A stretch of DNA of 64,000 nt from an uncultured Alphaproteobacteria bacterium. GTDB lineage: Bacteria > Pseudomonadota > Alphaproteobacteria > Rhizobiales > Kaistiaceae. The stretch is from the NCBI GenBank assembly GCA_963732845.1, contig CAVTBE010000012.1, positions 25,090 through 89,089 on the forward strand, written 5' to 3'. A program made the translations under genes and the position numbers. Shown here in pieces: positions 1 to 64,000 of the stretch. How positions within the stretch are numbered: position 1 is the first letter of the stretch; each line of letters begins with the position of its first letter. The notes under the pieces were generated by a model. It did not search any database. It was not told the origin of the DNA and saw only the letters and a program-made list of their open reading frames with translations.

Positions 1-1
1 C

Positions 2-676
2 TCTTTGAACGCGCAATCAGCGCTCGACCCTGGCTATGCTCAAGCGTATGCCGGCTTGGCGTTCGCCTACCTTTTTGACTACTCCAATCGCTGGACGGGT
101 TACCCGGATGGCGCGATGCAGCGTGCCGATGAGTTGGCCACCAAAGCAATCGCGATAGACCCAAACGATCCCTATGGTTACGCCGTCGCGGCGATTTCAG
201 CACACCACCTGAATGACGACCAGCGGGCACAGTCTGCCATCGATAGGGCATTGGCGCTCAATCCCAACTATGCTCTCGCACTGAACGTTCGTGGCTCCCT
301 CGCCACGTACACTGGTCATCCCGAGGCTGCCATCCCCGACATCGAGCGCGCGATGCGGCTCGACCCCGGCTTCAGTCAGCAATACCTGCACTATCTTGGT
401 TTTGCCCACCTTCTGCTCGGGAATTACGAGACCGCGGCAACCGTATTCAAGGAGCGCATTCTGCTGTTTCCGCAAACCGATGTGAGTCGTGGCATGCTAG
501 CGGCGGCGCTTGGTCATCTTGGCCGTGTCGACGAGGCACGGCAGGTTTGGGACGATATGAAGAAGGCCAATCCGGCATTTTCTTTCTTCCAGCACCTTTC
601 TCGCATACCGATCCGTAATCCGACGGACGTGGACAGGATTGCCTCGGGGCCTGCGAAGGCCGGACTGCAGGATTGA
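2..676 (+). CDS. TPR-repeat protein, C-terminal part (5' end outside window)
   Basis: The frame is open from the window edge to TGA at 674-676. It contains repeated 34-aa TPR-like units ('AYAGLAFAY', 'AIDRALALNPNYALAL', 'AIPDIERAMRLDP'). Confidence 0.7.
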   Translation, partial: SLNAQSALDPGYAQAYAGLAFAYLFDYSNRWTGYPDGAMQRADELATKAIAIDPNDPYGYAVAAISAHHLNDDQRAQSAIDRALALNPNYALALNVRGSLATYTGHPEAAIPDIERAMRLDPGFSQQYLHYLGFAHLLLGNYETAATVFKERILLFPQTDVSRGMLAAALGHLGRVDEARQVWDDMKKANPAFSFFQHLSRIPIRNPTDVDRIASGPAKAGLQD

Positions 677-725
677 TCTGCACTAGCGTCAGCGACCGCG
701 TAGTGAGGTCGGCCACTTCCGCTGT

Positions 726-831
726 TGGCGCATCGCGTCAATTCACGGCAACGCAGTATTTCGGTCGCTTTCCGGGCGAAGCGGAAATACGCAGACAGGT
801 GGAACCGGCGGCTTCGGTCGAGAATGACCCT
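726..831. repeat. Copy A of an about 105-bp perfect direct repeat (dispersed 'SVENDP' intergenic repeat family)
   Basis: 'tggcgcatcgcgtcaattcacggcaacgcagtatttcggtcgctttccgggcgaagcggaaatacgcagacaggtggaaccggcggcttcggtcgagaatgaccc' is identical to 4187-4291. It is intergenic and upstream of the cyclase gene. Confidence 0.9.
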
Positions 832-980
832 CAACGGACATTCCATCGCGACGCCCAGCTCCGGGGTTGAGGCCGCTGCGATCTCTGATCGGCCGCGGGC
901 AGTCACGTCAGGCTTGTCAAAAGGCTCTCTCTGACGACACTGTCGGCCCAGAAAGAACCGGGCGACCAGTGGGAGACAGT

Positions 981-3900
981 ATGACCGGGGGCGCGGATCA
1001 AACTTCGGGCGAAACGCATACTTTCCTGTTCACGGACCATGAGGGTAGCACGCGCCTCTGGGAAAAGTTCCCCGACGCCATGAAGGGTGCCCTGAAGCGT
1101 CACGACGCCATCCTACGAGCGGAGGTCGAGGCATCGGGGGGACGCGTCGTCAAGTCGACCGGAGACGGCACCATGGCGGTTTTCGCAAGCGCCGTCGACG
1201 CGGTGACCGCGAGCCTGGCGGCCCAACGCGGCCTGGCCAAGGAACCTTGGCCCGAGACCGGGCCGCTGCGCGTCCGGATGGGCTTGCACTCCGGCCAAGC
1301 CGAGCGGCGGGCGAACGATTTCTTCGGTCCAACGGTCAATCGGACCGCCCGGATTATGGCCGTGGGACACGGCGGCCAGGTCCTGCTTTCCGCTTCTGCG
1401 GCCTCACTTGCCATGGAGCGCCTGCCGCCCGGCGCCAGTCTGCTCGACCTCGGCGAACACCGCCTGAAGGACCTCGGTCGCCCCGAGCATCTCTGTCAGC
1501 TCGTTCATCCCGATCTGGCGTCGGGCTTCCCACCCCTGGCGACCGCGAACCCGGCTGTAGCCAGCATGCCGGCAAGGGCCGCGGCTTTTGTCGGGCGCCA
1601 AGCCGAGATTAAACAGATCCGAGATCGTCTCGAGGACAGTTCGGTTCGTCTCCTTACGCTTGTCGGGCCAGGGGGCACCGGCAAGACAACGTTGGCCATC
1701 CGATCGGCCGAGGAAGCGGCGTCCAGCTTCCCGGATGGCGTGTCGTTTGTCGATCTGTCGAGCGCACGGAACACCAACGCCGCGCTGGTTGCGATCGCCC
1801 GCGCCATGGGGTTCGGTGAAGTCATAGATCGCCCGCTGCAAGAAGAACTCACCCGTCGCCTGAGGGATCGACGCATGCTGCTCGTCCTCGACAACTTCGA
1901 GCAGGTCACCGAGGCGGCGGGCCTTGTCTCACAACTGCTCGGCGATTGCCCGAAACTCAACGTACTGGCGACCAGTCGCGAGGCACTGCATATCCGGGCC
2001 GAACGTGTCTACCCGGTTCAGCCGATGACGCTTCCCGCGATAGACCGGAAGCAGGTGACCGCCCGGCAAGTCGAAGGTTGCGAGGCCGTGCAGCTCTTCG
2101 TCGATCGGGCGCAGGCGATCCGCCCGAACTTCCAATTGACCGATGACAACGCCTCGGCCGTCGCCGAGATATGTCGCCGGCTGGACGGCCTTCCCCTGGC
2201 GATCGAACTTGCCGCGGCGCGACTGCGACTCCTCTCCCCCGATGCGCTGCTGGACCAACTACGAAATCGGCTGAAGCTGCTGCGCAGCGGGCCGCGCGAT
2301 CTGCCGGAGCGGCAACAGACCCTTCGGGCGGCGATGGATTGGAGTTACGAACTGCTCAAGCCCGAAGAGCAACGATTGTTCGAATTGCTGGCGGTGTTCG
2401 CCGATGCGGATATCGGCGATGTCGAGGCTATTGCCGCCCGCCTCGATGCGGTCGACGGCGTTACACTTGACGTTCTCGACGGGCTCGCCAGCCTGATCGA
2501 GAAGAGCCTCATCCGTCAGGTCGACATTTCGGGGGGCGAGCCACGCGTGGCGATGCTTGAGACGATAAGGGAGTTCGCTGCCGACCGGCTCGACCAACGC
2601 CCCGAAGTCGGCGCGCGAGCACGGCGGGCCCACGCGACGCACTATGCCGACTTAGCGCGCCGATTGCTTGGAGATCTGACCGGCAGTCGGCGCGCGGATG
2701 CGCTGGCGGCCATGGCGACAGAAGTCGGCAACCTTCGCCTAGCTTGGGGCTACTGGGTGGCGGCGGCCGACCTCGAGCAACTGGAGAAGCTGGCCGAGAG
2801 CTTGCTGATCCTCAATGACGCCCGCGGCTGGTACCTCGACACTGTCGGCCTTACCACCGACATGCTTGCCGTCCTCAACAAGAATGCGTCACCGGACCGG
2901 ATCGGCCAGGAGATTGCGCTGAGGACCAGCCTGGCGCGCGCGCTGATGGCGACCAAAGGCTTCACACCCGAGGTCGAACAAGCGTTCGCCAGTGCTGTTG
3001 AGCTGTTCGAGCGCGGCACGGACGCGCGCCAGCAGTTCGCGGTAATGCGGGAGCTCCTGAGCCTCTATCAGTTCCGCGGCCAGATCGATAAATCGGCGCA
3101 ACTCGCAGCGGAAATCCTTGCCCTGGGCGAGCGTGACGACAACCCCAAAATCCGGATCGACGGACACTTGGCGCTGGGAACGGCTCTGATGTTCGTTGAG
3201 GATCTCGAGGGTGGTCTGCATCACCTGGAAAGTGCGATCTCATTGTTCGCCCAGGCCCCGATGGAGGCGTTCGGCCGCCGGGTAGGGAACGATCCGCGGA
3301 TCGCTTGCCTCACGACCTCGGCATTCACCCTGTGGCTCATGGGTTATCCGGATCGTGCCGTGGAGCGTGTGAACAGCGCGTTGGCGCTGGCAGCCGAATT
3401 GGATCATCCATTTTCCTCGGCCTTTGCCGGCTTCCACTCTGGCCTGCTCCACCACTGGCGTCGCGAACCGGAAATTGCGTTTGACCGCGCTGTTGCCCTG
3501 CTCGCAATCGCCGATGAGCACGATCTGAAAATCTGGTCCGCGGTCGGGACCTGCCTGATAGGCGCCGCGCAGGTCGGGATTGGCCGCTTCGAAGAAGGCC
3601 TAGCCGATATCCGCAAAGGCATGGAACTTTATCACGGGCTGCGGTCGCCACCGATCTTCTGGCCAATTCTGCTGTCCATCGACGCGGGCACTAGCCTCCT
3701 TGCCGGGCGCGCGGCCGACGGCCTTGGCCCGATCGATACGGCTATCGAAATGATGAGCCCGGGCCGCGGCGCGATCCTGCTGCCGGAGTTCTATCTGCTC
3801 AAAGGCGACCTGCTCGCGGCACATGCGACCGAGAAGCCGAGCGATGCCGCGCAGCCCGAGCATTGGTACCAGCTGGCCTATGACCGTGCGGGCGAGCTGA

Positions 3901-4094
3901 AGGCGCGCATGTCGCAGCTGCGTGCCGCGACCAGGCTTTGTCGGACATGGCAGGCCAGAGGGAACATCGAGGCCGCGGCGCGGACGCTCGCCCCGGTCTA
4001 TGCAACCCTTACAGAGGGTTTTGCGACCGCCGACTTAATCGAGGCGCGGGACTTGCTCGCCACCGCCACACAAGTTCAACCATCGCCGTCTTGA
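981..4094 (+). CDS. Class III adenylate/guanylate cyclase fused to an NB-ARC-type STAND NTPase and C-terminal TPR array
   Basis: ATG at 981 is preceded by GGGAGA; the track ORF starts at TTG 867. Cyclase motifs: 'FLFTDHEGSTRLWE', 'KSTGDGTMAVF', 'GPTVNRTARI'. Walker A 'GPGGTGKTTLA', Walker B 'LLVLDNFEQV', NB-ARC 'GLPLAIELAAARL'. The C-terminal roughly 450 aa are helical and TPR-like. Confidence 0.85.
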   Translation: MTGGADQTSGETHTFLFTDHEGSTRLWEKFPDAMKGALKRHDAILRAEVEASGGRVVKSTGDGTMAVFASAVDAVTASLAAQRGLAKEPWPETGPLRVRMGLHSGQAERRANDFFGPTVNRTARIMAVGHGGQVLLSASAASLAMERLPPGASLLDLGEHRLKDLGRPEHLCQLVHPDLASGFPPLATANPAVASMPARAAAFVGRQAEIKQIRDRLEDSSVRLLTLVGPGGTGKTTLAIRSAEEAASSFPDGVSFVDLSSARNTNAALVAIARAMGFGEVIDRPLQEELTRRLRDRRMLLVLDNFEQVTEAAGLVSQLLGDCPKLNVLATSREALHIRAERVYPVQPMTLPAIDRKQVTARQVEGCEAVQLFVDRAQAIRPNFQLTDDNASAVAEICRRLDGLPLAIELAAARLRLLSPDALLDQLRNRLKLLRSGPRDLPERQQTLRAAMDWSYELLKPEEQRLFELLAVFADADIGDVEAIAARLDAVDGVTLDVLDGLASLIEKSLIRQVDISGGEPRVAMLETIREFAADRLDQRPEVGARARRAHATHYADLARRLLGDLTGSRRADALAAMATEVGNLRLAWGYWVAAADLEQLEKLAESLLILNDARGWYLDTVGLTTDMLAVLNKNASPDRIGQEIALRTSLARALMATKGFTPEVEQAFASAVELFERGTDARQQFAVMRELLSLYQFRGQIDKSAQLAAEILALGERDDNPKIRIDGHLALGTALMFVEDLEGGLHHLESAISLFAQAPMEAFGRRVGNDPRIACLTTSAFTLWLMGYPDRAVERVNSALALAAELDHPFSSAFAGFHSGLLHHWRREPEIAFDRAVALLAIADEHDLKIWSAVGTCLIGAAQVGIGRFEEGLADIRKGMELYHGLRSPPIFWPILLSIDAGTSLLAGRAADGLGPIDTAIEMMSPGRGAILLPEFYLLKGDLLAAHATEKPSDAAQPEHWYQLAYDRAGELKARMSQLRAATRLCRTWQARGNIEAAARTLAPVYATLTEGFATADLIEARDLLATATQVQPSPS

Positions 4095-4186
4095 CGCATC
4101 GCAATTTCAACGGCGGCAGTCGTCTAGGCAATTCCAGTTATCACTCGTGTTTCGAGCCAACCGAGCTGGGGCTCCACGTCCTTTCG

Positions 4187-4292
4187 TGGCGCATCGCGTC
4201 AATTCACGGCAACGCAGTATTTCGGTCGCTTTCCGGGCGAAGCGGAAATACGCAGACAGGTGGAACCGGCGGCTTCGGTCGAGAATGACCCT
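4187..4292. repeat. Copy B of the about 105-bp direct repeat, interrupted at its 3' end by the IS1182-family element
   Basis: Identical to 726-830. In translation the repeat family motif resumes after the IS: 'ENDP|KRTS' versus 'ENDPQRTF' in copy A. Confidence 0.9.
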
Positions 4293-5958
4293 GGCTGTGT
4301 GGAAACGGGCGAGTCAGGTAGGGTTTTCCCGTTGGGATGCGGGAGGATCGGATGGGTCGTTTTGTCGAAGGAGCCGACCGTTCGCAGTGTTCCTTCCTGC
4401 CCGAATGCCTCGAGGACTGGGTGGATGAGGACAACCCGGTTCAGGTGATCGATGCCTTCGTCGAGGCGCTGGACCTGCCGGCGCTCGGCTTCGACGGTGC
4501 GATGCCGGCGAACACGGGTCGGCCGGCCTACCATCCTGCGGTGCTGCTGAAGCTCTACATCTACGGATACCTCAATCGCGTGCAGTCGAGCCGACGGCTC
4601 GAGCGTGAGGCCGGGCGCAATGTCGAACTGATGTGGCTTCTCGGCCGGTTGGTTCCCGACCACAAGACGATCGCCGACTTCCGCAAGGACAATGGCCGCG
4701 CCCTGCGCCGGGTCTGCGCTCGCTTCGTTGCGCTTTGCCGCCAGATGGGCCTGCTCGCCGGCGGCACGGTGGTGGTGGATGGCAGCAAGTTCAAGGCGGT
4801 CAACAACCGCGACAGGAACTTCACCCACGCCAAGATGGCGCGCCGTGTCGCGCAGATCGAGGAGAGCATCACGCGCTACCTGCATCAGCTCGACAGCGCC
4901 GACCGGCAGGAGCCCAGCGAGGCAATCGCCACCAAGGTGGCGCGGCTCAAGGAGAAGATCGGCCGTCTCAGACAGGAGATGGACAGGCTCGCTGCGCTCG
5001 ACGGGCTGATGCGGCAGACGCCCGACCAGCAGATCTCCCTGACCGACCCCGACTCCCGCTCGATGGCGACGAGCGGCCGCGGCTCCGGTGTGGTCGGCTA
5101 CAACGTGCAGGTCGCGGTCGAGACCGAGCACCATCTGATCGTGACGCATGAGGTGACCAACGTCGGCAACGACCGCGCGCAGCTCGCTCCGATGGCGAAG
5201 GCCGCCAAGCAGACGCTCGACACCGAGCAGCTCCATGTCATCGCCGACCGCGGCTACTTTGACGGCGAGCAGATCAAGGAATGCGTGGAGGCGGGCTTCA
5301 CCGTCACCTTGCCCAAGCCGCAGACCTCAGGCGCGAAGGCAAACGGCCGCTTCGGCAAGCAGGACTTCGCCTATCTGCCCGAGCAGGACGCCTACCGCTG
5401 CCCTGCCGGCGCGATCCTGACCTACCACTACAGCAACGTCGAACACGGCATGGAGTTGCGCCGCTACTGGTCGACGGCGGCCTGCCTCGCCTGCACGATC
5501 AAGCGGCAGTGCACGCCCGCGAAGGAACGCCGGGTCACGCGCTGGGTTCATGAGCATCTGATCGAGGAGTCCAGCGAAGGCTCGATGCCAACCCCGATCT
5601 GATGCGCGTCAGGCGCGAGACGGTCGAACATCCCTTCGGGACCATCAAGGCGAGGATGGGCGCGACCCACTTCCTGATGAAGCGCCTGCCCAACGTCGCC
5701 GCCGAGATGGCATTGCACGTGCTCGCCTATAACCTGACCCGGGTGATGAACATCATCGGCCGGCCAAGCCTGATCGCGGCCCTCAGGGCCGCGTGATGGC
5801 ACGATCGCGCGCTCATTCGAGCCCGATGGCGCTCTGAGGCCGTCTCTCATCGCCTTTGAAGCCACCAGGGCCCAACTGGGTGGCGAAAGCGGACTTCCCG
5901 GAGCTCTGCGCTCTCTAGAGCCGTTCGCATCGGCGCCAAGCCGTTTTGACACGGCCAA
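4292..5958 (+). mobile_element. IS1182-family insertion sequence (about 1.67 kb)
   Basis: Imperfect terminal inverted repeats: 'tggctgtgtggaaacgggc' at 4292, versus the reverse complement of 'gccgttttgacacggccaa' ending at 5958. Flanked by a 5-bp direct repeat GACCC (4287-4291 and 5959-5963). Encodes an IS1182-type transposase. Confidence 0.8.
4337..5796 (+). pseudogene. IS1182-family DDE transposase, split by a single frameshift near 5565-5570
   Basis: ORF 4337-5602 has the typical N-terminus ('GRFVEGADRSQCSFLPECLEDWVDEDNPV', 'YIYGYLNRVQSSRRLEREAGRNVELMWL'). The conserved C-terminus 'VQRRLDANPDLMRVRRETVEHPFGTIKARMGATHFLMKRL...YNLTRVMNIIG' continues in another frame to 5796. The switch lies in 'ctgatcgaggagtccagcgaagg'. 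Confidence 0.8.
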
Positions 5959-6101
5959 GACCCAAAGCGGACATCCCCCTCGTGCCGACGAGATGGCCAC
6001 TCTGCGCCCAGTGCAGCCGCATGTGGATTGTAATCCTCGGCCTGAAAGTCGCCCTTCGCTCATCTTGGGCTACCGCGCGGCGCTCGCTGGACGCGAAGCC
6101 A

Positions 6102-6347
6102 CTAGTCGACCGGATCGCGACAGCAGTCCATGTCGATGCCGCCAATGTCGTCCGTGGGGGCGAAGACAAAGCCGAGGCCGGCATTGGCAATACCTCGGCC
6201 AGCCGCAGCGGCTCTCGCATACGATAGGTTCGTTCGCGGCCAGTCGGTAGCCGGCGCAAACGGCTTTTTGTCGAAGCCGCCGCCCGCCTTGGCGACGGGC
6301 CGCCACGCGACCCACCGATCAATGGCCTTTAGTTCGTCCGGGATCAT
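6102..6347 (-). pseudogene. N-terminal 81-aa remnant of a bifunctional primase/polymerase (Prim-Pol, P4-like replication protein)
   Basis: 'LKAIDRWVAWR...KKPF...GLGFVF...IGGIDMDCCRD' matches the Prim-Pol N-terminal domain, including the DxD motif. The ORF ends at TAG 6102-6104, long before a full primase/helicase. I recognised no continuation in the other frames. Confidence 0.65.
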
Positions 6348-6541
6348 TGTTTTCTGATCAACTCGGCGATGGCCGTCGTCAGTGCGAACATGGCGACGAC
6401 TTCAGGGTGTTCTTCGGCAAAGTCCTTGTTGTCATGGATGCCGTTAAGAAACTCGACGCCATCGGCGAATCAAAACGCCGCATCCCGAGCCTCCGGGCAC
6501 AAACGGTTAACGAGTTTCTCCCAGTCGGTGTTTTCGCTCAT
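6344..6541 (-). pseudogene. Small island ORF (65 codons) with an in-frame TGA at 6470-6472
   Basis: Its ATG (6539-6541) overlaps the alpA stop as ATGA. Its terminal TGA (6344-6346) overlaps the primase ATG as ATGA. The frame reads 'MSENTDWEKLVNRLCPEARDAAF*FADGVEFLNGIHDNKDFAEEHPEVVAMFALTTAIAELIRKQ'. Confidence 0.55.
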
Positions 6542-6765
6542 GCTGCCCTCCCAGCGTCGTCGCCTTTCAACGGCTTCACAGGGCGGCTCAGAATCCAGTC
6601 GTCGATTTCGCTGGCAAGCCACATGGGGCGACTGCCTACTTCGCGAGCGCGGGGAAAGCGACCCTCGCGCATCCACGCCCAGATCGTCGGATAAGAAAGG
6701 CCGATGCGTTCGAGCACTACGGCCTTGGGCAGCAAGCGCGGCCCGTCGATTTGCGGATAGTCCAT
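6538..6765 (-). CDS. alpA: AlpA-family phage/island transcriptional regulator (excisionase-like HTH)
   Basis: 'LLPKAVVLERIGLSYPTIWAWMREGRFPRAREVGSRPMWLASEIDDWI' is the AlpA/MerR-type HTH signature. The start is placed at internal ATG 6763-6765, because the track ORF has an improbable N-terminal extension. Confidence 0.8.
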   Translation of the reverse strand: MDYPQIDGPRLLPKAVVLERIGLSYPTIWAWMREGRFPRAREVGSRPMWLASEIDDWILSRPVKPLKGDDAGRAA

Positions 6766-6859
6766 AGCAACCTCCATGACTGCCGCTTGGTAGACGGCGG
6801 GAGCGTGGAGGCAGGTCGCCCGGCGCATATTGCCCGCACCCTTGGCCACAGAGATGGGT

Positions 6860-6897
6860 GGTCATCGCCCGGCGGTTGCTGAGACCGGGCGATGACC
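6860..6897. other. 13-bp perfect inverted repeat (stem-loop) between int and alpA
   Basis: 'ggtcatcgcccgg' (6860-6872) and 'ccgggcgatgacc' (6885-6897) are separated by a 12-nt loop. No U-tract follows. Confidence 0.4.
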
Positions 6898-7030
6898 TAA
6901 GCGTCGGCTGCGGGTGAGCGAGTGACGCTATCAAGAAGCTGGAAGAGGAAACAGCAACCTAGAAGCAAGAAGCCCGCATTACACCAGCTGACTTATGAGG
7001 TCGTGGGCACGTTACAAGACCCCGTAAGGA

Positions 7031-8242
7031 TCACGCCTGTAAACGGCGGAATTCCGCCACGTTTGAGGACCTCTGCCCGGTCGCAAGGGACATCAGATGG
7101 GCCGCCACCGCTTCCATGACGCGCTTGTTCTCGTCGGCGTAGTTGAAGCGGTCATAGACATCGGCGATGCCGCCTTCGACATGGTTCTGGATCCGATTCA
7201 TCGCATCGCGACCGAAGCCGAGGCGGGTGATGGCCGACCCATGCGTTCGGCGGAGGTCATGCGGCGTTGCGCGCGGAACACCCAACACGTGAATTACGTC
7301 ACGCATCGCCGCAGCCATTCCTTTGACGCCGCCACCGCGATCGCCCTGAAAGAAATAGCCGCCACTATCTTCCATTTCGGCCAGCAGGCGGATGACAGGT
7401 TTCGGAAGCCACACGCGATGGCTCTGGCCGTTCTTCGTACCGGGCCAACCAAGCTTGTCGTCTGGTGCACCGGGCATTTCCCACCAGCCATCGACGATAT
7501 GCTCGCGCCGCATGTGCGCGACTTCACCGGGGCGCTGGCCGGTCAGGAGCAACACCTTGAGAGCGGTGCTGCGGATCAGCCCGGCACGATCGAACGCTTC
7601 CCAGAACTGCTTCACCTCGGCGTCCGACAGAATGCGGTCGCGCGCGACCATCGAATTGCGGGCGACCCCCTTGCAGGGGTTGGCAGTGATGCCAGCCACT
7701 TCCTCTCTGATCGCCCACGAGAAGACGGCGGACGCGGCGGCGAGGACCTGATTGCCCAGAGATGGCGATTCGATCTGGCGCATGATGGCCTTCACGTCTG
7801 AGCGTCGGATGTCGGCCGCCGGCAACTTGCCCCAGACGGGACCCAGGAAACGACGAACAAGCTTGTCGGCTTGCATCCAGCTTCGGTTCTTCACCTTGGC
7901 GTATTCGAGATAGCAATCATGCAAGTCGTCGAAGCTGCCGGCATTGCGCTCGGCCATGCGCGTGGCCTGCGGATCGACGCCCTGGGCGACCTCGTACATC
8001 ACCCGCTGTGCCAGCTTGCGGGCATCGTCAAGTGCGATGGCATCAGCGTCGGCGAGGCGGTACCAGCAGAGCCTGCGGCGGATGCGATAGCCGACGTAAT
8101 AGATCTTCCGGCCCGTCGGCCGAACCATCAGAACGAGACCGCGTTGGCGAACATCCCAAACGCGATACGGTTTTGGCTGCGGCTCGGCGCGGTCGATGTA
8201 CGCCTTCGTCAGCGAGCGGCGGTTGGCGGGCGACATACGCAA
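7031..8242 (-). CDS. int: Tyrosine-type site-specific integrase (P4-like, DUF4102-type N-terminus)
   Basis: 403 aa. The C-terminal catalytic region has 'LLLTGQRPGEV', 'HDLRRT' and 'VYDRFNY' (R..HxxR..Y). The N-terminus 'RVWDVRQRGLVLMVRPTGRKIYYV' is typical of P4-type integrases. Confidence 0.9.
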   Translation of the reverse strand: MRMSPANRRSLTKAYIDRAEPQPKPYRVWDVRQRGLVLMVRPTGRKIYYVGYRIRRRLCWYRLADADAIALDDARKLAQRVMYEVAQGVDPQATRMAERNAGSFDDLHDCYLEYAKVKNRSWMQADKLVRRFLGPVWGKLPAADIRRSDVKAIMRQIESPSLGNQVLAAASAVFSWAIREEVAGITANPCKGVARNSMVARDRILSDAEVKQFWEAFDRAGLIRSTALKVLLLTGQRPGEVAHMRREHIVDGWWEMPGAPDDKLGWPGTKNGQSHRVWLPKPVIRLLAEMEDSGGYFFQGDRGGGVKGMAAAMRDVIHVLGVPRATPHDLRRTHGSAITRLGFGRDAMNRIQNHVEGGIADVYDRFNYADENKRVMEAVAAHLMSLATGQRSSNVAEFRRLQA

Positions 8243-8490
8243 ACCCTCTAACGCCGGTCTAACAACCGGCCCAAAAAATACTCCCCCAAAATATGAGCGG
8301 CATCAGCGGGTTACAAGACGAATTATCGAACAAAAACAGATACTTATGCGAGCAAAACTAACGGCGCTAAACGAAGCCTAACGGCGCAAAAAGCCGTGGG
8401 GTCGTGTTGCTTGGTTAATGGCGCCGGCCGCGCGGCCTGAAACCACGGGATTGCCGCGCCGCGCCGGCCTCGCCATGATGCCGGCCGACC

Positions 8491-18679: not shown

Positions 18680-20554
18680 CTACCCGCTATAGCCGATTGC
18701 CGCCGCCTTGCCGGCGTCGAACCACCAGGTCGTCTCCGGCGTGAAGGCATAGTCCGGCTTCTCCGCCGGCCAGCCGAAGATGTCCCAGTGGGCGACCCGG
18801 TGATCGGCCAGATACCAGCTCGGCGTGACGTATTGTCCGGCCCTCAGCACCCGGTCGAGCGTCTTGAGCAGGGTGACCAGCTCGGCGCGGCTCGCGACGC
18901 CCTGAAGCCGGTCGAGCAGGCCGTCGACCGGCTTGCTCTTGATGCCGGCATAGTTGCGCGATCCCGGCTGCTCGGCGGCCTTGGAGCCGAAGAACTGCGA
19001 CAGGCCGTCGAGCGGCGTGGCGCCGAGATGGAACGCCGCCATGATGACGTCGAAGTCGAAATCGTTGAGCCGCGCCTGATACTGCGCGGGGTCCACCTGG
19101 CGGATCGTCGCGCTCACGCCGATGCGCTTGAGGTTCGCCACCCAGGGGGAGAGCACCCGCTCGAACACGGAGGCGTCGATGAGGAACTCGAAGTCGAGCG
19201 CCTCGCCCTTGTCGTTGACCAGCCTGCCGTCCTTCTGCTGCCAGCCGGCCGCCGCCAGCAGGTCGAAAGCGCGCTTCAGCATGGTGCGGTCGTTGCCCGA
19301 GCCGTCGGTCTTCGGCGGCACATAGGCCTCGCCGAAGGCTTCCGCCGGCAGGTCGGCCCGGTAGGGCTCGAGCAGCGCCAACTCGTCGGGTCCGGGCGTG
19401 CCCTCCGCCATGAAATCCGAGTTCTGGAAATAGGAGAACTCGCGCTGATAGGCGTCGAAGAACAGGTTCTTGTTCGACCATTCGAAGTCGAAGGCGAGCC
19501 CGATCGCCAGGCGCACCCGCGGGTCGGCGAATTTCCCTCGCCGCGTGTTGTAGAAGAAGCTCTGCAGCGAGGCGATCGCCTCCGCCCGAAACAGGCTCTT
19601 CTTGACCTTGCCCTCGGTCAATGCCGGGAAGTCGTAGCCGGTCGCCCAGGTCAGCGAGGTGAACTCCTCGCGATAGGTGATCGCCCCCTTCTTGAAGGCC
19701 TCGAAGGCGCTCTCCCGCTCCTGGTAGAAATCGATGCGGATGACGTCGAAATTGCCCTGGCCGACATTCACCGGCAGGGCGGCGCCCCAATAGTCGGCCA
19801 CGCGCTGATATTCGATGAAGCGGCCCGCCGACAGGTTGCCCACCTTGTAGGCGCCTGAACCCAGCGGCGGGTCGAGCGTCGAGGAATCGAAGGGGTGATC
19901 GGTGTAGTAGGCCCTGGAGAAGATCGGCATGCCGGCGACGGAGAAGATCGTTTCGCGGGTCTGCTTGCCGTCGAGCATCACCTTGACCGTGCGCGGGTCG
20001 CTCGCCTCCGCCTTGGTCATCGGCTGGACCACATCCACGATCGCCGGATGGCCCTTCTCCTTGAGCAGCATCAGCGAGAAGGCGACGTCGTCGGCGGTCA
20101 GCGGCGAGCCGTCGTGGAAGTGCGGCCCCGCGCGCAGGTGGAAGGTGAAGACGTTGCCGTCCTCGGAGACGTCCACCGTCTCGGCGACCAGCCCGTAATA
20201 GGAGCTGGGCTCGTCCGAGGAGCCGGCCATCAGCGTGTCGAAGCAGAGCTCCATGCGCGGCGGCGCATCGCCCTTGAGCACGAAGGAATTGAGCGTGTTG
20301 AAGGTCTGCGGCGACTGGTTATAGACCCAGTTGGGCACGCTGAAATTCATCCGCCCGCCCTTCGGCGCGGCCGTATCGACATAGTCGAAGTGCTTGAAGT
20401 CGGCGGAGTATTTCAGCTCGCCGAAGATCGACAGGCCGTGCAGGCCTTGTCTGCCGGCGGCCCAGGCGAAGGGCGGCAGCAGCGGAGCGGCGAGCGCCGC
20501 GCCGCCGGCGGCCAGTACGCCGCGGCGGGTGAAGCCGCGCGGGCACCGCCTCAC
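18680..20554 (-). CDS. yejA: Family-5 periplasmic substrate-binding protein, YejA-like (paralogue 2)
   Basis: Twin-arginine-like N-terminus '[19 protein letters not shown]'. The start is assigned to GTG overlapping the upstream stop (GTGA at 20551-20554). About 620 aa of SBP_bac_5-type sequence, paralogous to 20551-22443. Confidence 0.8.
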
Positions 20555-22443
20555 TGGGCGCCTCCGGTCTCGGCTGCCTTGGCCGCGTCCCACCACCATG
20601 TGGTCGGGATGCCGAGGTCGAATTTCAGCGTCTTGAAGTCGGGGTGGCCGAAGCGGTTCCAGTAGGCGATGCGCTCGGTCAGGCCGACATAGCTCGGTAT
20701 CACATATTGCTCGGCCATCATCACCCGGTCGAGCGCATGCACCGCCGCCACTTGGCTCTCGCGGTCCTTGGCATAGATGATGCGCTTGATGATCGCGTCG
20801 ACCGCCGGGTCCTTGATGCCGGCATAGTTGCGCGATGCGGCGCTGTCGGCGGCTTCGGAACCCCAGTAGGACATTTGCTCGTTGCCCGGAGAATTGCTTT
20901 GCGCCCAGCCGGCATAGGTCATGTCGAAATCGCGCGAGCGCAGACGGGTGACGAACTGGCTGGAATCGACCGAGCGGAGATTGAGCGTGATGCCGATGCG
21001 CGCCAGCGCCTGCTTGTAGGGCAGCGCGATGCGTTCGATGGTCGGGCCGTTGAGTAGCAGTTCGATCACGATCGGCTTGCCGTCCTTGTCGACGAGCTTG
21101 TTGCCCGCCAGCCTGTAGCCCGCCTCGTTGAGCAGCTTTAGTGCGTTGCCGAGGTTCTCCCGCTGCTTGGCCGCCGTGCCGCCCACCGGATTCTCGTAAG
21201 GCGTGGTGAACACGTCCGCCGGCACTTCGTCCTTCACGGTGTTGAGGATCTCCAGCTCCTTGCCGGTGGGCAGGCCGCTGGCCGCCAGCGGCAGGCCGAA
21301 GAAGAACGAGTTGATGCGCTCGTACTGACCGTAGAACAGGGTGCGGTTCAGATCCTCGAAATCAAACGCATAATTGAGCGCCCGGCGCACCCGCCGGTCC
21401 TGGAAGAACGGCCGGCGCAGGTTCGGCACGAAACCCACCATCACGCCCGAATTCTGCTCGAGCTTGACCTCTTCCTTCTTCACCTTGCCCTGCGTGAGGG
21501 CAGGGAAGTCGTAGGCGGTCGCCCAGCGCTTGGCCTCGTTCTCCCACCAGTAGTCGAAATCGTCGGCCTTGAATGCCTCGAACTCGACATTGAGGTCGCG
21601 ATAATACTCGTAGGCGACCTTGTCGAAGTTATAGCTGCCGACATTGACATTGAGGTCCTTCGCCCAGAAGTCGGGCACGCGCTCATAGGTGATCGAGCGC
21701 CCGGCCTGCACGTCGGCGATGCGATAGGGGCCGGAGCCCAGCGTCGGCTCCAGCGTGCCCTTGCCGATGTCGCGTTTGTTGCCGTTGGCGTCGGTGCCTT
21801 GCCACCAGTGCTTGGGCAGGATGAGCAGCTCGCCGACGATTTCCGGCAGTTCGCGGTTGCCCTTCTGGTCGAAGACGAAGGTCACCTGGTCGGGCGCCGT
21901 TGCCTCCACCGTCTTGACGTGCTGGTAGTAGAAGCGCTGGCTCTGGTTGAGCTTGACCGTCTGCTCGAACGACCACACCACGTCGTCGACGGTGATCGGC
22001 TGACCGTCATGCCATTTGGCGTTCGGGTTGATCCGGTAGGTGACGTAGGAATAGTCGGCCGGGTAACGCAGCGCGTCGGCGATCTCGCCATATTCGGCGG
22101 CGATGTCGGCTTCGTCGATCGCCCGCGTGGTCAGCGACTGGTAGATCAGCCCGAGCCCGTCGGCGATGACTCCCTTGTCGAGGATCGGATTGAGCGTGTC
22201 GAAGGTCTGGCCGGTGCCCGACAGGCGCACGGTGCCGCCCTTCGGCGCGTCCGGGTTGACGTAGTTGAAATGGGCGAAGCCTTGCGGATAACCGGGCTCT
22301 CCGATCAGGCTGACGGCGTGATGCCATTCGCCTGGCGGCGGCAACCCGTCCGGACCCTGGGCTCCGGGACTTTCCGCGGATGCGGCGACCGCGCTTGCCG
22401 CAAGGGCGGCAAGCGCCGCGATGGTCGTCGTAATCCTCTTCAT
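20551..22443 (-). CDS. yejA: Family-5 periplasmic substrate-binding protein, YejA-like (paralogue 1)
   Basis: Signal peptide 'MKRITTTIAALAALAASAVAASA' from ATG 22441-22443. Alignable along its length with the downstream paralogue (e.g. 'FDYWWENEAKRWATAYDFPALTQGKVKK' versus '[26 protein letters not shown]'). Confidence 0.85.
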   Translation of the reverse strand: MKRITTTIAALAALAASAVAASAESPGAQGPDGLPPPGEWHHAVSLIGEPGYPQGFAHFNYVNPDAPKGGTVRLSGTGQTFDTLNPILDKGVIADGLGLIYQSLTTRAIDEADIAAEYGEIADALRYPADYSYVTYRINPNAKWHDGQPITVDDVVWSFEQTVKLNQSQRFYYQHVKTVEATAPDQVTFVFDQKGNRELPEIVGELLILPKHWWQGTDANGNKRDIGKGTLEPTLGSGPYRIADVQAGRSITYERVPDFWAKDLNVNVGSYNFDKVAYEYYRDLNVEFEAFKADDFDYWWENEAKRWATAYDFPALTQGKVKKEEVKLEQNSGVMVGFVPNLRRPFFQDRRVRRALNYAFDFEDLNRTLFYGQYERINSFFFGLPLAASGLPTGKELEILNTVKDEVPADVFTTPYENPVGGTAAKQRENLGNALKLLNEAGYRLAGNKLVDKDGKPIVIELLLNGPTIERIALPYKQALARIGITLNLRSVDSSQFVTRLRSRDFDMTYAGWAQSNSPGNEQMSYWGSEAADSAASRNYAGIKDPAVDAIIKRIIYAKDRESQVAAVHALDRVMMAEQYVIPSYVGLTERIAYWNRFGHPDFKTLKFDLGIPTTWWWDAAKAAETGGAQ

Positions 22444-22601
22444 GCCGCAGCGGCTCTCCGTGTCCCGGGCCCCACGACGCATATTAAGGGCGTTCCCTGA
22501 GAGAATTACCAGTCGCGGGCCAATTTATGACCGAAAATTAACGCCGGGAACGTGCCCTGCCGGCGACCGGCCGCCGGCACACGGTTTCCGGGCCGCGCCC
22601 G

Positions 22602-23828
22602 CTACTGCGCCGTCGCCGGCGCCTGCGTGCCGCCACTGGTCGGCGCCGCCGGCGCAGGCGCTGCCGCCGGGGCCGCGGGGGCGGGCGTCGTCGTGTCGGC
22701 CGGGGCCGCTGGGGGCTGACCCGACGTGTCTGCCGGTGCCGCCGCACCGTTGCCGGCGGGCGCCGGGGCGCCGCCATCGGCCGCCAGCGGCACCGGATTG
22801 TCGGAGAGCGTGCGCAGATAGGCGACGACGTCGGCCCGCTCCTGCTCCTTCGGGATCCCGGCGAAGGTCATCTTGGTGCCGGGGATGAATTCCCTGGGGT
22901 TGGTCAGGAAGTGGTTGAGGTTGTCATAGGTCCAGGTGAAGTCGGTCTTGCCCTTGTCCTGGAAGGCCTGGGAGTAGTCGTAGCCGGTCTGCGGACGGAT
23001 GATCGGCGTGCCGACCACGCCGTAGAGGTTGGGGCCGACCTTGTTCGGCTGGCCCTTTTCCAGCGTGTGGCAGGCCAGGCACTTCTTGGCCGAGGCCTCG
23101 CCCTTGGTGACGTCGCCGTTCTTCACCTCTTCGACGAAACTTGCCGGCTGTGCACCAGCGCCATTGGCGCCGGCGTTGGCGGCCGGGGCGGGCGTCTCGG
23201 CCTGCGCCGTGTTGCTGGCGCCGCCGGCTGTCGGCGCCTGCGAGGCATTGGCGCTGCCGGCCGGCGGTGGCGGCGGCAGCGGCACCGGATTGTCGGAGAG
23301 CGTGCGCAGATAGGCGATCACGTCGGCGCGCTCGTCCGGTTTCTTGAGGCCGGCAAACGACATCGCCGTCCCTGGAATGTCCTTGCGCGGATCGGTCAGG
23401 AACGTGTCGAGATTCTCATAGGTCCAGGTGAAGCCGGCCTTGCCCTTGTCCTGGAAGGCGGCGGAATAGTTGAAGCCGGTTTCCGGGCGGATGATCGGTG
23501 TGCCGATCACGCCGTAGAGGTTGGGGCCGACCTTGTTCGGCTGGCCTTTGTCCAGGGTGTGGCAGGCCAGGCATTTCTTGGCCGCCGCCGCGCCCTTCGT
23601 GGGATCGGCCGTTTGCAGGCGTGCCGCGATCGAGGCCACCTGCTCGCCGCCGCCCGTCCCGCCGCTGGCGCCACCCGCCCCGCCGGTGTCGCTGACCGCG
23701 ATCACGAAGCCGGGCTTCTCCGCCGCGGTCGGCGTATAGATGGCCTCCGAAATGATGCTCACGGCCATGACGCCGAGGCCCGTTGCGAGAACCGCACCGG
23801 CAATCTTGTTGAGTTCGAAAGAGTCCAT
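22602..23828 (-). CDS. Membrane-anchored di-haem cytochrome c (two tandem CycM-like class I domains)
   Basis: N-terminal TM anchor 'NKIAGAVLATGLGVMAVSIISEAIY'. Two 'KKCLACHTL(D/E)KGQPNKVGPNLYGV(I/V)GTPIIRP' haem-binding units, each followed by a Met ligand region ('PGTAMSFAG'/'PGTKMTFAG') and a Pro/Ala-rich linker. Start at ATG 23826-23828. Confidence 0.85.
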   Translation of the reverse strand: MDSFELNKIAGAVLATGLGVMAVSIISEAIYTPTAAEKPGFVIAVSDTGGAGGASGGTGGGEQVASIAARLQTADPTKGAAAAKKCLACHTLDKGQPNKVGPNLYGVIGTPIIRPETGFNYSAAFQDKGKAGFTWTYENLDTFLTDPRKDIPGTAMSFAGLKKPDERADVIAYLRTLSDNPVPLPPPPPAGSANASQAPTAGGASNTAQAETPAPAANAGANGAGAQPASFVEEVKNGDVTKGEASAKKCLACHTLEKGQPNKVGPNLYGVVGTPIIRPQTGYDYSQAFQDKGKTDFTWTYDNLNHFLTNPREFIPGTKMTFAGIPKEQERADVVAYLRTLSDNPVPLAADGGAPAPAGNGAAAPADTSGQPPAAPADTTTPAPAAPAAAPAPAAPTSGGTQAPATAQ

Positions 23829-24061
23829 CGTCAACCCGCTCCGCAGCATGTTTCCCGGGACTAGTCGGCCGCGGGTCCTGCGGCCGGAAACATGCGAGAC
23901 ACCCCCCAAGGTGACGGCGTCTGGAATCGTTCCAGGCGCCCGTAGGCGCGGAAACTACAAGCTTTCCGACGCAAGAGGCAACACGTATAAGCCGTCGGGG
24001 TTGAGACGAATTGTCGTCTCTAATCCGCGCCTGATTTGGCCGTTTTGCCGAGACTCCGCCC

Positions 24062-24805
24062 GTGACCGAGCGCGCCATTGTCCTGATTCCCGCCCGTATG
24101 GCCTCTACCCGCCTGCCCGGCAAGCCCCTTGCCGACATCCACGGCCATCCGATGATCGTCCATGTCTGGCGCCGGGCGGTGGAGGCCGGCCTTGGCCGGG
24201 TGGTGGTCGCCACCGACGATCTTTCCATCGCCAGCGTCATCGAGCTGGCCGGCGGCGAGGCGGTGATGACCCGCGCCGACCACCTCAACGGCACCTCGCG
24301 CATCCACGAGGCGCTGCAGCGCATCGGCTCCGACGAGGAGATCGTCGTCAACCTGCAGGGCGACCTGCCCACCGTCTCGCCTGCGACCGTCCAGGCGGCA
24401 CTGGCGCCGCTGGCCCAGCCGCAAGTCGATATCGGCACCATCTGCGCCGTCATCACGCGCGCCGAGGAAAAGACCGACCCCAACGTGGTCAAGGTGGTCG
24501 GCAGCCCGCTGACGCTTGTCGAGGAGGATGCCGGCATCCTGCGGGCCCTTTATTTCACCCGCGCCACCGCGCCCACCGGGCCGGGGCCGCTCTATCACCA
24601 CATCGGGCTTTACGCCTATCGCCGCACCGCGCTGGAGCGCTACGTCACCCTGTCGCCCACCCCGCTCGAACAGCGCGAGCGGCTGGAGCAGCTCCGCGCT
24701 CTGGAGCACGGCATGCGCATCGATGTCGCCATCGTCGACACGGTGCCGCTCGGCGTCGACACCCCCCACGATCTCGAGCGGGCGCGCGAATTGCTCAAGC
24801 CCTGA
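24062..24805 (+). CDS. kdsB: 3-deoxy-manno-octulosonate cytidylyltransferase (CMP-KDO synthetase)
   Basis: '[30 protein letters not shown]' and 'NLQGDLP' are KdsB signatures. GTG start. Confidence 0.9.
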
Positions 24806-24886
24806 GCTGCGCCGCTTGCTCCCTCCCTCCTCCAAAGGGGAAGCGGAAGGACAGGGCGGTCATCCGAAGGTGCTTGTTGTCTTGCC

Positions 24887-24909
24887 CCCTCTCCCCCTGT
24901 GGGAGAGGG
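24887..24909. repeat. REP-like hairpin CCCTCTCCC-N5-GGGAGAGGG (first part of a modular intergenic element)
   Basis: Perfect 9-bp stem. It is followed by a second hairpin ('ctttcggcct...aggccggaag') and a 'gggtgagggg' box ending near 24975. Confidence 0.8.
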
Positions 24910-25105
24910 CTTTCGGCCTTTGCCGCGCAGGGCGCACAAGCGCCCGAGAGGCTTAGGCCGGAAGGGTGAGGGGGCCCCCGCCGCTTTGGGCATGGCGGCG
25001 ATGGAGCCGGCCGCGCCGGCGCAGGCACGTCCCCCTTCACACTATCAAAGCTTCCCGTTTCCTTGCCCGTGCGCTAAGCCACGGCGCGAAAAAGGGGTGC
25101 GCGTC

Positions 25106-25954
25106 ATGTCCAATTCAAAGACCGTCATTTTCCAGGGCGAGCCCGGCGCCAATTCCGAGGTTGCCGCCCGCGAGGTCTACCCGAAGGCCGAGGCGGTTCC
25201 CTGCCCGACCTTCGAGGATTGCTTCGCCGCGGTCGAGAAGGGCACGGCCGATCTCGCCATGATTCCGATCGAGAATTCGGTCGCCGGCCGCGTCGCCGAC
25301 ATCCACCATCTCCTGCCCAATTCGCGGCTGCACATCATCGGCGAGCACTTTCTGCCCATCCGCTTCCAGCTCATGGCGCCGAAAGGCGCCACGCTGAAGA
25401 CGGTGAAGACCGTCCACAGCCACATCCACGCGCTCGGCCAGTGCCGCAACGTCATCCGCCAGCACCGCTGGAAGACCGTCGTCTCCGGCGATACCGCCGG
25501 TGCCGCCCGCGAGGTCGCCGAGGCCGGCAACATCACCCAGGCCGCGCTCGCCCCGGCCATGGCGGCGGAAATCTACGGCCTCGAAATCCTCAAGGAGAAT
25601 GTCGAGGACGCCGCCCACAACACCACGCGCTTCGTCATCCTGTCCAAGGACGATCAGCGCGCCCGCCGCGGCCGCGGCAAGGTCATCACCACCTTCGTCT
25701 TCCGCGTGCGCAACGTTCCCGCCGCCCTCTACAAGGCGATGGGCGGCTTCGCCACCAACGGCGTCAACATGACCAAGCTGGAGAGCTACCAGCTCGACGG
25801 CAAGTTCTTCGCCACCCAGTTCTATGCCGATGTCGAAGGCCACCCGGACGACCGCCCGCTGGCGCTGGCGCTGGAGGAGCTGGACTTCTTCTCCGCCCAC
25901 GTTCGCATCCTCGGCGTCTACGCGGCCAGCCCGCTCAGGGAAGGGCTGGAGTAG
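25106..25954 (+). CDS. pheA: Prephenate dehydratase
   Basis: 'VIFQGEPGANSE...AMIPIENSVAGRV' (PDT domain) plus a C-terminal ACT-like region. ATG 25106 was chosen because the track ORF extends upstream across the REP element. Confidence 0.9.
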   Translation: MSNSKTVIFQGEPGANSEVAAREVYPKAEAVPCPTFEDCFAAVEKGTADLAMIPIENSVAGRVADIHHLLPNSRLHIIGEHFLPIRFQLMAPKGATLKTVKTVHSHIHALGQCRNVIRQHRWKTVVSGDTAGAAREVAEAGNITQAALAPAMAAEIYGLEILKENVEDAAHNTTRFVILSKDDQRARRGRGKVITTFVFRVRNVPAALYKAMGGFATNGVNMTKLESYQLDGKFFATQFYADVEGHPDDRPLALALEELDFFSAHVRILGVYAASPLREGLE

Positions 25955-25955
25955 G
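25886..25955 (+). repeat. 70-bp direct repeat, copy 1 (authentic 3' end of pheA including the stop)
   Basis: 'ttcttctccgcccacgttcgcatcctcggcgtctacgcggccagcccgctcagggaagggctggagtagg' is 69/70 identical to 26642-26711. Confidence 0.95.
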
Positions 25956-25971
25956 TGAGCTGCACAGGCCT

Positions 25972-25990
25972 CCTCTCCCACAGGGAGAGG
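25972..25990. repeat. REP-like hairpin CCTCTCCC-ACA-GGGAGAGG (module 25970-26040)
   Basis: 8-bp stem. Followed by the hairpin 'ctgttcctct...agaggaacag' and a 'ggtgaggggc' box. Same architecture as the modules at 24887, 26507 (inverted) and 26553. Confidence 0.8.
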
Positions 25991-26108
25991 GCTGTTCCTC
26001 TTGGCGAACGGAGAGAGCCTAGAGGAACAGGGTGAGGGGCCGAAGCCTTAGCGATCACGCACCTTGGGAGCGTAGCGACCTAGGTGCGTGGGGTGAGGGG
26101 CTGACGCC

Positions 26109-26459
26109 TCAGTGATCATGCGCCGCGCGAGCGGCCAGCGTCCGTTCGATCTCGCTGACGACGCCGTCGATATTGTCGAGCACGTCGTTGTTCCAGAAGC
26201 GAAGCACCAGATAGCCGGCCGAGCCGAGGGCATCGGACCGCTGCCGGTCTGCCTCGATTGCTTCTGCATGCTGGCTGCCATCGACTTCAACGACCAGTTT
26301 TGCTTCGACGGAAGCAAAATCAGCAATGAAGGTGCCGATCGGCACCTGCCGGCGAAATTTGACGCCGCCCACCTGTCTGTTGCGCAGCCGCAACCACAGA
26401 CGCCGCTCTGCATCGGTCGCGTTGTGGCGCAGGCGGCGGGCCATCCCGACGGGCTTCAT
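26109..26459 (-). CDS. DUF559 (Vsr-like endonuclease fold) domain protein
   Basis: 'ATDAERRLWLRLRNRQVGGVKFRRQVPIGTFIADFASVEAKLVVEVDGSQH...GYLVLRFWNNDVL' is the DUF559 signature. The start is placed at ATG 26457-26459; the longer track ORF begins inside a REP module. Confidence 0.8.
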   Translation of the reverse strand: MKPVGMARRLRHNATDAERRLWLRLRNRQVGGVKFRRQVPIGTFIADFASVEAKLVVEVDGSQHAEAIEADRQRSDALGSAGYLVLRFWNNDVLDNIDGVVSEIERTLAARAAHDH

Positions 26460-26506
26460 CCCCTCACCCTTTGTGCCTAATTCGCTCTGCTCATAAGGCA
26501 CAAATC

Positions 26507-26525
26507 CCTCTCCCTATGGGAGAGG
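26507..26525. repeat. REP-like hairpin CCTCTCCC-TAT-GGGAGAGG (inverted-orientation module about 26457-26526)
   Basis: 8-bp stem. The 'cccctcaccc' box (reverse complement of gggtgagggg) and the 'tttgtgcct...aggcacaaa' hairpin lie to its left. Confidence 0.75.
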
Positions 26526-26552
26526 CAAATCGTGGCCGATGCTGGCGGACCT

Positions 26553-26571
26553 CCTCTCCCACAGGGAGAGG
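26553..26571. repeat. REP-like hairpin CCTCTCCC-ACA-GGGAGAGG (module 26551-26619)
   Basis: 8-bp stem, followed by 'cttcgcc...ggcgaag' and a 'ggtgaggggc' box. Confidence 0.8.
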
Positions 26572-26641
26572 GCTTCGCCGCTTGTGAGCAGAGCGAACTA
26601 GAGGCGAAGGGTGAGGGGCTGTGGCGTCAATGATGGTGCGG

Positions 26642-26711
26642 TTCTTCTCCGCCCACGTTCGCATCCTCGGCGTCTACTCGGCCAGCCCGCTCAGGGAAGG
26701 GCTGGAGTAGG
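26642..26711 (+). repeat. 70-bp direct repeat, copy 2 (orphan duplicate of the pheA 3' end)
   Basis: 69/70 identical to 25886-25955, with a single g-to-t difference. The low-GC segment begins immediately after it. Confidence 0.95.
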
Positions 26712-26797
26712 GGGGCAGTGCGCCGGCCCAAAATTACGCGGAACGAACGAACTTCTTTAGCCCAAGGCTATCCTTAAAGCCGGGGTGCACTCGAAAA

Positions 26798-28216
26798 CTA
26801 GTAGCTGAACTCGTTGAAATAGATTCTCGGATCTCTGTACCGCCAGACGTATTCAGCACCGCCACCGCCACCGCCGGCAGAATAGAAGCCAATGATCGAG
26901 AATTCAAAAAGATCTCTCAGGGCCGCCTTCGGTTCGGAACCGGCCGCCAAAAGATGCTTTCTTGATTCCCACACACCGAAAAAATCATCTAGGTCGAATT
27001 GAAGGCTCTCTAGGCCCTTAAGCATATCAAGATATGTCTTATAATCGGGGATGTGCTTGTGTATCTCGTCATCTATCTCGCGATATAGATAATCAGAATA
27101 GCGCGGCTCGGCTTGATAAAGGTCGCTATTTATAAATTTCCCCGCGCCTTCGTGTGTATTTGTCTTATAAGACGCCAGTATTTCGTTTGAGAATTTTATC
27201 ATGTCACGAGGACGCAGGAACGTTCTATCAAGAAGATATTTGTATTTCTTCTGTCTTCCAGGCATGTCTTGCGCGTCGTCAAAGACATCTTCCCAGCGAG
27301 TCGCTCCCTCTAAAGCCACGGAGAAGCGTCGTTCCATTAGAGACTTCAGAGTCCTAGAATCTATGCCTATATCCCAGAGGATAGACGTCGAGAAATTCTC
27401 TGTTATCTTATTTTTATCTTCGAATTGCAGCCAATCATAAATGTCGTGACGTAGAAAAGTCACAACGTTAAGTTTTTTGCCCAGTTCCTTCGCTTTAATG
27501 TTTATGGCTCGCGCGGCCAAAAGCAATCCTATGAGTCGGAGTCTATAATTCGGATCTAATTTAGTAAAACCTAGATCAAGTTGATCAAAAAGAACGTAAT
27601 AGTTCAATTTTTGGTTTAATGAATTCAATATCTTCGTCGATAAACTGTTATTGATTTCTGAGAAATAGGTTGGAAGATATTCAATTGGTATTTGCGACAC
27701 ATTTCCTTCAACCGAGACTGCGGGCAGGTTAAATCCCGCGCGTCCGGACAGCTGCAATTTATGCTGTGGAGAAAAAATCTGGGTGACGTCTGGATCACGA
27801 GAGCCATAAGTGTCAACAACGAAGCTCTCAACGCTGGTGAGATAGTCTGCTGCACCCTCATTATATGGTTGTGAGCTATCATAATTGAGAAGTATCTTTG
27901 CAATAGTTATTAGGCACAGATACATCCAACTATTCATAAAACAAGATTCTTCAGGGACGCCCAATTGTTTCTGTCGATCGTGATAGTGCCAAGGATAATC
28001 GTTAAACGTATGGCCAAAAGCGAATTGGTCGTATTCGCGTGTCAGAAGTATCTTTTTGAAGATTGCGGTTTTGCCGCTTCCTTTCCGCCCAAGGACGCAG
28101 AACCGGCGATGCTGCAAAACATCAGCGTACGCCGGGTGGTCCTCGAAACAGTCGAGAAGCACTGGGTCATTATCAGCATCAGTACCACCGAAGGTCTCGA
28201 CCGCGGATAAGTTCAT
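26798..28216 (-). CDS. Orphan P-loop NTPase, 472 aa, low-GC horizontally acquired gene (function unknown; candidate defence protein)
   Basis: Long ORF in a segment of about 40% GC, against about 67% in the flanks. AGGAG lies 5 nt upstream of the ATG. Walker A 'GRKGSGKT' (aa 43-50), Walker B-like 'YYVLFDQLD' (aa 206-214), 'FLRPRDMIKF' motif. The C-terminal roughly 150 aa are helical and end with a Gly6 run. No TM segment or signal peptide. Confidence 0.85.
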   Translation of the reverse strand: MNLSAVETFGGTDADNDPVLLDCFEDHPAYADVLQHRRFCVLGRKGSGKTAIFKKILLTREYDQFAFGHTFNDYPWHYHDRQKQLGVPEESCFMNSWMYLCLITIAKILLNYDSSQPYNEGAADYLTSVESFVVDTYGSRDPDVTQIFSPQHKLQLSGRAGFNLPAVSVEGNVSQIPIEYLPTYFSEINNSLSTKILNSLNQKLNYYVLFDQLDLGFTKLDPNYRLRLIGLLLAARAINIKAKELGKKLNVVTFLRHDIYDWLQFEDKNKITENFSTSILWDIGIDSRTLKSLMERRFSVALEGATRWEDVFDDAQDMPGRQKKYKYLLDRTFLRPRDMIKFSNEILASYKTNTHEGAGKFINSDLYQAEPRYSDYLYREIDDEIHKHIPDYKTYLDMLKGLESLQFDLDDFFGVWESRKHLLAAGSEPKAALRDLFEFSIIGFYSAGGGGGGAEYVWRYRDPRIYFNEFSY

Positions 28217-28232
28217 TGGAACTCCTAAATCG

Positions 28233-28244
28233 GCATTGCAATGC
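28233..28244. promoter_or_regulatory. Perfect 12-bp palindrome GCATTGCAATGC upstream of the NTPase gene (possible operator)
   Basis: Lies 17-28 nt upstream of the ATG at 28216, just 5' of the RBS (ctcct at 28222-28226 on the + strand), inside the 106-nt gap after mazF. Confidence 0.35.
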
Positions 28245-28322
28245 TAGATTGAATATGCAGACAGCGCAAATCTCGTCAGCAGAGCCGATTGCCGCCGCGC
28301 ATTCCGCCGCTTCAACCCCTGC

Positions 28323-28670
28323 CTACCCCCACCACCCCGCCATCGCCTTCTTCACCGCCGTCCGTTCGGCCCGCCCCAGCTTCCCGATGCGGCGCAGGAT
28401 GTGCTCCGGCTCCACCGTCGCGATCTTGACCGTGCGCACCATCGACGGGCCGGGCAGGCCGGCGCCGGCGAGGTCGCGGATGGTCACGTCGCCGTCGCGC
28501 CGTTCCTTGGCCGCGCCGGTGATCATGACGAGCCAGACATAGCCCTCGGCATGGAGCGCCGCGCTGGAGACGACGAGCGCCGGCCGGCGCTTCTCCGCCA
28601 GCCGGTCCGAATAGGGGAACGGCACCACCACCACGTCGAACGGACGGAACGCCGCCTCAGAGGCGGCCAT
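28323..28670 (-). CDS. mazF: PemK/MazF-family type II toxin (endoribonuclease)
   Basis: 'FDVVVVPFPYSDRLAEKRRPALVVSS...VWLVMITG...GLPGPSMVRTVKIATVE' is the MazF/PemK pattern. It overlaps the upstream antitoxin by 14 nt. Confidence 0.8.
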   Translation of the reverse strand: MAASEAAFRPFDVVVVPFPYSDRLAEKRRPALVVSSAALHAEGYVWLVMITGAAKERRDGDVTIRDLAGAGLPGPSMVRTVKIATVEPEHILRRIGKLGRAERTAVKKAMAGWWG

Positions 28671-28902
28671 AGAGCGCCTCGTCCTCGTCCGAGGTCCATT
28701 CGCTGAAGCTGGCGAAGGGATCGTCCTCTTGCGGCCTCACCTTGGCCAGCGTCACCGCCCCCGTCTCGCCGATCTTGAAGCGGATGAGGTCGCCGGTCTT
28801 CAGACCTAATTTGTCGCGCACAGCCTTGGGGATCACCGTCTGCCCCTTGCTCGACAGGCGCGATTGCACATCCGACATGGGCTCGCCTCCATGGTAAGAC
28901 AT
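28657..28902 (-). CDS. mazE: AbrB/MazE/SpoVT-family antitoxin
   Basis: 'SKGQTVIPKAVRDKLGLKTGDLIRFKI' is a SpoVT-AbrB swapped-hairpin motif, and the C-terminus is acidic. The true start may be the internal ATG at 28876-28878. Confidence 0.8.
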   Translation of the reverse strand: MSYHGGEPMSDVQSRLSSKGQTVIPKAVRDKLGLKTGDLIRFKIGETGAVTLAKVRPQEDDPFASFSEWTSDEDEALYGRL

Positions 28903-29231
28903 TCTTACCGTCTTACATAACAGCCGGTATGAGTATTCTCAAGCGGTCATGGAATGAGCGGCTCCGCAGCGCAGCGACGCGAACTTCGGGAGGGGGGTGA
29001 ACGCGCTGAAGTACCCAGACCCTCTCCCAAATGGTTTCGCCGTTTCGACCTTCCCACAAGGGAAGGGTTGGTCGGTGCTTGCCGCTTGCTCCATCCCTCC
29101 ACCGCGCGAGCGCGGGGAGGGGGGACCATGCGAGCCGCAGGCGAAGCATGGTGGGTGGGGGCGACCCGGACGCGCGAAAAGACACCCCACCCGTCTCCTC
29201 GCTTCGCTCGGAGCCACCCTCCCCGGAACGG

Positions 29232-30420
29232 CAGGGGAATTGCATGTGGGGTTGGGAGGGCTGTTGCCAATTTCGGCGAACAGATTCTGAGGGTCTCTCC
29301 GCGTTTTCGGGGAGAGAGCCATGGAGAGGTTCAAGGACTGCTTCGCGGATTTGCCTGATCCGCGCGCGGCCAACGCGATGCACGATCTCACCGAGGTGCT
29401 GTTCGTCGCGCTGGCGGCGCTGTTGTGCGGGGCAGAAGGCTGCGTCGACATGGCCGACTTCGGCCGCGCCAAGGAGGGGCTGTTGCGGCAGGTATTGCGC
29501 CTGGAGCACGGCATCCCCAGCCACGACACCTTCAGCCGGGTGTTCCGGGTACTGCGGCCGGAGGCCTTCGAGGCCGCCTTCCGCCGCTTCATGGCCGCCT
29601 TCGGGCGGGCCAGCCGCGTCCGCGGAGTGGTGGCGATCGACGGCAAGGCGGTCAAGGGCGCCTACGGCCGCGGCCGCAAGACGACACCGCTGCATCTGGT
29701 CAACGTGTGGGCGGCCGAGGCCCGGCTGGCTCTGGCGCAACACACCGCTCCCGGCCGCAACGAGACGGCCGGCGTCCTCGAGGCCCTCGGGCTGTTGTCG
29801 CTCAAGGGCTGCATCGTCACGGCTGATGCCCTGCATTGCCGCGCCGACACCGCCCAGGCCATCCGCGACGCCGAGGCCGACTACGTGCTCGCCCTCAAGG
29901 AGAACCATCCCAAGCTGTGGGCAGATGCCTGTCAGACGATCGTAGGCGCCAAGCGGTCCGACCAAGCCTGCACCGAACAGCCGATCAGCCATGGCCGTCA
30001 CGAATGGCGCCAGATCGTCGTGGTGGGGACCCTCGGCCTCGGCCGCAAGCATGGCTTCCCCGCCCTGCGTGCCGTGGCCCGTCTCACCGCGCGGCGCACG
30101 CTCGACGGCGGCCAAAGCGAGGAGACGGTCCGCTACTTCCTGCTCTCCCGCCGCTTCTCCGCCAAGCGCCTGCTCACCATCGTGCGCCAGCACTGGGGCA
30201 TCGAGAACCAACTGCACTGGGTGCTCGACGTCATCCTCAACGAGGATCGCGCCAGGAACCGCAAAGATCACGGGCCCGAGAACATCGCCATCCTCAGAAA
30301 GCTTGCCCTCAACCTGCTGCGCTCCCACCCCGACACAGCTTCCATCCGACGCAAGGTTAAACGCGCCGCCTGGGACGATGCCTTCCTCCTCTCTCTCCTC
30401 GCCCACATGCGATAGCCCTG
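29232..30420 (+). mobile_element. Intact ISAs1-family insertion sequence (1189 bp) with a 10-bp target-site duplication
   Basis: IRL 'caggggaattgcatgtgggg' matches the reverse complement of IRR 'cagggctatcgcatgtgggc' at 16/20. It is flanked by the perfect direct repeat CCCGGAACGG (29222-29231 and 30421-30430). Confidence 0.85.
29321..30415 (+). CDS. ISAs1-family (H-repeat-associated) DDE transposase
   Basis: 'FADLPDPRAANAMHDLTEVLFVALAALLCGAEGCVDMADFG', 'GIPSHDTFSRVF', 'VTADALHC' and 'HWGIENQLHWVLDVILNEDRARNR' are ISAs1 transposase signatures. The ORF is uninterrupted. Confidence 0.9.
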   Translation: MERFKDCFADLPDPRAANAMHDLTEVLFVALAALLCGAEGCVDMADFGRAKEGLLRQVLRLEHGIPSHDTFSRVFRVLRPEAFEAAFRRFMAAFGRASRVRGVVAIDGKAVKGAYGRGRKTTPLHLVNVWAAEARLALAQHTAPGRNETAGVLEALGLLSLKGCIVTADALHCRADTAQAIRDAEADYVLALKENHPKLWADACQTIVGAKRSDQACTEQPISHGRHEWRQIVVVGTLGLGRKHGFPALRAVARLTARRTLDGGQSEETVRYFLLSRRFSAKRLLTIVRQHWGIENQLHWVLDVILNEDRARNRKDHGPENIAILRKLALNLLRSHPDTASIRRKVKRAAWDDAFLLSLLAHMR

Positions 30421-30430
30421 CCCGGAACGG

Positions 30431-31139
30431 GGAGGGATGGGTGCTTGCGCCGGCTCCGTGCTTGCTGCCCAAAAATACTTATCCCCGCTCTCCGAACCTG
30501 ACGGATAATGCTCGTCATCCCCGCCCGCGAAGGGGCGCGCTCATGAGGCGTCTTGCAGCGTGGGGCGGGGTGCGGTGCCCCCGCGCTCCGGATTCGCAGT
30601 CCGGCCCTCGGGGCGTTCCCGGCGGGACCGTCGGCACTACGACCGGCCGCCGCAAGGCCTAAGCTCTTTTCTCCCGAGGAAAGGGTGCAGCGCCTGCTGG
30701 GAGACGGAAGAAAATCGCCGCGGCGGGCGCTCGGGTAGAGTGCCCCCAGTTTTCGCGGAGTAACCGCACGGCATTCGCCGGGCGCCCGCCACCCCCTCGT
30801 CTCCGACAAGAGGCGAGGAGCGCCGCAAGGCGCGACAGGGACGAAAGAAGTGTTCATGCCCCGGTGCGGATCGCGCGCGGGAACGAGATTTCGTGTCCAG
30901 GCGCGGTGCGGCACGAAGTGCTGAACCGCAGACCCGGGACCGGCGCGCCGAATGGACCCCGGATCTGCGAAGCAGCGTTCCACGCTGCATCGCGTCGGGG
31001 GAACGGAGACGTCGCCCACCGTTCGTCCCCGCGGAGGCGGGGACCCAGGCGCGAGTCGCCGTTGAGCGAAGTGCCTCTTGCCTGTCCGGCCTGGATGCCC
31101 GCAGGCGCGGGCACGAACGGATCTTGGCGCGCCGCCGCC
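30431..31139. repeat. About 700-bp repeat-dense non-coding spacer
   Basis: No ORF has coding-like composition. Translations give the spurious-ORF motifs typical of dispersed alphaproteobacterial repeats ('QHFVPHRAWTRN', 'GPRLRGDE', 'WMPAGAGTNG'). Confidence 0.6.
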
Positions 31140-32069
31140 TTACGGCACCGTGTGCCCGGCGGCGCGGAACAGGCGGTACCATTCCTCGCGGCTGAGCCTC
31201 ACGTCCGCGCCGGCGGCGGATTCGGCCACGCGGCCGGGATTGGTGGTGCCCAGCACCACCTGGATGTTGGCCGGATGGCGGACGATCCACGCCACCGCGA
31301 TGCCGGTCGGCGTCACGCCATGGGTCGCGGCCAGTTCGTCGAGCACGTCGTTGAGTTCGCCGTAATTCTCGCGGTCGCCGATGAACACGCCGTCGAAGAA
31401 CGCCTTCTGGAACGGCGACCACGCCTGCAGCATCATGCCGGTGAGCCGCGAGTAGTCGAGCAGGCCGTTGTCGCGGACCACCGATTGGGCCAGCCCGTTC
31501 ATGTTGGCCGCCACCCCTTGCGCGAACAGGTTGGCGTGGGTGATCGAGAGCTGCACCTGGTTGAACAGCAGCGGCTGCTTGACGGCGGTCTTGAGCAGCT
31601 CGATCTGGCCCGGCGTCTGGTTGGACACGCCGAAGTGGCGGACCTTGCCGGCCGCCTCGAGCTTGTCGAAGGCCGCGGCGACCTCTTCCGGCTCGACCAG
31701 CGTATCGGGGCGGTGCAGCAGGAGCACGTCGAGATAGTCGGTCTTCAGCGCCTTGAGCGACCCATCGACGGCCTCCAGGATGTGCCCGGTCGAGAAGTCG
31801 AAGAAGCCCTTGCGGATGCCGGCTTTGCTCTGGATCGTGATGCGCGCCCGTTGTTCGGCCGAGAACTTCATGGCTTCGGCGAAACGCTCCTCGCTGCGAT
31901 GCGGCGCGCCGCCATAGACGTCGGCATGGTCGAAGAAGGTGATGCCCTTGTCGAGGGCGGTGCCGACCAGCTTCTGGATGTCGGCGTCGCTCATCTTGGC
32001 GATGCGCATCAGACCGAGCACGACGCTCGGCACCGTCAGGTTGGTATGGGGAACGGCATAGGTCTTCAT
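31140..32069 (-). CDS. Aldo/keto reductase family oxidoreductase (YdhF-like)
   Basis: 'GITFFDHADVYGG', 'DYLDVLLLHRPD', 'GKVRHFGVSN'. Start at ATG 32067-32069; the track ORF is over-extended. Confidence 0.85.
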   Translation of the reverse strand: MKTYAVPHTNLTVPSVVLGLMRIAKMSDADIQKLVGTALDKGITFFDHADVYGGAPHRSEERFAEAMKFSAEQRARITIQSKAGIRKGFFDFSTGHILEAVDGSLKALKTDYLDVLLLHRPDTLVEPEEVAAAFDKLEAAGKVRHFGVSNQTPGQIELLKTAVKQPLLFNQVQLSITHANLFAQGVAANMNGLAQSVVRDNGLLDYSRLTGMMLQAWSPFQKAFFDGVFIGDRENYGELNDVLDELAATHGVTPTGIAVAWIVRHPANIQVVLGTTNPGRVAESAAGADVRLSREEWYRLFRAAGHTVP

Positions 32070-32242
32070 GGAATTGACAGCCTTTGCGGGGTGCGGGCCT
32101 GTACGTCGCGGAGAGGGGCGGGCGGCCATGCGGCCGGGTCCGCAGCACCGGGCGAACCGACAGGCGCCTTGGATGTGAGACCTGCGAGAGTGGCCGAGCG
32201 GCCGGTGCGGCGCAAGCACTGATTGCCGATGGCGGCCGGCGG

Positions 32243-32512
32243 CTATTTGCGGATTTCCTCGCAGATATTCATTTTGTGGGGATCGCCATCGAGCGGACAG
32301 TTGCGGCCGCATTCGTAATCGCCGCCGGTGCTCACCTCGATTGCCTTCATCCGCTCGATGGCTTGGTCCCGGCAGTAGGCGAACGTCTGGAAGCGCGGCG
32401 TCACCTCGAAGTGGGTGCGGTCGGTTCGATCCGGATAGACGATCGCAGACCACGCGCCGGGCTTGTCGCACCCGGCGAGCAGGAGCAGGACCAGGAGCAG
32501 CGCACCTTTCAT
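32243..32512 (-). CDS. Small lipoprotein (89 aa), unknown function
   Basis: Lipobox 'LLLLLAGC' after a short signal peptide. Four further Cys residues. Confidence 0.6.
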   Translation of the reverse strand: MKGALLLVLLLLAGCDKPGAWSAIVYPDRTDRTHFEVTPRFQTFAYCRDQAIERMKAIEVSTGGDYECGRNCPLDGDPHKMNICEEIRK

Positions 32513-32524
32513 GCGGCCCGGCCC

Positions 32525-33472
32525 TTATGGCTCGACCAGCTCCACCCGCCGGTTGAGGGCGCGGCCCTCCTTGCTCTGGTTGGAGCCGACCGGCGCCAGG
32601 AAGCCGACGCCGGCTGTCGCCAGCCGCGCCGGCGCGATGCCGTAGCTCTTGGCCAGCACCGCCGCCACCGCCGCGGCGCGCCGGCGCGACAGGTCCAAGT
32701 TGTAGTCGAGCGCGCCCTGGCTGTCGGTGTGGCCGACGATGATCACCTTGAGGTCAGGCGATCCGGTGAGTAGCTTGGCGATCTCTGCGAGCGTCGGCTT
32801 GCTCTCCGGCTTCACCACCGCCTTGTCGGTGTCGAAATAGATGCCGTAGAGCGCGATATGGCCCTTTTCGCCGAGGCCCTTGGCCATGGCGGCGGCGTCG
32901 ATCATCTTGTTGGCGATGGCACCGACTTCGGTGACCACCAGTTGGGTGGTGATGTCGTCGTTGTTCTGGCTGACGAGCACAGTCGCCCAGGTGATGGCGC
33001 CATTCTCGCCCGCCTTGCGGCCGACGAAGTAGTGATAGTTGAAACCGTCCACCCACATCTGCGGGACGGGCAACACATCCAGCGCCTCGCTGAAGGGGAT
33101 GCCACCGCAGGCGTCGGTGTCGCAGGTGAACGCCGTCTCGTATCCCGCACCGGCGAGCTGCGTCTCGAAGTTGCGCGCGACCTCCACCATCGATGAGCCC
33201 ACTCCGGTGCGGTAGGCGATGCGGGTCACGCGGCCCTCCGGCCGCTGTTCGGCGGTCGCCTTGCCGTCCTGGAAGGCTGCCGTCTGCAGGCGCGTGGCGT
33301 CGAAGTCCTTGGCGTCGTAGCCGGTGATGGTGCTGCCGGCGAAGCGCCCGATTCCGGGATAATCGCGGGAGCCGGGCACGTCGCCATCGGCGGCGTCGGC
33401 AAAGGAGACGCTCAGCAGGACTGCCAGCGCCGCCAGCATTGCGGAAACAAGCAGGGGGATCGGTCGCCGCAT
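32525..33472 (-). CDS. OmpA-family protein (DUF4892-like N-domain + OmpA C-terminal peptidoglycan-binding domain)
   Basis: Signal peptide 'MRRPIPLLVSAMLAALAVLL'. The C-terminal 'VGHTDSQGALDYNLDLSRRRAAAVAAVL...NRRVELV' is an OmpA_C motif. Confidence 0.85.
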   Translation of the reverse strand: MRRPIPLLVSAMLAALAVLLSVSFADAADGDVPGSRDYPGIGRFAGSTITGYDAKDFDATRLQTAAFQDGKATAEQRPEGRVTRIAYRTGVGSSMVEVARNFETQLAGAGYETAFTCDTDACGGIPFSEALDVLPVPQMWVDGFNYHYFVGRKAGENGAITWATVLVSQNNDDITTQLVVTEVGAIANKMIDAAAMAKGLGEKGHIALYGIYFDTDKAVVKPESKPTLAEIAKLLTGSPDLKVIIVGHTDSQGALDYNLDLSRRRAAAVAAVLAKSYGIAPARLATAGVGFLAPVGSNQSKEGRALNRRVELVEP

Positions 33473-33673
33473 CGTTTGGCCTCTCTGTGCGGGAGGGGTG
33501 TCGCCCGGGACAGACGCTACCACCGGATCATTCCGGCGCCTGTGGCGCTGGACACAGGGCAGACGTCGAGAGGCAGGGACCGGCGGATTGTGCGGCCGCT
33601 TGTCCGACCCCGGCCGTCGGCGTGGTCGATCAACGGCCCTTCCCGCCGAGGTCCGTGGCCATCACGGCGGCGA

Positions 33674-34243
33674 TCACTGCGCTGCCGGCGTGCCGACCTC
33701 GGTCACTACCAACTGCGCAGTGGTCGTCTCAAGGTGGTGGCTCACCAGCACGGTCGCCCAGGTCTCGGTGCCGTTGTCGCCAGTCTTGCGGCCGGCGAAG
33801 TAGTGATAGTTGACGCCGTTCACCCACATGAACGGCACGTAGAGGACATCGATGCCCATGCTGAAATGGACGCCGCCGCAGACCTCGGCGTCGCAGGCAA
33901 ACACCGTCTCGTAGCCGGCTTGCGTGAGCTGCGCCTCGAAGCTCTGGGCGACCTCCAGCATGGATGGGCCGGGGCCGATGCGGTAGGCGACGCGCGTCAC
34001 GCGACCTTCCGGCCGCAGATCGGCGGTCGCATCGCCGTTCCTGAAGGGGGCCATCTGCACGCGCGTCCGGTCGAAGTCCTTGGCCTCGTAGCCGGTGATC
34101 ACGCTGCCGGCGAAGCGTTCGATGCCCGGATAGTCGCGCGATCCCCGGATGTCGCCATTGGCCGCCATGGCGCATGAGGCGCCCGCAAGGACCGTCAGGG
34201 CCGAAAGCATGACGGAAACGACGAAGGGGATCGGTCGGCGCAT
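33674..34243 (-). CDS. Paralogue of the N-terminal (DUF4892-like) domain of the adjacent OmpA-family protein, lacking the OmpA domain
   Basis: Alignable with 32525-33472 over about 185 aa ('SRDYPGI(G/E)RFAGS.ITGY(D/E)AKDFD', 'EGRVTR(I/V)AYR', 'WATVLVS'). It stops right after the shared domain. Confidence 0.7.
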   Translation of the reverse strand: MRRPIPFVVSVMLSALTVLAGASCAMAANGDIRGSRDYPGIERFAGSVITGYEAKDFDRTRVQMAPFRNGDATADLRPEGRVTRVAYRIGPGPSMLEVAQSFEAQLTQAGYETVFACDAEVCGGVHFSMGIDVLYVPFMWVNGVNYHYFAGRKTGDNGTETWATVLVSHHLETTTAQLVVTEVGTPAAQ

Positions 34244-34371
34244 CGCTTGGCCTCTCTTCGCAGGAAGGACTCGTTGCCCGCGCCACAGGCTATCACCGGG
34301 AGCGCCGGGAACCCATGGAATCACGCACATGTGACAGGCGGCCGGCGGCCGGCGGCGGGCGGCGCCGCCCC

Positions 34372-35313
34372 TCAGCCATAGGCCCAGGCGCGGATCAGGT
34401 GGCTGGCGATGGCCATGCTGACCGGCACGCTGATGCCCTCCGGATGATTGCCGGCGAGCATGCGGCGCACGTCATCCCGGTTGAACCAGCGGCAGTCCTC
34501 CAGCTCCGCCTCGTCGCGGCGGATCGCCGTCGACAGCGCCTCGGCATAACAGCCGATCATCAGCGAGGAGGGGAAGGGCCAGGGCTGGCTGGCGTGGTAG
34601 CGCACGCGCCCGGTGCGGATGCCGGATTCCTCTGCCGTCTCGCGGCGCACCGCATCCTCGATCGTCTCGCCCGGCTCCATGAAGCCGGCGAGGCACGAAT
34701 ACATGCCCGGGTTGAACCGTGGCGAGCGACCGAGCAGGGCCCGTTCCTCGCCCGTGCCGGCGTCGATCACGAGCATGATCACCACCGGGTCGGTGCGCGG
34801 AAAATGCTGCGCCCCGCAATTCGCGCAGTCGCGCCTGAGCCCGCCGATCATGCTCGCGGTCGCCGCGCCGCAGACGGCGCAGAAGCCGTGGCGGGCGTGC
34901 CAGGTGAGAAGCGCACGGCTCTGCGCCAGGGCGCCGAGATGGTCGGCCGGCAGAACGGCGGCGGAAGCAAGCGCCCTCAGCATCACTGCCGCGACCTCGC
35001 TCTCGTCGATCGGCGCCTCTTCGCCGAGCGCCACGGCAAGCCTCGGGGCCTCGTCGCTCCAGCCGAGCAGCACCGCCTTGCCGATATCGGCGCCGAGCGC
35101 TTGTGACTCCGCAACCGTGAACAGTGGATCGTCGCCGGCCTTCACCAGCGCCGGCTCGCCGCGGAAGAGGTAGAGCCGTGCCGCCGGGTCGCCCAGCGCG
35201 TCGGCCAGCGCATCGGCCCCGCGTGTCTCGCTGCGCCGGTCGATGCGGTTGCCGGCGAAGCCGGTCAAGCTGCTCGGCTCGACCGCAGGCAGGCCGTCGA
35301 AGAGGCTGGACAT
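34372..35313 (-). CDS. nudC: NAD+ diphosphatase (NADH pyrophosphatase), Nudix family
   Basis: Zinc ribbon 'FCAVCGAAT...CANCGAQHFPR', followed by the Nudix box 'GFMEPGETIEDAVRRETAEESGI'. Confidence 0.85.
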   Translation of the reverse strand: MSSLFDGLPAVEPSSLTGFAGNRIDRRSETRGADALADALGDPAARLYLFRGEPALVKAGDDPLFTVAESQALGADIGKAVLLGWSDEAPRLAVALGEEAPIDESEVAAVMLRALASAAVLPADHLGALAQSRALLTWHARHGFCAVCGAATASMIGGLRRDCANCGAQHFPRTDPVVIMLVIDAGTGEERALLGRSPRFNPGMYSCLAGFMEPGETIEDAVRRETAEESGIRTGRVRYHASQPWPFPSSLMIGCYAEALSTAIRRDEAELEDCRWFNRDDVRRMLAGNHPEGISVPVSMAIASHLIRAWAYG

Positions 35314-35334
35314 TCCGAAGCTCGCGTCGTGGGG

Positions 35335-35748
35335 TCAGGGGCGAAGGGCGGCGGCCAGGTCCGCGATCAGTCTATCCCGCGCCGCCGCGTCGTAGGCAAC
35401 CGCGGAACCGGCGCCCCATACCGGGCTCGGCCAGGCGGCGTCGCCGGTGAAGCGGGCGATAACGTGGACATGGAGCTGGTGCACCTGGTTGCCGAGCGCG
35501 GCGACGTTCAGCTTGTCGCAGCCGGTTGCCGCCTTGAGCGCGGTCATGACCGCTACGATTTCCTCGAAGAGCCGCGCCCGGTCGGGTTTGGCGAGCTCGA
35601 TGATCTCGGCGAGGCCGGCCTGGCGGGGCACCAGCAACAGCCACGGGAAACGGGAATCGTTCATCAGCCTGAGGTCCGAGAGGCCGAGGGATGTCACCGG
35701 CGTCGAATCGGCGGCAAGGCGCGGGTCGAGGGTGAAGCTGTCGGTCAT
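35335..35748 (-). CDS. HIT (histidine triad) family protein
   Basis: 'NQVHQLHVHVIAR' contains the HxHxHxx triad. 137 aa. Confidence 0.85.
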   Translation of the reverse strand: MTDSFTLDPRLAADSTPVTSLGLSDLRLMNDSRFPWLLLVPRQAGLAEIIELAKPDRARLFEEIVAVMTALKAATGCDKLNVAALGNQVHQLHVHVIARFTGDAAWPSPVWGAGSAVAYDAAARDRLIADLAAALRP

Positions 35749-35904
35749 GGTCGGCTCAGGGGTGGGTGGCGCAAAACGCCAGCGACCATACGCCGGCGGC
35801 GCCGCGCATCACAGGGCGGAGGGCGCAAAAAGGCGGAAAAAGGCTGCAAAAGGACCCATCTCAGCCCTTGCCCCGCGCCGCGGTCGATATGATATGGTCC
35901 CCTC

Positions 35905-36000
35905 GGGAGGCTGGCGACGGACGTGTCGCTCGCCAACCGGGTCAGGTCCGGAAGGAAGCAGCCCTAACGAGTTTCGGCGCGGGTCGCCTGCCAGTCTCCC
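35905..36000 (+). ncRNA. ffs: Signal recognition particle RNA (4.5S, small bacterial type)
   Basis: Contains the universal domain IV core 'GGUCAGGUCCGGAAGGAAGCAGCC'. The 5' end 'gggaggctggcgac' pairs with the 3' end 'gtcgcctgccagtctccc'. It sits upstream of dnaX, a position I recall as usual in alphaproteobacteria. Confidence 0.85.
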
Positions 36001-36057
36001 ACTCCCGCCCTTGATTTCAGTGGCCCGGCCGGGGCCGGAGCGAGCACCGGAAGCGAG

Positions 36058-37818
36058 ATGGACGGCACCGGACAGGAGCAAGCGAGCGCCGGCCTCTATC
36101 GCGTGCTTGCCCGCAAGTACCGGCCGCAGAGCTTCGTCGATCTCATCGGCCAGGAGCCGATGGTCCGCACGCTGACCAACGCCTTCCACAGCGGCCGCAT
36201 TGCGCAGGCCTACATGCTCACCGGCGTGCGCGGCGTCGGCAAGACCTCGACCGCCCGCATCCTCGCCCGCGCGCTCAACTATTCAATTCCCGGCAAGATC
36301 GACCAGCCGACCATCGACATGGACGAGATGGGCGAGCATTGCGCCGCGATCATGGAAGGCCGCCATGTCGATGTCATCGAGATGGACGCTGCCTCCCACA
36401 CCGGCATCGACGACATCCGCGAGATCATCGAGGCGGTGCGCTACAAGCCGGCCATCGCCCGCTACAAGGTCTACATCATCGACGAAGTGCACATGCTGTC
36501 GAAGGCCGCCTTCAACGGCCTGTTGAAGACGCTCGAAGAGCCGCCCGAGCACGTCAAGTTCATCTTCGCCACGACGGAAGTGCGCAAGGTCCCGGTCACG
36601 GTGCTGTCGCGCTGCCAGCGCTTCGACCTCCGCCGCATCGAGCCCGGACCGCTGATCCGACTGCTGAGGGAGATCACGGCGAAGGAGAACGTGGCCATCG
36701 AGGACGCTGCGCTCACCATGGTGGCGCGGGCGGCGGAAGGTTCCGTCCGCGATGCGCTGTCGATCCTCGATCAGGCAATTTCCCATGCCGCCGGCACGGT
36801 CACGGCGGAGGAAGTGCGTGAGATGCTCGGTCTCGCCGACCGGGCGCTGGTCATCGACCTGTTCGGCGAGGTCATGGGCGGCGATGTCGCCGCGGCCCTC
36901 GCCCGGCTGAAGGCGCTGTTCGATGTCGGCGCCGACCCGGCCGTGGTGCTGGAGGATCTCGCCGCCTTCACCCATCTGGTGACGCGCCTGAAACTCGCAC
37001 CGACCGCGGCGGACGACGAGGCGCTGACGGCCGAGGAACGCGCCCGCGGCACCGATTTTGCCGGCAAGCTGTCGCTGCGTGCGCTCGCCCGCGCCTGGCA
37101 GATGCTCTTGAAGGGCATCGCGGAGACGCGCGAGGCGTCGCGCCCGCTCGCCGCCGCCGACATGGTCGTCGTGCGCCTGGCTCACGCCGCCGACCTGCCG
37201 ACCCCCGACGAGGCGCTGCGCAGTTTGCGCGGAAGCGGCGGCAGCGCGCCGCAGGGTCAGGGGACCGTGCCGGCCTCCGCGCCGTCCGGCGCGGGTGGCC
37301 GCGCCCGCCTGAGCGCCACTGGCGCGGCGGCCCGCGCCCCGGCTGTCGCGGCAGCGCAACCGGCGCCCCGGGCGGAACCGACCGCCCATGTCGCCTCCTA
37401 TGCCGATGTCGTGGCCCTTGCCGGCCAGCATCGCGAACTGAAGCTGAAGCACGCGCTTGAAACCGTCGTCCGCCCCGTCCGCTTCGAGCCGGGCAAGATC
37501 GAGATCGCGCTCACCGAGCATGCCGTGCCCGGCCTCGCCGGCGAGCTGTCGAAGAAGCTTGAGGCATGGACCGGCAGCCGCTGGATGATCGCGGTGGCCC
37601 GCGAGGGCGGCGGACGAACCATCGCGGAGGAGCGCCAGAGCGCCCAGGACCGGCTGCTCGATGACGCCCGTGCCGACCCGCTGGTCGCGGCCGTGCTCGA
37701 GACGTTTCCCGGCGCCGAGATCGTCGATGTGCGCGTGCTCGGCGGTGCTGCCGCGGAGCCGGCCATGGACGAGACGGCTCCACCGATTCCCGACGACGCA
37801 ACCGATGAGGATGACTGA
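36058..37818 (+). CDS. dnaX: DNA polymerase III subunits gamma/tau
   Basis: 'YRVLARKYRPQSF.DLIGQE', 'GVRGVGKTSTARILA' and 'KVYIIDEVHMLS' are clamp-loader motifs. Confidence 0.95.
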   Translation: MDGTGQEQASAGLYRVLARKYRPQSFVDLIGQEPMVRTLTNAFHSGRIAQAYMLTGVRGVGKTSTARILARALNYSIPGKIDQPTIDMDEMGEHCAAIMEGRHVDVIEMDAASHTGIDDIREIIEAVRYKPAIARYKVYIIDEVHMLSKAAFNGLLKTLEEPPEHVKFIFATTEVRKVPVTVLSRCQRFDLRRIEPGPLIRLLREITAKENVAIEDAALTMVARAAEGSVRDALSILDQAISHAAGTVTAEEVREMLGLADRALVIDLFGEVMGGDVAAALARLKALFDVGADPAVVLEDLAAFTHLVTRLKLAPTAADDEALTAEERARGTDFAGKLSLRALARAWQMLLKGIAETREASRPLAAADMVVVRLAHAADLPTPDEALRSLRGSGGSAPQGQGTVPASAPSGAGGRARLSATGAAARAPAVAAAQPAPRAEPTAHVASYADVVALAGQHRELKLKHALETVVRPVRFEPGKIEIALTEHAVPGLAGELSKKLEAWTGSRWMIAVAREGGGRTIAEERQSAQDRLLDDARADPLVAAVLETFPGAEIVDVRVLGGAAAEPAMDETAPPIPDDATDEDD

Positions 37819-37821
37819 CCG

Positions 37822-38151
37822 ATGGCGTTTGGCGACCTGATGGGCATGATGAAGCAGGCCAAGGAACTGCAGGAGAAGATGCAGTCCCTGCAGGAGGCGG
37901 TCGCTGCCATGGAGGTGGAAGGCACCGCCGGCGGCGGGCTGGTGTTGGTCGTCATGACCGGAAAGAGCGAGATGAAGCGGTTGAAGATCGACCCGTCTCT
38001 GCTCAAGCCGGAGGAGGCAGAGATCCTCGAGGATCTCATCGTCGCCGCTTCCAACGACGCCCGCGCCAAGGCCGAACAGGTGCTCGCCGACAAGATGCGC
38101 GAGATGACCGGCGGCCTGCAGCTTCCGCCGGGCATGAGCCTGCCGTTCTGA
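37822..38151 (+). CDS. ybaB: Nucleoid-associated protein YbaB/EbfC
   Basis: 109 aa. 'MMKQAKELQEKMQSLQEA...VEGTAGGGLV.V.M.G' is the family pattern. It follows dnaX. Confidence 0.9.
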   Translation: MAFGDLMGMMKQAKELQEKMQSLQEAVAAMEVEGTAGGGLVLVVMTGKSEMKRLKIDPSLLKPEEAEILEDLIVAASNDARAKAEQVLADKMREMTGGLQLPPGMSLPF

Positions 38152-38672
38152 TGACCTCCGGCGAGGCAGACAGGCGCACGCCCTATCGGCGGCCGCAGCC
38201 GGCCGAGATGGCCGCCGATCTGGTCGTCGCGCCGGCCCTGCCGGAGGACGATCGCATCTGGGTGCCGCAGGCGGAGAACGTCTGGTTCCGGCCGCTCTGC
38301 CTGTCGGTGTCGCAGGGCTACTGGGTCAACCTGCTCAAGGTCACCCGCTCCGGCGTCCTCTCCCGTCACCGCCACACCAATGCCGTCCACGGCATGGTGC
38401 TCAAGGGCAGGTGGCACTATCTCGAGCATGATTGGGTGGCGGAGGAGGGCGGCTACGTCTACGAGCCGCCGGGCGAGACCCACACGCTGGTCGTCCCCGA
38501 CGACGTGGCCGAGATGATCACCCTGTTCCAGGTCAACGGCATCATGCTCTACGTCGACCCGGACGGAAACGCGCTTGGCTACGAGGACGTCTTCTCCAAG
38601 ATCGCCATGTGCCGCCGCCACTATGCCGCCGTCGGCCTCGGCGCCGACTATGTCGACCGCTTCATCCGTTAG
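38151..38672 (+). CDS. Cupin-fold protein, 2,4'-dihydroxyacetophenone dioxygenase-like family
   Basis: 'LSRHRHTNAVHGMVLKGRWHYLEHDW...GGYVYEPPGETHTL' is a cupin metal-binding pattern. Its ATG overlaps the ybaB stop (TGATG). Confidence 0.65.
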   Translation: MTSGEADRRTPYRRPQPAEMAADLVVAPALPEDDRIWVPQAENVWFRPLCLSVSQGYWVNLLKVTRSGVLSRHRHTNAVHGMVLKGRWHYLEHDWVAEEGGYVYEPPGETHTLVVPDDVAEMITLFQVNGIMLYVDPDGNALGYEDVFSKIAMCRRHYAAVGLGADYVDRFIR

Positions 38673-38705
38673 CCGCGGCCAAGCCTTCGCGGCAACCCGC
38701 GCCGG

Positions 38706-39335
38706 CTATTTGTCCGTCAGCAGCGGATCGAGGATCGCTTCCATCTGCTCAATATCCATCGCTCCGACATATATCTCGCCATTGATGAAGAAGGTCGGTG
38801 TGCCGTTCACGCCGAACTCGTTCTGCGCCGTCAGGGCGATCTCGTTGATGCCGTTGGCGATGTCGTCATTGTTCAGGCAGGTCTCGAACGACGCCTGCGT
38901 GAAGCCGTAGGGTGCCAGCTCGGCGACCAGCGCCGGCACCGGCTTCGCGACGAAAGCCCAGTTCTTCTGATTGCGAAACAGCGTCTGGACGATCGCGAAG
39001 AACGTGTCCTCAGGGGCGCAGCGCGCCGCCATGATAGCGGCGAAGGCGAGGGGATCGATCGGATATTCGCGCAGCGCGTAATAGACCTTGCCCGCATCGA
39101 CATATTTCGTCTTCAGCGCGTCGAAGGTGGCGGCGTGGAAGTCGGCGCAATGCGAGCAGGTCATCGACACATATTCGACAATGCTCACCGGCGCCGCGGG
39201 ATCGCCAAGGGCCTTCTCGGGGAGGGGCCCTGGCGCCAGCAGCCGCATGATGGAGACTGGCTCGGCCTGCACCGGCGCAACAGCCGCCCAGGCGGTGACC
39301 ACCAGGCAAAGAATGACAGGAAGCACGCTGCGCAT
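38706..39335 (-). CDS. DsbA-family thiol:disulfide oxidoreductase (paralogue A)
   Basis: Signal peptide, thioredoxin motif 'MTCSHCADF', and 'GVNGTPTFFINGE'. Confidence 0.85.
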   Translation of the reverse strand: MRSVLPVILCLVVTAWAAVAPVQAEPVSIMRLLAPGPLPEKALGDPAAPVSIVEYVSMTCSHCADFHAATFDALKTKYVDAGKVYYALREYPIDPLAFAAIMAARCAPEDTFFAIVQTLFRNQKNWAFVAKPVPALVAELAPYGFTQASFETCLNNDDIANGINEIALTAQNEFGVNGTPTFFINGEIYVGAMDIEQMEAILDPLLTDK

Positions 39336-39443
39336 TGGAATTTCTCGAAGAATACCTCCCCGTCCCCATTTTCGGCGTTCACGGCGCCGGTCACAAGCGG
39401 CAAGTTGACCGCCTGTGGTGCGCGGGCGGGAACCCGCGCCTTG

Positions 39444-40073
39444 CTACTTCTTCGCCAGCAGCGGATCGAGGATCGCCTTCATCTGCGCCACATCCATCTC
39501 GCCGACATGTTTCTCACCGTTGACGAAGAAGGTCGGCGTGCTGTCGACGCCGAATTCCTTCTGTGCCGTCTGGGCGATCTCGTTGATGCCGTTGGCGATG
39601 TCGGTCTTCTTCAGGCATGCCTCGAAGGACGCCTGAGTGAAGTCGAAAGGTTTGAGCTGTGCGACCAGCGCCGGCACGGGATCCTTGACGTAGGCCCAGG
39701 CGTTCTGGTTGCGGAACAGCGTGTTGATGATCGGGAAGTACTTGTCCGCCGGGGCGCAGCGCGCCGCCATGGAGGCGGCGAAAGCGAGGTCGTCGAGCGG
39801 AAACTCGCGGAAGACGTAATAGACCTTGCCCGTGTCGATGTAGTCGCTCTTCAGCGTGTCGAAGCTGGTCTTGTCGAAGTTGCCGCAATGCGGGCAGGTC
39901 ATCGAGGCGTATTCGACCATGGTCACTGGCGCGCTCGGCTGGCCGAGCGCCATCTCGGGAAGCGGGCCGGGCGCCATCAGCTTCATGATGGAAATCGGTC
40001 CGTCGGCAGCGTTGGCGGCGACCGCCCAGGCGGTGACCACGAGGCAGAGGAAGGCTGGCAGCAGTTTGCGCAT
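39444..40073 (-). CDS. DsbA-family thiol:disulfide oxidoreductase (paralogue B)
   Basis: Signal peptide 'MRKLLPAFLCLVVTAWAVAANA', 'MTCPHCGNF', 'GVDSTPTFFVNGE'. Clearly paralogous to 38706-39335. Start at ATG 40071-40073. Confidence 0.85.
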   Translation of the reverse strand: MRKLLPAFLCLVVTAWAVAANAADGPISIMKLMAPGPLPEMALGQPSAPVTMVEYASMTCPHCGNFDKTSFDTLKSDYIDTGKVYYVFREFPLDDLAFAASMAARCAPADKYFPIINTLFRNQNAWAYVKDPVPALVAQLKPFDFTQASFEACLKKTDIANGINEIAQTAQKEFGVDSTPTFFVNGEKHVGEMDVAQMKAILDPLLAKK

Positions 40074-40199
40074 GGAAAGCTCTCGGAGAAAATCGCCCAC
40101 CTCATTATATCCGGCTTCCCTAAATGGGGCACCCGGGGGAAGTTGACAGGGGTCCCACCGCGCCGTTTGTGGCGAAAGCCAACCGAGGTTTAGCGATTC

Positions 40200-40805
40200 A
40201 TGCCCCGTTCCGTCACCGGCCCCGAGATCGAGCGCCTGATCCAGCTTCTCGCCAAGCTGCCCGGCCTGGGGCCGCGCTCGGCCCGCCGCGCCGCACTGCA
40301 TCTGGTCAAGAAGAGGGACGAACTGCTGGCGCCGCTTGCCGGCGCCATGGACGTGGCGCTGCAGACGGTCAAGGTCTGCTCCACCTGCGGCAACATCGAT
40401 ACCACCGATCCCTGCACCATCTGCGCCGATCCGCGCCGCGAGGACGGCCTGCTCGTCGTGGTCGAGGACGTCGCCGACCTGTGGGCGCTGGAGCGCGCCG
40501 GGGTGCTCAACGCCCGCTACCATGTGCTCGGCGGCGCCCTGTCGCCCCTCGATGGCGTCGGGCCGGACGATCTCGGCATCGACAAGCTGGTCGCCCGCGT
40601 CGCCGAAGGCTCCGTGCGCGAGGTCATCCTCGCCGTCAACGCCACGGTCGAGGGCCAGACCACCGCGCATTACATCATGGACCGCCTCGCCGGCCTCGAC
40701 GTGAAGGTCTCGCGCCTCGCCCACGGGGTTCCGGTCGGCGGCGAACTCGATTATCTCGACGAAGGCACGCTTTCGGCCGCCATCCGCCAGCGTACGCCGT
40801 TCTAG
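40200..40805 (+). CDS. recR: Recombination protein RecR
   Basis: '[26 protein letters not shown]', zinc finger '[16 protein letters not shown]', and a Toprim region. Confidence 0.95.
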
Positions 40806-40819
40806 AAAGGGGGAAGGGA

Positions 40820-41419
40820 ATGGACGTCAACGTGCTGGACGCGGTCTATCTCTATTGGTTCGGCGACCTCAAGGCGTGGGACGAGCGGCCGGACGAGCAG
40901 CGGCGGACCGCCTGGTTCAAGCCGACCCCGGAGATCGACGCCCATATCCGCGCGACCTGGGGGGCCGACACGCTTGCCGCCCGCGATGCCGCCTGGGACC
41001 TGTCGAGCCTGACACGGCGCCAGCAGGTCGCCCTCATCGTCCTGCTCGACCAGTTCCCGCGCCAGATTCACCGCGACAGCGGCGCGGCCTTCGCCTGCGA
41101 TGCCGCGGCGCTGTCCTTCGCCCGTCAGCTTGTCGTCAGCTGGCGCCGCTTCTTCGTGGTCGAACAGACCTTCGTCATGCTGCCATTTGAACACAGTGAA
41201 GATGTCGCCGATCAGGACCATTCGGTGAAGCTCTATGCCGAGCGCTGCCTCGAGGCGCCGCCGGAGCACTTGGACGCCTGCCGCGATCAGCTCGATTACG
41301 CCACCAAGCACCGCGACATCATCCGCAAGTTCGGTCGCTTCCCCCACCGCAATACCGTCCTCGGCCGCGAATCGGCGCCCGAGGAGATCGAGTTTCTGAA
41401 AAGCGGGCGGGGATTCTAG
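40820..41419 (+). CDS. DUF924 family protein
   Basis: 'VLDAVYLYWFGD', 'LLDQFPRQIHR', 'MLPFEHSED' and 'FGRFPHRN' are DUF924 hallmarks. ATG 40820 has a GGGGGAAGGGA RBS; the track ORF is over-extended across recR. Confidence 0.8.
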   Translation: MDVNVLDAVYLYWFGDLKAWDERPDEQRRTAWFKPTPEIDAHIRATWGADTLAARDAAWDLSSLTRRQQVALIVLLDQFPRQIHRDSGAAFACDAAALSFARQLVVSWRRFFVVEQTFVMLPFEHSEDVADQDHSVKLYAERCLEAPPEHLDACRDQLDYATKHRDIIRKFGRFPHRNTVLGRESAPEEIEFLKSGRGF

Positions 41420-41739
41420 CGCGCGATCGCGACCTCGCTGAACTGGATCACCGGCTCGATGTCGGTGTAGTTCGCCATGTCGCCTTGCAGGAAGGCGGCG
41501 TGCGGCGCGAAGGCGGCCATGAAGTCCTCGACCGTGTCGAAAAGGTACAGGCACATCGCCACATAGGCTGGCGGCGCGCCGGGTGCGGCGCCGCCGACGC
41601 CGCGGTCCACCGAGACGCCCCGAAAACCCTTGCCGGCGGAGAGCCGCTCGATCGAGGCCGGCATGTGCGTTTCCAGATAATAGGCCATGTCGAACCGACC
41701 ATCCGGCCTGTTCGGATAGAGAATGCTGATCCTGACCAT
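41416..41739 (-). CDS. EthD family reductase
   Basis: 107 aa. 'RISILYPN....FDMAYYLETHMP' is typical of the EthD/TIGR02118 family. Confidence 0.7.
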   Translation of the reverse strand: MVRISILYPNRPDGRFDMAYYLETHMPASIERLSAGKGFRGVSVDRGVGGAAPGAPPAYVAMCLYLFDTVEDFMAAFAPHAAFLQGDMANYTDIEPVIQFSEVAIAR

Positions 41740-41750
41740 GCTGACCTCGG

Positions 41751-42923
41751 CTAGACTTCCTCGAACGCGCTGAAGGGCAGTTCCGGCGGTTCGCCGCGCC
41801 GGGTAGCGGCCGGCCGCACGGGCGCCGCGGGCGCCTCTGCCGGTTCCTCGCCATCGGCCACCTCGACGGCCTTGATCTTGTCGCCGCGGCTCGAGATCTT
41901 GCGGCTGGAGGTCAGGATGTCCTCGATGTCCTTGTTGGCCTGGCCGAAATGCAGGCCGAGCTTGCGCACGCGCTCGTCGAGGCGCCCGACATCGTCCATC
42001 AGGCGGATCACCTCCTGCTGGATGATGTGCGCCTGTTCGCGCATGCGCGCGTCGCGCAACAGCGACATCACCACCTGGATCGACAGCATCAGCAGCGACG
42101 GCGAGACGATCACCACCCGCGACCGGTGCGCCCGCTGGACGATTTCCTCGAAGTGCTCGTGGATGTCGAAGAAGATCGATTCCGACGGCACGAACATGAA
42201 GGCGGTGTCCTGAGTCTCGCCGAGCACCAGATAGCGCTCGGCGATGTCCTGCACGTGCTTGATCGTGTCGCGGCGGAACTGGCCCTCCGCCGCCTTCTTC
42301 GCCTCCGGCGCCTCCGCCGCGCGGATGGCGTTCCAGCCTTCCAGCGGGAACTTGGCGTCGACGACCAGGCTCGGCCCCCCGTTGGGGAAGAGGATCAGGC
42401 AGTCCGGCCGGTTGCCGTTGGAAAGCGTCGCCTGGAATTCGTAGCCCGAGGTCGGCAGGCCGTCGCGCACGATCGCCTCCATGCGCGCCTGGCCGAAGGC
42501 GCCGCGGGTCTGCTTGTTGGCGAGGATGTGCTGAAGCTCGACCACCTGGCTGGAGAGGTCGGTGATCGTCCGCTGCGCCTTGTCGATCACCGCCAGCCGC
42601 TCGCCGAGCTTGGCCAGGCTCTCATGCGTCCCGCGCGCGCTCTCGCTCATCGACTGGCCGACCCGGTGGCCGAAAGTGTCGAGCCGGTCGGTGAGGCCGC
42701 GCACTTGGCCGGTAATCTCGCCCTGGTAGCGGCGCAGCTCCGCCAGGCCGGTCGCGATGCCGTCGCGGCGCGCATCCTCCAGCACCTCCACCCGCTGCGC
42801 CGCCTTGCGCCAGGCGAAGAAGGTGATGACGAGAAGGATGAGGAACAGCGCCGCTGCCGCGGCCGCCAGCAACGTTGCGCCGGTGATCGCGACGTCGCCG
42901 AATCGATAGATCGTCTCGTTCAT
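41751..42923 (-). CDS. rmuC: DNA recombination protein RmuC
   Basis: N-terminal TM segment and coiled coil, then the RmuC nuclease-like domain 'PDCLILFPNGGPSLVVDAKFPLE...FMFVPSESIF'. Start at ATG 42921-42923. Confidence 0.85.
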   Translation of the reverse strand: MNETIYRFGDVAITGATLLAAAAAALFLILLVITFFAWRKAAQRVEVLEDARRDGIATGLAELRRYQGEITGQVRGLTDRLDTFGHRVGQSMSESARGTHESLAKLGERLAVIDKAQRTITDLSSQVVELQHILANKQTRGAFGQARMEAIVRDGLPTSGYEFQATLSNGNRPDCLILFPNGGPSLVVDAKFPLEGWNAIRAAEAPEAKKAAEGQFRRDTIKHVQDIAERYLVLGETQDTAFMFVPSESIFFDIHEHFEEIVQRAHRSRVVIVSPSLLMLSIQVVMSLLRDARMREQAHIIQQEVIRLMDDVGRLDERVRKLGLHFGQANKDIEDILTSSRKISSRGDKIKAVEVADGEEPAEAPAAPVRPAATRRGEPPELPFSAFEEV

Positions 42924-43050
42924 CCGGCAAGAGTACCCCGAAGGGCGGCGGGTACAAAACGGGAACTTTTCCGGCCATGGCCAGCCGCCCCGGACCGGCA
43001 ACAGGCCGGCCCGGAGCGAAGGCAGGAAGCGGGCGGTCGGAGAGATCACC

Positions 43051-43542
43051 CTATTTGCCGGTTGCGGCGTCGCACGACACGTCGGGGTTCATGTCGGCGA
43101 AGGTGCCTGTCCGGTTCGGCTTCCACGCCCAGACGTGCAGCTCGTAGAAGGCGGGGAGACCATAGCGGTTCGGCGCGCCGGTGAAGTTGAACAGGTGCCC
43201 TTCGAGCTGCGCCGGCCCCTTGGTGGTGATGTATTCCACCGCGATGAGCGTCAGCTTGCCGTCCGGTCCCGGCTCGTACATCACGGCTTCCGGATGCGCC
43301 ACGTCGACGGCGCTGTCCTTCAGGTACTTCGCGTTGACATAGTGGATGCCCATGGCGCCGCCGCCGACGCCGCTGGCACAGGGGATCGGTGCATAGCCTT
43401 CGGCCAGCGCAGCCTTCACATCCGTGAAGCGGTCGTTGGCACTGCGGACATGGTCCGCCAGCGGGTTTTCCGCGGCCGCTGCCGCCCCGGCCGCGAACAC
43501 GGCCAGAAAGGCGAGGCTGGACAGCCAGTAGCGCTTCGTCAT
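43051..43542 (-). CDS. Secreted protein of unknown function (163 aa)
   Basis: Signal peptide 'MTKRYWLSSLAFLAVFAAGAAAAA'. Good GC3. I recognised no family. Confidence 0.6.
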   Translation of the reverse strand: MTKRYWLSSLAFLAVFAAGAAAAAENPLADHVRSANDRFTDVKAALAEGYAPIPCASGVGGGAMGIHYVNAKYLKDSAVDVAHPEAVMYEPGPDGKLTLIAVEYITTKGPAQLEGHLFNFTGAPNRYGLPAFYELHVWAWKPNRTGTFADMNPDVSCDAATGK

Positions 43543-43615
43543 GGGTAGTCTCCTCGGTTTGCAGTTGCTGGGGGTAAAAAGGAGCCGGAACGCATGCCCG
43601 GCCGGGGCGGCGCCG

Positions 43616-43864
43616 TCAGCGCCACCGGTTGATCGTCCGCCAGTTGCGGATGTCGTCCTTGCCCTCATAGGCGCGCAGGTCGGAACGGTTCAGGCCGAGA
43701 TCCTTCAGCATGTCGTCGCTGAGCCCGCTCAGAATGCGGGCCGTCTCGCGCTGCCGCCGCCGACGGGCATGCGCCGCGACAACGCGTTTCATGGTCTGCG
43801 TAATCGCGCCGATGACGCTGGAAAGCGGAGATGGTTCTGGCAGCCGTGCGGCGATTTCCGTCAT
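43616..43864 (-). CDS. DUF1127 domain small protein
   Basis: 'ILSGLSDDMLKDLGLNRSDL' is the DUF1127 core. Start assigned at ATG 43862-43864. Confidence 0.65.
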   Translation of the reverse strand: MTEIAARLPEPSPLSSVIGAITQTMKRVVAAHARRRRQRETARILSGLSDDMLKDLGLNRSDLRAYEGKDDIRNWRTINRWR

Positions 43865-44017
43865 GAGAGCCTCGTTGGTGAGGGCGTCGGGTGGGGCGCT
43901 GCGGTTTGCGGCCGTTCGGCCGGCAGCGATTGGGGCGCGGACATTGCCGGGCACCGGACGACGCCGCGTCCACCGATCAGTGGACGCGGCAATCACGAAA
44001 CGGCGAGGCGGGTGTGT

Positions 44018-45142
44018 TCAGCGCCGGAGGGGCGTCGCATAGGCAGCGACCAGCTTGGCGAGGTCGGCCTGGCGCCGCGTGCCGGTCTTTTCGTAGAGCC
44101 GGCCGAGATGGGTCTTCACCGTGCTCGGCGCTATGCCGAGCGTATCGGCCACCTCCGGTGCGCCGCCCACCTCGGCGACTGCCAGCAGCACGCGCAGTTC
44201 CGTCAGGGTGAGCCCATAGGCGCGGGCGATTGTCTCCGGCGCCGACGGCGCCGCGACGGTTGCCTTGTGCACGAAGACCGCCAGCGCCGCACGGTTGCCG
44301 CCCGCCTGGCGTCGGGCGTCCGAGGAAAGCGGCAAGGCGTGGGCGACATAGCGTTCGCCATCGCGCGTCATCAGCGGCAGGGCGATTCCCCTGGCGCCCA
44401 GCGCCCCCTGGCCAGTCGCGGCGAAGGTCCCGGCGAGTTCCAGGTCGGCCGCGACGCCACTGGCCGTCAGCCGATTGTTCGCGACATACAGCGGATCGGC
44501 GGCGTCCAGCATCTCCCGCCCGGCGACATTGGCATGCAGCATCCGTCCGCCGGCATCGAGCAGGAACATGCCGTAGCTTATGCCGTCGAGGCTCTCCGCC
44601 AGGTCTGTGGCTGCCGCAGTCTGCTGGTCGATCACGCCGGCAATCAGCGCCGCCCGCTGCATGTGCGGCACGATCAGGCGCATGCGCTGGTGGGTCCCCT
44701 CGTCGACCACGCCGTCGCGCTCATGCCGGAAGACACCGAACATGGCTGCCCCGCCCGCCGCCTTGTCGAGCACGGCGCCGGCGAAATCGACGAAGCCCTG
44801 CGGCCGCGCCCACTCCTCGTTGAAGCGCGAGGCAAGAAAATCGTCATAGGGGATGAGATCCGACACCCCGGTCGGCCGGCCGGTCGCGGCGAAGACGTGG
44901 CCCATCACGAGCGGGTCGATCTTTATGTATTTGTCGAAATAAAGCGCGGTGAAGTGCGGCTCGATCCCCGAATCATAGGCATTGGCGCCGGTCAGGCTGC
45001 TGGCGCTCTTGGTGAACAGCGCCGCCGCATGGCCGCCGACGAAACGCGCCGCATGGTCCAGCGCGGGGGCCCAAAGCGTGGGATCGAGCGCGGCATCGTA
45101 GATCTCGCCGACCAGTGTCGACAGCAGGGCGATATCGGTCAT
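44018..45142 (-). CDS. LuxR-family transcriptional regulator (C-terminal HTH, uncharacterised N-terminal sensor domain)
   Basis: C-terminus 'LTLTELRVLLAVAEVGGAPEVADTLGIAPSTVKTHLGRLYEKTG'. Start at ATG 45140-45142. Confidence 0.8.
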   Translation of the reverse strand: MTDIALLSTLVGEIYDAALDPTLWAPALDHAARFVGGHAAALFTKSASSLTGANAYDSGIEPHFTALYFDKYIKIDPLVMGHVFAATGRPTGVSDLIPYDDFLASRFNEEWARPQGFVDFAGAVLDKAAGGAAMFGVFRHERDGVVDEGTHQRMRLIVPHMQRAALIAGVIDQQTAAATDLAESLDGISYGMFLLDAGGRMLHANVAGREMLDAADPLYVANNRLTASGVAADLELAGTFAATGQGALGARGIALPLMTRDGERYVAHALPLSSDARRQAGGNRAALAVFVHKATVAAPSAPETIARAYGLTLTELRVLLAVAEVGGAPEVADTLGIAPSTVKTHLGRLYEKTGTRRQADLAKLVAAYATPLRR

Positions 45143-45560
45143 GGTCGGCGGAAACAGCCGATCCGTGGCAATTATTCGGCAGCCTGTGACGGCGGTCACA
45201 CCCCCCGTCGAATTCACCACCTCGTGAAGCGTATATCCCCCGATCGAAAGACGCCGGCGCTCCGGGCTGCCGCCTAGGGTCCACGCGGGTTTTCCAACGG
45301 AGACGACGAGATGCGGACCTCAGCCGGCAGCAGAGACACATTCGGGAAACGCGATCCGCGCGATCGCGCGGCGGCGACTTCCGCCGATCGCCACGGTGCG
45401 GGCAGCCGGCCGAACGCACCGGGGACGGACGGTTCAGCGCCGGCGGCGGCTCAGGGAACCGACCCGCACCCCCAGCGGGTCCGCCACGACCACTTCCTCA
45501 GCGAGATTTTCTAGGGCCGCAGGCCGGAGCGGCCGACGCCGCGTAATTAGGAAAAAAAGC

Positions 45561-45736
45561 CTAGTCCCCGGTCTCGTCCACGTCCAGGCGCCCGGGATGC
45601 TTGGGCTTGCGCGGCGGGTGCCGCGGCCGTTCGGGGCCCTCCACCACCTTCTCGCGGAGAGGCCGGAGCGCAGCGAACGGGCGACCGGGTTGCGCTTCAG
45701 CTTGCGCGGCGCGGCCGTCTTGCGCTTGCCTGCCAT
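45561..45736 (-). pseudogene. Small basic ArfA-like (alternative ribosome-rescue factor-like) ORF with an apparent 1-nt frameshift
   Basis: Frame 1 from ATG 45734-45736 reads '[24 protein letters not shown]' with high GC3, then runs into rare AGA/AGG/TGG codons. The -1 frame then reads '[35 protein letters not shown]' with high GC3, stopping at 45561-45563. Confidence 0.4.
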
Positions 45737-45790
45737 GCCGACCCTGTCGAAAGCGTTGACCCGGCGGGGTTCCTCTCATATCTGAAGCGC

Positions 45791-46330
45791 GTGTCAAAGC
45801 TCGATATCATCATCTTGCCCGACCGCAAGCTGCGCATGACCAGCGACCCCGTCGAACGGGTCGACGACGACCTGCGCAAGTTCATGGATTCCATGCTGGA
45901 GACCATGTACGAGGCGCCGGGCATCGGGCTCGCCGCCATCCAGGTCGCCGTGCCGCGCCGCGTCATCACCATCGATGTCGCCACGCGCGAGGAGGGCGAG
46001 GAGGCCAAGCCCAATCCGCTCTTCCTGGTCAACCCCGAGATCCTTTGGCGTTCCGCCGATTTCGCCGTCGCCGAGGAAGGGTGCCTGTCGATTCCCGAAT
46101 ATTTTGCCGAGGTCGAACGCCCGGCCCAGGTGCGCGTCGCTTTTCTCGACCGCGACGGCAAGCCTCGGGAAGTCACGGCCGACGGCATGCTCGCCGTCGT
46201 CCTGCAGCACGAGATCGACCATCTCGATGGCAAGCTGTTCATCGACTACCTGTCGAAGCTGAAGCGCGACATGGTGATCAAGAAGTTCACCAAGCAGGCG
46301 AAGATCAACGGCAAGCCGGCCGTCATGTAG
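45791..46330 (+). CDS. def: Peptide deformylase
   Basis: 'GIGLAAIQV', 'EGCLSIP' and 'QHEIDHLDG' are the three Def motifs. GTG start. Confidence 0.95.
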
Positions 46331-46459
46331 CGCTCGCCCGTGGGCGCCCGCCGCCGGCGTTTCCCTTTCCACGTTTCGGCCACAATCCGGCGCCCTTGAT
46401 TGTCCTCGGGCCGGGGCGACGCCCGCGGCTCGTCTGACGAAGAACGAGGGAGAGCCGGC

Positions 46460-46720
46460 ATGAGAAAGACGGTCATGGCCGTGGCCGCGGTTACCTGTCT
46501 CAGCCTCGGCATTGCCGGGTGCAGCACCACCGAGGGTGCGCTCACCGGCGGCGCTATCGGCGCCGCGATCGGCGGGGTCGCCACCAATTCGATCGGCGGC
46601 GCGATTGTCGGTGGCGGCATCGGCGCGCTCGCCGGCGCGGTGCTGGTCAAGCACCGCAATGACGGCTGGTGCACCTACCGCTATCACGGCAGGCTCTATC
46701 GCGACCGCTGCCACTGGTAG
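46460..46720 (+). CDS. Glycine-zipper lipoprotein (17-kDa surface antigen-like)
   Basis: Lipobox 'LSLGIAGC', then 'GGAIGAAIGGVATNSIGGAIVGGGIGALAGAV'. Confidence 0.7.
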   Translation: MRKTVMAVAAVTCLSLGIAGCSTTEGALTGGAIGAAIGGVATNSIGGAIVGGGIGALAGAVLVKHRNDGWCTYRYHGRLYRDRCHW

Positions 46721-46813
46721 GCGGCTGAGCGACACCCGTGTCGCCGGCGCTTGTCAGCCGCCGGCCGGCGGGCCGACCGGCGGCAAGCCTTGCCGCCAGC
46801 CTGAGGGGGCGCT

Positions 46814-47749
46814 ATGCCGCGCCCCATGCGCATCGCCTTTTTCGGAACACCGGATTTCGCCGTCCCCACCCTCACCGAGATCGTCGGCCAGGGCCATGAG
46901 GTCGCCGCGGTCTATACCCAGCCGCCGCGCGCCGCCGGCCGCGGCATGGCCGAGCGCAAGTCGCCGGTGCACGCCGTCGCCGAGCGCTTCGCTCTGCCGG
47001 TGTTCACGCCGACCCGCCTGAAGCCGGAGGACGAGGCGGAGCGCTTCCGCGCTCTCGGTGTCGACGTCGGCGTCGTCGCCGCCTATGGCAGGATCCTGCC
47101 CAAATCCTTCCTCGACGCGCCGCCGGACGGTTTCGTCAACCTGCACGGCTCGCTGCTGCCGCGCTGGCGCGGCGCCGCCCCCGTCGCCCGCGCCATCATG
47201 GCCGGCGACACGGAAACCGGCGTCATGGTCATGCGCATGGAAGAGGGGCTGGATACCGGACCGGTCGCCATGAGCGAACGCATTGCCATTGGTGCGGATG
47301 CCACCGCCGGCGAGATCGGCGACACGCTGGCGGCGCTCGGCGCCGACCTCATGGTGCGCGCGCTGGCGGCGCTCGCGCGCGGCGCTCTCGCCTTCACTCC
47401 GCAGCCGGAAGCAGGCGTCACCTACGCCAGCAAACTCGACAACGCCGAGACCCGTATCGACTGGTCGCGCCCGGAGCAACAGGTCCACAACCACATCCGC
47501 GGCCTGTCGCCCTTCCCCGGCGCCTGGTGCCAGGCCGATTTCGGCAAGGGACCGGAGCGGGTCAAGGTGTTGCGCTCGACGCTCGCCGTGGGGGCCGGAG
47601 CGCCCGGCACCGTGCTCGACGACCAGCTCACCATTGCCTGCGCCTCGGGCGCGGTGCGCCTGACGCAAGTGCAGCGCGCCGGCAAAGGCGCGGTGACGGC
47701 GTCCGAGTTCCTGCGCGGCCTGCACGCGCCGCTTGTCCGCCTCGGCTAG
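46814..47749 (+). CDS. fmt: Methionyl-tRNA formyltransferase
   Basis: '[11 protein letters not shown]', '[16 protein letters not shown]'. It follows def. Confidence 0.95.
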
Positions 47750-47751
47750 CG

Positions 47752-48489
47752 ATGCCGCGCTACAAGCTGACCATCGAATATGACGGCCGTCCCTATGTCG
47801 GCTGGCAGCGCCAGGAGAACGGCCGCTCGGTGCAGCAGGCGATCGAGGAGGCGGTCGCCGGCTTCTCGGGCGAGACGGTCACGGTCAAGGGCGCCGGGCG
47901 CACCGATTCGGGCGTCCATGCGCTGGGCCAGGTCGCCCATATCGATCTCACCCGCGACTGGCCGGCCGACACCGTCCGCGACGCGCTCAACGCCCATCTG
48001 AGGGCCGAGACCGTCGCCATCCTTGTCGCCGAGGCGGTGGCGGGGGATTTCGACGCCCGCTTCTCGGCGGTGAAGCGCCACTATCTCTACCGCCTGCTTG
48101 ATCGGCGGGCGCCGCCGGTCATCGACCGCGGCCGCGTCTGGTGGGTCGGCCAGCGCCTCGATCACGAGGCCATGCACGCCGCCGCCCAGGCGCTCGTCGG
48201 CAAGCACGATTTCACCACCTTCCGCGCCTCCGAATGCCAGGCGAAATCGCCGGTCAAGACGCTCGACCGGCTCGCCGTGTCGCGCGCCGGCGACGAGATC
48301 GTGGTTGTCGCCGAGGCGCGCTCCTTCCTGCACAATCAGGTGCGCTCGATGGTCGGCACGCTGAAGAAGGTGGGCGACGGCAAATGGCCCATTGCCGCCG
48401 TCGGCGAGGCGCTGGAAGCCGCCGACCGCACGCGCTCCGGTCCGGTGGCGCCGCCCGACGGGCTCTATCTGGTGGCGGTCGATTACTGA
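47752..48489 (+). CDS. truA: tRNA pseudouridine(38-40) synthase
   Basis: '[18 protein letters not shown]', '[17 protein letters not shown]'. ATG at 47752. Confidence 0.95.
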
Positions 48490-49085
48490 ATCAGCGGGGT
48501 GATCCCGAACAGCCGGTTGGCCGTCATGACGATGGCCAGGCTGACCAGAAAATCGAGGATGACGAAGGCGACGGCGACGTCCGCACCGGCGCCGAGCGAT
48601 TTCCGCGCGATCTCGTAGCTCATGCGGAAGGTGGCAACCAGCGCCACCAGCGACGGCAGCACCAGCATGGTGGGAGTGGCGAGGCCGGCGAGGTCGATCA
48701 GCCCGATCGCGGCGAAGGGGACGATCATCAGCACCGTCGCCCAGTTGCGCGCCACGATGTAGCCGGGATAGCCGCGCCGTATGCCGATGAAGCCGGCGAT
48801 CAGCCCGAGCAGGAGCGGCAGCGTCAACCAGTCGAGACCGAGCGTCAGCGCCTTGGCCGCCCAGAACTGGACGTTGGTGAAATCGTCGGTGGGGTTGGCG
48901 TCGGTCAACAGGTCGTGGCGGTCGGCCAGCGCCGTCAGCCCGTAGAGCGGCGCCACCAGGATGATGGCGCGGAAGGAGCGCCAGAAGCCGTCGACGCTGG
49001 CGTCGAAGAAGCGCATGGCGTCCGGCTTGCCCAGGAACAGCCGCCACGCGCCGGTCAGCGAGCGGACGATCTCGACGCGGTCCAT
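48483..49085 (-). CDS. Conserved integral membrane protein (200 aa)
   Basis: At least four hydrophobic segments. Its ATG shares one base with the dapE stop (TGATG), implying co-translation. Confidence 0.65.
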
Positions 49086-50272
49086 CAGACCTCTGCCTTG
49101 CCGTCGGCGAAGAAGCGGTCGAGGAAGGTGCGATAGATGGCGGTGAGCGTGCCCAGGTCGGCAAGCGGCACGCGCTCGTCCACCTGGTGCATGGTGTCGC
49201 CGACCAGGCCGAACTCGACCACCGGGCAGACCCCCTTGAAGAAGCGTGCGTCGGAAGTGCCGCCGCCGGTCGAGGGCGACGGGAAGGTGCCGGCCACCGC
49301 GCCGATCGCCGTCGACAGGCTGTCGGTCAGCGGGCCGGAGCGGGTCAGGAAGGATTCGCTGTCACCCGGCTCGACGGCAAGCGTCACCGTCGCCTTGCCG
49401 GGCGCGTCGGCGAGCGCCGCTTCGATCTCGGCGCGCAGATGCGCCGTCAGCGTCGCGCTCGTCCACGCGTCGTTGAAGCGCACGTTGAAGCGCGCCTTCG
49501 CCTCCGCCGGGATCACGTTGAAGGCCGGATTGCCGGTATCGATGCTGGTGATCTCCAGGTTGGACGCCTCGAAATCGGCGCTGCCGGTGTCGAGCGTCAG
49601 CCGCGCCAGCCGGTCAGCCACGCGGATGAGCCGCGGCAGCGGGTTGTCGGCAAGCTGCGGATAGGCCGCATGGCCCTGCCGCCCGACCGCCGTGATGGTG
49701 CCCGACAGGCTGCCGCGCCGGCCGATCTTGATGGTGTCGCCGAGCTTCCGGCGCGAGGTCGGCTCGCCGACCAGCGCCGCGTCGAAGCGGTGGCCCTGCT
49801 CCAGCGCCCAGGCGAGCGTCTTCACCGTGCCGTTCACGGCCGGGCCTTCCTCGTCGCCGGTGATGAGCAGCGACAGCGTGCCGGCCGGCTTGCCCGCGTC
49901 GGCGAGCTTGGCAAGCGCCGCCGCCATGAAGCAGGCGATGCCGCCCTTCATGTCCACTGCGCCGCGCCCGTAGAGGGCGCCGCCTGCCGTTTCGCCGGCA
50001 AAGGGCGGATGCGTCCAGCGGCTCTCCATGCCCGCCGGCACCACGTCGGTGTGGCCGGCGAAGACCAGATGCGGCGCGCCGCTGCCGATGGTGGCGAAGA
50101 GGTTATCGACATCCGGCGTGCCCGGCGCCGAGAAGGTCAGCCGCTCGACCGTGAAGCCGGCGTCGGCCAGCACACCCGCCATCCACGCCTGTGCGCCGCC
50201 CTCCGCCGGGGTCACCGAGCGGCACGCGATCAGCGCCTTGAGGAACGCGGCCGGGTCGAACGTCTGGGTCAT
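49085..50272 (-). CDS. dapE: Succinyl-diaminopimelate desuccinylase (M20 family)
   Basis: 'LVFAGHTDVVP', 'GRGAVDMKGG', 'ITGDEEG'. Confidence 0.9.
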   Translation of the reverse strand: MTQTFDPAAFLKALIACRSVTPAEGGAQAWMAGVLADAGFTVERLTFSAPGTPDVDNLFATIGSGAPHLVFAGHTDVVPAGMESRWTHPPFAGETAGGALYGRGAVDMKGGIACFMAAALAKLADAGKPAGTLSLLITGDEEGPAVNGTVKTLAWALEQGHRFDAALVGEPTSRRKLGDTIKIGRRGSLSGTITAVGRQGHAAYPQLADNPLPRLIRVADRLARLTLDTGSADFEASNLEITSIDTGNPAFNVIPAEAKARFNVRFNDAWTSATLTAHLRAEIEAALADAPGKATVTLAVEPGDSESFLTRSGPLTDSLSTAIGAVAGTFPSPSTGGGTSDARFFKGVCPVVEFGLVGDTMHQVDERVPLADLGTLTAIYRTFLDRFFADGKAEV

Positions 50273-50385
50273 GGTGCTCGCGCGCGAGGAGGAGAAGGGC
50301 GTCAGCGCCTGCGGTTTAGCGAGGCTTGCCTGCGGCCGTCAATCGGGACGGCCGATCCGGGCCGAGTGGCGATCCACCGTGCCGG

Positions 50386-50756
50386 TCAATTCGGGTCGAA
50401 GCGTGGCGGCGCCCCGTATTGGTTGGGGCCGGGATTGCCGGCGACGAAGGCCATCGCAACCAGCCAGATGAAGCCGACAAAGGGCACCAGCAGGAGCAGC
50501 GTGAAGGTGCCCGAAAGCGCCAGGTCGTGGCAGCGTTTGGCGGCCAGCACGAACAAGGCGAGGGTCGAGGGGAAGGCGGAGATCATGATCGTCAGCCCAA
50601 GCGCCAGGTCGTGGTTGTCCTGGTGCAGGGCAAAAGCGATCAGCGCAGCGTTCGCCGCATAGACGAAGGCGAGGCCGAGCACGTATTCCCGGCGCGAAAT
50701 CCGCCCGCCGACGGTAAAGAAGAAGCGCAGGAAGTCGTCGAAACGGAACGGCCGCA
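50386..50756 (-). CDS. DUF805 inner-membrane protein (paralogue 1)
   Basis: 'GRISRREYVLG...AAKRCHDL' is the DUF805 pattern. Start at ATG 50754-50756. Confidence 0.7.
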
Positions 50757-50816
50757 TCGCATTAACGGGGGGGCGGGAGCGTCGCTCCCGCCCGCTTCCG
50801 AATAGTGCTGCCCGGT

Positions 50817-51278
50817 TCAGCCCGGCAGTGGATCGGGGCCATAGGCATTGTCGCCGACCGTGCCGCGCAGGATGCCAAGCTCGACCAGGACCCAGATGCC
50901 GACCGCCAGCATCACGAGGCCAAACAACATCCCGAGAATATTGGACGCGCCCTGAACGCCGATGAGGCCAGTCAGCGCCAGCAGCGAGTACAGGATGTTG
51001 ATGCCGATAACCGCGGCGGCGTAGGTGGTGCCCGGCTTGGCCCGGTCCTGGAAGCGTTTCGCCAGCAAGGCATAGCCCGGGTAGGCCAGCGCCAGCTGGA
51101 CGAGGAAGTTGATCAGCCGCGTGGCGAGGCTGAGCCAGCCAAAGAGGCTGCCGACGATCAGCCCGATGACGATGCTGACGATCGCCAACGCGATGGCACC
51201 GATCCAGAAGGTCTGGCGGCCGATGCGACCCTCGGTGGTCAGGTAGAGATGATTGACGTCGAAATTCATGGCAGGCAC
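50817..51278 (-). CDS. DUF805 inner-membrane protein (paralogue 2)
   Basis: 'EGRIGRQTFWIGAI...LLAKRFQDR' with 4 TM segments. Confidence 0.7.
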   Translation of the reverse strand: MPAMNFDVNHLYLTTEGRIGRQTFWIGAIALAIVSIVIGLIVGSLFGWLSLATRLINFLVQLALAYPGYALLAKRFQDRAKPGTTYAAAVIGINILYSLLALTGLIGVQGASNILGMLFGLVMLAVGIWVLVELGILRGTVGDNAYGPDPLPG

Positions 51279-51348
51279 TCCCGCGTTGCGGCATCTGCCG
51301 GCAAGGAACGACCCGAGTCTTCCGTCGCGCCCGACAAGGCGCGGCCCG

Positions 51349-51612
51349 TTAGGTTTGCGGATGCTGCTGGTTCAGCACTTCCGCGCGCGTATTGGCGGCA
51401 ATCTCGGCGAGCAGGAAGAAGAAAGCTGCCAGGACGGACGCAATAATGAAGCCGAGAATCCCGCCGACGATGAAGGCGAGGATCGCGCTGGCGCTACCGT
51501 AATCCTGTGCCGCCACGGCGGCGCTGATGGCGAGCGCCAACGTCAGCAAGATGACGAAAAACACCATCATCACTTCGGCGATCTTGATGATGAAGCGTCT
51601 GAAACCTCCCAT
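51349..51612 (-). CDS. Small two-TM membrane protein
   Basis: Hydrophobic segments 'VMMVFFVILLTLALAISAAVAA' and 'ILAFIVGGILGFIIASVLAAFFFLLA'. Start choice is uncertain. Confidence 0.5.
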   Translation of the reverse strand: MGGFRRFIIKIAEVMMVFFVILLTLALAISAAVAAQDYGSASAILAFIVGGILGFIIASVLAAFFFLLAEIAANTRAEVLNQQHPQT

Positions 51613-51676
51613 GACCGTGCCCCTTTGTCTTGGCTGATCGACGAGAATCAACCCTACAGAAGGCAGGCCCGATCAT

Positions 51677-52525
51677 CTAGTCTCTGAGTAGATCATTCAC
51701 CGAAGTCTTTGAGCGCGTCTTTTCGTCGACCTTCTTGACGATCACTGCGCAGTAAAGCGACGGCCCCGGCTGGCCGTCCGGCAGCGGCTTGCCCGGCAGC
51801 GAGCCGGAGACGACCACCGAATAGGGCGGTACCCGCCCCATATGGATCTCGCCCGTCGCCCGGTCGACGATCTTGGTCGAGGCGCCGAGATAGACCCCCA
51901 TCGACAGCACCGAGCCCTCGCCGACCACAACCCCCTCGGCCACTTCGGCGCGGGCGCCGATGAAGCAGTTGTCCTCGATGATCACCGGCCCCGCCTGCAG
52001 CGGCTCCAGCACGCCGCCGATGCCGGCGCCGCCGGAGATGTGCACGTTCTTGCCGATCTGCGCGCAGGAGCCGACCGTCGCCCAGGTATCGACCATGGTG
52101 CCGGAATCGACATGGGCGCCGAGATTGACGAAGCAGGGCATCAGCACCACGCCCGGCGCGACATAGGCCGAGCGCCGCACGATGCAGTTGGGCACGGCGC
52201 GGAAGCCGGCTCGTGTGAAGTCGGCCGGGCCCCAGCCGGCGAACTTGGAGGGCACCTTGTCCCACCAGCCGCCGCCGTCCGGTCCGCCGGGGATCAGGCC
52301 CATCGGGTTGAGGCGGAAGGAGAGCAGCACCGCCTTCTTCAGCCACTGGTTCACCGTCCAGCCATCCGCCCCTTTTTCAGCCACGCGCACCGCGCCGCCG
52401 TCGAGCAGGCCGAGGGTGGCGTCCACGGCTTCGCGCACGGCTCCGGTCGTCTCCGGGCTGATCGTGTCGCGCCTCTCAAAGGCAGCCTCGATGGTCGCTT
52501 GCAGGGCGGCGGTGGAGGGGGTCAT
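51677..52525 (-). CDS. dapD: 2,3,4,5-tetrahydropyridine-2,6-dicarboxylate N-succinyltransferase
   Basis: Hexapeptide-repeat region '[40 protein letters not shown]' and the DapD N-terminal domain. Confidence 0.9.
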
Positions 52526-52612
52526 CGCAAGGGGTCCGTTGATCTGAAGGGTCGGCGGCGGACCATAGTGACGGACAGGGGGAAGTCAACGCGGCGTGAG
52601 GCGCCTTGCGCT

Positions 52613-53326
52613 TCAGCCCGGCCGGCTCGCCGCCAACACCGCTTCGAGGAAGCCGGCGAGATCGTCGGTGACGAAGCCCACATGCGGCGCGTCGCGGCCC
52701 TCCATCTCCCAGTCCTCGGTCAGCACCGCGCGGGTGCCGTGCGGCACCACCAGCACGGTCGCCATGCCGAGGTCCTTGGGCACTTCGAGATTGCGCGCCA
52801 GGTCCTCGAACATCGCCGCGCGCGCGGGGTCGACGCCGGTCACCGCCAGGAAGCGGTCGTAGGTCGCGCGGTTGGGCTTGGGCAGAAGCTCGGAGGAGAC
52901 GATGTCGAAGATCTCTTCGAAGTGGTCGGGAATGCCGAGGCGTGTCGCCACCTTCTCGGCATGCGCTTTGCTGCCGTTGGTGAGGATGAACTTGCGCCCC
53001 GGCAGCCGTTCGATCGCCGCCGCCAGGCGCGGGTCGGGCATGACCACCGAATGGTCGATGTCGTGGACATATTCGAGGAAGTCGTCGGGCACGATGCCGT
53101 GCTCCTCCATCAGCCCGCGCAGCGTCGTGCCGTAGCGCTGGTAATAGTCCTTCTGCACCCGGTGGGCCTCGTCCGGGCCGATCGCGAGCAGCCGGCCGAC
53201 ATAGTCGCGGATGCGCGTGTCGACCTGCTTGAACAGGTTCGTGTGGCGCGGATAGAGCGTGTTGTCGAGGTCGAAGACCCAGGCGTCGACCACCGCGAAG
53301 CGCGTGAGGTCCGCCGCCGCGCTCAT
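52613..53326 (-). CDS. HAD-superfamily pyrimidine 5'-nucleotidase
   Basis: '[10 protein letters not shown]' (DxDxT), '[10 protein letters not shown]', 'MFEDLARNL'. Confidence 0.8.
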
Positions 53327-54237
53327 GGCAGGATCAGCGTGCCGGCGCCGTGGTCGGTGTAGAGCTCCAGCAGCACCGCATGCGGCGTCTTGCCGTTGAG
53401 GATGACGACACCCTCGACGCCGCGTTCCAGTGCCTCGATGCAGGTCTCGACCTTGGGGATCATGCCGCCGGTGATGGTGCCGTCGGCGATCAGCTTGCGC
53501 ACCTCGGCGACCGTCAGTTCCTTGATCAGCTCGCCGTCCTTGTCGAGGACGCCGGGCACGTCGGTGAGGAAGAGCAGGCGGGTCGCATTGAGGGCGCCGG
53601 CCACCGCGCCAGCGAAGGTGTCAGCGTTGACGTTGTAGGTGTTGCCGTCGAGCCCCGGCGCCACCGGCGCGATCACCGGGATCAGCTCGGCCGACAGCAC
53701 CATGTCGATGACGGCGCGGTTGACCTTCTTGGGCTCGCCGACGAATCCGAGATCGACCACCTTCTCGATGTTGGAATCGGGATCGACCTCCCTGCGCGTC
53801 ACCTTCTCGGCGAACACCATGTTGCCGTCCTTGCCGGAGAGGCCGACCGCCTTGCCCCCTTCGGCATTGATCGCCATCACGATCTCCTTGTTGATCGATC
53901 CGGCGAGCACCATCTCGACCACCTCGACCGTCTTCTTGTCAGTGACGCGCAGCCCCGAGCGGAACTCCGACTTGATGTCGAGCCGCTTCAGCATGTCGCC
54001 GATCTGCGGGCCGCCGCCATGCACCACCACCGGCCGCGCGCCGGAGGTCTCCAAGAGCGTGATGTCGCGCGCAAACGCCTTGGAAAGGTCGGGATCGCCC
54101 ATGGCGTGGCCGCCATATTTCACCACCACCACCTTGCCGTCATAGGCGAGCATGTAGGGCAGTGCCGCCGAGATCAGCCGGGCGCGGGCGATCGCTTCGG
54201 CGGTATCCTGATCGGAGGTCTGGCTCATCTCTGTCAT
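53323..54237 (-). CDS. argB: Acetylglutamate kinase
   Basis: '[11 protein letters not shown]', '[10 protein letters not shown]', 'NVNADTFAG'. Start taken at ATG 54235-54237; the track ORF starts 51 nt upstream. Confidence 0.9.
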
Positions 54238-54293
54238 CCGTCGTTGAAGGGCCGGTCTATACCGGGTTTGCGACAGGGGGACAAACAAGGCCG

Positions 54294-54944
54294 TTAAGGC
54301 AAGTGAGCGATTTCCGCTCTCAGCACATCGATCCCGGCGCCGGTCGCCGCCGAGGTCGCCAGCACCTCAGGGTGCGCCGCCGGACGCTTGGCGAGCCGCG
54401 CCGCCGTCGCGGCGATGACGCCGGGCAGCGCGCTGGCCTTCACCTTGTCGGCCTTGGTCAGCACGATCTGATAGGACACCGCCGCCTTGTCGAGGGTGGC
54501 GAGCGCCTCCTCGTCATTGGGCTTGAGCCCGTGGCGGGCATCGACCAGCACATAGACACGGCGGAGCCGCGGCCGCCCGCGCAGATAGTCGAACACCGTG
54601 CGCGTCCACGCCGCCACCTCGGTCTTCGGAGCCCGTGCATAGCCGTAGCCGGGCATGTCGACGATGGCGACGCCGGCTTCCGCCGAAAACAGGTTCAGCT
54701 CGCGCGTCCGCCCCGGCGTGTTGGAGGTGCGCGCCAGTGCGGTCTGCCCGGTCAGTGAATTGATCAGCGACGATTTGCCGACATTGGAGCGGCCGGCGAA
54801 AGCCACCTCGATGGCATCGGCAACCGGCAGCTTGGCCGCCACCGGCGCGCCGGCGACGAAGTGCCAGGCCCTGGCGAAGAACAGCCGCCCGGCCTCGATG
54901 GACTCGGCCTCGCTGCGCTCCGCTGTGTCCGCGATCTCGGGCAT
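54294..54944 (-). CDS. engB: Ribosome biogenesis GTP-binding protein YihA/EngB
   Basis: G1 '[14 protein letters not shown]', G3 'DMPGYG', G4 'TKADK'. Confidence 0.9.
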
Positions 54945-54963
54945 GGCGTCCGCGCGCCGGCCG

Positions 54964-57006
54964 TCAGCTCTTGGCCTCGGCCTTGGCCCCGGTCTTGGCC
55001 TTGGCCTTGGCGCGGGCGGCGGCGCGGCGCGACTTCACCGTCGATTTCGCCGGCTTGTCGGTCGCTGCCTGCGGCTTCGCCGAATCGTTGGCCGCCTTCG
55101 GCGTCGCCGGCGCCGGCTTTGCCGCCGGCCCGGGATGCGCCGCCGGCGCCGGTTTCTTCTTCTTCTTGCCGAAGGTTTCGAGGATGTTGCCGAAGAGGTT
55201 CACCTCGGTCCCCGAGCGCCTCATGATGATGTACTGCTGGGTCACCGAGAGCGTATTGTTCCACGCCCAGTAGATCACCAGTCCGGCCGGGAACGAGGCC
55301 AGCATGAAGGTGAACAGCACCGGCATCCAGGTGAACAGCATCGCCTGCGTGGGGTCGGGCGGGGTCGGGTTCAGCTTCATCTGCACGAACATGGTGATGC
55401 CCATGATCACCGGCCAAATGCCGATGGCCAGGAAGTGGCCGATCATCGGCACGCTCGCCGGGTCGTAGGGCAACAGCCCGAACAGGTTGAAGATGTGCGT
55501 CGGGTCGGGTGCCGAGAGGTCGTGGATCCAGCCGAAGAAGGGCGCGTGACGCATCTCGATGGTGACGAAAAGCACCTTGTAGAGCGAGAAAAAGACCGGG
55601 ATCTGGATGACCATCGGCCAGCAGCCGGCCAGCGGATTGATCTTCTCGGTCTTGTAGAGCTGCATCAAGGCTTCTTGCTGCTTGACCTTGTCGTCCTTGT
55701 ATTGCTCGCGCAGCGCCGTCATCTGCGGCTGCAGCTTCTTCATCTGGCTCATCGACTTGTAGGAGCGGTTGGCCAGCGGGAAGAATGCGGCCTTGACCAG
55801 CACCGTCACCAGCAGGATGGCGACGCCGAAATTGCCGAAGACGCGATAGAGCCAGTCGATCAGCAGGAACATCGGCTTGGTGATGAAGAAGAACCATCCC
55901 CAGTCGATCAGCAGGTCGAATTTCTCGATGCCCAGCTTGTCGCGGTAGGCGGACAGCACGCTCACCCGCTTGGCGCCGGCGAACAGGCGGCTGGTCTGGG
56001 TGATCGTGGCGCCCGGCGCCAGGTTTTCCGCTGCGGCGGTGAAATCGGTCTGATAGACCGGCGTACCGTCGTTCTTGCCGATGTAGTGCGCGCTGTAGGT
56101 CTGATCCTGCTCGGGGATCAGCGTCGTCGCCCAGTACTTGTCGGTGATGCCGAGCCAGCCACCGGTCATGTCGGTCCACGACACCTCGTGGTCCTTCTGG
56201 ATGTCCTTGTACTTGTATTCCTGCAGCCCCTTGGCGCCGATCACGCCGACCAGGCCCTCGTGCAGGATGTAGTAGCCGGAGGTCGGCGGCTCGCCGACGC
56301 GGGTGATGCGGCCGAAGGGCGACAGTGCGATGCTTGCATTGCCCTTGTTGGCGACGCTGTCGGTCACCGTCAGCATGTATGTGTCGTCGATGGCGATCTC
56401 GCGGCTGAAGACCAGTCCGGCGCCGTTGTCATAGGTCAGCGTCACCGGCGAGGTCGGGGTCAGCTTGGCGCCCGCCGGGGCCGACCATTCGGTCGTCGCG
56501 CCGGGAAGGGGGCCGGCATCGGCCGGGCCGACCCAGCCGAAATCGGCGAAATAGGCATCCGGCCCGCCGCTCGGCGAAAGCAGCACGATGGTCGGGCTCT
56601 GCTTGTCGACGGTCTCGTGATAGTCGTTGAGGCGGATGTCGTCGACACGCCCGCCGGTGAGGTTGATCGAGCCGGAGACCGCCGGCGTCGCGATCGGCAC
56701 GCGCTTGGACTGGGCGAGCGCTTCGTCGCGGGTCTCGGCGGTCTGCTTGACCGCAACCGCGGCCGGCGCGTTGCCGGTCGCCGGAGCCGCGGTGGTGGTG
56801 CCGCCGGCTGTCTGGCCACCGCTGGCCGCCTGGTCGCCGGTCGCCGCCGGCTGCTGCTTTGCCTGTTCGGCCGCCTGCTGCGCGGCGATTTCCTGCTGCT
56901 TGCGCGCCTGTTCGATCTGCGGTCCGGCAATGAAGAACTGCCATCCGAACAGGACGATCATCGACAGCACGATCGCCAGGATGAAATTTCGGTTGTTGTC
57001 CTTCAT
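54964..57006 (-). CDS. yidC: Membrane protein insertase YidC (with a long Lys/Ala/Pro-rich C-terminal tail)
   Basis: Large periplasmic domain plus the conserved 60-kDa IMP core ('[19 protein letters not shown]', '[12 protein letters not shown]'). The last roughly 70 aa are '[14 protein letters not shown]...[15 protein letters not shown]'. Confidence 0.9.
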
Positions 57007-57362
57007 TGAATCGACCTGTCCGGCGCTTGCGGGTGGCGCGAGAGGGCGGCCAACCCGGTCTCTAGATCGGTGACCAGCCGCGCGAATTGAAGGGTCAGGG
57101 CGGCACGACGGCCGACAAGCACGTAATCCGTGGCGGTTTCAAGGTACCCGCCGGCGGCGTCGACCGCCGCCCTTAACCGGCGGCGGATGCGATTGCGCAC
57201 GACCGCGTTGCCGATCTTCCGCGTCACCGTGAACCCCACCCGGGGCGGCCGCTGGCCTTCGTCGTCCGCGTTTCTCAGCGCCTGCAGCACGAAACCCGGG
57301 CGCGAAACCCGTCTGCCACCGCTAACCGCCTTGAAGTCGGCGCGGCGCCGCAGGCGCTCCAT
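57003..57362 (-). CDS. rnpA: Ribonuclease P protein component
   Basis: 'RVGFTVTRKIGNAVVRNRIRRRLR' is the RnpA motif. Its stop overlaps the yidC ATG (ATGA). Start at ATG 57360-57362. Confidence 0.85.
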   Translation of the reverse strand: MERLRRRADFKAVSGGRRVSRPGFVLQALRNADDEGQRPPRVGFTVTRKIGNAVVRNRIRRRLRAAVDAAGGYLETATDYVLVGRRAALTLQFARLVTDLETGLAALSRHPQAPDRSIQ

Positions 57363-57385
57363 GCCGGCCGGCGTTGCCCCGATCC

Positions 57386-57520
57386 TCAGGCCGACAGCCG
57401 CTTGCGGCCGCGGGCGCGGCGGGCGGCGATCACCTTGCGGCCGCCGGTCGTCGCCATGCGTGCGCGGAAGCCATGGCGGCGCTTGCGGATCAGCTTGCTC
57501 GGTTGATAGGTACGTTTCAT
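57386..57520 (-). CDS. rpmH: 50S ribosomal protein L34
   Basis: Translates exactly to '[44 protein letters not shown]'. It is too short to appear in the ORF track. Confidence 0.95.
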
Positions 57521-57697
57521 ATCGTGTCGTCTCCGCGCGGACCGGGCGCGCCGGGCTTATAAGGAGCGGGTTGAATCGAGTCAACGCGAACCACCTCCGG
57601 CCGCGGCGGTCGTTCTCGTGCGGTGGCTTTTAGCCGAAACCGGCTATCATTGCCACCGTTTCGGCCGCAGGATTTGCTTGGGATCTGAAGACGACAC

Positions 57698-59140
57698 ATG
57701 GCGGACAGTCTTACCCCTGAAATATGCGTGATTGGCGGCGGTCCGGCGGGCATTGCCGCGGCGCTGGCGGCTGCCGGTGAGGGCGTTGCCGTCGTTCTGG
57801 TCGAAAAAGCCGCGCTTGGCGGCGCCGACCTCGCCAGCGGCTCGATCCCCTCAAATGCGCTCCTCGCCGCGGCGGAGGTTAACGAACTGCTGCGCCGCGG
57901 CCCCGCCATCGGCGTCACCGGGGCGCCGCTCCAGGTCAATTTCGCCAAGGTGCGCGAGCATCTGGCCGCCGTCAGCGCGGCGGTCGCCGCCAATATCAGC
58001 GCCGAACGGCTGACCGCGCTCGGCATTACCGTGGTCAACGCCGCCGCCCGTTTCACCGACCGCGATACGGTTGTAGCCGGCGATGTCACCATTCGCGCCC
58101 GCCGTTATGTCCTGGCGGTCGGCGCCGAGCCGGTGCCGCCTGAAATCCCCGGCCTCGACGGCGTCGACGTCATGACCGCCGCCAACGCCTTCGATCTCTC
58201 CCGCAAGCTGACCCACCTCATCGTGCTCGGCGCCGGCCGCGCCGGGCTCGAACTGGCCCAGGCCTTCAACCGGCTCGGCATCGACACCACCGTGATCGAT
58301 CGCGGCCCGGCCTTGCCGGAAACCGATCCGGAACTCTCCGCGATCGTCGTCGACCGCCTGCGCGCCGAGGGCATCCGCGTGCGCGTCGGCGTCGATATCG
58401 TCTCGGTCGGCCGCCGCCGCGGCGGGGTGCGTTTCACCGTCTCCGACCCGGAAGGCGATACCGCGGCCATCGACGGCTCGCACCTGCTCATCACCAGCGG
58501 CCGCAAGCCGGCCGTCGACGGCCTCGAACTCGCGATCGCCGGCATTCGTCATGACGCCGCCGGTGTCGTCGTCGACCGTCGCCTGCGCACCGCCAACCGG
58601 CGGGTCTATGCCATCGGCGATGCCGTTGCCGGGCCGCCCGGCGCCGCCCGCGGCCAGGCCCAGGCGCGGCAGGTGGTGACCGCGATCCTCTTCCGCCTGC
58701 CGCTCGCCGACCGCTCCGACGAGGCGCCGCTGGTCACCTTCACCGATCCGGCGCTGGCCACCGTCGGCCTCGGCGAGGCCGCGGCGCGGCAGCGCCACGG
58801 GGCGGGCGTGCGCGTGCTGCGCTTCCCCTTCGCCGAGAACGAGCGCGCCCAGATCGAGCGCATGCCGGCCGGCATGATCAAGGTGGTGGTCGGCCCCCGC
58901 GGCCGCGTCCTGGGGGCGGGCCTCGTCGGCCACGAAGCCGGCGAGATGATCGCGCTGTGGTCGCTGGCCGTCGCCCGGCGTCTGCCGATCGCCGCGCTCG
59001 CCGCCCTGCCGGTGCCTTACCTGACACGCGCCGAGATTTCCCGCCGCGTCGCCGCCGGCATGGCCGAGCACGCTACCCGCCCCGGTTTGACCGCCACCTG
59101 GCGCCGACGCATCATCGCCTTGCTGGGCAAGCTCGGTTGA
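57698..59140 (+). CDS. Flavoprotein disulfide reductase-family homologue (dihydrolipoyl dehydrogenase-like) lacking the redox-active cysteine pair
   Basis: FAD fold 'VIGGGPAGIAAALAAA' and NAD fold 'LIVLGAGRAGLELA'. The canonical 'GGTCLNVGCIPSK' is 'GGADLASGSIPSN', and the C-terminal 'HPT.SE' is 'PYLTRAE'. Confidence 0.8.
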   Translation: MADSLTPEICVIGGGPAGIAAALAAAGEGVAVVLVEKAALGGADLASGSIPSNALLAAAEVNELLRRGPAIGVTGAPLQVNFAKVREHLAAVSAAVAANISAERLTALGITVVNAAARFTDRDTVVAGDVTIRARRYVLAVGAEPVPPEIPGLDGVDVMTAANAFDLSRKLTHLIVLGAGRAGLELAQAFNRLGIDTTVIDRGPALPETDPELSAIVVDRLRAEGIRVRVGVDIVSVGRRRGGVRFTVSDPEGDTAAIDGSHLLITSGRKPAVDGLELAIAGIRHDAAGVVVDRRLRTANRRVYAIGDAVAGPPGAARGQAQARQVVTAILFRLPLADRSDEAPLVTFTDPALATVGLGEAAARQRHGAGVRVLRFPFAENERAQIERMPAGMIKVVVGPRGRVLGAGLVGHEAGEMIALWSLAVARRLPIAALAALPVPYLTRAEISRRVAAGMAEHATRPGLTATWRRRIIALLGKLG

Positions 59141-59144
59141 GCCG

Positions 59145-60641
59145 ATGAACGACCGACCCGGAAACGGCGAGGGAGGGCCGGAGGCCCGACAGGGAACGGA
59201 AAAAACCGTGACGGCACAGAAGGTTCCGGTGCGGCGCGGCTTCGGCCTGTCGTGGAAGCTGCTGGTGTTGACCGTCCTTTACGTGATGCTCAGCGAAGTG
59301 CTGATCTACGTCCCCTCGATCGCCAATTTCCGCGAGAACTGGCTGGTCGACCACATGACCATGGCCGATGCAGCCTCCTCGGTGCTGGCCGAGTCGGTCG
59401 CCTCGGAAGTGCCGCGCAGCATCCAGGAGGACCTGCTCGCCGCGGTCGGCGCCAAGGCCATCGCCATCCGCACCGGCGCCGCCAGCCGCCTGATCGCCAC
59501 CGTCGACATGCCGCCGGAGGTCGACCGCACCGCCGATCTCAGGGTCATGGAGCCGGTCGCCCAGATCGTCGATGCCTTCGACACCCTCTTCGCCGAGAAG
59601 CCGCGCACACTCAGGGTCATCGGCAATTCACGCTCCGGCGCCGTGCTCGAGCTGATCATCAGCGACCGGCCGCTGCGCGCCGCCATGCTCGACTACTCGC
59701 TCAACATCGTCTGGCTGGCGGCGGTCATCTCGATCATCACCGCCGGTCTTCTCTATTTCACCATCAACCGGCTGCTGGTCAGGCCCGTGCGCCGCCTGAC
59801 CGAGAACATCGTCTCCTTCTCGGAGGCGCCGGAGGACGCCACCCGTGTGATTGAGCCGAGCGGCCGCCGCGACGAGGTCGGCGTTGCCGAGGAGCGTCTG
59901 GCCGCCATGGAGCGCGACCTGCAGGGGACGCTGCGCGAGCAGCGCCATCTCGCCGATCTCGGCCTCGCCGTCTCCAAGATCAACCACGATCTCAGGAACA
60001 TGCTGGCCTCGGCGCAGCTTTTTTCCGATCGCCTCGGCAGCCTGCCAGACCCCAATGTCCAGCGTTTCGCGCCCAAGCTGATCGGCGCGCTCGACCGCGC
60101 CATCGCCTATTGCCAGTCGACGCTCACCTACGGACGGGCGCGCGAGCCGGCGCCGGCCCGTCGGCTGATCGCCCTCGGCCGCCTGGTCGACGATGTCGCC
60201 GACGCCCTCGGCCTCGTCGAAAACCCCATGATCGCCTGGGAAAACCAGGTGCCACCCGGCCTCGAGGTCGATGCCGACCCGGACCAGCTCTTCCGCGTCC
60301 TGGTCAATCTCGGCCGCAATTCGGTTCAGGCCATGGAGGCCCACGCCAATCCGGCGGTGATCTGCCGGCTCACCGTATCGGCCGCGCGCGAAGCGTCCAC
60401 CGTGACCATCCGCGTGGCCGACACCGGTCCCGGCGTGCCCGAGAAGGCGCGCGCCACCCTCTTCCGCGCCTTCCAGGGCTCGGTCAGCCCGGGCGGCACC
60501 GGCCTGGGGCTGGCCATCGCCGCCGAGCTGATGCGCGCCCATGGCGGGTCGATCGCGCTGGACGAGGGTGGTCCCGGCGCCACCTTCGCCATCGCTATTC
60601 CCGATCGTCGGCGCACCAATGGCCGCAACGGCAACGCCTGA
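59145..60641 (+). CDS. Membrane sensor histidine kinase
   Basis: Two TM segments, H-box 'VSKINHDLRNMLASAQL', N box 'LVNLGRNSVQA', G boxes 'DTGPGVP' and 'GTGLGLAIA'. Confidence 0.85.
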   Translation: MNDRPGNGEGGPEARQGTEKTVTAQKVPVRRGFGLSWKLLVLTVLYVMLSEVLIYVPSIANFRENWLVDHMTMADAASSVLAESVASEVPRSIQEDLLAAVGAKAIAIRTGAASRLIATVDMPPEVDRTADLRVMEPVAQIVDAFDTLFAEKPRTLRVIGNSRSGAVLELIISDRPLRAAMLDYSLNIVWLAAVISIITAGLLYFTINRLLVRPVRRLTENIVSFSEAPEDATRVIEPSGRRDEVGVAEERLAAMERDLQGTLREQRHLADLGLAVSKINHDLRNMLASAQLFSDRLGSLPDPNVQRFAPKLIGALDRAIAYCQSTLTYGRAREPAPARRLIALGRLVDDVADALGLVENPMIAWENQVPPGLEVDADPDQLFRVLVNLGRNSVQAMEAHANPAVICRLTVSAAREASTVTIRVADTGPGVPEKARATLFRAFQGSVSPGGTGLGLAIAAELMRAHGGSIALDEGGPGATFAIAIPDRRRTNGRNGNA

Positions 60642-60664
60642 GGCGGCCTGCGGCGCTCGGCAGC

Positions 60665-60688
60665 GGAGACGAGCGCATGGTCGTCTCC
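60665..60688 (+). terminator. Possible terminator hairpin after the kinase gene
   Basis: 8-bp stem 'ggagacga'/'tcgtctcc' with an 8-nt loop, 24 nt past the stop. No U-tract, so this is weak. Confidence 0.3.
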
Positions 60689-60708
60689 CGGTGCCCACGC
60701 GGCAAGCC

Positions 60709-60720
60709 GGGGGGGGGGGG
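60709..60720. repeat. Homopolymeric G12 tract
   Basis: Twelve consecutive G residues in the intergenic region between the kinase gene and tRNA-Arg. Confidence 0.95.
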
Positions 60721-60835
60721 ACTACCGCAGATGCCAAACGTCTGTCGGCTCCGGCGCGCCTCTTGCAATCCGTGAGGCCATTCAGTAGCTAAGGCCGGCC
60801 ATCCGCCGCCGCGTTGCAGGGGCGGCACCGGCCAG

Positions 60836-60912
60836 GCGCCCGTAGCTCAGCTGGATAGAGCACCAGACTACGAATCTGGGGGTCAGGGGTTCGAATCCCT
60901 TCGGGCGCGCCA
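60836..60912 (+). tRNA. tRNA-Arg (anticodon ACG)
   Basis: Cloverleaf: acceptor GCGCCCG/CGGGCGC, D-arm 'tagctcagctggatagagc', anticodon stem-loop 'ccaga-CTACGAA-tctgg', T-arm 'caggggttcgaatccctt', encoded CCA. Confidence 0.9.
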
Positions 60913-60949
60913 ATCTTTTCAATGACTTAAGTAGTCTTGAGCGTTGAAA

Positions 60950-61915
60950 TCATGAGCCGGTTTGCATCTGGTTTGCAGAATTGGTTCGTGAGGCGTTCTC
61001 CAGCTTGCTGATCGCCGCGTCAGCCAAATGACGCGTTCGAGAAAGGTATCGTTCCAGGATCAAGTCCACGGTCTTCAACGAGTGCCCCGTGATCGTTGCA
61101 ATCTCCGGGACCGTGCAGCTTGCTTCCGCGAGCATCGTTACGGCGGTACCGCGCAGGTCGTGGAAGTGGAGGCCAGAGATTCCTGCTGCGGCTGATGCCC
61201 GTGCCCATTGCGCCGCGAAATAGCGCTTCTTAAATGGTCGGCCGGATTTCGTGACGAGGATTACAGCAGCGTCACGCGACAACCCGTCGAGCATCTCGCG
61301 TAGTGCAGTTGTGCAGGGAATTGCCACGCGCCGACCGGTCTTGCCTTGGCGTATCGACAAGGCCTTTCCATCGTACTGGCTCCACGCGAACCTCAGAATG
61401 TCCGCCTGCCTCTGCCCCGTGTGCAGCGCGAGCAGCATCGCGCGCCGCATTTCGACTGGGGCAACCTTCATAAATGAGCCGATCTGCTCCGGCAGCCAGA
61501 TCGCGTCCGAACGATCTACACGATACAGACGCTTGATGCCCACAAGATGGTTTTGATCGATGAGCGCTCGGTCGCGTCCCCAGGTAAGCATCGCCGAAAC
61601 TGCGGATATCCTGTGATCGGCCTCTCTCGCGCCCGATTTTGCGGCGACGGCATCGCGCCATTCAATGAAGTCTCGTCGCACCCGAGGGTCATTTAGTGCG
61701 GCGATCGGAAGGTCCGAGAATTCTCGTTCGGCGGCGAGTAACAGCCGCTTGTATTCAGCACGAGTGCTGTCAGCTAGTCGAGCAAACTCAGGCGACAGGG
61801 TATAGTCACGAACGAGCCCGTCGAACCTCCCAGCCAATCTGTCATGCAACAATTTCTCCGCTGCAGCCACGCATGCCAAAAACTCGAGCGAGCCCGGAGC
61901 TCCGCTAAGTCTCAT
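60950..61915 (-). CDS. int: Tyrosine recombinase / phage-type integrase
   Basis: 321 aa. 'LLALHTGQRQADI' and 'HFHDLRGTAVTMLAEA...ITGHS...ILERY' give the R..HxxR..Y catalytic set. It lies 38 nt from the 3' end of tRNA-Arg. Confidence 0.85.
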   Translation of the reverse strand: MRLSGAPGSLEFLACVAAAEKLLHDRLAGRFDGLVRDYTLSPEFARLADSTRAEYKRLLLAAEREFSDLPIAALNDPRVRRDFIEWRDAVAAKSGAREADHRISAVSAMLTWGRDRALIDQNHLVGIKRLYRVDRSDAIWLPEQIGSFMKVAPVEMRRAMLLALHTGQRQADILRFAWSQYDGKALSIRQGKTGRRVAIPCTTALREMLDGLSRDAAVILVTKSGRPFKKRYFAAQWARASAAAGISGLHFHDLRGTAVTMLAEASCTVPEIATITGHSLKTVDLILERYLSRTRHLADAAISKLENASRTNSANQMQTGS

Positions 61916-61989
61916 TCCGGTGGCACGATGATAGTAGTAGAACTACCGCCGTGCCATCACGCCGCCGCTTCCGGACGGTATTAATGCCC

Positions 61990-62184
61990 TTAAGCATCAC
62001 GCGCACGACGGTTTCTCCATTCGTCGAGAGTGTGTTCGGAAGTGTGCTCGTTATGCGATCTGTCGGCAACGATCACGATCTTTCCACTCTGGTCGATCTC
62101 AACGCGCCCAATAGGCAACCCAGCAGCGACGGCGCCTCGTATCGCCCGTTTCACATCGTCTTGCGTGTAGGGCCTGGGTCTCAT
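61990..62184 (-). CDS. Small island-borne protein (64 aa), unknown function
   Basis: 'RPYTQDDVKRAIRGAVAAGLPIGRVEIDQSGKIVIV' resembles small ORFs I recall seeing next to integrases in Rhizobiales islands. This is recollection only. Confidence 0.4.
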   Translation of the reverse strand: MRPRPYTQDDVKRAIRGAVAAGLPIGRVEIDQSGKIVIVADRSHNEHTSEHTLDEWRNRRARDA

Positions 62185-62744
62185 CTGCTACCAGCAATAG
62201 CGAGCGGGCGATGGCTCGCGCTCGGAAAACGAAAACATGCGAATGCCGTCGCCGCTTTCCCACCTGCCCAACGTGGGGTTGGTTCTCGTCCAGGCTCGCA
62301 GCGCAGACTAATCGGATGTCTGCTGCCTGAGCGGCTGAGTGCGCGGACCTCGGAAAGGGCCTGCGTCAGAAGCTCTTTGACAGGGTCGTGAGCAGCGGTC
62401 TGGGGGCGTGGTCTGTTCATCGACTATGTTATAGCGAAAAGGCCGACTAGCCGCGGCGGCAATTGGACTTTTTTTCGTGCTGCCACGAGACTCAGGCGAC
62501 GCCGAGCTCAAAGACGCGCGCGGTCGCGCTGTTGGAGTTCCAAGGCGAAGAAGTGGCTATCCAAGGACGCCGACCTCAGTTCCTTGAGTTGGTTATTCGG
62601 CGTGACCTGCGTGGCGGCACAGAGCCCGCCAGATTTGCCTCAATGCTGATGGCATTTGTTGTGGTAGTCGCTGTGGTCTGGGATAAAGCCGGTTGACTCA
62701 GCTGCTTCGGATTCGATCAGATCGAAATCGATTCATCTACCCAA

Positions 62745-63215
62745 ATGAAGAAACGAGATGCCGCATACTACCGACGACGCCTGAAGGCGGAGCATCCCTC
62801 CATCTATGCCGATCTGACAGCGGGACGGATTTCGAGTACGCGCCAGGCCGCTGCCAAAGCTGGGTTGATACATCTACCTACCCGCCTGTTGGGACTGAGG
62901 AGGGAATGGAAGGGTGCGACGAACAAAGAACGCAGAGAATTTCTTGAATGGCTCAAGAGTGGCTCAGCACCCGGCGTCAAGGGAAAGGCGCCGAAAGATC
63001 CGCTGCTGGATGCCGCAGGGTATCTTTCGCGCTCGGCCGCTGATCGTGTTTGGGAACTGAAGCGGAGCCTGCGGCTAAAGAAGGGTCAGATGTATGTGCA
63101 GATGGGCCTCAAAGCCTATGATTGGCGCGTGATTGGAGTGCTTAAAGGCGAACGCGTGCCGACCTCGGACGTGCTTGAGGCGATTAGGTCTTGGTTGACG
63201 AAGCATTCTGTGTAG
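62745..63215 (+). CDS. Hypothetical island protein (156 aa)
   Basis: ATG-initiated ORF in a lower-GC segment with a basic N-terminus. I recognised no family. Confidence 0.35.
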   Translation: MKKRDAAYYRRRLKAEHPSIYADLTAGRISSTRQAAAKAGLIHLPTRLLGLRREWKGATNKERREFLEWLKSGSAPGVKGKAPKDPLLDAAGYLSRSAADRVWELKRSLRLKKGQMYVQMGLKAYDWRVIGVLKGERVPTSDVLEAIRSWLTKHSV

Positions 63216-64000
63216 TCGGTTGCCTAAAGGAAAATCAGACGAAACGGTTGCTCTCGAATTGGCCGAGTCAGGAGGACGATCCGGAATCCACTGCGGGCCC
63301 ATAAGGCACTTCCTTTGAATCCTCGGAATTCCTCTAGGACTTCCATTCTGGTGCAGCCTAAAAAGCTACCGGTTCCTGATTTTGCCGTGGGATCCGTCCG
63401 ACCTCCGCGGCTTATCCCGCAAAATGTGCTGCGGTCGTTCCGTTGAGCGTTTCCACGAAACATGGCCACCAGCAGGTGCGCCGGTCGTTGCCGAGGTTTG
63501 CGGTGAGATCGGCGAACTTTCTGGCGCTCACGCGAACAGGTCGCGGTCTTCGCTTCCCGCGGCGGAGTCGACCTATAGGTCACATCACATACTTTCCGAT
63601 CTGACGAACTTGGTGATTGCGAGCGAGTTCTGCGCGATCGGGCTAGAGGCTACGCCAATCGGAATTGCTTCCTCGGTCGAAGCGCTCTGCTCTACTCGTT
63701 GGCGGCCCTCACACCGAACGCCCGTTCCGTGTCCGTCAGAACTCAGGTGCCCATCGCTTCCACAAGCTGGCTGCTCCACAGGATGCGGCGCCATTCGGGG
63801 AAGGCACGCCACCCGACAACGCAGTGATAGATGCATCTACCAAACCGACGGCTCTGTCGGCTGATGTCCGTCGTGGGTTTCGTGGAGCTCTTCGAGGTGC
63901 GCTCCGGCCACGTCCACGGCGGCTGCATGCTGGTGCGCCTCGAAGCGCGCCACGTTCATCTTTGTTGAAAGTGTCGTAACTGAACAACTGAGCCGGCGCT

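Follow-up and report, generated by a model that had tools for sequence, protein, structure and literature searches.

The window, by which we mean the whole 64-kb stretch of DNA analysed, carries on its minus strand an AT-rich gene for a P-loop ATPase, the reading frame of which is broken shortly before its 3′ end. The features of the locus are given below by coordinates, strand and identity.

26109-26501, strand not given: DUF559 gene (Pfam).
26642..26716, plus strand: second copy of the last 75 nt of a pheA-like gene (repeat family D1, 96% identical).
26734..28216, minus strand: full footprint of the ATPase gene; deletion of one T gives a 493-aa protein.
26734..26807, minus strand: out-of-frame tail remnant, encoding SATSFRVHPGFKDSLGLKKFVRSA, with its stop TAA at 26736-26734.
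26798..28216, minus strand: ATPase ORF as encoded; 472 aa up to a premature TAG stop at 26800-26798.
26808..26809, minus strand: frameshift site, one extra T in GAG-TT-CAGC directly after codon E469.
26858..26875, minus strand: Gly6 tract (aa 448-453), tip of a β-hairpin "wing"; G448, G449, G452 and G453 are clade-invariant.
27203..27214, minus strand: RPRD (aa 335-338), where the lid helix begins; all 7 family members compared have P336 and R337.
27437..27457, minus strand: sensor-1-like FLRHDIY (aa 254-260), end of β-4; R256, D258 and I259 are clade-invariant.
27575..27601, minus strand: Walker B strand YYVLFDQLD (aa 206-214); D211 and D214 do not vary across the family.
28067..28090, minus strand: Walker A/P-loop GRKGSGKT (aa 43-50); G43, G46, G48 and K49 are invariant.
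28217..28262, minus strand: AT-rich 5′ leader that came with the gene, from the GC step at ~28260 and the sequence.
28323-28670, minus strand: PemK/MazF toxin gene (Pfam), upstream of the ATPase gene.
28657-28902, minus strand: mazE/prlF-like antitoxin gene (Pfam MazE/PrlF), upstream of the ATPase gene.
29321-30415, strand not given: ISAs1-type DDE transposase gene (Pfam).

The ORF of the preliminary description, with its ATG start, was recovered exactly, and Pfam searches identified the neighbours it had named: the MazEF pair, the DUF559 gene and the insertion sequence. The REP elements it had reported are likewise there, as REP-like repeats around the DUF559 gene. The first copy of the pheA-like 3′-end repeat occupies 25886-25960; the second stops 17 nt from the restored stop codon of the ATPase gene and marks the right-hand boundary of native sequence. 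An exact search of metagenomes for this repeat returned no match.

The GC content of the gene footprint is 44.5%, as against 66.0% across the window, and the bin 27001-28000 (GC 0.415) is the sole one of 64 one-kb bins to fall below 0.578. In 40-nt windows, the GC content steps at ~26720-26740 and at ~28260, in agreement with the composition edges previously placed at 26712 and 28260. The GC3 of the ATPase gene is 0.465, compared with 0.72-0.94 in seven neighbouring genes, so that its codon usage is foreign and an amino-acid bias alone does not explain the difference. With foreign GC3 and a GC step at either edge, the horizontal acquisition claimed at the outset stands. A Shine-Dalgarno sequence, AGGAG, is located at 28222-28226, 5 nt 5′ of the ATG, and both it and the start codon are intact; comparison of the upstream DNA of relatives revealed no conserved sequence. 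The gene arrived as a gene-sized AT-rich insert of roughly 1.55 kb in a variable region directly 3′ of the conserved SBP-kdsB-pheA block. Synteny with 80 pheA-bearing relatives stops at pheA, and a PheA-based locus search yielded relatives only 67-81% identical, giving a synteny breakpoint and no true empty site.

The encoded protein matches the NCBIfam model NF047389, "P-loop ATPase, Sll1717 family", with 283 bits (curated whole-protein cut-off, 75 bits), as surmised when it was called a Sll1717-like ATPase from sequence alone. Fun(Z) of phage P2 scores 209.3 bits over 1-452/454 of the same model. The profile of the clade to which the window protein belongs aligns with P2 Fun(Z) in hhalign at 97.6% (E 2.9e-12) over 456 columns (residues 22-524/528), and BLASTP of the window protein against P2 Fun(Z) gives 21% identity over 412 aa (E 3e-5). 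The E. coli defence protein DS-41, of which 399 aa were available, reaches 92 bits against NF047389, also above the cut-off of 75. In all, the family comprises 3,935 representative clusters (E<=1e-3; 50% identity). The gene is thus no "orphan", and a score so far above the cut-off of a curated, named family that includes P2 Fun/Z leaves no room for "undescribed". The preliminary description had itself chosen a confident match to an already named defence family as the finding that would speak against novelty, and the searches returned such a match. The Fun/Z family identity of the gene and its horizontal origin are, in our judgement, practically certain. The label "FunZ" found in annotations goes back to phage P2 fun(Z).

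Other affiliations were tried as well. The suggestion of a KAP-like protein is not supported, as there is no Pfam KAP match (E<=1) and there are no inserted TM helices. STAND NTPase models remain far below their gathering thresholds of about 27 bits (nSTAND3, 13.7 bits; nSTAND1, 12.8 bits), and the DS-41 equivalog NF053860 gives 23 bits, over aa 207-380 only, against a cut-off of 370 (restored protein, 22.8). Membership of BREX BrxC was discarded as well: PADLOC assigns the window protein to no family, and its neighbours are MazEF, DUF559 and the insertion sequence. Sequence profiles of ORC/Cdc6 type are below cut-off (ORC-CDC6-like, 21 vs. 27 bits with P0132; TIGR02928 against Bacillus FunZ, 19.6 bits vs. 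181). PDB searches with the protein and the profile returned only chance or P-loop-level matches, e.g., LRRK2 Roc. Relatives were recovered by an alignment-based scan of genomes; single-protein patterns gave none. A literature search for the name "Sll1717" found no paper.

Every motif singled out earlier is in place: the P-loop, YYVLFDQLD, FLRPRD (aa 333-338) and the Gly6 tract. The Walker A invariants are common to the window clade, Bacillus FunZ, P2 Fun(Z) and DS-41, and across seven diverse members the invariant residues are G43, G46, G48, K49, D211, D214, W281, P336 and R337. In the structural model, YYVLFDQLD falls on strand 205-210. FLRHDIY, aligned with LIRPDIF of P2 Fun(Z), is the putative sensor 1, judging by its position in the AAA+ topology. 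RPRD has its counterparts in YRPRDIL of P2 Fun(Z) and SPRELI of DS-41, and its arginine is sensor-2-like, with a presumed sensor-2 role. The Gly6 tract is flanked in the model by strands 444-446 and 455-457, which follow helices 409-418 and 429-438.

What escaped the earlier description is the frameshift: it took the 472-aa product for the whole protein, from which a conserved C-terminal tail has been lost. The lesion was located by three-frame translation against the tails of homologues. When one T is removed, the reading frame continues ...FNESATSFRVHPGFKDSLGLKKFVRSA; in the gene as it stands, the conserved 24-aa tail, SATSFRVHPGFKDSLGLKKFVRSA, sits out of frame directly after the called stop. 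The encoded ORF scores 283.4 bits (aa 9-465) and covers only 1-436/454 of NF047389, while the frame-restored protein scores 296.9 bits over 1-454/454; four intact relatives also reach profile position 454/454, and P2 Fun(Z) ends at 452/454. The tail residues H, G, L and L are nearly invariant in the clade, and both Bacillus FunZ and P2 Fun(Z) have a recognisable version of the tail. The model of the intact homologue P0012 folds the tail into a strand (477-479) and a helix (481-487) with a pLDDT of about 88-94. As a feature of membership, the tail (F-R-V-H-x-G-h...L-x-L) is not in frame in the window copy; this bears on the integrity of the allele and is no argument against belonging to the family.

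The window gene could be a decaying relic, acquired horizontally, inactivated by the frameshift and encoding nothing functional today. The one-nt insertion costs 24 conserved residues of a tail which the core clade has in common with P2 Fun(Z) and whose structure is modelled with confidence in P0012, and decay is common, since 11 of 76 family copies (~14%) are split or truncated. On the other hand, the rest of the coding sequence, 469 codons, is undamaged and has kept all clade-invariant residues, so that the lesion is either very recent or an assembly error; its site is just a TT dinucleotide. The intact Shine-Dalgarno sequence and start codon also argue against a relic, and a tail-less protein might stay active or be deregulated. 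We judge a relic to be a serious possibility, somewhat short of an even chance. The window copy is thus either a pseudogene of recent origin, an allele cut short or the product of an error in sequencing. Barring an assembly error behind the extra base, the gene as encoded is probably impaired, and we rather doubt that this allele is active in its present form.

P2 Fun(Z), the best-known member of the family, has both the family assignment (NF047389, 209 vs. 283 bits for the window protein) and end-to-end homology in common with the window protein; it is a single-gene abortive infection (Abi) system against T5, T-even, Vequintavirinae and Felixounavirus phages, known for decades. The GenBank note on P2 reads [quoted passage not shown], and in the BASEL study (2021), Fun/Z inhibits all Tevenvirinae, Vequintavirinae and Markadamsvirinae as well as Bas63, by a mechanism given there as unknown (PMC8594841). 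The two genes have in common Walker A, a D..D Walker B, LRxDI[FY], RPRD, YSxYL and the C-terminal tail, and their products are of similar size (528 aa for P2 Fun(Z); 493 aa for the restored window protein). P2 fun(Z) also stands alone and is AT-rich (GC 0.33, compared with 0.50 for the P2 genome). They differ in that no more than about 21% of residues are identical, the clade motifs FGGxDADxD, GHTFxDYPWHHHD and FEDKNKITE as well as the Gly6 wing are missing from P2 Fun(Z), and the P2 gene is prophage-borne, whereas the window copy is chromosomal and frameshifted. Inverted repeats are reported to flank fun (Nilsson, 2004). None was detected at the window copy, where the best match is 7 nt (p = 0.98); in the same test, the best match in P2 is 8 nt, and only seven of 64 loci give p <= 0.05.

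DS-41 ("AAA2", WP_033812887.1; DefensePredictor, Science 2026) is a validated single-gene system that confers 5.3 logs of protection against T4 and 3.6 against Bas63 (PMC13092281), and the DefensePredictor authors rate it as a remote Avs1B homologue (PMC13092281). Like the window protein, it is a single-gene ATPase of about 500 aa with a colinear layout and the motif PR[DE]hIK. It differs in its insert between Walker A and Walker B, and its hhalign alignment with the clade covers about 100 columns at 48% probability. Identity of the window clade to P2 Fun(Z) and DS-41 is only 21-25%.

AlphaFold models (pLDDT 89 and 87) show an ORC/Cdc6-like AAA+ core, a lid and a C-terminal winged-helix-like domain, of which the Gly6 tract is the wing; the winged-helix region is not basic (net charge, +1). 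The absence of a TM segment was confirmed, the maximum Kyte-Doolittle 19-mer value being 1.63 (aa 92-110), and in the model this hydrophobic stretch is a buried core helix of the ATPase (pLDDT about 98). Nor do the models contain a recognisable enzymatic effector domain, in line with the preliminary description. The best Foldseek matches are the SSO1545 AAA+ protein (TM 0.51), DNA-bound Orc1/Cdc6 (E 2e-4 to 4e-4; TM 0.35-0.51) and BrxC (9zdx_C; E 3e-4; TM 0.37), while a search of viral folds in BFVD returned generic AAA+ and clamp-loader matches only. As modelled, the window protein would share with Orc1/Cdc6, SSO1545 and BrxC the AAA+ core, the lid and the C-terminal winged helix. It differs from them in a large 135-aa insert between β-2 and Walker B, TM-scores are only 0.3-0.5 at 8-14% identity, and matches to sequence profiles are sub-threshold. 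BREX partner genes are absent from the window locus, and the likeness to BrxC is structural only. The ORC-like fold in itself carries no implication of a role in replication.

With the STAND/NLR ATPases (Avs, nSTAND), the window protein shares a logic, namely a P-loop switch combined with helical and winged-helix modules in a protein acting alone, and some Fun/Z relatives bear EAD adaptor domains, as do conflict-system NTPases. Unlike STAND proteins, it has no TPR, LRR or WD40 sensor and no fused nuclease, protease or TIR domain. The ATPase could nevertheless be a STAND/NLR-like sensor only, forming an assembly harmless in itself and acting through a separate effector, be it a host factor or the product of a distant gene. 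Such a division of labour is suggested by rare relatives fused to a GT4-conflict glycosyltransferase (E 8e-128) or to EAD7 (E 4e-38), an adaptor that recruits effectors by homotypic pairing, and by the sub-threshold Pfam matches to nSTAND1 and nSTAND3, the presence of MalT and the Dark apoptosome among the Foldseek matches, and the link of DS-41 to Avs1B. Against it, a single cloned gene, be it that of P2 Fun(Z) or that of DS-41, protects E. coli, no conserved partner was found in 80 loci, no GT4 gene occurs in the window or near any of 84 family loci, and no EAD7 partner adjoins P0204. We regard a sensor dependent on a separate effector as unlikely.

The gene is a single-gene unit, as initially thought, and across the family the most frequent neighbour cluster is present in only seven of 80 loci. 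In the window, the ATPase gene lies 106 nt 3′ of mazF on the same strand, and prediction of terminator-like sites gave none for that strand in the interval, an arrangement compatible with a three-gene module in which the ATPase might, e.g., regulate or sense the MazF toxin. The MazEF pair is, however, of native composition (GC3 0.83-0.94), whereas the ATPase gene is foreign (GC3 0.47), and no MazE/MazF cluster recurs beside family genes in 80 loci. Composition and lack of co-occurrence effectively refute such a module, which we consider extremely improbable. The neighbour genes named for a "defence hotspot" are there, but the argument drawn from them is weak, since MazEF is not associated with the family elsewhere and the flanks across the 80 loci are mostly unrelated.

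Family genes have a lower GC content than their flanks in 77 of 80 loci (median, -14 points) and a lower GC3 in 56 of 59. Copies reside on Klebsiella IncF and Bacillus conjugative plasmids, where they adjoin replication and recombination genes, and in a P2-like phage; there is also a full-length PHROG match for the family. A census of the flanks, tallied by family and not by member, gave scattered defence genes among many housekeeping genes. Within the clade, identity is 47-59% across more than 15 phyla, a level of conservation unusually high for an immune sensor. Counting a single archaeon along with these bacteria, clade members are about 50-59% identical and consistently AT-rich and solitary. 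PADLOC found no match for the window protein, P2 Fun(Z), DS-41 or the plasmid copies.

Some of these observations would suit a non-immune family, that is, an ATPase for maintenance or addiction of mobile elements or for regulation, with phage exclusion by Fun/Z and DS-41 as a side effect or a branch-specific trait: the strong cross-phylum conservation, the frequency of housekeeping genes in the flanks, the plasmid copies beside replication and recombination genes, and the silence of PADLOC. The latter is uninformative because PADLOC v2 has no Fun/Z model. Moreover, anti-phage phenotypes have been measured for two independent members, the P2 Z/fun hotspot occupied by the gene is a known reservoir of defence genes, the fusion partners are conflict-system domains, and the distribution is patchy, AT-rich and single-gene. 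A non-immune family thus seems very unlikely to us.

Since two members of the family block phages in experiments, we favour the defence or abortive-infection reading. It is the best interpretation of the gene, as the preliminary description had it; the novelty also claimed there is gone. By analogy with these two members, the window clade probably has an anti-phage role, and we have good confidence in family identity and anti-phage reading taken together. To an Abi-type mechanism based on an ATP switch we give an even chance. The window protein would then be a nucleotide-dependent switch, in which an infection cue would bring about ATP-dependent oligomerisation, and the ATPase assembly itself would halt phage development and host growth. 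Rare relatives that fuse the same module to a GT4 "conflict" glycosyltransferase or EAD7 fit such a sensor or switch role. The cue would probably have to do with phages taking over the metabolism of DNA or nucleotides, since the phages excluded by P2 Fun(Z) are T5-like, T-even and other large virulent ones, and since it makes its host sensitive to FUdR. The arrest would most plausibly occur at DNA replication, by way of the winged-helix or the ORC-like surfaces, though we hold action at the level of DNA or replication to be doubtful overall. A literature search for a mechanistic paper on Fun/Z found none, and in the literature searched a phage-exclusion phenotype is on record for P2 Fun(Z) and DS-41 only, with no assay of a window-clade member among the papers.

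The clade-specific motifs FGGxDADxD, GHTFxDYPWHHHD and FEDKNKITE, with their invariant Asp, His and aromatic residues, may form an extra catalytic or ligand-sensing site on the ORC-like ATPase. If so, this would amount to a new mechanism, e.g., direct interference with replication or sensing of the nucleotide pool, and would explain how Fun/Z-type proteins work. That the clade is a functionally distinct Fun/Z branch with a new anti-phage mechanism is, in our estimate, distinctly unlikely.

Taken alone, the window locus is ordinary: its single-gene phage-exclusion ATPase is of a known type, and the copy is probably damaged. The analysis joins three labels, the "Sll1717 family" of NCBI, the classical P2 Fun/Z Abi gene and the newly validated DS-41 of E. 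coli; the DefensePredictor paper (PMC13092281) makes no mention of Fun/Z. For want of a Fun/Z model, PADLOC v2 is blind to some 3,900 clusters of genes that are likely to act against phages. The ORC/Cdc6-like fold, the invariant motifs, the conserved tail and the rare GT4 and EAD7 fusions provide handles on the mechanism of Fun/Z.

The window ORF at issue, as encoded, is as follows:

26798..28216, minus strand: ATPase ORF, ATG start, 472 aa

The preliminary description had reported this ORF, its low GC within GC-rich DNA and its motifs, all of which were found: Walker A GRKGSGKT (aa 43-50), YYVLFDQLD (aa 206-214), FLRPRD (aa 333-338) and Gly6 (aa 448-453). The GC content is 44.5% in the gene versus 66.0% in the whole window, with composition steps at ~26720-26740 and ~28260 (40-nt windows), and 27001-28000 (GC 0.415) is the sole one of 64 one-kb bins below 0.578. 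The GC3 of the gene (0.465) is lower than that of seven adjacent genes (0.72-0.94), so its codon usage is foreign, beyond what amino-acid bias alone would produce.

Pfam returned only nSTAND matches for the encoded protein, all sub-threshold, and PADLOC v2 returned no match; in NCBIfam, it matches NF047389, “P-loop ATPase, Sll1717 family”, over its full length (E 4e-84; 283 bits versus a cut-off of 75 bits), in accord with the initial guess of an Sll1717-like ATPase. A full-length match was also found in PHROG. In a tblastn search of plasmids, Klebsiella IncF conjugative plasmids were found to bear copies 50% identical to the window protein, and Bacillus conjugative plasmids ~23%-identical copies annotated “FunZ”; the only phage match was a P2-like Klebsiella phage. 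Fun(Z), the exclusion protein of phage P2, matches NF047389 with 209 bits over 452/454 positions, and the profile of the clade (the high-identity branch of NF047389 that contains the window protein) aligns with Fun(Z) residues 22-524 of 528 (hhalign 97.6%, E 2.9e-12). The E. coli anti-phage ATPase DS-41 (399 aa of its sequence) scores 92 bits, above the same cut-off. As both P2 Fun(Z) and DS-41 pass NF047389, the names “Sll1717 family” and Fun/Z denote one family, to which the window protein clearly belongs. Common to all members compared are Walker A, two Walker B residues (D211, D214), W281 and the lid PR motif, yet P2 Fun(Z) and the window protein are distant (21% identity). The window protein was ruled out as a DS-41 equivalog, scoring 23 bits against “DS41_1_antiphage” (cut-off 370).

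Anti-phage activity has been measured in two members of this family, P2 Fun(Z) and DS-41. The P2 genome record states for fun(Z): [quoted passage not shown]. The BASEL study counts Fun/Z among the classical single-gene Abi systems and reports inhibition of all Tevenvirinae, Vequintavirinae and Markadamsvirinae, and of Bas63 (PMC8594841). DS-41, a single E. coli gene (502 aa), was phage-validated with protection of 5.3 logs against T4, 5.0 against Bas1 and 3.6 against Bas63 in the DefensePredictor paper, which nowhere mentions Fun/Z (PMC13092281). The gene was thus wrongly termed “undescribed”, since its family includes a known single-gene Abi; horizontal acquisition, single-gene nature and Sll1717 type stand, and a role in abortive infection is probable.

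Homologues of the window protein measure ~496 aa and end in ...FNExAxxFRVHxGFKExLGLK..., whereas the window ORF ends in ...FNEFSY and a stop codon, directly past which the next frame encodes SATSFRVHPGFKDSLGLKKFVRSA and a stop. Removal of one T at 26808/26809 yields a protein of 493 aa and raises the NF047389 match from 283.4 bits (profile 1-436/454) to 296.9 bits (1-454/454); the match extends to position 454 in four intact relatives and to 452 in P2 Fun(Z). The true gene footprint is, therefore, 26734-28216; the preliminary description had overlooked the frameshift. The lost tail is nearly invariant within the clade and still recognisable in P2 Fun(Z); the AlphaFold model of an intact homologue shows it as a strand and a helix (pLDDT ~88-94), so that the protein as encoded lacks a conserved structural element. 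The window allele may simply be dead through this frameshift. The other 469 codons retain all invariant residues, implying either a recent lesion or an assembly error.

The neighbours named in the preliminary description are all present: a PemK/MazF toxin and MazE/PrlF antitoxin upstream on the same strand, a DUF559 gene, an ISAs1-type transposase, REP-like repeats and a pheA-like gene. Other features of the window are listed with them:

25886-25960 and 26642-26716: direct repeat, 75 nt, 96% identical, a duplication of the pheA-like gene's 3′ end with its stop codon
29217-30437: ISAs1-family element, with 22-nt repeats at 29217-29238 and 30416-30437
29321-30415, plus strand: ISAs1-family transposase, DDE_Tnp_1_assoc and DDE_Tnp_1 domains
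35908-36000: bacterial small SRP RNA gene (Rfam RF00169, 56 bits)
60836-60912: tRNA-Arg(ACG)
60950-61915, minus strand: tyrosine-integrase-like ORF, directly after the tRNA

Relatives retain the SBP-kdsB-pheA block; downstream of pheA, the window has nothing in common with any of the 80 related loci compared, so the ATPase gene lies in a variable region. The pheA-end repeat resembles a scar of recombination or of an att-type site, with no integrase between its copies (25886-26716). Between them lie the DUF559 gene (26109-26501) and a number of REP-like palindromic units, and 17 nt separate the end of the second copy from the stop codon of the frame-restored Fun/Z-like gene. The source genome probably carries several copies of the IS, as an identical transposase is recorded on six contigs. 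Beyond the tRNA, GC falls to 0.58-0.59 across 60836-64000; this stretch probably belongs to a prophage or integrative island that entered at tRNA-Arg and continues past the window end. The SRP RNA gene is ordinary and unrelated to the ATPase.

Nor is the gene an “orphan”: HMMER, run exhaustively against 1.84 billion representatives, gave 3,935 family clusters at E<=1e-3 (2,213 at E<=1e-10), nearly all stand-alone proteins of ~470-510 aa, and identity with the 120 closest homologues is 50-59% across the full length. The 80 genome loci collected come from more than 15 phyla, one archaeon among them; of 76 copies, 11 are disrupted. The family gene lies at least 5 GC points under its flanks in 77 of 80 loci (median -14), its GC3 is under that of the flanks in 56 of 59, and P2 fun(Z) has a GC of 0.33 versus 0.50 for the P2 genome; GC3 also tracks that of the host (Spearman 0.59). 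This AT-richness suggests constant turnover or selection for AT, e.g., xenogeneic silencing or low expression. Upstream DNA showed no conservation among relatives, and recurrent neighbour families occur in at most 7 of 80 loci; a MazEF-ATPase module was ruled out by composition and absent co-occurrence. Among 137 flanking ORFs, scattered defence matches (Gabija/OLD-like, Pycsar, DrmD, mads, PDC candidates) stand beside integrases, RES toxins and many housekeeping genes; the family gene is thus accessory, solitary and highly mobile, with no strict confinement to defence islands.

AlphaFold models of the window protein (pLDDT 89, pTM 0.88) and an intact homologue (pLDDT 87) share a P-loop core of five strands, interrupted between beta-2 and Walker B by an insert of ~135 aa, a helical lid starting at the RPRD motif, a helical bundle and a C-terminal helix-helix-hairpin module, modelled as a winged-helix-like domain with Gly6 at the hairpin tip. 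The best Foldseek matches, archaeal AAA+ SSO1545 (TM 0.51), DNA-bound Orc1/Cdc6 and the BREX ATPase BrxC, reflect fold likeness at low TM-score and ~10% identity; no sequence relative was found among solved structures, and no enzymatic effector domain was detectable in the window protein. The protein may be a sensor requiring an unlinked effector, against which stands that Fun(Z) and DS-41 each act as single genes. Two proteins are rare and informative fusions. P0128 (locus L165, 6001-8895), the library's top-scoring representative, joins the clade ATPase to a C-terminal GT4-conflict glycosyltransferase, and its gene lies on a 14-Mb complete chromosome in surroundings dense in MGEs, among integrases and IS66 elements; no GT4 neighbour occurs elsewhere (84 family loci). 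In P0204 (locus L166, 350-2443), two EAD7 adaptor domains are inserted after Walker A and before the YPW motif, with no adjacent EAD7 partner at its locus; in NTP-dependent conflict systems, domains of the EAD7 type recruit effectors (PMC7159879). The primary role of the family may be other than immunity, against which stand the two measured phenotypes and these fusions to conflict domains.

The best-fitting model we infer for the family, as yet unproven, is a nucleotide-dependent switch: an infection cue would trigger oligomerisation, and the assembled ATPase itself would block phage development and host growth. Its action may be tied to DNA or nucleotide metabolism, because P2 Fun(Z) sensitises to FUdR and prefers large virulent phages that remodel this metabolism, and because the fold is ORC-like; the winged-helix region of the window protein is not basic.

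The window gene is a member, probably damaged, of the already known Fun/Z family, and its residual interest lies at the family level, where the Sll1717 family, Fun/Z and DS-41 are joined. PADLOC-DB v2.0.0 holds no model detecting P2 Fun(Z), DS-41 or the clade, i.e., the family is without a PADLOC v2 model, and the conserved clade offers tractable material for dissecting the Fun/Z mechanism.
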